From: an uncultured Clostridia bacterium
Lineage (GTDB): Bacteria; Bacillota; Clostridia; RGIG6154
Length of the DNA stretch: 32,003 nucleotides
Reading direction: 5' to 3'
Assembly: GCA_944388555.1 (NCBI GenBank)
Contig: CALXJH010000128.1
Span: forward strand, 1-32,003
A program made the translations under genes and the position numbers. This document shows positions 1 through 32,003 of the stretch, in pieces; the stretch's first letter is position 1; every line of letters begins with the position of its first letter. Under the pieces are notes generated by a model. The model was given only the letters and a program-made list of their open reading frames with translations. It was not told the DNA's origin and made no database searches.

Positions 1-501
1 TATGCTACAAGCTTTGCGATTGCAGGTATTCCGCTCACACAACCGATTATGCCGGAAGCGGTTATTGCGCTCGGCTGCGTACCGATTGCAGAATACGGCA
101 CCCCTTCTACAAACGAAATTCCAGATGCTGTAGAAAAATATTTGCAGCACTATGACGCAGTACTTCTGGAAAACCATGGTGCTCTTTCCTATTCTGATTC
201 TCTCTTAAACGCTTATTTTAAAATGGAATCTCTTGAATTTTACGCAGAACTTTTATTCAAATCCAAGCAATTAGGCGGTCCGAAAGAATTGTCTGAAAGC
301 CAGGTTATGCGTCTTTATGAAATCAGAAGACAATTTGGTCTTTCCGGCAAGCATCCGGCTGATTTATGTCTCAATGCAAAAGCTGGAAAAGCAAGCTGTC
401 ATTCTTGCGGCGCATGCGGTAATACTGCGCAAAATTCTGGTGCAGATGCAGATTTAGTTGCTGAAATTACAAAACAGGTTTTAAAACAATTAGGAAAATA
501 A
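1..501 (+). CDS. Class II aldolase/adducin family protein (fuculose/rhamnulose-1-phosphate aldolase-like) with C-terminal encapsulation peptide; 5' end lies outside the window
   Basis: Frame 1 is open from base 1 (YATSFAIAGIPLTQPIMPEA...). It has the AEYGTPST and LLENHGAL class II aldolase motifs, a Cys-rich linker and an amphipathic C-terminal helix DADLVAEITKQVLKQLGK. Confidence 0.9.
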   Translation, partial: YATSFAIAGIPLTQPIMPEAVIALGCVPIAEYGTPSTNEIPDAVEKYLQHYDAVLLENHGALSYSDSLLNAYFKMESLEFYAELLFKSKQLGGPKELSESQVMRLYEIRRQFGLSGKHPADLCLNAKAGKASCHSCGACGNTAQNSGADADLVAEITKQVLKQLGK

Positions 502-538
502 TTCAAATTATTTACATACTTAAAGAAAGGAGACTCTT

Positions 539-1012
539 ATGCGCGAACAAGACTTATCATCCATTGTCGCAGAAGTTATACAATCTGTTTCCTGCATAAA
601 AATGACCCTTTCTCTTGCCGAAAAAATTGCCGGTGCTGTGCAGCAGAAAGCATCCCAAATGGGCGTTAACGCGGTGATTGCTGTTTCAAATGAAGGCGCA
701 CGTCCTATTTTGGTGCATGCCATGGATAATGCTTATATTGCAAGCTATGATATCGCTTTAAACAAAGCGTATACCGCTGTTGCACTCAAGATGTCAACAA
801 AGGAACTGCAATCCTTGTCGCAGCCCGAAAAGCCGCTTTACGGCATTCAGCATACGAACAACGGACAGATTGTTGTTTTTGGCGGTGGTGAAGTGCTGGT
901 TTCTAACGGAAAGATGATTGGCGGCTTAGGTGTAAGCGGCGGAACAGAAGAACAGGATACCGCGCTTGCAGCATATGGCAAAGCGTTCTTTGACAAGGAG
1001 TTTGCCTTATGA
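539..1012 (+). CDS. GlcG/HbpS (PduO C-terminal-like) heme-binding protein with N-terminal encapsulation peptide
   Basis: Motifs IALNKAYTA, VVFGGG and IGGLGVSGGTEEQD; N-terminal helix EQDLSSIVAEVIQSV; RBS AAGGAG upstream. Confidence 0.88.
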   Translation: MREQDLSSIVAEVIQSVSCIKMTLSLAEKIAGAVQQKASQMGVNAVIAVSNEGARPILVHAMDNAYIASYDIALNKAYTAVALKMSTKELQSLSQPEKPLYGIQHTNNGQIVVFGGGEVLVSNGKMIGGLGVSGGTEEQDTALAAYGKAFFDKEFAL

Positions 1013-2505
1013 TAAACTCGTTTCAGGTTCCGGATGGCCTTCAGATTATACAAACACAAACACCGGAACTTCTATCCTTTGACCTAATTGAAAGGGGCGG
1101 CTACCTGCTCTCCGAAAAAGAACAGCAGCAATTGTTTTCATTTGCGGATAAGCCATGCACATTTTCAGTTGCCTTAGCGAAAATAAACGGCGTATCCGTA
1201 CAAAAACCGCAATTTTTTATTGCAAGGAATCTAACATCGGAAGAAAAAAACAAAAAAATTTATGTGCCGGTAATCGGCATACAAAAAATATTAGACAGGA
1301 GAATGACTATGGATATGAACGCAGACAAAATTCAAGAAATTGTCAAACAAGTTCTGTCTCAGATAGATGGCGCTCCTGCTGCTTCCAAAACATCCCGGGA
1401 TATTCCGAAAACCAGCCGCGCGGCTATGCTTACCAAGCTGGAACATTATGAAATCAAAGAATATCCAATCCCTGAAATTGGGGATGATGACATTTTGGTT
1501 AAAGTGGAAGGTTGCGGAATCTGTGGAACAGACGCACATGAATTCAAAAGAGATCCTTTTGGCTTAATTCCGCTGGTATTAGGACATGAGGGAACAGGCG
1601 AAATTGTAAAAATGGGTAAAAATGTCACCAAGGACAGTGCAGGAAATCCCTTAAATATCGGCGACAAAGTTGTCACCTGTATGATTTTTAAAGACAATCC
1701 TGATATTACCATGTTTGACCTGAACAAACAAAATGTCGGCGGTGCAGATGTTTATGGTTTGCTTCCCGACGACGATGTGCACCTCAACGGATGGTTTGCT
1801 GATTATTTGGTCGTACGCAAAGGTTCTACAATATTTAATGTAAGCGATTTATCGTTGGATTTAAGAATTTTAATCGAACCATGCGCCGTTTTAGTACATG
1901 CTGTTGAACGTGCAAAAACAACCAATATTCTTCGCTTTAACAGCCGCGTTGCTGTGCAAGGCTGCGGTCCCATCGGTTTGATCTGCATTGCGGTGCTGCG
2001 CACAATGGGTATTGAAAATATCGTTGCCATCGACGGTGAAGACAAACGTCTTGATTTTGCCAAAGAAATGGGCGCAAATGCAACCGTGAATTTTAAAAAC
2101 TACAGTGATCAGTCTTCTTTGGCAAACGCTGTCCAAGACGCTTTTGGCGGAAAATTGGCAGACTTTGCATTCCAGTGCACGGGCTCCCCTGTGGCACACA
2201 GCAATATTTATAAATTTATTCGCAATGGCGGCGGGCTTTGTGAACTTGGCTTCTTTATCAACGGCGGAGACGCAACCATCAATCCGCATTTTGATATCTG
2301 CGCGAAAGAAATCACAACGGTTGGCTCCTGGGTATATACCCTTAGGGATTACGCCACGACTTTTGACTTTTTAAAACGGGCAAAGGGCATCGGACTTCCA
2401 TTAGAAAAACTGATAACCCACAAATTCCCGCTTGAACAAATCAATGAAGCACATATTACAAACCTGAAAATGGAAGGTTTGAAAATTGCAATAATAAATG
2501 AATAA
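1009..2505 (+). CDS. Zn-dependent (MDR family) alcohol dehydrogenase of the BMC. The core probably starts at 1309, with an in-frame 100-aa N-terminal extension from 1009.
   Basis: CGICGTDAH, GHEG and GCGPIG motifs; encapsulation peptide ADKIQEIVKQVLSQI after the internal RBS AGGAG (1297-1301). An upstream RBS AAGGAG (995-1000) and an ATGA overlap support a start at 1009. Confidence 0.88.
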   Translation: MINSFQVPDGLQIIQTQTPELLSFDLIERGGYLLSEKEQQQLFSFADKPCTFSVALAKINGVSVQKPQFFIARNLTSEEKNKKIYVPVIGIQKILDRRMTMDMNADKIQEIVKQVLSQIDGAPAASKTSRDIPKTSRAAMLTKLEHYEIKEYPIPEIGDDDILVKVEGCGICGTDAHEFKRDPFGLIPLVLGHEGTGEIVKMGKNVTKDSAGNPLNIGDKVVTCMIFKDNPDITMFDLNKQNVGGADVYGLLPDDDVHLNGWFADYLVVRKGSTIFNVSDLSLDLRILIEPCAVLVHAVERAKTTNILRFNSRVAVQGCGPIGLICIAVLRTMGIENIVAIDGEDKRLDFAKEMGANATVNFKNYSDQSSLANAVQDAFGGKLADFAFQCTGSPVAHSNIYKFIRNGGGLCELGFFINGGDATINPHFDICAKEITTVGSWVYTLRDYATTFDFLKRAKGIGLPLEKLITHKFPLEQINEAHITNLKMEGLKIAIINE

Positions 2506-2519
2506 CGGAGGAATGAAAA

Positions 2520-2795
2520 ATGGCATTAGAAGCATTAGGTATGATTGAAACAAGAGGTTTAACCGCAGCAATTGAAGCGGCGGACGCAATGGTTAAAGCC
2601 GCAGAAGTTGTCCTCATCGGCACAGAGAAAATCGGATCCGGTTTGGTAAGCGTTATGGTTCGCGGCGATGTTGGCGCTGTTAAAGCAGCAACAGAAGCCG
2701 GCGCGAACTCTGCACAGCGTCTTGGCGAACTCATTGCCGTACATGTAATTCCAAGACCACACGCAGATGTAGAAAAGATTTTGCCGAAATTTTAA
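2520..2795 (+). CDS. BMC-H shell hexamer (PduA/EutM-like)
   Basis: [10 protein letters not shown]...AADAMVKAA...EKIGSGLV...RGDVGAV...HVIPRPH; RBS GGAGG. Confidence 0.96.
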
Positions 2796-2811
2796 TAGGT
2801 AGGTGTTTTAA

Positions 2812-3177
2812 ATGGCTACTCCAAGAAAAACAACACAAATTGCTGAAGCAATCCAGGAAGCAAAACAAGAAGTTAAAAATATTAAGGAGGAAAAGAAAAT
2901 GGCATTAGAAGCATTAGGTATGGTAGAAACAAGAGGTTTGGTTGCTGCAATTGAAGCAGCAGACGCAATGTTAAAAGCCGCAAACGTACAGCTGATCGGT
3001 ACGGAGAAAATCGGATCCGGATTGGTAAGTGTTATGGTTCGCGGTGATGTTGGTGCTGTTAAAGCTGCTGTTGAAGCAGGCAACGCATCCGCACAAAAAC
3101 TGGGTGAAATCATTGCAACACATGTTATTCCCCGTCCTCATGGCGATGTGGAGAAAATTTTGCCTTCTTTGAAATAA
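2812..3177 (+). CDS. BMC-H shell hexamer (PduA/EutM-like); second start at 2899, with a 29-aa N-terminal extension if translated from 2812
   Basis: BMC domain is a close paralog of the preceding gene. RBS AGGTG (2801-2805) precedes ATG 2812 and AAGGAGG (2884-2890) precedes ATG 2899. Confidence 0.95.
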
Positions 3178-3190
3178 TACATACTAAAAT

Positions 3191-3224
3191 ACGGGAAACC
3201 GCATTTTCCATTGCGGTTTCCCGT
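3191..3224 (+). promoter_or_regulatory. Intra-operon 13-bp perfect stem-loop without a U-tract (mRNA stabiliser or partial terminator)
   Basis: ACGGGAAACCGCA-ttttccat-TGCGGTTTCCCGT, followed by CTAAAC. Confidence 0.7.
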
Positions 3225-3251
3225 CTAAACCACAGAAAGGATGGCTAAGCA

Positions 3252-3515
3252 ATGCTGATAGGCAAAGTAATTGGAAGCGTTGTTTCCACACGAAAAAATG
3301 AGAATTTGGTGGGCAGTAAATTTATGATTGTTGAACCACTAAAAGAAATGAGTAAGCAGGCAGAAAAAATCATTGCCGTAGATAATGTGGGTGCCGGCAT
3401 CGGAGAAATTGTACTTGTCGCACTTGGAAGTGCTGCAAGAATCGGTTGTAACATGGACACAGCACCTGTTGATGCAGCGATTGTAGGTATCGTGGACGAA
3501 AAACCTCAATTATAA
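3252..3515 (+). CDS. eutN: BMC-P vertex pentamer (EutN/CcmL/PduN family)
   Basis: MLIGKVIGSVVSTRK...AVDNVGAGIGE.VLV..GSAAR...DAAIVGIVD. Confidence 0.95.
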   Translation: MLIGKVIGSVVSTRKNENLVGSKFMIVEPLKEMSKQAEKIIAVDNVGAGIGEIVLVALGSAARIGCNMDTAPVDAAIVGIVDEKPQL

Positions 3516-3559
3516 TTTGGTGATTTAAAAAGTTAGAGAAAGGATGGCTTTATTTCGTT

Positions 3560-4900
3560 ATGACAATTGAAGAACTTGCTGAAATTATGAAAAACAACGG
3601 AATATCCGGCGCAGGCGGCGCGGGGTTCCCGGCATATGCCAAACTCAACCCGAACGCTGACACAATTTTGCTCAACTGTGCAGAATGCGAACCTTTGCTT
3701 AAAGTACATCGCCAGGTTTTAAAGACCTATACTTTTGAAATCCTGAGCGGTCTGAATCTTATTGCAAAAACAATCGGTGCAAAGCAGTGTATTGTTGCAA
3801 TCAAAAAATCCTATCGTTCAACTGTTGCCGCAATAGAAGCGCAGCTTCCCGCCTTTCCAAATATAAAAATAGGTATTTTACCTGAAATTTACCCTGCCGG
3901 CGACGAAGTTGTTACCATTTACGAAACGACAGGCAGAGTAGTTGCCCCCGGCAGCATTCCAATTTCTGAAGGTTGCATTGTCTACAATGTTGAAACCGTG
4001 TTAAACGTGTATAATGCTGTATTCCGGCAACAACCGGTAACGCATAAATACATAACCGTAACAGGTGAAGTACACACACCTGCTACATTTCGTGTTCCAA
4101 TCGGAACTTCATTTGAAGCACTGATTCAATTAGCCGGTGGTGCTTCAATAGATTCCTATGTCATTTTATGCGGTGGACCAATGACCGGGACACTTGCACA
4201 AAATACAGATGTTGTGACAAAAACGACCAACGCGCTGATCGTATTACCCAGTAATCATCCAGTCATTATCCAGAAACAAACCAACCAAACCATTAGTGAA
4301 AAAAGAGTGATGAGTGCATGCTGTCAATGCAGAGTATGCACGGATTTATGTTCCCGGCATTTGTTGGGGCATCCAATTGAGCCGCATGAAATTATGCGTG
4401 CAATGTCCAGCGGAAAAGTTGTAAAACCGCAGGCCATTTTAAATGCTGCTTTTTGCTCTGGCTGCGGCATTTGCGAAATGTTTGCCTGCCCGCAATCTCT
4501 GCACCCGAGGACACTGATCCTTGCCTTAAAAGCAGAACTCCGCAAAAACGGCATTGCGGTACCTAAACCAGAATATTCAGCCCCTGTGAACCCGCAGAGA
4601 GACTACCGAAAAGTAGCAAAGGAGCGATTAACTGCGCGGTTAGGGCTTACAAAATATAATACACCTGCCCCTTTGTCTGAAAAAGACTTTCATCCGAAGA
4701 AGGTTAAAATTCTTTTTTCTCAGCACACAGGCGCCCCTTCGATTCCGAATGTGCAGGCAGGTGACTCTGTTGCCGTGGGGCAAGTAATTGCTGTCCCTGC
4801 GGAAAATGCTTTAAGCAATACCATACACGCTTCCATAAACGGAAAAGTCTTATTAGTGAATAAGGAATTTGCCCTTATTGAAGAACAGAAGGAGGCATAA
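3560..4900 (+). CDS. pduS: PduS-like (RnfC-related) flavin/Fe-S oxidoreductase
   Basis: GAGGAGFP, NCAECEP, YPAGDE and GGPMTG motifs; two ferredoxin motifs CCQCRVCTDLC and CSGCGICEMFAC; C-terminal QHTGAP barrel-sandwich domain. Confidence 0.9.
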   Translation: MTIEELAEIMKNNGISGAGGAGFPAYAKLNPNADTILLNCAECEPLLKVHRQVLKTYTFEILSGLNLIAKTIGAKQCIVAIKKSYRSTVAAIEAQLPAFPNIKIGILPEIYPAGDEVVTIYETTGRVVAPGSIPISEGCIVYNVETVLNVYNAVFRQQPVTHKYITVTGEVHTPATFRVPIGTSFEALIQLAGGASIDSYVILCGGPMTGTLAQNTDVVTKTTNALIVLPSNHPVIIQKQTNQTISEKRVMSACCQCRVCTDLCSRHLLGHPIEPHEIMRAMSSGKVVKPQAILNAAFCSGCGICEMFACPQSLHPRTLILALKAELRKNGIAVPKPEYSAPVNPQRDYRKVAKERLTARLGLTKYNTPAPLSEKDFHPKKVKILFSQHTGAPSIPNVQAGDSVAVGQVIAVPAENALSNTIHASINGKVLLVNKEFALIEEQKEA

Positions 4901-4906
4901 GGATTT

Positions 4907-5455
4907 ATGAGCAAAGCAATCGGCATGGCAGAATATCAGACAGTATCTACCGGTATACATGCCGCTGATCTGATGGTCAAAACCGCTAATGTAGAAATCA
5001 TAGAAGCACAGACTGTTTGTCCGGGAAAATACATTGTTTTAATCACAGGAGAATTAAGTGCTGTCCGCGCTGCTGTAGATGCGACGCAAACGTTGTATGG
5101 AGATAAGCTGATCGATCATTTTGTACTTGGAAATCCAGATCCCTCCATATTCCCGGCAATATATGCCGCAAACAACATAGAAAACAAAAACGCTTTAGGT
5201 GTTTTGGAAACCTTTTCTGCCGCCTCTATTATTGTGGCAGCGGATATGGCTGCCAAAACAGCTGACGTTCAATTGATAGAACTGAGAATTGCAAAAGGCA
5301 TGTGCGGAAAATCCTACATGCTGCTGACCGGAGAAGTCGCAGCGGTACAGGCTGCGATTGACCGTGCACAGCAGGAAGTTGGCGCTGGCGGCATGTTCTT
5401 AGATAGTTCTGTGATTCCAAATCCCGACAATAAGCTGTGGGAAACGATACTTTAA
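4907..5455 (+). CDS. pduT: BMC-T tandem-domain shell protein, PduT-like, with Fe-S-binding Cys
   Basis: Two BMC domains; TVCPGKY motif; directly downstream of pduS. Confidence 0.9.
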   Translation: MSKAIGMAEYQTVSTGIHAADLMVKTANVEIIEAQTVCPGKYIVLITGELSAVRAAVDATQTLYGDKLIDHFVLGNPDPSIFPAIYAANNIENKNALGVLETFSAASIIVAADMAAKTADVQLIELRIAKGMCGKSYMLLTGEVAAVQAAIDRAQQEVGAGGMFLDSSVIPNPDNKLWETIL

Positions 5456-5472
5456 AGTAAGAGGTGTGTAAA

Positions 5473-6870
5473 ATGCAAATAAACGAAAAAATGGTACAGG
5501 AAATTGTTGCAAAAGTTGTTGAAAATGTAAACGCTAAAAACATTTCCTCTGCCCCCAGACAAAAAGGGGTATTTACCACCATGACAGAAGCACTTGCCGC
5601 AGTGGAAAAAGCTTATAAGCAATTCCGCGGCTACTCTGTCGCACAGCGCGAACAAATGATTAAAAACATTCGCAAACGCATTTTGGAAGAAGCAGAAACT
5701 TTAGCCGTTTTAGGCGTAGAAGAAACCGGAATGGGTCGCGTCTCTGATAAAATCATTAAACATCAGCTGGTCGCAAATAAAACGCCCGGAACAGAAGATT
5801 TATCTCCGCGTGTTATGACCGGCGACAGCGGTATGACGCTTATTGAAATGGCTCCTTACGGTGTTATTGGCAGCATTACGCCTTCTACCAATCCAAGTGA
5901 AACCGTACTTTGCAATTCTATTGGCATGATTGCAGCCGGAAACGCCGTTGTATTTAACCCACATCCTCACGCTTGCAAAACAGCAAACTATGCAGTAGAT
6001 TTAGTAAACCGCGCTGTTTTAGAAGCCGGCGGACCCGAAAACTTAGTGGTCTCTGTTCAAAAACCCACTATGGATACCTCTAATGAAATGGTAACTTCTC
6101 CTATTGTGCGTATGCTGGTTGCAACCGGCGGGCCGGGTGTAGTAAAAATGCTGCTTTCTTCGGGTAAAAAAGCAATTGGTGCGGGTGCAGGCAATCCTCC
6201 GGTTATTGTAGATGATACAGCCGATGTTGAAAAAGCAGGTGCAGATATCGTTGCTGGTGCAAGCTTTGACAATAATCTTCCTTGCATTGCAGAGAAAGAA
6301 TGTTTTGTTTTCGCATCGGTCGCAGACCGCCTGATTGATTCCATGTGCCGCAACGGTGCCTATTTGATTAAAGGTGCTGATGTTGAAAAACTATTAAAAA
6401 TAGCTTTAATTGAAAAAAATGGCAAGTATGTTATCAATAAAAAATGGGTTGGTAAAGACGCCAAAAAATTCCTAAAAGAACTTGGTATTGATGCTGAGCC
6501 ACGGCTGATTATTTGCGAAACAGAAAACAGCCATCCTTTTGTACAAGTGGAAATGATGATGCCTATTTTGCCTATTGTTCGGGTAGACAACATTGACGAA
6601 GCAATCCAATATGCTGTTGCAGCCGAGCACGGAAATCGTCATTCTGCGCATATTCACTCCAAAAACATTGACCACTTAACCCGCTTTGCGCGCGCTGTGG
6701 AAACCACAATTTTTGTTAAAAATGCACCATCATACGCCGGAATCGGTGCCGGCGGTGAAGGCTATACCACCTTTACCATCGCCGGTCCGACAGGCGAAGG
6801 CTTAACAGCCGCGCATTCCTTTACACGGCAAAGAAGATGTGTTTTGGTTGACGGATTGCATATTGTTTAA
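5473..6870 (+). CDS. pduP: CoA-acylating aldehyde dehydrogenase (PduP/EutE family) with N-terminal encapsulation peptide
   Basis: TPSTNPSET, ATGGPGVV, GAGAGNPP, FDNNLPCIAEKE (catalytic Cys) and TIAGPTGEG motifs. RBS GAGGTG (5461-5466) favours ATG 5473. Confidence 0.95.
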   Translation: MQINEKMVQEIVAKVVENVNAKNISSAPRQKGVFTTMTEALAAVEKAYKQFRGYSVAQREQMIKNIRKRILEEAETLAVLGVEETGMGRVSDKIIKHQLVANKTPGTEDLSPRVMTGDSGMTLIEMAPYGVIGSITPSTNPSETVLCNSIGMIAAGNAVVFNPHPHACKTANYAVDLVNRAVLEAGGPENLVVSVQKPTMDTSNEMVTSPIVRMLVATGGPGVVKMLLSSGKKAIGAGAGNPPVIVDDTADVEKAGADIVAGASFDNNLPCIAEKECFVFASVADRLIDSMCRNGAYLIKGADVEKLLKIALIEKNGKYVINKKWVGKDAKKFLKELGIDAEPRLIICETENSHPFVQVEMMMPILPIVRVDNIDEAIQYAVAAEHGNRHSAHIHSKNIDHLTRFARAVETTIFVKNAPSYAGIGAGGEGYTTFTIAGPTGEGLTAAHSFTRQRRCVLVDGLHIV

Positions 6871-6890
6871 AATTTAATTGAGGTGACAGA

Positions 6891-7247
6891 ATGAACGCAT
6901 TGGGCATGATAGAAGTCTACAGCTTTACAACTGCAGTCTGTGTTGCAGATGTGTGTGCAAAAGCTGCGGAAATAGAAGTGATTGCATTTGACCGAAACCG
7001 TCCGGTTTCTCCCGACGTGCCCGCGCCCTTGGTCATGATTGTAAAAATCAGCGGTGAAGTCGGAGCTGTACAAGCGGCTGTACAAGCCGGGGTTGCTTAC
7101 GCAAAATCCAAAGGAAAATATATCGTATCCCATATTATTGCAAATCCCGGAACGGATGTAGACAAAATGGCTTACTTAATGGATATAAACAAAGACAAAT
7201 TTAATAAAAAACTGCCCAAGACAATGCGAAAGGAGGCAGACGAATGA
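6891..7247 (+). CDS. Divergent BMC-H shell protein with a pore-loop insertion and a basic C-terminal tail
   Basis: ALGMIEV...AD..AKAA...SGEVGAVQAAV...HIIANP; insertion DRNRPVSPDVPAP. Confidence 0.85.
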   Translation: MNALGMIEVYSFTTAVCVADVCAKAAEIEVIAFDRNRPVSPDVPAPLVMIVKISGEVGAVQAAVQAGVAYAKSKGKYIVSHIIANPGTDVDKMAYLMDINKDKFNKKLPKTMRKEADE

Positions 7248-7522
7248 GTGCATCGATTGGTTTACTGGAAGTACAAGGCTTAGTTGCCTCTATCAACGCA
7301 CTGGACGCTATGTTAAAAACTGCCTCTGTTCGTTTGATCCATACCGAAAAGCGTCTGGGCGGCAGGTTGGTTACATTAGTCATTGCCGGAAAAGTGGACG
7401 CTGTAAGCGCAGCTATAGACGCAGGGAAAAAGCAGGCAGAAATTTTAGGAGCGGTATTTGGGGCAGAAGTCATTGCAAATCCCCATGATGAGGTTAAAAA
7501 ATTCTTTGATTTTGAAAGTTGA
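7244..7522 (+). CDS. BMC-H shell protein (EKRLGGRLV pore-type)
   Basis: IGLLEVQGL...DAMLKTA...G.VDAV.AA...VIANPH; ATGA overlap with the upstream gene. Confidence 0.9.
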   Translation: MSASIGLLEVQGLVASINALDAMLKTASVRLIHTEKRLGGRLVTLVIAGKVDAVSAAIDAGKKQAEILGAVFGAEVIANPHDEVKKFFDFES

Positions 7523-7676
7523 TTCTTTGCCAAAAAAAAATAATAGAAACTTTCGAAATGCCGCAAACAAATTATTTGTTTGCCGTCCATTTTATCCTGT
7601 TTCGCATAGCATGATCTTTTTAAAATTATTGTATCGAATTTCAAAACTTTTCGCAACAACAGAAAGGTGAAATCAC

Positions 7677-8309
7677 ATGGATAGCAAAGCAATTGAAAAA
7701 GCAGTACAGGCTGCTGTTTCAGAATATAATAATGAAAAAAATGAACAAGTAAAGATTGGTGTCTCACAAAGACATGTCCATTTATCGCAGGAAGATTTAT
7801 ATACCCTTTTCGGCGATGGATATACCCTTACTAAAAAGAAAACCCTAATGGGTAGAGAATTTGCTGCCGAAGAAGTGGTTACACTGGTAGGACCTTCTTT
7901 AAAAGCTATTGAAAAAGTGCGTGTATTAGGTCCGGTACGCAAACATACGCAGGTGGAAATTTCAAGAACTGATACTTTTGTTTTAAAAGTCAGTCCACCG
8001 GTACGCCCATCCGGAAACATTGAAGGGTCTGAACGTATTGTTATCGTCGGGCCAAAGGGCAGCATTTATCTGAAAGAAGGCGTGATTATCGCAAATCGAC
8101 ACATTCATTTGACACCCTCTTACGCGCAAAAACATGGAATCAAAGACAACGACTATGTCGATGTATTGGTTGAAGGTATTAAACCCACCAAATTTTACGA
8201 TGTGCAGGTTCGTGTACGCGATGATTTTAACGTGGAAATGCACATTGATACAGATGATGCAAATTCGGCAGGTTTAAAAAATGGAGATATTGTTAAAATT
8301 TTAAAATAA
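7677..8309 (+). CDS. pduL: PduL-type phosphate acyltransferase (phosphate propanoyltransferase) with N-terminal encapsulation peptide
   Basis: GVSQRHVHLS, RVLGPVR..TQVEIS.TD, RHIH and EMHIDTDDAN motifs. Confidence 0.95.
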   Translation: MDSKAIEKAVQAAVSEYNNEKNEQVKIGVSQRHVHLSQEDLYTLFGDGYTLTKKKTLMGREFAAEEVVTLVGPSLKAIEKVRVLGPVRKHTQVEISRTDTFVLKVSPPVRPSGNIEGSERIVIVGPKGSIYLKEGVIIANRHIHLTPSYAQKHGIKDNDYVDVLVEGIKPTKFYDVQVRVRDDFNVEMHIDTDDANSAGLKNGDIVKILK

Positions 8310-8336
8310 ACAATTCACAGGTGAGGATGAAATAAA

Positions 8337-9098
8337 ATGTTTGCATTAGAACGGCAGAAAAAAATTTTAGAAATATTAAAAGAATCCGGCGCTGTCTGGG
8401 TCAGCAAGTTAAGTGATGAACTGGGTGTTACCGAAGAAACTGTGCGCCGGGATTTAGAAAAATTAGAAGCCAAAGAACTTTTAATTCGCACACACGGCGG
8501 CGCAATCCCGATTGAAGAAGCAAAGCTCGAGCTATCTCTGGAAAAACGAAAACACACCAACACAGATATTAAAGCAAAACTTGCAAAAGAAGCGGTCAAA
8601 TCCATTGTCCCCGGAGATACGGTTTTTTTAGACGCCTCTACCACAACTTTTTATTTGTCAAAGGAGTTAAAGGCGTTAAAGAATGTTACGATTATTACAA
8701 CATCGATTCGTATCATCGATGAACTGAAAGACCAAAAAAATCTTAAGGTAATTTCAGTTGGCGGGTATGTGAGCGAGAATCAATCCTTGGTAGGAAACTT
8801 AGCAGAACAAAATATCATTCATTATTTTTACGCGGATAAAATGTTTTTCAGCAGCCGAGGCATTACAAAAAACGGAGGTATTTTAGAGAGCAACGAACAG
8901 GAATGTTCCATCAAACAAAAAATGCTCAAAAATTCAACCGAAAAGTTTTATTTATGCGACAGTTCTAAAATTGGAAGAATCGGCTTTGCCAAGCTTGCGC
9001 AGCTAAATGAGATCGACCATATTATTACAGACAGTGAACTGGATGAAGATTGGCATGCCTTATGCGCGGAAAATCAAGTGCAGTTAACAAAGATTTAA
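8337..9098 (+). CDS. DeoR/GlpR family transcriptional regulator of the BMC locus
   Basis: HTH motif VTEETVRRDL..LE...RTHGGA and sensor-domain motif FLDASTT. Confidence 0.93.
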   Translation: MFALERQKKILEILKESGAVWVSKLSDELGVTEETVRRDLEKLEAKELLIRTHGGAIPIEEAKLELSLEKRKHTNTDIKAKLAKEAVKSIVPGDTVFLDASTTTFYLSKELKALKNVTIITTSIRIIDELKDQKNLKVISVGGYVSENQSLVGNLAEQNIIHYFYADKMFFSSRGITKNGGILESNEQECSIKQKMLKNSTEKFYLCDSSKIGRIGFAKLAQLNEIDHIITDSELDEDWHALCAENQVQLTKI

Positions 9099-9111
9099 TT
9101 GAGAATATAAG

Positions 9112-9139
9112 AACCTCTTGTTTGGACAAGAGGTTTTTT
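9112..9139 (+). terminator. Rho-independent terminator ending the BMC operon
   Basis: AACCTCTTGT-ttgg-ACAAGAGGTT followed by TTTT. Confidence 0.85.
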
Positions 9140-9197
9140 ATACCCATTTATTCTATCTGTCAATGTTTTTTCTTCTCCTACTCATATTTTAAAAAAT

Positions 9198-9235
9198 AAA
9201 AAAAGGAACAAGCAATATAAACAAAAGCTTGTTCC
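9198..9235 (-). terminator. Rho-independent terminator of the aldo/keto reductase gene
   Basis: GGAACAAGC...GCTTGTTCC stem with a minus-strand U-tract. Confidence 0.7.
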
Positions 9236-9280
9236 GTGCCTGTTAAACATCGTACTATCCTATAAACTACGGTCTGAAAA

Positions 9281-10198
9281 TTACGGAAGTTTATATCCTG
9301 CCGCTAAATAGATTTTATACCAGTCTTCCGCTGATAATTCTATATCGCTCGCTTTGGCTATCTGTTTGAGTCTATCTATATTTGTGCTTCCAACCACCGG
9401 CTGCATTTTCTCAGGCAAACGTAATAGCCAGGCAATCGCCATTCCTGTATCTGTAACGTCATATTTTTCAGCCATTTCTGTAATAATTTTGTTTGTTTTA
9501 TCAAAAATCGGGTTGTTTAAAAACGGACCTTCAATAAAGCCGTGTTGAAGCGGCGACCAGGGTTGAATGGTTATATCCTTTATTCTGCAATAATCTCTCA
9601 CATAACCATCTCTGTTCACGCCGTCTGTATTATCTATATTTACATTAGCACCACTGCTTATCATTCCGGCATTTACAACACTTAATTGGAGCTGATTGAT
9701 TTTTAAATCCTGCTTTACGTATTTTTTAAGCAGCTCTATTTGCATCGGACTATGGTTGGAAACACCAAAAGCAACCACCTTGCCGCTTTGTTCCAGCTCG
9801 TCAAACGCCTCTGCAACTTCAGCAGGATCCATAAGAAGATCTGGGCGGTGCAACAACAGTACATCAATTTTTTCGCAGGATAAACGCTTTAAAGATTGAT
9901 CAACAGAAGAAACAATATGTTCTTTGCTGAAATCATACATGCCTTTTTTTATTCCACATTTCGTTTGAATAACCATTTTATCCCGCAAGGATGGATCGCG
10001 TTTTAACGCACCACCGAAAACTTCTTCACATTTTCCGCCACCATAAATATCCGCATGGTCGAAGTAGTTATACCCCAATTCCAAAGCTGTATTTATATAC
10101 ATGTCTATCTGATGCTCTGTCATACTGCCGATCCGCATACACCCAAGTGCCACCTGCGAAACCGGCGTATGCTTTAAAACTGTTTTGATATATTTCAT
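9281..10198 (-). CDS. Aldo/keto reductase (YdhF/YcsN-like)
   Basis: LGCMR, FDHADIYGGG.CE, QTKCGI, LLHRPD, FGVSN and WSPL motifs. Confidence 0.93.
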   Translation of the reverse strand: MKYIKTVLKHTPVSQVALGCMRIGSMTEHQIDMYINTALELGYNYFDHADIYGGGKCEEVFGGALKRDPSLRDKMVIQTKCGIKKGMYDFSKEHIVSSVDQSLKRLSCEKIDVLLLHRPDLLMDPAEVAEAFDELEQSGKVVAFGVSNHSPMQIELLKKYVKQDLKINQLQLSVVNAGMISSGANVNIDNTDGVNRDGYVRDYCRIKDITIQPWSPLQHGFIEGPFLNNPIFDKTNKIITEMAEKYDVTDTGMAIAWLLRLPEKMQPVVGSTNIDRLKQIAKASDIELSAEDWYKIYLAAGYKLP

Positions 10199-10223
10199 AT
10201 TCCCTGCCTCCTTATTTTTTTAC

Positions 10224-10252
10224 ATTGTATCACAGAACTACCTTTTGCGCAA
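10224..10252 (-). promoter_or_regulatory. Sigma-A promoter of the aldo/keto reductase gene
   Basis: TTGCGC-17 nt-TACAAT with an extended -10 TG. Confidence 0.65.
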
Positions 10253-10452
10253 TAAAAATGCTGCTTCTTTTTTACAAAAACAAATCTCCTATAACTCAAG
10301 ATAGTTTGGCTTTGTTTGAAAAAAGTAAATAAAAAAGCACCGCACATTATTTGGATCAATGGTCTTGCGGCGTTCAAAGCATCGCACCGCTTAGAATTCA
10401 CACCATACTTGCTAGCCATTGCTTATTTCTTTAACTTGCTGCATGAAAAATT

Positions 10453-10487
10453 AAAATCGGCAAGGTTCTAAACACTCTTGCCGATTT
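10453..10487 (-). terminator. Terminator downstream of the HsdR_N gene
   Basis: AAATCGGCAAG...CTTGCCGATTT stem followed by TAATTTTT on the minus strand. Confidence 0.65.
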
Positions 10488-10558
10488 GTGGTAAACGATA
10501 TTAACAAAAAACGCTTTTTTAATTATAATATTTATCCTTCTTTAAACACGCATGTCTG

Positions 10559-11626
10559 TTATGAAATAGACTTTGCCCGTTCTTTTAAAACAGTTGCAAG
10601 TCCATATATATCATTTATAGATTCAATAACATATTTTTTTAATTCATCACCTTCGGGTATCACAAGATATTTGATATGCTCTTTGAGATATATGCGACTT
10701 ATCCATCTTGTAACCTTTCCATCAAGAAAAACAGTGAAGTAACTGGCCGTATCTTTATATGTAATTCGGTTTAAATCCAGCTCGTTGCCTAATATAGATT
10801 TTATGATATAAAATGACTGTAATTCTTCGGCAGTCGTAACGATACCAGATATATCATTTTCCGGGCTATCTGCCTCGTTATTTGGAGCATTAACATTAGG
10901 TTCAGACTTGCTCGTATCTAAGTTTAATGCATTTTTAATTTTATCGTTAACCAGATCATTCAGATATAGCGAAATAGATTTTCTAACTATAGGCTTAAAT
11001 TTATCCAAAATTGCTTGCGTAAAACGACCTTCATATATGTCCGAGGATAAGACTAATTTGACAAAATCATCAGAAGGATTTGAAAACTGATCTTTAAGAA
11101 ATTGCTTTATTAAGCTGCAGTATTTCAAATCTGACGCAGTATTTATTATATTTTCAATATCAAAAGATGCTTTTTCAAATTTTTTCAATTCGACAATGTC
11201 ACTGTCTCGTAAATTGCATAAATCTATTGTCATAAAAGGCGTTATATCCATTTTATTAGGTTCTTCCAAATCCGTATAAAATTTGTAAATTATTCCATTT
11301 GTAAGTATGGCAAATTTAGCAGTGGAAACACCAAAATATCGAAACAGTTGCGAATCATGTTTTTCAAGTTGCTGATTTACACTTTTGGCTTCAACCAAGA
11401 TTGTTGGCTGACCGTTAATCACAATTGCATAATCCACTTTTTCTCCTTTTTTGATCCCAACGTCGGCAACATATTCCGGAACGAACTCAGTTGGGTTAAA
11501 AACATCATAGCCTAGCAACGAGAAAAAGGGCATAATTAAAGAAGTTTTTGTTGCTTCTTCAGTAAATATACTGTCGCGCATTGTATCAATGCGTTCTACA
11601 AAAGATTTAATTTTTTCTTCAAACAT
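10559..11626 (-). CDS. Stand-alone HsdR N-terminal-domain (PD-(D/E)xK) nuclease-like protein
   Basis: EEATKTSLIMPF..LGYDVFNP.E..PEY, KVDYAI...ILVEAK, QLFRYF and ILTNG motifs; no helicase motifs; AT-rich. Confidence 0.85.
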   Translation of the reverse strand: MFEEKIKSFVERIDTMRDSIFTEEATKTSLIMPFFSLLGYDVFNPTEFVPEYVADVGIKKGEKVDYAIVINGQPTILVEAKSVNQQLEKHDSQLFRYFGVSTAKFAILTNGIIYKFYTDLEEPNKMDITPFMTIDLCNLRDSDIVELKKFEKASFDIENIINTASDLKYCSLIKQFLKDQFSNPSDDFVKLVLSSDIYEGRFTQAILDKFKPIVRKSISLYLNDLVNDKIKNALNLDTSKSEPNVNAPNNEADSPENDISGIVTTAEELQSFYIIKSILGNELDLNRITYKDTASYFTVFLDGKVTRWISRIYLKEHIKYLVIPEGDELKKYVIESINDIYGLATVLKERAKSIS

Positions 11627-11900
11627 ACTACTTTCCCCTTTATTTTTTTTATTTTGTTTTTATTATTTTTTATATACCCATATAAATTATTGTTTTATCA
11701 AAAGTACCCATCTATCTGATTTTCTCTTTTTTAATAGTTTTAAAGTATACCAATTGTAACTCATAATAATTTGCATAGTTATGCCATGCTTTTTAGGTGC
11801 TTCGTTCCATCGAGTTAATTTCTAAGGATTGGAAAGTTTTATGGGTTTAATTCTGCGTATATTAAAACATAAAAATTGCCTCTATTGTTGTTACAAGTTA

Positions 11901-11929
11901 ATTATATCTCATCAAATGACACAATGCAA
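11901..11929 (-). promoter_or_regulatory. Sigma-A promoter about 270 nt upstream of the HsdR_N gene
   Basis: TTGCAT-17 nt-TATAAT. Confidence 0.6.
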
Positions 11930-12131
11930 CACTTTTTTAGAGAATTTTAAAAAGTTGCTTTTCTGCTAAAAACAAACACGACATTACATCAAAATTACAC
12001 AAATCACAAAATAAAACCCTTCATGCAAACACAGAAAAAGTAAAAATACATAGATAGAATTATTTAAAAAGTATAGCATAAATACGTTATCTAAACATGG
12101 GGAAAGCAACAAAATATATTTTTCTGCAAAG

Positions 12132-12165
12132 AAAAATCGGAACGGAGAAAAATCCGTTCCGATTT
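12132..12165 (-). terminator. Terminator immediately after tRNA-Arg
   Basis: AAATCGGAACGGA-loop-TCCGTTCCGATTT followed by TTCTTT. Confidence 0.85.
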
Positions 12166-12241
12166 GGCACGCCCGGAGGGATTCGAACCCCCGACCTTTT
12201 GGTTCGTAGCCAAACACTCTATCCAGCTGAGCTACGGGCGC
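12165..12241 (-). tRNA. tRNA-Arg(ACG)
   Basis: GCGCCCGTAGCTCAGCTGGATAGAGTGTTTGGCTACGAACCAAAAGGTCGGGGGTTCGAATCCCTCCGGGCGTGCCA folds as a cloverleaf with anticodon ACG and an encoded CCA. Confidence 0.98.
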
Positions 12242-12265
12242 ATATTCATTTTTAACAGCTTTATT

Positions 12266-12294
12266 ATTGTATCACAATCTTTTCCAAAAATCAA
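12266..12294 (-). promoter_or_regulatory. Sigma-A promoter of tRNA-Arg
   Basis: TTGATT-17 nt-TACAAT with an extended TG. Confidence 0.7.
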
Positions 12295-12334
12295 GTCTAT
12301 TTTTAAAATTTTTATTTTTTTTGCGAAAAAGGTG

Positions 12335-12363
12335 TTGATATCCATGCGTAAATGTGATAAAAT
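12335..12363 (+). promoter_or_regulatory. Sigma-A promoter of the yebC operon, divergent from the tRNA
   Basis: TTGATA-17 nt-TAAAAT with an extended TG. Confidence 0.75.
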
Positions 12364-12410
12364 GTATGCTGTTATAGAATGTATATTTATTTTGAAAGGA
12401 TGAAAACCAC

Positions 12411-13139
12411 ATGTCAGGACATTCCAAATGGAATAATATTAAAAACAAAAAGGAAAAAAGTGACAGCCAGAGAGCCAAAATCTTTACAAAATTCGGCAGA
12501 GAAATTGCTGTTGCTGTAAAAGAAGGCGGTCCGGACCCTGACGCAAATTCAAAATTAAGAGATGTCATTGCAAAAGCAAAGGCACAAAATGTGCCTAATG
12601 AAAATATTATGCGCAGTATTAAAAAAGCTGCCGGCGATAACGGCGGCGCTGACTATGAAAGCATCATTTACGAAGGCTACGGTCCGAGCGGCGTAGCAGT
12701 GATTGTTGAGACTTTGACCGAAAATAGAAATCGTACTGCTTCAGACGTTCGCCATTGTTTTGATAAATGCGGCGGCAATTTGGGAACCGTTGGCTGCGTT
12801 AGCTTTATGTTCGATAAAAAGGGCGTTATCATTATTGATAATGAAGACGGCGAACTGGACGAAGATACCGTTATGATGGACGCCTTAGACGCCGGTGCAA
12901 GTGATTTTTCAGCAGAAGATGGTTATTTTGAAATCTTGACTGAACCGGAAGAATTTGGCGTCATTTGCGATGCACTGGAACAGAAAGGCTATGCGTTTTC
13001 GCAGGCAGAAGTAGAATATGTACCGCAGACCACTGTACAGCTTACCGATGAAACCGCTATAAAAAATATGAATAAACTCATTGATATGCTGGAAGACAGT
13101 GATGATGTGCAAAACATTTCCCATAACTGGGAGGAATAA
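12411..13139 (+). CDS. yebC: YebC/PmpR family protein
   Basis: MSGHSKWNNIK, YEGYGPSG, NRNRTA and DDVQNI motifs. Confidence 0.97.
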   Translation: MSGHSKWNNIKNKKEKSDSQRAKIFTKFGREIAVAVKEGGPDPDANSKLRDVIAKAKAQNVPNENIMRSIKKAAGDNGGADYESIIYEGYGPSGVAVIVETLTENRNRTASDVRHCFDKCGGNLGTVGCVSFMFDKKGVIIIDNEDGELDEDTVMMDALDAGASDFSAEDGYFEILTEPEEFGVICDALEQKGYAFSQAEVEYVPQTTVQLTDETAIKNMNKLIDMLEDSDDVQNISHNWEE

Positions 13140-13142
13140 TGC

Positions 13143-13640
13143 ATGTCCAGACTCAATATTGTGCTGATTGAACCGCAGATTCCTCAAAACACCGGAAATA
13201 TTGCAAGAACTTGCGCCGCTACAAACGCGGTACTGCATCTTGTTGGTCCGATGGGCTTTAAAATTGACGATAAAAAACTAAAAAGAGCAGGTTTAGATTA
13301 CTGGCATCTCATGGAGATTCATACGTATGAGAATACAGAAACTTTTTTCAATCAGCATCCGCACGATACGTTTTTTTACTATACCACAAAAGGATTAAAC
13401 CGCCATACGGATATACAGTATCCGGATAATTGTTACCTGGTTTTTGGAAGAGAAGACGCCGGATTGCCCGAAGCGCTCTTATATGCAAATAAAGAACATT
13501 GCGTCCGGGTCCCAATGCAGAACGACGCCCGCAGCTTAAATCTTTCCAACACCGTTGCCATCGCGGTTTATGAAACTCTGCGACAATGGAATTATCCAGA
13601 ATTAAAAACAGAAGGAAAATTAACGAAATATAACTGGTAA
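13143..13640 (+). CDS. trmL: tRNA (cytidine/uridine(34)-2'-O)-methyltransferase (SPOUT)
   Basis: EPQIPQNTGNIARTC, RAGLDYW, FGREDAGLP and RSLNLSN motifs. Confidence 0.95.
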   Translation: MSRLNIVLIEPQIPQNTGNIARTCAATNAVLHLVGPMGFKIDDKKLKRAGLDYWHLMEIHTYENTETFFNQHPHDTFFYYTTKGLNRHTDIQYPDNCYLVFGREDAGLPEALLYANKEHCVRVPMQNDARSLNLSNTVAIAVYETLRQWNYPELKTEGKLTKYNW

Positions 13641-13656
13641 ATAAGGAGCGTTCAAA

Positions 13657-14448
13657 ATGAAATTTGGTGTTTGCGCCGGCGTTACACCCGACACAATAGA
13701 AACAGCAAAAAAAATCATAGATATCGGTTATGATTTTATTGAAACAAATATTGGATGCGTAGTTTCCATGACAGATGACGAGATTGAGTACTGTGCGGAG
13801 CTGCAGAAAATAAACGGAATTACAACGCCTTGTGCGAATCTCCTGTTCCCCGGCTGGAAATTGAATCGAACCATTCATTTAACAGGCCCCGAACGGGATA
13901 TTGAATGGGAAAATACATATATGAATATGCTTATGCCGCGCTGTGCAAAACTTGGACTTAAAGTCTTAGTTTTCGGATCAGGCGGCGCGCGGAATATGCC
14001 GGATGGATATGATCCTGGCATCGCTTTTTCTGAACTTACAGATTTATGCCGGCGGTTAGGAGAATGTGCCGCAAAATACGATATAACCATTGCGATTGAA
14101 CCCTTGCGCAAACAAGAATGTAATATTATTCAAACGGTACAGGACGGTTTTAAACTTGTAAATAGTGTGCAGCATCCAAACGTACGGCTTCTTGCAGATA
14201 TCTACCATATTTATAATAATAAAGAAACTATAGACTATCCCCAGGCATTGGTCGATTCGCTGACACACGTACACTGGGCAGACCCTTCTACACGTGCTTA
14301 TCCGACCATATCTACACCGGAAATGCAAAGCTTGGCGGATGTCTTAAACCAAAAAGGATATAATAAAACAATCAGCATAGAAGGCGAAGCAAAAAATCTT
14401 TTAGATGACGCCGTTCTTGCTTTAAATACTCTAAAAAAACTTTTTTAA
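13657..14448 (+). CDS. Sugar phosphate isomerase/epimerase, xylose-isomerase-like TIM barrel
   Basis: VFGSGGAR, IAIEPL, LADIYH, HVH and SIE metal-ligand pattern. Confidence 0.85.
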   Translation: MKFGVCAGVTPDTIETAKKIIDIGYDFIETNIGCVVSMTDDEIEYCAELQKINGITTPCANLLFPGWKLNRTIHLTGPERDIEWENTYMNMLMPRCAKLGLKVLVFGSGGARNMPDGYDPGIAFSELTDLCRRLGECAAKYDITIAIEPLRKQECNIIQTVQDGFKLVNSVQHPNVRLLADIYHIYNNKETIDYPQALVDSLTHVHWADPSTRAYPTISTPEMQSLADVLNQKGYNKTISIEGEAKNLLDDAVLALNTLKKLF

Positions 14449-14467
14449 AAAACAAAGGAGGCATTGC

Positions 14468-15331
14468 ATGAAAATCGTTATCGTTACCGGAATGTCCGGC
14501 GCAGGAAAATCCAGCGCCATGAAATGTCTGGAAGATTTTGGGTATTACTGTATTGATAATATGCCTCCTGTTCTGATTCCTAAGTTTGTTGAAATATCTA
14601 TGAACGCCGGAGGTACCATCGACAAAGTTGCCCTAGTTACTGATATTCGCAGCAGAACCCTATTCTCGGACTTAATTAAAACATTAGACGAGATGGACGC
14701 GGGGGAACATAAATGCGAAGTTCTTTTCTTAGATGCTTCTGATGATGTTTTGATCAAGCGATATAAAGAAACAAGACGTCAGCATCCATTGTCAACGGAC
14801 GGGAAAATTATTGATGGAATCAACAAAGAACGTGAACTAATGGCCGCAGTACGGCAAAGAGCCGATCACATCATCAATACAACCAGCATGCTCACAAGAG
14901 ACTTACGGGAAGAGCTTGCTAATATTTATGTCGCCGGCGGGAGCTATGACGGACTTATACTCGACGTTATGTCTTTTGGTTACAAATATGGCATCCCAAA
15001 TGACGCTGATTTGGTTTTAGATGTACGTTTTCTGCCAAATCCTTTCTATGTTGCCGAACTCAAACACCAGACCGGTTTAAACAAATCTGTACAAGATTTT
15101 GTTTTAAACCATGAACAGACACAGACTTTTTTAAATAAAATCATTGATTTATTAGAGTATCTTATTCCCTATTACAAAGAAGAAGGGAAAAACCAATTGG
15201 TTATCGCAATCGGCTGTACCGGCGGCAAGCACCGCTCGGTTACAATTGCCGAAGTCATCAGTAAACGTTTAAAAAACTTAAACCACCGTGTGCTTACCCA
15301 TCATCGTGACATTGAAAAAGATAGCAAATAA
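14468..15331 (+). CDS. rapZ: RapZ/YvcJ P-loop nucleotide-binding protein
   Basis: TGMSGAGKS, CIDNMP, ETRR.HPL, SFGYKYG, DVRFLPNP and IGCTGGKHRSV motifs. Confidence 0.96.
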   Translation: MKIVIVTGMSGAGKSSAMKCLEDFGYYCIDNMPPVLIPKFVEISMNAGGTIDKVALVTDIRSRTLFSDLIKTLDEMDAGEHKCEVLFLDASDDVLIKRYKETRRQHPLSTDGKIIDGINKERELMAAVRQRADHIINTTSMLTRDLREELANIYVAGGSYDGLILDVMSFGYKYGIPNDADLVLDVRFLPNPFYVAELKHQTGLNKSVQDFVLNHEQTQTFLNKIIDLLEYLIPYYKEEGKNQLVIAIGCTGGKHRSVTIAEVISKRLKNLNHRVLTHHRDIEKDSK

Positions 15332-15338
15332 ACAAATA

Positions 15339-15377
15339 ACGCCTTATATTTTTTCGCAAAAATAAGGCGTCTTTTTT
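15339..15377 (+). terminator. Terminator-like hairpin between rapZ and whiA
   Basis: ACGCCTTAT...ATAAGGCGT followed by CTTTTTT. Confidence 0.6.
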
Positions 15378-15395
15378 CAAGAAGAAGGTGCAAAC

Positions 15396-16325
15396 ATGTC
15401 CTTTTCAACTGATATAAAAAATGAATTGTGTGCACTCAACATACATAAATCGTGCTGTATGCGTGCTGAGCTTTGCGCAATTATTTGTTTTGGCACCCAT
15501 ATACGTGACAATTGCTTGGTTTTACGCACTGAAAATCACGCATTTGCCGAAAGAATTGCCTATTTGACCGAAAAAATATTCCATTTTTCCCCAGTTATTA
15601 TTCACAAAACAACCCCCGGCCTTTTAGAAGTGCAGATTGCAGATGAAACTACGCTTTCTTCTGTCCTGACAACTTTTGATCTTGTAAAAAATTCACGGGA
15701 TATGAAAAACTTTGTTTCTTTTCATTTTCCTGATTTTATTTTACAAAATTCCTGTTGTCTGCACGCAGTTTTGCGCGGGGCTTTTTTAACGAGCGGTTCT
15801 TGCGCTGAACCCGAAAAGCGGTATCATTTGGAAATCTCCACCAACCATTTCAAGTTAAGCCGTGAATTTTTGAAAATTATGCAATCATTAGATATACAAG
15901 GCAAAATCATTGCCCGAAAAGCAAATTATGTCATATATCTCAAAGGCGCCGATTATATACATGATTTCTTAGGTTATGCCGGCGCTATGAAATCTGTTGT
16001 AGCATTAGAAGAAACCCGGGTGACAAAAGAATTTAAAAATACCATCAACCGTAAAACAAATTTTGAAGTTGCCAATCTTACAAAGACGGTATACGCGGGC
16101 AATGCCCAGATTGAGGCAATTGAGAAAATACAGCACACCATTGGACTTTCCTCTTTAGATGACAGTTTGCAGGAAGTAGCACTTTTACGCTTAGACCATC
16201 CGGACGCCTCTTTAAAAGATTTAAGCAAAATGCTGTCCATGCCTATCAGCAAATCAGGTATCAACCATCGTTTAAAAAAGCTGGTGGAAATTGCCGAAAA
16301 TTTACGAGGAGGTAAGCGGCTATGA
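15396..16325 (+). CDS. whiA: DNA-binding protein WhiA
   Basis: MSFS..IKNEL, LRGAFL..GS...P...YHLE, NR..NFE.ANL.KT and SKSGINHRL motifs. Confidence 0.95.
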   Translation: MSFSTDIKNELCALNIHKSCCMRAELCAIICFGTHIRDNCLVLRTENHAFAERIAYLTEKIFHFSPVIIHKTTPGLLEVQIADETTLSSVLTTFDLVKNSRDMKNFVSFHFPDFILQNSCCLHAVLRGAFLTSGSCAEPEKRYHLEISTNHFKLSREFLKIMQSLDIQGKIIARKANYVIYLKGADYIHDFLGYAGAMKSVVALEETRVTKEFKNTINRKTNFEVANLTKTVYAGNAQIEAIEKIQHTIGLSSLDDSLQEVALLRLDHPDASLKDLSKMLSMPISKSGINHRLKKLVEIAENLRGGKRL

Positions 16326-19300
16326 GTTTTGTACATTTGCATGTTCACTCAGAATACAGTTTATTAGACGGCGCCTGCCGCGTGACAGAATTAGTGGACT
16401 ATGCCCTTTCCTTAGGTCAAAAAGCTGTTGCTATTACAGATCACGGTGCGATGTTTGCCGCCGTTGATTTTTATAAGTATGCATTACAAAAAGGAATCAA
16501 ACCCATTATCGGATGTGAAGTATATACCGCCATTGGCTCTATGACGGATCAAACCGCCACCGATGAAAGCAGATATGGACATTTGGTTTTGCTTGCTGAA
16601 ACAAACGAAGGCTATCATAACTTAATGAAAATTGTTTCTGAAGGTTATGTAAACGGCTTTTATTATAAACCGCGGGTAGACAAAGCCTGTCTGAAAAAAT
16701 ACGCAAAAGGAATTATTGCGCTTTCTGCTTGTCTTGCGGGAGATATCCCACGTCACTTGCTTGCGGGTGACTACGCCGGTGCTAAAAACGAGGCGCTTTC
16801 TTTTGCAGAAATCTTTGGAAAAAATAACTTTTTCTTAGAGCTGCAAAACCATGGCCTTGCCGAACAGGCAAGCGTTAATGCTTATCTTTTGCGTTTAAGC
16901 AAAGAACTCGATCTTCCCTTGGTTGCAACAAATGACGTACATTATCTCAAACAGGAAGATGCAAAGCTGCAGGATCTTTTAATGTGCATACAAATGGGAA
17001 AAACCATAGACGAACCGAACCGGATGAAGTTTGAAACCGATCAGTTCTTCTTTAAAACGGAAGAACAAATGCGCGCATTATTTCCTGACTTGCCTGAAGC
17101 AATTGAGAATACATGTAAAATTGCCGAACGCTGCTGTGTTGCGCTGGATTTTGAACACCGCCACCTTCCCGACTTTCCCCTGCAGGATAATCTGTCACAT
17201 AGTCATTTTCTTAAAGATTTATGCTTATCCGGGCTGAAAGAGCGGTATCCAGACTATGAAAAGTATGTACCCCAGCTGGAATACGAACTTTCCGTAATTG
17301 AACGAATGGGCTTTGTAGACTACTTTTTAATTGTGTGGGATGTGATTCATTTTGCCAGAACAAAAGGCATTCCTGTAGGTCCGGGCAGAGGATCTGCCGC
17401 CGGAAGCTTGGTGTCTTATTGCTTAAAAATCACCGATATTGATCCGGTAAAATACAATTTGTTTTTTGAGCGTTTTCTGAATCCCGAACGCGTAAGCATG
17501 CCGGATATTGACATGGACTTCTGCTACGTCCGCAGGCAAGAGGTTATTGACTATGTTACTGAAAAGTACGGACATGACCACGTCGCTCAAATTATAACCT
17601 TCGGAACCATGGCTGCACGCGCAGCGCTTCGGGACGTCGGACGTGCCATGGGCTTGCCTTACGGCACAGTAGACGCCATTGCCAAAATGGTTCCTCGTAC
17701 ACTCAACATAACTATGAAAGAAGCGCTTGCTTTAAATCCGGAACTATCCGCTGCCGGGCGGCAAAATCCGCAAATTGCCGATTTGATTCAAATGACGCAA
17801 AAAATTGAAGGAATGCCGCGGCACGCTTCTACACACGCTGCCGGTGTTGTCATTACCGCAAAACCGACAAACGAATATGTACCTTTATACAGAAACCGGG
17901 ATGCCATTACTACCCAATACACCATGACGCGCTTAGAAGAATTGGGATTGTTAAAAATGGATTTTTTAGGATTGCGCACCTTAACCGTTATCGCCGATAC
18001 AATTAAGCTGCTTAAAAGAAAACACATATCCTTAGATATTGAACATATCTCTTTTTCCGACCCACCTGTTTACCGCATGCTTTCAGAAGGTGAAACAGAC
18101 GGCGTTTTTCAGCTTGAAAGCGGCGGAATGCGTCAGTTTATGCGTGAACTGATGCCAAATTCGTTGGAAGACATTATTGCCGGCATTGCGCTTTACCGTC
18201 CCGGTCCCATGGATTCTATTCCAACCTATATCAAAAACAAAAACCATCCTGAAAGCATTACCTATCTGCATCCTGAATTGGAAAAAATTTTAAATGTAAC
18301 CTACGGATGTATTGTATATCAAGAACAAGTTATGCAAATCGTGCAAAAACTTGGCGGTTTCTCTATGGGCGGTGCGGATCAAGTTCGCCGCGCTATGTCC
18401 AAGAAAAAAGGCGATGTCATGGATCAGGCGCGTCAAGACTTTATTTTCGGATCTGCCGAAAAGCATATTGACGGCGCTATTGCCAAAGGCATTCCTGAAA
18501 AAACGGCGGTGGCAATTTTTGACCAGATGATGGATTTTGCTAAATACGCCTTTAATAAATCCCATGCGGCCGCCTATGCCGTTGTTGCCTATCGCACAGC
18601 TTACCTTAAAGCACACTACCCCGTTGAATTTTTTGCTGCGCTTATGTCCAGCTTTTTAGATAATATCAGCAAGATTGCAGAATACATGCAGGTTTGCCGA
18701 AAGAATGGCATTTTGGTAAAAGTTCCGGATGTCAACAGCAGTTTTTCCAGCTTTTCTGTAGAAGATAACGCCATACGATTTGGTCTTGCGGCTATAAAAA
18801 ACGTTGGCCGGACTTTTATATCCGATTTGGTGTCTGAGCGAGAAAAAAACGGTCGGTTTTTAACGTTTTCTGATTTCTGTGTACGTATGACCAAATATCA
18901 GAGTCTGAATAAACGTGCCGTAGAAGGCATGATCAAAAGCGGCGCGTTCGATACCTTAGACCTAAATCGCGCACAGCTTCTGCTCCTATATGAACAAGAA
19001 TTGGAACAAGCAAGCGCAGAAAAAAAATCTACAATTGAAGGCCAGATATCTTTCTTTTCCATGGATGCGGATTTACCACAGCCAAAAACACCGCCGCCCG
19101 ATGTAAAAGAGCTGGATTTATCTATACGTCTTGCGCAGGAAAAAGAATTTATGGGTATTTACATCTCCGGTCATCCGTTAGATCAATTTAAAGAACAGCT
19201 GGCAGGAAAAACCAATGCGGACATCTTAAAAATCAGAGCATCCGCAGAAGATGAAACGGATAAACAAGCATTACACGATGGTGCAAAAATAACCATTGCA

Positions 19301-19762
19301 GGGATCATTGAAGAGATCAAAGTAAAAATAACGCGACGCAATGAGAAGATGGCAATTCTTTCCATCTCAGACGCCTATGGCATGATGGATGTTTTAATCT
19401 TCGCCCGTTTATACGATACATTTTCAGCTGTACTCAATAAAGGAAACGCGATTGTTATCAGCGGCAGACTCAGCATTCAGGAAGAAAAAGAGCCTTCTGT
19501 GGTATGTGAAAACCTCTATTCTGTACAAAATGCACCTATTATTACTAAACTTTATCTAAAAATTACGGAAAATACTGAACAGCAACTGCCGCAAATTCTA
19601 AATGTTTTAAAAGAAAATCACGGCAATATACCCGTTATTCTATATTTTTCGCATATAAATGAAAAAAGAAAAGCTCCGGAAAAATACAATGTACATTTAA
19701 CGGAATCGTTATTTGATGCGCTTTCTTCATTTTTTAATGCGTCAGAAATACGGGTTTTATGA
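16322..19762 (+). CDS. dnaE: DNA polymerase III alpha subunit (DnaE)
   Basis: PHP domain HLHVHSEYSLLDG; GPGRGSAAGS, PDIDMD, KMDFLGL and FNKSHAAAY motifs; OB fold. Confidence 0.98.
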   Translation: MSFVHLHVHSEYSLLDGACRVTELVDYALSLGQKAVAITDHGAMFAAVDFYKYALQKGIKPIIGCEVYTAIGSMTDQTATDESRYGHLVLLAETNEGYHNLMKIVSEGYVNGFYYKPRVDKACLKKYAKGIIALSACLAGDIPRHLLAGDYAGAKNEALSFAEIFGKNNFFLELQNHGLAEQASVNAYLLRLSKELDLPLVATNDVHYLKQEDAKLQDLLMCIQMGKTIDEPNRMKFETDQFFFKTEEQMRALFPDLPEAIENTCKIAERCCVALDFEHRHLPDFPLQDNLSHSHFLKDLCLSGLKERYPDYEKYVPQLEYELSVIERMGFVDYFLIVWDVIHFARTKGIPVGPGRGSAAGSLVSYCLKITDIDPVKYNLFFERFLNPERVSMPDIDMDFCYVRRQEVIDYVTEKYGHDHVAQIITFGTMAARAALRDVGRAMGLPYGTVDAIAKMVPRTLNITMKEALALNPELSAAGRQNPQIADLIQMTQKIEGMPRHASTHAAGVVITAKPTNEYVPLYRNRDAITTQYTMTRLEELGLLKMDFLGLRTLTVIADTIKLLKRKHISLDIEHISFSDPPVYRMLSEGETDGVFQLESGGMRQFMRELMPNSLEDIIAGIALYRPGPMDSIPTYIKNKNHPESITYLHPELEKILNVTYGCIVYQEQVMQIVQKLGGFSMGGADQVRRAMSKKKGDVMDQARQDFIFGSAEKHIDGAIAKGIPEKTAVAIFDQMMDFAKYAFNKSHAAAYAVVAYRTAYLKAHYPVEFFAALMSSFLDNISKIAEYMQVCRKNGILVKVPDVNSSFSSFSVEDNAIRFGLAAIKNVGRTFISDLVSEREKNGRFLTFSDFCVRMTKYQSLNKRAVEGMIKSGAFDTLDLNRAQLLLLYEQELEQASAEKKSTIEGQISFFSMDADLPQPKTPPPDVKELDLSIRLAQEKEFMGIYISGHPLDQFKEQLAGKTNADILKIRASAEDETDKQALHDGAKITIAGIIEEIKVKITRRNEKMAILSISDAYGMMDVLIFARLYDTFSAVLNKGNAIVISGRLSIQEEKEPSVVCENLYSVQNAPIITKLYLKITENTEQQLPQILNVLKENHGNIPVILYFSHINEKRKAPEKYNVHLTESLFDALSSFFNASEIRVL

Positions 19763-19791
19763 ATTAAAATTTATTATGAAAGGCTAAAAAA

Positions 19792-20280
19792 ATGACCGTT
19801 TGTTTTACAGGACATCGTCCGCAGAGCTTTGTTTTTGGCTTTAATGAACAGCATCCTGATTGTATACAAATAAAGCAAGATCTACAGGAAGAAATCCAGC
19901 GCCTGATTGGTGCAGGAACGAACCATTTTTTGTGTGGAATGGCGCAGGGCGTGGATACATGGGCAGCTGAAATCGTTCTATATTTTAAACAAATTTACCC
20001 TAATATTCATTTAACCGCAGTAATTCCCTGTCCGGATCAACCAAAAAAATGGAGTTTGAAAAGTGTTGAGCGATATCATAAGATTCTTGCCGCATGTGAT
20101 CATCAAATCATGATCAGTCCTTTTTATTATAGAGGCTGTATGCATGCACGAAATAAATATATGGTTGACCATGCGGACATTGTATTGGCAATATATAATA
20201 ACGCAGGAAGCGGTGGTACAGCCTCTACCATTCTGTATGCCAAAAAACAAAATAAAACAGTCATCGAGCTTTTGGTTTAA
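19792..20280 (+). CDS. SLOG superfamily protein (DUF1273/YpsA-like)
   Basis: VCFTGHRP, GMAQGVD.WAAE, RNKYMVD and GGTASTI motifs. Confidence 0.88.
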   Translation: MTVCFTGHRPQSFVFGFNEQHPDCIQIKQDLQEEIQRLIGAGTNHFLCGMAQGVDTWAAEIVLYFKQIYPNIHLTAVIPCPDQPKKWSLKSVERYHKILAACDHQIMISPFYYRGCMHARNKYMVDHADIVLAIYNNAGSGGTASTILYAKKQNKTVIELLV

Positions 20281-20311
20281 TTGCAAAACTTTGAAAGGAG
20301 ATGCCCCTAAA

Positions 20312-21673
20312 ATGTTTAAACATTCCACAACCCATGAAGTGGATATGTGTAATGGACCTTTATTTTCTAAGATCGTCGTATTTTTTATACCTGTTATGTT
20401 ATCAAATATATTGCAGCTATTGTATAACGCCGCAGACCAACTGATTGTTGGCAGATTTGCAGGCAGCCGCTATTTAGCAGCTGTCGGAGCAACCGGCTCT
20501 TTAATCAACCTAATCATCTGTCTGCTGATGGGACTATCGGTTGGTACCACTTCGGTTGTATCCAGATACTTTGGCGCGGGCAATCAAAAAAGTTTGTACC
20601 GTTCTGTACATACCTCAATGGCAGTAAGTTTAGTTTGCGGTGTTGTGTTAGGTCTTTTGGGATATTTGTTCTGTAAACCCCTCCTAAGACTTATGGAAAC
20701 ACCGGATAACGTGATTGACCTTGCTACCTTATATATGAAAATCTATTTTGCAGGTCTTCCTGCCGTTGCCGTATATAACTTCGGTTCCGCTATTTTAAGA
20801 GCAGTCGGCGATACAAAACGCCCTATGCTGTTCCTGATTTTATCCGGCATGATCAATATCATCCTTAACTTGGTATTGGTTATTTATTTCCGTCTGAATG
20901 TTGCAGGTGTTGCAATTGCGACAGTTATTTCCCAGCTGATTTCTGCAGTTCTTATAATTATTTGTTTGGTAAGAACCCGAGAAAGCTATCAGCTAATTAT
21001 AAAGCAAATCCGGTTTTATAAAAACGAACTGCTGCAAATGATCCACGTCGGCATTCCGGCAGGTATACAAGGCGCTAGTTTCTCGTTATCGAATGTTTTT
21101 ATACAGTCGGCAATCAATACTTTCGGGGAAAACGCCATGGCCGGCTGCACAGCTGCTGCAAATATTGATAACTTGATTTATCAGGCGCTTAATTCGCTTT
21201 ATCACACCGTTCTCACATTCAGTAGTCAGAATTTTGGTGCGGGAAAGAAAGATCGTATTGTTAAATCTATTTTGTACTGCAGCTCCATTGTAATTGTGCT
21301 GGGCCTGATTATCGGCGGTGTTTGCTATGTACTAAGCCCTGTATTTTTGTCCTTCTTCCTGGACAATACGGAAGCTGCCGCTTTTGGTATGGAAAGATTA
21401 AAGTTAACTTGTCTTACCTATTTTACCTGTGGTTTGATGGAAGTAGGCGCTGGTGCACTGCGCGGCATTAACAAATCTGTCATTTCTATGGTTGGGTCTA
21501 TTGTGGGTGCATGTTTGCTTAGAATTGTCTGGATTTATACCATATTTGCCGCAGATCCTACTATTTATACCCTGTTTTTATCCTACCCGGCAACCTGGAT
21601 TATTACTGCACTCTTCCATTATAGTATGCTGGCTCTGTTCCTTAGGAAAATACCGCAGAGGCGCCTGGCATAA
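20312..21673 (+). CDS. MATE family efflux transporter
   Basis: QLLYNAAD..IVG, LRAVGDTKRP and SQNFGAGK motifs; about 12 hydrophobic segments. RBS AAGGAG supports ATG 20312 rather than 20144. Confidence 0.93.
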   Translation: MFKHSTTHEVDMCNGPLFSKIVVFFIPVMLSNILQLLYNAADQLIVGRFAGSRYLAAVGATGSLINLIICLLMGLSVGTTSVVSRYFGAGNQKSLYRSVHTSMAVSLVCGVVLGLLGYLFCKPLLRLMETPDNVIDLATLYMKIYFAGLPAVAVYNFGSAILRAVGDTKRPMLFLILSGMINIILNLVLVIYFRLNVAGVAIATVISQLISAVLIIICLVRTRESYQLIIKQIRFYKNELLQMIHVGIPAGIQGASFSLSNVFIQSAINTFGENAMAGCTAAANIDNLIYQALNSLYHTVLTFSSQNFGAGKKDRIVKSILYCSSIVIVLGLIIGGVCYVLSPVFLSFFLDNTEAAAFGMERLKLTCLTYFTCGLMEVGAGALRGINKSVISMVGSIVGACLLRIVWIYTIFAADPTIYTLFLSYPATWIITALFHYSMLALFLRKIPQRRLA

Positions 21674-21775
21674 CTTAAACCGCCGCCTCTGTTCCTTATT
21701 ACCAGCAATATTTCTTTACTTGTTGAAAAACCACCTGCATATTACTTAAACCTATAAAAAAGGAGGAATTTGAAT

Positions 21776-22945
21776 ATGAAAAAATATTTATTACATTTTT
21801 TAGCTCTTGTTATTTGTATCGTGAACGTCCAGATCGCAGCTTCTGCTGAACAGGCATACGATACAGAGCAATTACCTTCGTTCACGACATTTCAAGATGT
21901 CCTCCATATCGACGATATAACCGCCATTCAATACGGCGTTATTGTAAACAGCATCACGAAAAAATGCGCCGACATTGACTATGAAGATTTAAGAAAATGG
22001 CTGGACACCTACTGGAACTTTCATTATGACCGCGTTATCGCGCCTATGGAAGCATTCAGTCTGGACGGAGAGTATATTAAATTGTGGAATGAAGATAAGA
22101 GTCAAGCATTTATTGTTTATCCCGGCGGCGGCATTATTGCAGGAAAATACGGAGAGCCATATGAATTAAACGGAGTCGTCAAGCAGAATTATGTTTGGTA
22201 TCTTCCCTATATTGGTAACGCAAGAAACGCATTGAACACGGCGAACGGTACATTAAAATATACCTACATAACCCAAGTAAACGAAATGGAATTTAAAGCG
22301 CAAAACCAAAGAGAATTTACGAAAGACGATGACATAGAAATCCCACAGGCTGATTTGCTCATCACGCATAATGCAAGCTCGTGGGCTGTTGACGAAATTA
22401 AAAAAGCGGCTGCCTGTAATTTAATGGTCTATGATTTATCTGCCAAATATACGCAGCCTATTACAAGGTATGAATTTTGCAGACTGGTATATCGCTTGAT
22501 TGCAACAGAGTTTGAACCAAATACAGATTCAAGACTGGGCATTGAAATGACAATCCGGGATGTATTATCTCAAAGAGGCATTACAGACCGCGTTACATTC
22601 TCTGATTGCTCATATTTGGAGGTTGAATATTTAGCCTCAATGGATATAATCCAAGGAATGGGTGATGGAACGTTTGCACCTGATGCATATATTACCCGTG
22701 AACAAGCCGCAGCACTTTTATACAGAACCGCTGCATTTTTGGGAAACAAAACGCTCGTTGCTCCAACCAATAATGGAATATACGATGACCAAGCTTTCAT
22801 CTCTAATTGGGCATTAGACGCTGTTGCAAGCATGAAAGCCATGGGAATTATGCAAGGTGTTTCAGAAACAGAGTTCGCACCGCAAGATACCTACACCACA
22901 GAACAAGCCATTGCAACCATGTTAAGATTATATGAGTGCAATTAA
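21776..22945 (+). CDS. Secreted protein with an unknown N-terminal domain and C-terminal SLH repeats
   Basis: MKK signal peptide ending AASA; SLH motifs ITRYEF, G.GDGTFAPDAYITREQAA and G....FAPQ..YT.EQA; RBS AGGAGG 9 nt before ATG 21776. Confidence 0.85.
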   Translation: MKKYLLHFLALVICIVNVQIAASAEQAYDTEQLPSFTTFQDVLHIDDITAIQYGVIVNSITKKCADIDYEDLRKWLDTYWNFHYDRVIAPMEAFSLDGEYIKLWNEDKSQAFIVYPGGGIIAGKYGEPYELNGVVKQNYVWYLPYIGNARNALNTANGTLKYTYITQVNEMEFKAQNQREFTKDDDIEIPQADLLITHNASSWAVDEIKKAAACNLMVYDLSAKYTQPITRYEFCRLVYRLIATEFEPNTDSRLGIEMTIRDVLSQRGITDRVTFSDCSYLEVEYLASMDIIQGMGDGTFAPDAYITREQAAALLYRTAAFLGNKTLVAPTNNGIYDDQAFISNWALDAVASMKAMGIMQGVSETEFAPQDTYTTEQAIATMLRLYECN

Positions 22946-23008
22946 AATCGGCATATTTTTGTTTTGTATCTCTGATTTTTGCCAACGAAAATAAACGGAT
23001 AAAACAAA

Positions 23009-23033
23009 AGGCACGAATTTAAAAGTTCGTGCC
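23009..23033. repeat. Left copy of a 25-bp direct repeat (terminator hairpin; probable target-site duplication)
   Basis: AGGCACGAATTTAAAAGTTCGTGCC, 24/25 identical to 23276-23300. Confidence 0.9.
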
Positions 23034-23275
23034 CCGGACTGTCGAAAAAGTCGTTATACCGCAAGATAGACGCTAAAAACAAAATACGCTTCTTTTTTAT
23101 AAACTTTATGTTTTCGCAGTAAATGACGCCGGATTCATCGAGAAACCGGCATCATTGCTTGCTTTTTCCGCAATTGCTCTCTACCGTACCTTTGTACGCC
23201 GACGAAAGCAATTGCGAAAAATCTAACTTTCTTTTTCGTCATCTGCCAGCGTGTCGATGATTGATCGACACGCTG
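23034..23275. mobile_element. 242-bp non-autonomous, hairpin-rich MITE-like element
   Basis: Flanked by the 25-bp direct repeat; imperfect inverted ends sharing TGTCGA/TCGACA; several internal hairpins; no ORF. Confidence 0.65.
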
Positions 23276-23306
23276 AGGCACGAACTTAAAAGTTCGTGCC
23301 TTTTTT
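23276..23306 (+). terminator. Right copy of the repeat; a terminator that keeps the U-tract
   Basis: AGGCACGAACTTAAAAGTTCGTGCC followed by TTTTTT. Confidence 0.85.
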
Positions 23307-23342
23307 GCTGCATTTTCTCAACAGATGAATGAATCTGTTATT

Positions 23343-26300
23343 TTATAAATCCAAAAAGCGTTTGAGCAAAACGGTCGCTTCTGCACGTGTTGCTGTATTT
23401 TTTGGTGCAAGCGTTGTGTCACTCTTGCCTTTCAGCATTCCCATTTTTACCATTTTTTCCATCGCGCTTTTTGCAAAATCAGATATATCGTTATAATCTG
23501 AAAAAGCTGCCGGATTTATCGTTTCATCTACTTTTGCAGAAATATCTATCTGTTTATATGCAATGGCATTATCTAATAACAAAGCAATTTCTTCTCTGGT
23601 TATTGGCTGATTCGGTAAAAATCCGCTTTCTGTCGGCAAAGAGTCTAATAAACCTGCTTTATATCCGCCTGCAACATACCCATAAAACCAATCTGCTGGT
23701 TTAACATCCCCATAAACATCTTCATTCTGATTGGCAATATTTAAAATTCTGTTTAGTATAGTTAAAAATTCTGCGCGTGTTATCGTATCTTCCGGCGCAA
23801 ATATGCCAACATCTTTTCCTTGCACATGTCCTTGCTGTGCCATATATGTAACATCTTCTTTTGCCCAGTGTCCTTCCAAATCAGTAAATACTTTCACATC
23901 CTGTGCAATTTCAATTTCTTCTTTTCTCAGAGCGCCGTCCGACATTCCGCCTTCAACCGGCGTAACAAGCTGTATTTGATCCCCCTGCACGAATTTTACA
24001 GTGGAAGCTCTTGTTGTAATAGTCTGTAAAGGTACATCTTTTAAAATCAGTTTTACATATTCATCTCCCGTTGCTGCAAAATCGTAGCTGCCAGCATCAA
24101 TCCAGATGCCTTCCGTACAATCTTTTTGATTCACAACAAATGTATCGGTTTTGCCATTGTGTACAATTTCATATACTACACTTTCATTCTGATTCACATT
24201 CCAGTATGGACAGTAAATATAAACCTGTACATCTCCGGATGCTTCAAGCAACATATCATATTTTACAAATGCGCGATCATCCTGTCCGGAAATCCACATG
24301 GTATTTGAGCCGTCTTCTTCCGGTCCCTTAACCGATCCACTCCAAGCCCAAGCGCCTCTGAACGAAAAACCGTTGATCGGATCTGTGCCCTCATCCTCAA
24401 TCTCTTCGGCTGACTTAGTAGAATAAGATATCCCCTTTAAATTTTCATCCAGGAAACGTATATTTTTAACGCCCAGGAAATTACTGTTGGTTTGTGCTAA
24501 CGCAGTAAGCGGTTCATCTAAAACATAATTATCTACAAACGAAATATTTTCAGCGCCCTGTAGATCTATAAGCACCGTCTGCTTATCCTCAAATGTATTA
24601 TTGCGTATCAACACATTTTTTGTTCCCACTGACAACGCCATACCACCCGCACGTTTTTCTATATTGAAAGATATAACGCCTAATGTATCCGATCTTTTAG
24701 CCCCTTTTTTAAAGGTATTATTCTGTATAATGAGCTGGTCGGAATATAAACCGTTCGGATATTGGGTTTCATTTAATACTTTTATTTCGTTGGATGTCAC
24801 GCCCTCATAAGTATTATTTTCAATCACGCCTCTATGTGAGCGGGAAACATTTCCATACCGGCGTACATTCTTAAATGTATTATTCCGAATCACAAAATCT
24901 CCCGAAGACATAGAACGATTCCATATCTGCAAGCTATCTAAAATTTTATCTCCTAAATTGGTAAGTTCCGGCAGTTCCTCTTGTACCGTTACCTTATAAT
25001 AAGGCTCTGCTTTTACAGCCGTAGCTACTGTACATTCTTGTATAATTTCACCGGTTGACGGCTCAAACAAAACAAAAGTATCTCCAGGATTCAAAGTGAA
25101 ATAAGCCGGCGTATCTGCGGCAACCAAAATTGTTTTGGTATCTATCTGATCCATAACCGTCATTGGTCTTGTAAACAGAGCAACTGCGTCATCGCCAATA
25201 CCATTTACGGAACAATTCTCAATCCACGGACCAATTTTATTTGCTCTTAAATGGAATCCATCCCCGCCGCCGGCAAACCAATAACCATCCTGAATCTTGG
25301 CATTAAAATCTAAATATACGATCTGACTGCAGTCATTGGCGATATTATGCAATCCGCCATGTACATAACTGTCAAAGTTATAGATGGTTATGTGTTCTGA
25401 AAATTTAAATTCGGTTAGTGTGGGGCTGTTATCTCTGCATAAGTGTATAAATCGATCTCCAACACTAAAATCAGCTGTATGCGCTTTTGATTTTAGCTCT
25501 AAATAATAAATATCCCCTTCTTTTCTATAATTGCCAGTAAAGAAATATGTACCTATCGTTTCAGGTTTCGTTTTTCCATTTTCTTCCGGATCTAATATAA
25601 TGCCCCAGGATGCTAAGAAATATTTGCCCAACGGACCGTCATATGTTGGAAAACCTTCCTCTACCTTTACGCCGACCTCACCTGTATCCGGCTTAACATC
25701 TGCAACTCTTGACTGTATAAACGGAATTTCATCCACGTGTTCTGTGGTTAGATTCATCAAGGACATATTCTTTGCATAATCTGCTACAAATACTCTTGTT
25801 TTCAGTTTATGCAAATATAATGTTGAATCGTTGCAGTTTATATCAATATTTGCGTACCCTTCGTTTGCAAAGTTGAATATCGGTCCTTCTTTGTAAAAAT
25901 GATACTCACCTTGCTCAAGGTTAATTAAAACTCTCTTTCCCTGTTTAGAAAGCTGTTTTGCCTGCGCGACAGCTTCATCTACAATCTGGCTGTAATCTGT
26001 GCCGGCATTATCCGGTTTTACTGTAATGATTTCATCATAGCCGGCAACGGTAAAGGGTACCACGCTGTACGCACCTGCCGCGCCGGAATCCATCTTCGCC
26101 CGTACTCTGAAATAATACTGTCCCGGTTCTAACGGAAAATCAGCAACATAGCGATTTAACGCAGTCACATCCTCATCAATGATCTGATTAAATTCTTGAT
26201 CCTTTGCAATTGCCACATCATAAGATACCGGTTTTTCTAATACTTCAAAAGCTTCTGTGGGTTCTTGCCATAAAAAGCTCGGAAAAGAATTTACTTCTTC

Positions 26301-26969
26301 ATTCTCAGAAGGTGCTATAATATATGGTGCTTCTGTAAAACTTTTTTCGTCCGGCAGAGGGCCGTAATCGGTAAAATATGGATCATCTAACGCGGTTTCA
26401 GTTCCCGCTGTCGGTATTGTTTGCTCTGGCTTGGAAGGTGCAGCGGTGGATGCGCCTTCCAATGCATCTGTTACTGCCTTGTCTGTTTTAATTAACTTGA
26501 TACCGCCGGCTCTTAAATTTCCTAACGGTGAAGATTTTTCATATAGATTGGTAACAAACCCTTCGGTGCCTTTATTAAACTTAAATACACCTAAATAATT
26601 CCAGTCACTCATCTGATTGAAATTATAAGTGCCGCTTAACGTGCCATCCGCGGTCTGAACGGTTACAAGACATTCTTCCACATTTCTGGCATCCGGTTTA
26701 TTCGGATTCGGAACTACATACAGATAAAGTTCATAGTTCCCGGTTTCCGGAATCTCCGGTGTGTAGCGGATTTCCGAAGGAAGCGCACTTGAAAATCTTC
26801 CTTTTTGTTCTGCTGCCGCTTTTAAACCGGAATCTTTAAACTCTCCCTGTACTTCTTTGTAGCCGGGACTGTTGGTTGAAACAATGATTTCTTCTGCTCC
26901 CAATACATGCATAGGCAGTAAAGAAAAAATCAACATTCCTACCAACAAATAGGCCAGACATCTTTTCAT
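23343..26969 (-). CDS. Cell-surface multimodular glycoside hydrolase: signal peptide, CBM-like module, Fn3-like module, GH110-like beta-helix, second CBM-like module, three SLH repeats
   Basis: GDGFH...GPWIENC...GIGDDAV resembles the GH110 catalytic region, with repeated I.NNTF beta-helix turns. There are two xanthan-lyase/golvesin-CBD-like modules (YTPEIPETGNYELY...W.YLG.F.F; W...GSYDF) and SLH motifs ITRAEF, ITREE and ATRAEA. Confidence 0.75.
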   Translation of the reverse strand: MKRCLAYLLVGMLIFSLLPMHVLGAEEIIVSTNSPGYKEVQGEFKDSGLKAAAEQKGRFSSALPSEIRYTPEIPETGNYELYLYVVPNPNKPDARNVEECLVTVQTADGTLSGTYNFNQMSDWNYLGVFKFNKGTEGFVTNLYEKSSPLGNLRAGGIKLIKTDKAVTDALEGASTAAPSKPEQTIPTAGTETALDDPYFTDYGPLPDEKSFTEAPYIIAPSENEEVNSFPSFLWQEPTEAFEVLEKPVSYDVAIAKDQEFNQIIDEDVTALNRYVADFPLEPGQYYFRVRAKMDSGAAGAYSVVPFTVAGYDEIITVKPDNAGTDYSQIVDEAVAQAKQLSKQGKRVLINLEQGEYHFYKEGPIFNFANEGYANIDINCNDSTLYLHKLKTRVFVADYAKNMSLMNLTTEHVDEIPFIQSRVADVKPDTGEVGVKVEEGFPTYDGPLGKYFLASWGIILDPEENGKTKPETIGTYFFTGNYRKEGDIYYLELKSKAHTADFSVGDRFIHLCRDNSPTLTEFKFSEHITIYNFDSYVHGGLHNIANDCSQIVYLDFNAKIQDGYWFAGGGDGFHLRANKIGPWIENCSVNGIGDDAVALFTRPMTVMDQIDTKTILVAADTPAYFTLNPGDTFVLFEPSTGEIIQECTVATAVKAEPYYKVTVQEELPELTNLGDKILDSLQIWNRSMSSGDFVIRNNTFKNVRRYGNVSRSHRGVIENNTYEGVTSNEIKVLNETQYPNGLYSDQLIIQNNTFKKGAKRSDTLGVISFNIEKRAGGMALSVGTKNVLIRNNTFEDKQTVLIDLQGAENISFVDNYVLDEPLTALAQTNSNFLGVKNIRFLDENLKGISYSTKSAEEIEDEGTDPINGFSFRGAWAWSGSVKGPEEDGSNTMWISGQDDRAFVKYDMLLEASGDVQVYIYCPYWNVNQNESVVYEIVHNGKTDTFVVNQKDCTEGIWIDAGSYDFAATGDEYVKLILKDVPLQTITTRASTVKFVQGDQIQLVTPVEGGMSDGALRKEEIEIAQDVKVFTDLEGHWAKEDVTYMAQQGHVQGKDVGIFAPEDTITRAEFLTILNRILNIANQNEDVYGDVKPADWFYGYVAGGYKAGLLDSLPTESGFLPNQPITREEIALLLDNAIAYKQIDISAKVDETINPAAFSDYNDISDFAKSAMEKMVKMGMLKGKSDTTLAPKNTATRAEATVLLKRFLDL

Positions 26970-26990
26970 TTTTCATTCCTCCTTTTTTTC

Positions 26991-27019
26991 AGTATAACAC
27001 GCCCTATATTTCTTATCAA
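26991..27019 (-). promoter_or_regulatory. Sigma-A promoter of the GH110-like gene
   Basis: TTGATA-17 nt-TATACT with an extended TG; RBS AGGAGG follows. Confidence 0.7.
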
Positions 27020-27040
27020 CATTTTGACTTTTTTTTATTT

Positions 27041-27078
27041 AAAAAAAAAACGAAATTCGCAATATGCAAATTTCGTTT
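27041..27078 (-). terminator. serS terminator
   Basis: AAACGAAATT...AATTTCGTTT stem with a long minus-strand U-tract. Confidence 0.75.
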
Positions 27079-27137
27079 GTGTTTAAATTATGCAGTAAAT
27101 AAGGCGTATTTCAAGCATTTTATGGTTTTAATTCCCA

Positions 27138-28427
27138 TTATTGCACCGGAACCAGCTTTTCTTTTCCGCCCATATACATTCTGAGTTTTTCCGGTATAGA
27201 TACTGTACCGTCTGCCTGCAAATTATTTTCTAAAAATGCAATCAACATTCTTGGCGGCGCAACGACTGTATTGTTTAATGTATGTGCAAAATACTTCTTG
27301 CCATCTGCTCCCAGTACTTTAATATTTAGGCGCCGCGCTTGCGCATCTCCAAGGTTAGAACAAGAACCTACTTCAAAATACTTTTTCTGCCGCGGCGACC
27401 ACGCCTCAACATCTAAAGATTTAACTTTCAAATCTGCTAAATCCCCGGAACAACATTCCAAAGTCCGCACCGGTATATCCAGCGTACGGAAGAAATCTAC
27501 GGTATTTTTCCACAAAACATCAAAATATTTCGGACTTTCTTCCGGTTTGCACACAACAATCATTTCTTGTTTTTCAAATTGGTGAATACGATATACACCA
27601 CGCTCTTCAATACCATGTGCCCCTTTTTCCTTACGGAAACACGGTGAGTAAGATGTTAGGCATTTCGGCAGCTGATCCTCCGGCGTAAATGTGCCAATAA
27701 ACTTACCAATCATAGAGTGTTCGCTGGTGCCGATTAAATATAAATCCTCCCCCTCTATTTTATACATCATGGCGTCCATTTCTTCAAAGCTCATTACGCC
27801 TTCCACAACACTTCTGCGAATCATATACGGCGGAACACAATAGGTAAAACCTCTATCAATCATAAAATCCCGCGCATAGGATAAAATTGCCGAATGCAGC
27901 CGTGCAATATCTCCCATCAAATAGTAAAATCCATTGCCGGCAACCGATCCTGCCGCATCTAAATCAATGCCGTTGAATGATTTCATAATATCGGTATGAT
28001 AAGGAATTTCAAAATCCGGAACAACCGGTTCGCCGAATTTTTCAACTTCCACATTTTTGCTGTCATCTTCTCCGATGGGTACAGAAGGATCAATGATATT
28101 GGGAATCACCATCATGATTTCTTTAATCTTTGCAGCATACTCGCCTTCCAGCTTCTCACATTCTGCAAGCCGCTGAGAATACTCTGAAACCTTTGATTTT
28201 TCGGCTTCTGCCTCCTCTTTTTTTCCCTGCGCCATAAAATATCCTATATTCTTAGAAACCTTATTCCGCATCGCGCGTAAATTATCTGCTTCCGATTTAT
28301 TGGCACGGGAAGCTTCATCTAATCGAATCACTTCATCGACCAACGGTAATTTTTTATCTTGAAACTTCTTCCTGATATTCTCTTTTACTACATCCGGATT
28401 TTCTCTCAAAAACTTTATGTCTATCAT
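27138..28427 (-). CDS. serS: Serine--tRNA ligase
   Basis: MIDIKFLRENP N-terminal coiled-coil arm; YLIGTSEH, CFRKE.G, R.HQFEKQE, EVGSCSN and HTLNNT motifs. RBS GAGGTG supports ATG 28427. Confidence 0.97.
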   Translation of the reverse strand: MIDIKFLRENPDVVKENIRKKFQDKKLPLVDEVIRLDEASRANKSEADNLRAMRNKVSKNIGYFMAQGKKEEAEAEKSKVSEYSQRLAECEKLEGEYAAKIKEIMMVIPNIIDPSVPIGEDDSKNVEVEKFGEPVVPDFEIPYHTDIMKSFNGIDLDAAGSVAGNGFYYLMGDIARLHSAILSYARDFMIDRGFTYCVPPYMIRRSVVEGVMSFEEMDAMMYKIEGEDLYLIGTSEHSMIGKFIGTFTPEDQLPKCLTSYSPCFRKEKGAHGIEERGVYRIHQFEKQEMIVVCKPEESPKYFDVLWKNTVDFFRTLDIPVRTLECCSGDLADLKVKSLDVEAWSPRQKKYFEVGSCSNLGDAQARRLNIKVLGADGKKYFAHTLNNTVVAPPRMLIAFLENNLQADGTVSIPEKLRMYMGGKEKLVPVQ

Positions 28428-28459
28428 TACAAACACCTCTTCTGTGATTTATGTAAAAA

Positions 28460-28488
28460 ATTATATCATGTTTTATTGTTTTTTTCAA
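28460..28488 (-). promoter_or_regulatory. Sigma-A promoter of serS (short leader)
   Basis: TTGAAA-17 nt-TATAAT with an extended TG. Confidence 0.75.
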
Positions 28489-28499
28489 GTATTTAGCTA

Positions 28500-29606
28500 T
28501 CATTTCTCGCCAAATACACGTTTTACTGCCTGAAGGTATCCGTAACCATAAACATTATCCGGTTCTAAGTAACTGCTTTCGGTCCACTCATTCCAGCTGT
28601 TGATGGTAATCATCGGCACATTATGTCCCTCTGCATACGCCTTGGCTAATTGCAGTGCTTTTTCAAAATTTTCCGGCGTATTGTTTTTTAAAACCGCCCC
28701 ATGTGGCAATTTGAATCTGGGGTTATTGTCCCACCCGATAGATACATGCGGAAAATAAGGAATTTTGAAGGTTGCCGCAATTTTTTCATATTCTTTTTGT
28801 ACATCTTCTACAACCTTTAAATAGTCCTGGCTTATATCTGTAAAGTGTACAAACTGATAATGCGTCAGCGACAAAAAGCCCATGTCTTCTGCAATTTGTG
28901 GTGTAACCTCTTTTATTTTACTGTCCACACCTGAAAGATTCAGCGGATTATGCCCCCATTTCACAAACTGGAAATGTACACCCGGTAATCCATTCTGTCT
29001 GGCTTCTTCATTGAGCCATGCCATTTCCATTTTGGCTTGTTCCGGTCCGCCAAGTCCGTTTGTAAAATTTTGCATATCGTATATACTGATGATCGGTTTT
29101 CCGTCTATACAGTAGTAGTTGGGAAGCTTAAAATATTTTTCAATCCACCGTTTGCCGATTTTTCTGAATTGCTCCGGCGTAACAGAACCTTGCCAAACCA
29201 CAGGTTCGTTTCGATGTGAGTTTCGAATATCCCATGTGTAATTTGCATCGTGGTTTGCCCACATCAGATAAAATTTCATTTTTTGATTATTTTTTGCATT
29301 TAAAAATCCATCGTTCAAACAATTTTCTAAAAACGGACGATCGTCAAACCAGTACCAATCGTAAATAAATACATTCACCCCGTGGTCCACTGCGGCTTCA
29401 ATCTGCATTTCCATAACATACGGATCTGCTTCGTTTACATATCCCCAAACCGGTTTTCTTCCCCAATCATAGCCGTCAACTTTGCGAACGCTGTTTTTTA
29501 CACTCTGCCATTCGCCGATACCTTCTTCCCAAAAGATCCATGACCGTGGCTCATCCCCCGTATACGCCGGCCAAATATAGGCTGCTACATCAAATTTTTG
29601 CTGCAT
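28500..29606 (-). CDS. GH99-like/WbsX-family TIM-barrel glycoside hydrolase, no signal peptide
   Basis: EW..V, P.WGY..E, F.YDWYW, LMWANHD, GWDNNPR and INSWNEWTE.SYLEP motifs; RBS AAGGAG 8 nt before ATG 29606. Confidence 0.82.
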   Translation of the reverse strand: MQQKFDVAAYIWPAYTGDEPRSWIFWEEGIGEWQSVKNSVRKVDGYDWGRKPVWGYVNEADPYVMEMQIEAAVDHGVNVFIYDWYWFDDRPFLENCLNDGFLNAKNNQKMKFYLMWANHDANYTWDIRNSHRNEPVVWQGSVTPEQFRKIGKRWIEKYFKLPNYYCIDGKPIISIYDMQNFTNGLGGPEQAKMEMAWLNEEARQNGLPGVHFQFVKWGHNPLNLSGVDSKIKEVTPQIAEDMGFLSLTHYQFVHFTDISQDYLKVVEDVQKEYEKIAATFKIPYFPHVSIGWDNNPRFKLPHGAVLKNNTPENFEKALQLAKAYAEGHNVPMITINSWNEWTESSYLEPDNVYGYGYLQAVKRVFGEK

Positions 29607-29690
29607 ATTCATCACTCCTTTTTATTATAGCTTTTTTCAGATAAAGACATTCTTTACCTATCAGCTTTCCCGATAAATTGAATATTTTTT

Positions 29691-29719
29691 ATTATATCTA
29701 TTTTTTGTTAAAAATGCAA
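29691..29719 (-). promoter_or_regulatory. Sigma-A promoter of the GH99-like gene
   Basis: TTGCAT-17 nt-TATAAT. Confidence 0.7.
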
Positions 29720-29725
29720 TCTTTT

Positions 29726-29755
29726 AAAAAAAAAAAACGACCACTTTCGTGGCCG
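29726..29755 (-). terminator. Terminator of the candidate sRNA
   Basis: CGGCCAC-GAAA-GTGGTCG followed by T12. Confidence 0.85.
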
Positions 29756-29906
29756 CCAAAAAGGGAGTGTTTGAAATGAAAAACTATACAGTTCCTCTGC
29801 AGAAATGTATAAGACGTAAGGCTACCCGGGGGATTCGCTCTTTTAGCAAAGAACGGAATAAGGATTTGAGGAGTTTTCGGATAGCCTTGCCTTATTACCT
29901 TCTACA
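29726..29906 (-). ncRNA. Candidate ~180-nt structured sRNA with anti-Shine-Dalgarno motifs
   Basis: TATAAT upstream and a terminator downstream. Several stems have irregular pairs that are G-U only on the minus strand. Unpaired C-rich motifs are present. Confidence 0.65.
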
Positions 29907-29912
29907 CTTATT

Positions 29913-29965
29913 ATTATACATATTGTTATGGAAAACCTATGATAAGAATGTGAAATTTTTTTGAA
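29913..29965 (-). promoter_or_regulatory. -10 box plus four 11-bp-periodic direct repeats (candidate OmpR/PhoB-type binding site) in place of -35
   Basis: TTCAAA-5-TTCACA-5-ATCATA-5-TCCATA-8-TATAAT. Confidence 0.5.
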
Positions 29966-30009
29966 AACTCCCCCTCCCCCTCATTTCCTCTATTACCAGA
30001 AATTGTGGC

Positions 30010-30038
30010 TTGATTTTTGATGACTTATCCTTTACAAT
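30010..30038 (+). promoter_or_regulatory. Sigma-A promoter of the S-layer-type gene
   Basis: TTGATT-17 nt-TACAAT, giving a leader of about 145 nt. Confidence 0.55.
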
Positions 30039-30188
30039 CGTAGATGTGGTTGACATAATCTAAAAAATGTTTAGCTGGTTGTGTTTTGTTTTCGAGCATT
30101 TTTTAAATTTTTCAAAATTATGGTAAACCAAATTTGACAGCCTGCCGTGGGGCAAATCACGGACTAAAATCATTAAGGAGGAAAAAAC

Positions 30189-32003
30189 ATGTCAAAATTC
30201 AAAAGAATTATATCCCTCGCTGTTGGTACAGTGATGGCATTGGGAATCGCAAGCCCGGCAGCCGCATTTAATATTGCTGATGACGTTGCAGGCACAAAAT
30301 ATGCAGAAGCTGCGACTGTGCTAGGTGCATTGGGCATCATGGTTGGTGATGACAACGGAGCATTTCGTCCTGATGACAATATAAGCCGCGCTGAATTTGC
30401 GAAAATTGCAGTTCATGCACTGGGTATTGAAAATATTGCTTCTTCAAACCAGGGTGTTTCGGTTTTCCCGGACGTTTCTACAAGCCACTGGGCAAACGGT
30501 TATATCAACGTTGCTTCTTCTCAGGGGTTGATCGTTGGTGATGATACGGGTACTTTCAGACCTGAAGACAATATTTCTTACCAAGAAGCTGCAACCATTT
30601 TAATCCGTGTATTAGGTCATGAACCTGCGGCAAAATCCAAAGGAGGCTATCCTTCCGGTTATTTGGTACAGGCTGAACAAATCGGTGTTACAAAAGACGT
30701 TAGTTCCACATCTACTGCTGCAGCATCCAGAGGTATGGTTGCACAGATGACTTTTAATTCTCTGACCGTAAACCTGATGGAACAAACCGGTTTTGGCAAT
30801 AACTTAAACTACGAAGTAGTAGACAAAACATTATTAGAAGATAAGTTGGATGTTTTCTACGATACAGGCGTTATCACAGGAAACGTACACACCAAAATCA
30901 ACGGCGCAAGTGCGTTGAAAGATGGTCAGGTTGAAATTGGAAACGGTAACGTTTTTGAAGTTGGAAACTCTGACGCAGACAAGCTTTTAGGCTACAACGT
31001 AAATTACTATTACAAAGAAAACAAAAATGATGATAATGAAATCATTTTGGCACAACCCACAAAAAGAAACAGTGAAGTTAAAATTGATGTAAATAATCTT
31101 GCGGAGGAATTGATAGAGGGAGCAAACAGCATATCTTACTATGCCGATGAAAATGACAGCAGAGCGACCAAAGCAAATCTCGCGGACAAGTATACTGTTA
31201 TTTATAACCAAAAATATCAGGATGCGCTTCAGAATCCTGAAACAGGTAATGTTACACTCTTAGACAATGACGGCGACAGCATCTATGACATCGTATTTAT
31301 CAATGAGCACGTAAATTACGTTATAGATGATATCTCCACATTCGCAATGAAAATTTATGACAAATATGACAACGAACCGTTAAACTTAGACACAACAGCC
31401 AACAAGAATTTAAAAGTTTTCATTCAGGACACAGAAGGAAATGAACTTGCATTCGAAGATTTAAAAGAATGGGACGTTCTGAGTGTTTATAAAAACACAG
31501 ATTATGTAAATATGATTGTTTCCAGAAACAGCGTTCAAGGCGCGATTGAAGAAAGCGGAGACAAAGGCGAAAAAGTAATTGCAGGAAAAGAATATGAAGT
31601 TGCAGGCAACCTGAATGCAAATGATTTGGAACTTGAAATGGAAGGTACCTTCTATTTGGATTTCGAAGGAAAAATCGCAGGTTATGACGCAACTGCAAGA
31701 CAAACATCCAACTACGCATATTTGCTGGATGCTGCTATGACTTCTGGTTTAAACCCTGTTCTTTCTGTAAAATTATTTGATGCAAAAGGCAATGAAGTGA
31801 TTTATAACGCACCTGATAAACTCCGTTTCAACGGAACATCCGGCGTACAATCTGCTACCGTTTTAGAATCTTTAAAAGATGACGGCACTGTAAAACCGCA
31901 GCTCATCACTTATGAATTAAACTCCGACGGTAAAATTGCAGAAATCGTTACAGCGGAAGATAAAACAGAAAACTTCCCCAGCAGCTTCTTAAAATCCACT
32001 TTT
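30189..32003 (+). CDS. S-layer-type protein with N-terminal SLH repeats; runs off the window end and is absent from the ORF track
   Basis: RBS AAGGAGG; MSKFKRIISLAVGTVMALGIASPAAA signal peptide; GIMVGDDNGAFRPDDNISRAEFAK, FPDVSTSHWANGYI and FRPEDNISYQEA SLH motifs. The frame appears open to the window edge. Confidence 0.9.
   Translation, partial: MSKFKRIISLAVGTVMALGIASPAAAFNIADDVAGTKYAEAATVLGALGIMVGDDNGAFRPDDNISRAEFAKIAVHALGIENIASSNQGVSVFPDVSTSHWANGYINVASSQGLIVGDDTGTFRPEDNISYQEAATILIRVLGHEPAAKSKGGYPSGYLVQAEQIGVTKDVSSTSTAAASRGMVAQMTFNSLTVNLMEQTGFGNNLNYEVVDKTLLEDKLDVFYDTGVITGNVHTKINGASALKDGQVEIGNGNVFEVGNSDADKLLGYNVNYYYKENKNDDNEIILAQPTKRNSEVKIDVNNLAEELIEGANSISYYADENDSRATKANLADKYTVIYNQKYQDALQNPETGNVTLLDNDGDSIYDIVFINEHVNYVIDDISTFAMKIYDKYDNEPLNLDTTANKNLKVFIQDTEGNELAFEDLKEWDVLSVYKNTDYVNMIVSRNSVQGAIEESGDKGEKVIAGKEYEVAGNLNANDLELEMEGTFYLDFEGKIAGYDATARQTSNYAYLLDAAMTSGLNPVLSVKLFDAKGNEVIYNAPDKLRFNGTSGVQSATVLESLKDDGTVKPQLITYELNSDGKIAEIVTAEDKTENFPSSFLKSTF

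Follow-up and report, generated by a model that had tools for sequence, protein, structure and literature searches.

A conserved candidate small RNA gene with unpaired CU-rich motifs, divergent from an S-layer gene in uncultured gut Clostridia

Anatomy of the locus

The window analyzed here is the whole 32,003-nucleotide stretch of DNA from an uncultured Clostridia bacterium whose genome (G000) is a member of genus g1. At its far end lies a gene for an S-layer protein with SLH domains, and divergent from it, on the minus strand, we find what looks like a free-standing and conserved small RNA (sRNA) gene with compensatory changes in its helices, which would be transcribed away from the S-layer gene (Table 1). 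The sRNA gene is present in a single copy in this genome.

Table 1. Features of the candidate sRNA gene and its surroundings (window coordinates)
Feature	Position	Strand	Remarks
Predicted sRNA	29726..29906	-	~181 nt; 5' end inferred from the -10 box; 3' end taken as the end of the U tract
-10 box TATAAT	29913..29918	-	no recognizable -35 at 16-18 nt
Upstream direct repeat TTCAAA-N5-TTCACA	29949..29965	-	11-bp period; 30 nt between its end and the -10 box
5' structured domain	29798..29906	-	outer stem from conserved 5' UGUAGAAGG, long stem and inner hairpin 29855-29836
First exposed CU-rich motif AAAACUCCUCAAAU	29864..29877	-	large loop of the 5' domain; unpaired in folds
Single-stranded stretch AGUUUUUCAUUUCAAACACUCCCUUUUU	29758..29785	-	core AACACUCC at 29771-29764; anti-AUG-AAA part at 29785-29775
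Intrinsic terminator	29726..29757	-	9-bp stem, three G-U pairs, GAAA loop, U tract
Plus-strand ORF	29776..29964	+	62 aa; ATG at 29776, preceded by an RBS-like reverse complement of the seed
Divergent S-layer (SLH-domain) protein gene	30189..32003	+	cut by the window end; Pfam SLH, 3.5e-22
Promoter-like site TTTACA-17-CATAAT with TG, S-layer gene	30031-30059	+	promoter scan

An initial annotation, made from the letters of the window, had described a TATAAT box, a set of stems and a GAAA-loop terminator with a U12 tract on the minus strand, and we found these elements where it had placed them. The -10 box reads from 29918 to 29913, the terminator hairpin GGCGGCCAC-GAAA-GUGGUCGUU occupies 29757-29736 with T's continuing to 29726, the long stem pairs 29894-29878 with 29828-29810, and the inner stem pairs 29855-29848 with 29843-29836. 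The two motifs that it had called unpaired were also located (29877-29864 and 29785-29758). Its UAUACA/UGUAUA stem survived only in part: both sequences are present (29811-29806 and 29790-29785), but the minimum free energy (MFE) fold puts UAUACA in the long stem and replaces the proposed helix with a weak pairing of GAGGAACU with AGUUUUUC.

TG immediately abuts TATAAT, so that the sRNA promoter has no proper TGn extended -10, and it is missing from our promoter-scan list because it has no -35. All four species of genus g1 have an identical ATATGTATAAT around the -10 box and an identical ACUCCUCAAAU within the first CU-rich motif.

Folding distinguishes the two strands of the window. Across 29726-29906 the minus strand reaches an MFE of -58.8 kcal/mol (z -5.54), which none of 200 shuffles equaled, compared to -43.7 kcal/mol (z -1.12; 28 of 200 shuffles equally good) on the plus strand. 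This asymmetry arises from G-U pairs, which make up 8 of the 43 consensus pairs in the window sRNA (G-U or U-G) and which the initial annotation had correctly taken to fix the strand.

Neither strand carries a coding signal: the longest ORFs in each homologue range from 1 to 46 aa in the sense and from 5 to 52 aa in the antisense direction, and show no conservation. On sequence grounds we judge that the 62-aa plus-strand ORF is not a gene. It has a hydrophobic C-terminal stretch.

Conservation across the order

Homologues with a common build occur in 16 of 18 genomes and five of the six genera of this order of uncultured gut Clostridia (4/4 genomes in g1, g3 and g4, 2/2 in g5 and g6, 0/2 in g2). 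In all 16 the repeat TTCNNN-N4-TTTCACA is followed, 30-31 nt on, by the -10 box, and the predicted RNA has a hairpin at its 5' end and a terminator with a single-stranded CUCC core ahead of it; in every homologue a T run follows the terminator stem on the sRNA strand. Cross-genus BLAST and a covariance model of the g3 RNAs fail to link the genera, whose sequence similarity is so low that homology between them rests on shared promoter architecture, motif order and synteny. The model, built from the four g3 RNAs, re-found g3 and, weakly, g4 (36 and 33.6 bits); since it missed g1, a lack of matches to it says nothing about absence. One weak match elsewhere in this genome (C122) proved to be an A/U-rich stretch with a terminator and was set aside. 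BLAST and pattern searches of the two g2 genomes yielded no homologue, and in one of them, G004, the gap between the S-layer gene and a TrmH-like gene lacks the whole unit.

The helices are maintained by compensatory substitution. In G002, a full-length homologue that is 75% identical to the window sRNA keeps all 43 consensus pairs (100%) with 8 of them changed on both sides, a result reached by none of 500 shuffles, whereas slid controls were 42-52% paired with 1-2 double changes. In this comparison the compensatory pairs of the 5' domain fall in helices 3 and 5. The four g3 species show double changes in 7 of 27 pairs, again unmatched in 500 shuffles; the terminator stem covaries within g1 (CG to UA, AU to GC), and the four g1 species have a common fold outline built from differing stem sequences. 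Because MAFFT alignments between genera misalign the stems, covariation was counted for G000 against G002 and within g3 rather than family-wide. Together, the homologues in 16 of 18 genomes and compensatory changes beyond those of shuffles bear out the structured RNA that the initial annotation had proposed. Fold z-scores range from -2.7 to -11.0 across all 16 homologues, and antisense folds are likewise stable in most of them, so outside G000 the strand is assigned from the promoter and T tract. We discarded an alternative RNAalifold structure, in which the 5' end pairs with the seed, as g4 does not conserve it. A metagenome scan with a pattern of the 5' end and loop motif returned 96 loci, none of which had the second motif within 200 nt, and we regard these as chance matches.

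The most conserved unpaired nucleotides of the sRNA are its CUCC motifs, which are complementary to Shine-Dalgarno (SD) sequences (GGAG with flanks). In 16 of 16 homologues the region from the last hairpin to the terminator holds a universal core, (A)ACACUCC or AAACUCCC, and each homologue carries either the AACACUCC or the AAACUCCC version. In three genera the SD complement runs on in register over the spacer and the AUG; the anti-AUG-AAA part is found in g1, g5 and half of g3, and is absent from g4 and g6. The initial annotation had treated the complete anti-(RBS plus AUG-AAA) sequence as the functional unit, a claim that does not hold across the family, where only the CUCC-containing core is universal. 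In g3 the anti-AUG stretch is base-paired as the 3' side of a hairpin, covarying with the 5' end. Three genera (g1, g4 and g6) have a second motif in a loop, and g6 has a third one as well, with AAACUCUCUCUAAAU and AAACUCUCUUAAAU occupying the equivalent hairpin loop in g4 and g6. The sRNA tail would resemble the anti-SD tail of the ribosome; no 16S 3' end was found in this genome or in 17 relatives.

The position of the gene is also conserved. The initial annotation had remarked that the sRNA is divergent from the S-layer gene, and this is a recurrent linkage: the sRNA lies divergently upstream of an S-layer (SLH) gene in 10 of 16 homologues, with orthologues of the divergent gene in G003, all four g4 genomes, both g5 genomes and both g6 genomes, and the region between the two is well conserved. 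It also occurs away from SLH genes in g3, G001 and G002, where promoter, body and terminator are kept as a unit at another locus. The genes downstream of the sRNA vary (WbsX-like, KDPG-aldolase-like, serS, thrC and a TrmH-like methyltransferase) and are convergent with it in g4.

Upstream of the -10 box, the distance to the direct repeat is constant at 30-31 nt in all 16 homologues, and the repeat is probably the site of an activator of the response-regulator type, as judged from its sequence and spacing. Direct hexamer repeats with an 11-bp period at a promoter without a -35 might mark an OmpR/PhoB-type regulon (a WalR-like or PhoP-like box). Across the 18 genomes the exact repeat is mildly more frequent than a control (12 versus 7). 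In G000, exact TTCACA-N5-TTCACA also precedes two further genes, an NlpC/P60+SH3 cell-wall hydrolase gene and an HlyD-family efflux gene.

Known RNA families and predicted targets

At gathering thresholds, Rfam 15 finds a tRNA at 12168-12241 and nothing else in the window, and a permissive scan of 29550-30250 with E up to 10 gave eight weak matches, all far under their cut-offs. The best of these, tsr26 (RF02579), reaches 20.6 bits where the gathering score is 141 (E 1.7); its hairpin, U-rich stretch and terminator align loosely with the sRNA, and the match is at chance level and driven by the terminator. The initial annotation had called the sRNA a candidate novel one, and neither the window scan nor the locus scan assigns it to an Rfam family. 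We found no description of the window sRNA in the literature, although known analogues were found there.

Conserved unpaired CUCC-type motifs are described as a signature of SD-blocking sRNAs in low-GC Gram-positive bacteria (PMC2790875, PMC4132741). In Listeria monocytogenes, sites in LhrC1-5 bind the SD of a cell-wall-associated protein mRNA and block its translation, and LhrC expression requires the two-component response regulator LisR together with promoter sequence upstream of about -53 (PMC4132741). The conserved repeat of the window sRNA sits at a comparable place, roughly 43-59 nt upstream of its inferred start. LhrC differs in having five copies rather than the single one found here, and in carrying UCCC in the terminator loop rather than CUCC(C/U) with an ACA prefix; the two share no similarity in sequence or Rfam model, and the host here belongs to an uncultured Clostridia order. 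The RsaE/RoxS and other Rsa RNAs of the 'UCCC-motif' class in Staphylococcus aureus, including RNAIII, have been proposed to act by SD occlusion (PMC2790875). They combine a hairpin at the 5' end with one or more conserved, unpaired C-rich motifs and a classical terminator, with the C-rich motif most conserved and the helices variable, all as in the window sRNA. However, the permissive Rfam scan of the locus contained no match to RsaE, RNAIII or another Rsa RNA, and the window sRNA differs from the class in phylogenetic range, in genomic context and in the complementarity that extends past the start codon in g1 and g5.

A riboswitch candidate known as the SLH motif RNA precedes SLH-domain genes (PMC6429828) and is likewise tied to S-layer-homology protein genes in Clostridia. 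That motif lies in a 5' leader co-oriented with the SLH gene, in contrast to the divergent sRNA with its own promoter and terminator, and the sRNA also occurs away from SLH genes in three settings (g3, G001 and G002). The Rfam scans gave no match on either strand of the intergenic region.

The locus shares with the UCCC/CU-rich anti-SD class, which is defined by function and not by homology, a free-standing gene that has a promoter and a terminator and no conserved ORF at the level of sequence, as well as unpaired C-rich motif(s) that are its most conserved part. The sRNA therefore looks like a new family of this kind of regulator.

We predicted targets by pairing the seed with 1818 crude gene calls. 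Mean duplex energy is -11.7 kcal/mol at start regions and -7.6 kcal/mol in gene interiors. Against dinucleotide shuffles of the seed itself, start regions average -11.6 versus -10.9 +/- 0.6, and 3 of 30 shuffles are as low; because the seed barely beats its shuffles, target prediction has little specificity. Genes of the signal-peptide type account for 36 of the 92 best predicted binders, compared to 16-29 of 91-97 for 12 shuffled seeds, a weakly supported bias in a model of pairing. The initial annotation had proposed mRNAs for secreted, MKK-type surface proteins as targets, and this in silico bias lends the idea slight support, but the divergent S-layer mRNA ranks only 1608th of 1818. The SLH gene at 21776, which it had singled out for its resemblance to the seed complement, ranks 79th of 1818, again weak support obtained in silico. 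Duplexes with the S-layer 5' UTR were equaled by 169 of 200 shuffles in G000 and 61 of 200 in G003, the two genomes computed, and with this pairing and its poor rank we rejected the S-layer mRNA as a target.

Complements of 20 nucleotides with 0-1 mismatch occur nowhere outside the sRNA loci themselves, and no orthologous gene is shared among the 21 near-complementary sites that rank best in five genomes, a set that includes three of the sRNA loci. An exact 12-mer complement falls at one other gene start alone (G000:C38), the remaining matches being terminator stems or non-starts. The seed's reverse complement is a recurrent feature of true gene starts in Firmicutes: a scan of species-representative genomes gave 101 matches to the seed pattern, of which 80 face ORFs that are at least 70 aa long or truncated by the edge of the locus, and we read these 80 as true gene starts. 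Four of the 21 short-ORF matches come from metagenome-assembled genomes of the same order (L070, L081, L082 and L101). One match is a cyanobacterial locus with a terminator (L087).

Interpretation and alternatives

We favor, with modest confidence, a trans-acting sRNA of the CU-rich class that blocks ribosome-binding sites, a model in which expression, activator, trans action and target set are all predictions from sequence. An activator bound at the in-phase repeat TTCNNN-N4-TTTCACA, ~30 nt upstream of the -10 box, would permit transcription without a -35, and transcription would end at the strong intrinsic terminator. The resulting RNA would expose between one and three C/U-rich motifs in unpaired regions, among them the universal (A)ACACUCC or AAACUCCC, and these may pair in trans with the ribosome-binding regions of several mRNAs and so block the initiation of translation. 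In g1, where complementarity continues through the spacer and the AUG over the first Lys codon, action could be biased to MKK/MKN-type, largely exported, proteins.

The same motifs might instead be a protein or RNA site in a conserved sRNA that binds or titrates a protein, or otherwise acts on the S-layer locus. Our searches found no specific or conserved mRNA target, the seed scarcely beats shuffles at start regions, and the S-layer linkage in 10 of 16 homologues, with its well-conserved intergenic region, would suit such a role. We nonetheless consider it rather unlikely: the unpaired motif is an exact SD complement that stays in register over the AUG in three genera, which a protein site would not need, while in two genomes shuffled versions pair as well as the S-layer 5' UTR and start region do, and no candidate protein partner is known. 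The region does belong to a conserved divergent promoter region, and S-layer regulatory sites plus a terminator could in principle fold by chance into a non-functional RNA. This is quite improbable given helices kept by compensatory changes, the joint movement of promoter, body and terminator in g3 and G001/G002, and the absence of the entire unit from the syntenic gap in G004.

Two further readings assign the function to a neighboring gene or to the opposite strand. In g1 the sRNA lies upstream of, and co-oriented with, genes ending in serS in 4 of 4 species (directly next to serS in G003), in g3 it lies upstream of thrC, and it has a terminator hairpin, as would a 5' leader or attenuator of riboswitch or T-box-like type acting in cis on the downstream minus-strand gene, here the WbsX-like gene and serS. 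We hold this to be very improbable, as the downstream gene differs between genera and is convergent in g4, the 100-190 nt between the terminator and the next gene contain promoter-like sequences, Rfam has no T-box or riboswitch match with E up to 10, and a limited search saw no conserved, competing antiterminator. It is extremely unlikely that the functional product is a plus-strand small protein or leader peptide that starts at the ATG at 29776, possibly paired with the minus-strand RNA as its antisense partner in a type I toxin-antitoxin-like arrangement, even though g1 conserves a canonical RBS followed, after an 8-nt spacer, by ATG and AAA, the ORFs share an MKNY/F start, and the 62-aa ORF ends in its hydrophobic stretch. 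ORF lengths in six species are 62, 8, 18, 14, 18 and 20 aa, with no similarity past the first residues, so that no small hydrophobic ORF is conserved on the opposite strand and the ORFs are unrelated beyond MKN/MKK. The ATG is absent from g4 and g6 and is not fixed in g3, the promoter scan predicts no plus-strand promoter upstream of the ORF, the plus strand is poorly structured here, and the T tract stands 3' of the hairpin on the minus strand only. Conservation thus follows the structure and not the plus-strand codons, consistent with the RNA gene proposed by the initial annotation.

Beyond the CU-rich, RBS-blocking sRNA that we favor, we can offer a broader but doubtful proposal: an order-wide cell-envelope sRNA, genetically tied to the S-layer locus and induced by a two-component response regulator at the conserved in-phase repeats, that globally throttles the synthesis of exported and surface proteins under envelope stress. 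Its tail would mimic the ribosomal anti-SD, in some genera across the start and first lysine codons, and would thereby compete with ribosomes for the strongest, MKK-type starts. If true, Gram-positive bacteria with an S-layer would have an equivalent of the enterobacterial envelope-stress sRNAs that silence outer-membrane protein synthesis.

To our knowledge, almost nothing is known of regulatory RNAs in uncultured gut Clostridia. The candidate described here is unusually well supported computationally, by promoter architecture, terminator, covarying helices and synteny in five genera, and it offers handles in a probable transcription-factor site common to cell-wall genes, a short conserved seed and a constant place next to the major S-layer gene. 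As the proposed mechanism is already known, no principle would be overturned; if confirmed, the sRNA would carry the CU-rich anti-SD mechanism beyond Bacilli into a distant order of Clostridia, and would provide a marker of envelope regulation in S-layer-bearing gut anaerobes.

A candidate structured RNA on the minus strand

The initial annotation placed a candidate structured small RNA on the minus strand at 29726-29906, and our analysis confirmed both its structure and its strand, with the named elements in place. The minimum free energy is -58.8 kcal/mol on the minus strand (z -5.54; 0 of 200 shuffles equal or better) versus -43.7 kcal/mol on the plus strand (z -1.12; 28 of 200), a difference that arises because of G-U pairs; G-U or U-G makes up 8 of the 43 consensus pairs in this RNA. 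The annotated UAUACA/UGUAUA hairpin is present as an alternative but goes unused in the minimum-energy fold. A genome search found the element to be single-copy in the window's genome, G000. Its promoter has no -35 box at 16-18 nt and no true TGn extension, and was not called by the promoter scan.

Features of the sRNA locus and the Rfam match in the window
Feature	Position	Strand	Remark
-10 box TATAAT	29918-29913	minus	sequence reading
sRNA body start, UGUAGAAGG	about 29906	minus	sequence reading
Long stem	29894-29878 with 29828-29810	minus	encloses large loop and small hairpin
Large-loop motif AAAACUCCUCAAAU	29877-29864	minus	inside long stem
Small hairpin	29855-29836	minus	inside long stem
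Stretch AGUUUUUCAUUUCAAACACUCCCUUUUU	29785-29758	minus	before terminator
Terminator GGCGGCCAC-GAAA-GUGGUCGUU	29757-29736	minus	then T's to 29726
tRNA gene	12168-12241	minus	sole Rfam match in window, 65.6 bits

The sRNAs of G000 and G002, a second species of the same genus, are 75% identical, and their alignment retains all 43 consensus pairs in both, with 8 pairs changed on both sides and 7 on one side via G-U; none of 500 column shuffles did as well. With the partners slid by 1-3 columns, pairing fell to 42-52% and only 1-2 double changes were left. Among four RNAs of another genus, g3, double changes occur in 7 of 27 pairs and 87% of cells are paired, a result likewise reached by 0 of 500 shuffles, and independent folds of the G001 and G003 sRNAs give the same outline from different stem sequences. 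These counts, drawn from few, related sequences with structures predicted from those same alignments, are supportive of a structure under selection rather than a formal test of it. All 16 homologues described below fold (z -2.7 to -11.0); good folds are likewise obtained for their antisense strands (z -1.0 to -7.0), and outside the window it was therefore the promoter and T tract that fixed the strand.

The proposed novelty of the sRNA held against Rfam 15, which at gathering thresholds returned only a tRNA in the window. A permissive scan of 29550-30250 gave eight chance-level matches, of which tsr26 scored highest, with 20.6 bits where its gathering threshold is 141, and a full-text literature search found no description of this sRNA.

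Just upstream of the promoter repeat, the minus strand carries a G-rich tract, GAGGGGGAGGGGGAG (29980-30000; C-rich on the plus strand), which was not seen at the same place in the other aligned genomes. A related-strain contig covering 29570-30109, one contig only, at low depth and from a library of unknown kind, is identical across the whole predicted RNA; its differences are at positions 29970 and 29981, with insertions following 29725 and 29975.

Homologues across the order

The order comprises 18 genomes in six genera (g1-g6) of one family, and homologues were found in 16 of these genomes and five genera. With the window's RNA as query, BLAST matched each of the other three species of its genus, g1, over the full length or in two pieces. 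The pattern of the seed, the unpaired anti-SD stretch before the terminator, picked up two g3 species with a shorter form of the RNA, and BLAST with this form reached the other two. A covariance model of the g3 RNAs produced weak g4 matches (36 and 33.6 bits) with the same build on inspection, from which BLAST reached all four g4 species at 87% identity. A signature of the repeat, 90-120 nt and CACTCC had its sole match among five genomes in a g6 genome, with no control matches; at 60-90 nt spacing there were no matches and one control match. BLAST led to a second g6 genome and, via the promoter, to a g5 genome, and the second g5 genome was then found. Genus g2 yielded no homologue. In G004 of this genus, the gap between the S-layer and TrmH-like genes (C113, L409), which is the sRNA site in g5 and g6, holds only an ordinary TTGACA promoter, suggesting that the sRNA was lost in g2.

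Between-genus similarity is too low for BLAST, and our claim of common descent across genera rests on shared architecture and position. Every one of the 16 homologues has a repeat TTC(A/G/T)NN-N4-TTTCACA with invariant promoter-proximal TTTCACA, 30-31 nt from repeat to -10 box, a 35-110 nt hairpin domain whose outer arm is the 5' end UGU(A/U)(G/A)…, and a terminator hairpin followed by T's. The first repeat half reads TTCAAA in three g1 species and g6, TTCATA in G003 and g4, TTCGCA in g3, and TTCTTT or TTCTTA in g5. The single-stranded core is AACACUCC in g1, g3 and g4, GACACUCC in g6 and AAACUCCC in g5. A second CU-rich motif sits in the first hairpin loop of g1, g4 and g6 (AAACUCCUCAAAU, AAACUCUCUCUAAAU, AAACUCUCUUAAAU), and a third, UUCUCCACU, in the second loop of g6.

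Two other loci drew our attention. L352 in a g4 genome (G015:C26:22928-23063, plus strand) combines hairpins and a strong terminator with a canonical TTGACA-17-TATAAT promoter and the unpaired motifs CCCCC and GCACUCCUUUUU; it has the look of a further free-standing sRNA and may be a second CU-rich one, with a promoter type unlike that of the family described here. On a cyanobacterial MAG contig (L087), the seed pattern and then a strong terminator face only a 39-aa ORF, probably a chance match.

Genomic context and alternative readings

Conservation that follows the plus-strand codons, which the initial annotation said would refute the sRNA, is not seen. Counted from the ATG after the seed's RBS-like complement, the plus-strand ORF spans 62 aa in the window, 8, 18 and 14 aa in the three remaining species of g1, and 18 and 20 aa in two species of g3; its ATG is absent at that place in g4 and g6. 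The longest ORFs on either strand likewise vary in length without pattern across homologues, and we therefore rejected a coding product on either strand. A cis-acting leader was rejected as well, since the downstream genes differ. In the same orientation, a WbsX-family gene then serS follow in the window and G002; sugar-acid genes, a WbsX-like gene and serS in G001; serS directly in G003; thrC in g3; and a TrmH-like methyltransferase gene in g5 and g6. The next gene in g4 is convergent, and promoter-like sequences follow the sRNA terminator. The SLH motif, as presented in the passages cited (PMC6429828), is a cis leader and differs from the window's sRNA.

The sRNA is divergent from an orthologue of the SLH-domain S-layer gene (start at 30189) in 10 of the 16 cases: G000, G003, four g4, two g5 and two g6 genomes. 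In these the intergenic region is well conserved, including the S-layer promoter TTTACA-17-TGACATAAT. The sRNA of g3 instead lies between rnj and thrC, with the S-layer gene facing a parA-like gene, and its context differs in G001 and G002 too. These contexts indicate that promoter, body and terminator moved as a whole unit, which argues for an autonomous gene.

The S-layer upstream region has conserved elements of its own (30031-30188, plus strand; counterparts L011, L362, L364, L374, L375, L377, L382). TTGTGG(G/C)TTGA precedes the promoter, which is conserved across genera, as is a 5' UTR element AUUAUG(N)(A/U)AACC, 25-60 nt before the SD and without an Rfam match. The UTR measures about 120 nt in the window and about 45 nt in g4.

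Proposed promoter control and predicted targets

Hexamer repeats in phase upstream of a promoter with no -35 are the usual layout for activation by winged-helix response regulators, and we infer that such a regulator activates the sRNA promoter, whose repeat we take to resemble WalR-type and PhoP-type boxes. In G000, exact TTCACA-N5-TTCACA also precedes a gene for an NlpC/P60+SH3 cell-wall hydrolase by 148 nt, and it stands just ahead of the -10 box of a HlyD-family gene (9 nt to TGTATAAT), the latter arrangement in G000, G001 and G002 (repeat loci: G000:C49:1801-1817, L408; G000:C15:2196-2212, L402; G001:C54, L407; G002:C135, L401). These repeats may be boxes of the same regulator; the exact repeat is only mildly enriched in the 18 genomes (12 versus 7 for the reversed control). 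TTTACA-N5-TTTACA at G000:C212:2484-2500, which resembles a phosphate-regulon box, is separated by 80 nt from the Na/Pi-cotransporter+PhoU-domain gene that follows it (C212:2581-4317; L394).

The unpaired element common to all homologues is complementary to the SD and carries an ACA prefix. The annotated complete anti-(RBS plus AUG-AAA) sequence is only partly borne out: its anti-AUG-AAA extension is real in g1, g5 (where it reads UUUCAUUUUAAACUCCC) and two g3 species, but g4 and g6 lack this extension. The anti-AUG stretch of g3 forms the 3' side of the first hairpin, covarying with the 5' end (GAAAGAAG/UUUUUUC, AAAGAAU/AUUCUUU, GAAUGAG/CUUCAUU). Read as its reverse complement, the g1 seed closely resembles a strong Firmicute start region of generic type: 80 of 101 exact seed-pattern matches in species representatives face ORFs of at least 70 aa or cut by the locus end, most of them starting MKK or MKN.

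Targets were predicted in G000 with crude gene calls and duplex energies computed without accessibility. Seed energy averaged -11.7 kcal/mol at start regions versus -7.6 in gene interiors, slightly better at start regions than its own dinucleotide shuffles (-10.9 +/- 0.6; 3 of 30 as low). Signal-peptide-like N-termini mark 36 of the 92 best predicted targets versus 295 of 1726 others (Fisher 1e-6); 12 shuffled seeds gave 16-29 of 91-97, so the enrichment is partly generic and partly from the AUG-AAA extension. The best target, G000:C38:2463, has no Pfam family and carries an exact 12-mer complement; serS ranks 36. The suggestion that surface-protein mRNAs are targets is only partly borne out: the signal-peptide figure and the separate SLH gene at 21776 (rank 79) weakly favour it, but the divergent S-layer gene has rank 1608 of 1818. 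The best sites of five genomes have no orthologous target in common. In the two genomes computed, the S-layer 5' UTR paired no better than shuffles did.

In the passages cited, S. aureus Rsa sRNAs, RsaE and RNAIII combine a 5' hairpin, conserved unpaired C-rich motifs and variable helices (PMC2790875), and the window's sRNA likewise has a 5' hairpin, loop and pre-terminator C-rich motifs and variable helices. Listeria LhrC shares this anatomy; through three UCCC sites it blocks translation of the mRNA for a cell-wall adhesin, and its dependence on the response regulator LisR runs via sequences upstream of about -53 (PMC4132741). On paper the window's sRNA would work like all of these. By family it differs, lying outside all of theirs in the Rfam scan.

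Together our results indicate that 29726-29906 on the minus strand is probably a real, conserved, free-standing sRNA gene. It would belong to a new family, which our searches have met in a single order of uncultured gut Clostridia only. We lean modestly towards the fuller statement, in which this conserved gene of a new family would most likely act as a CU-rich anti-SD repressor.
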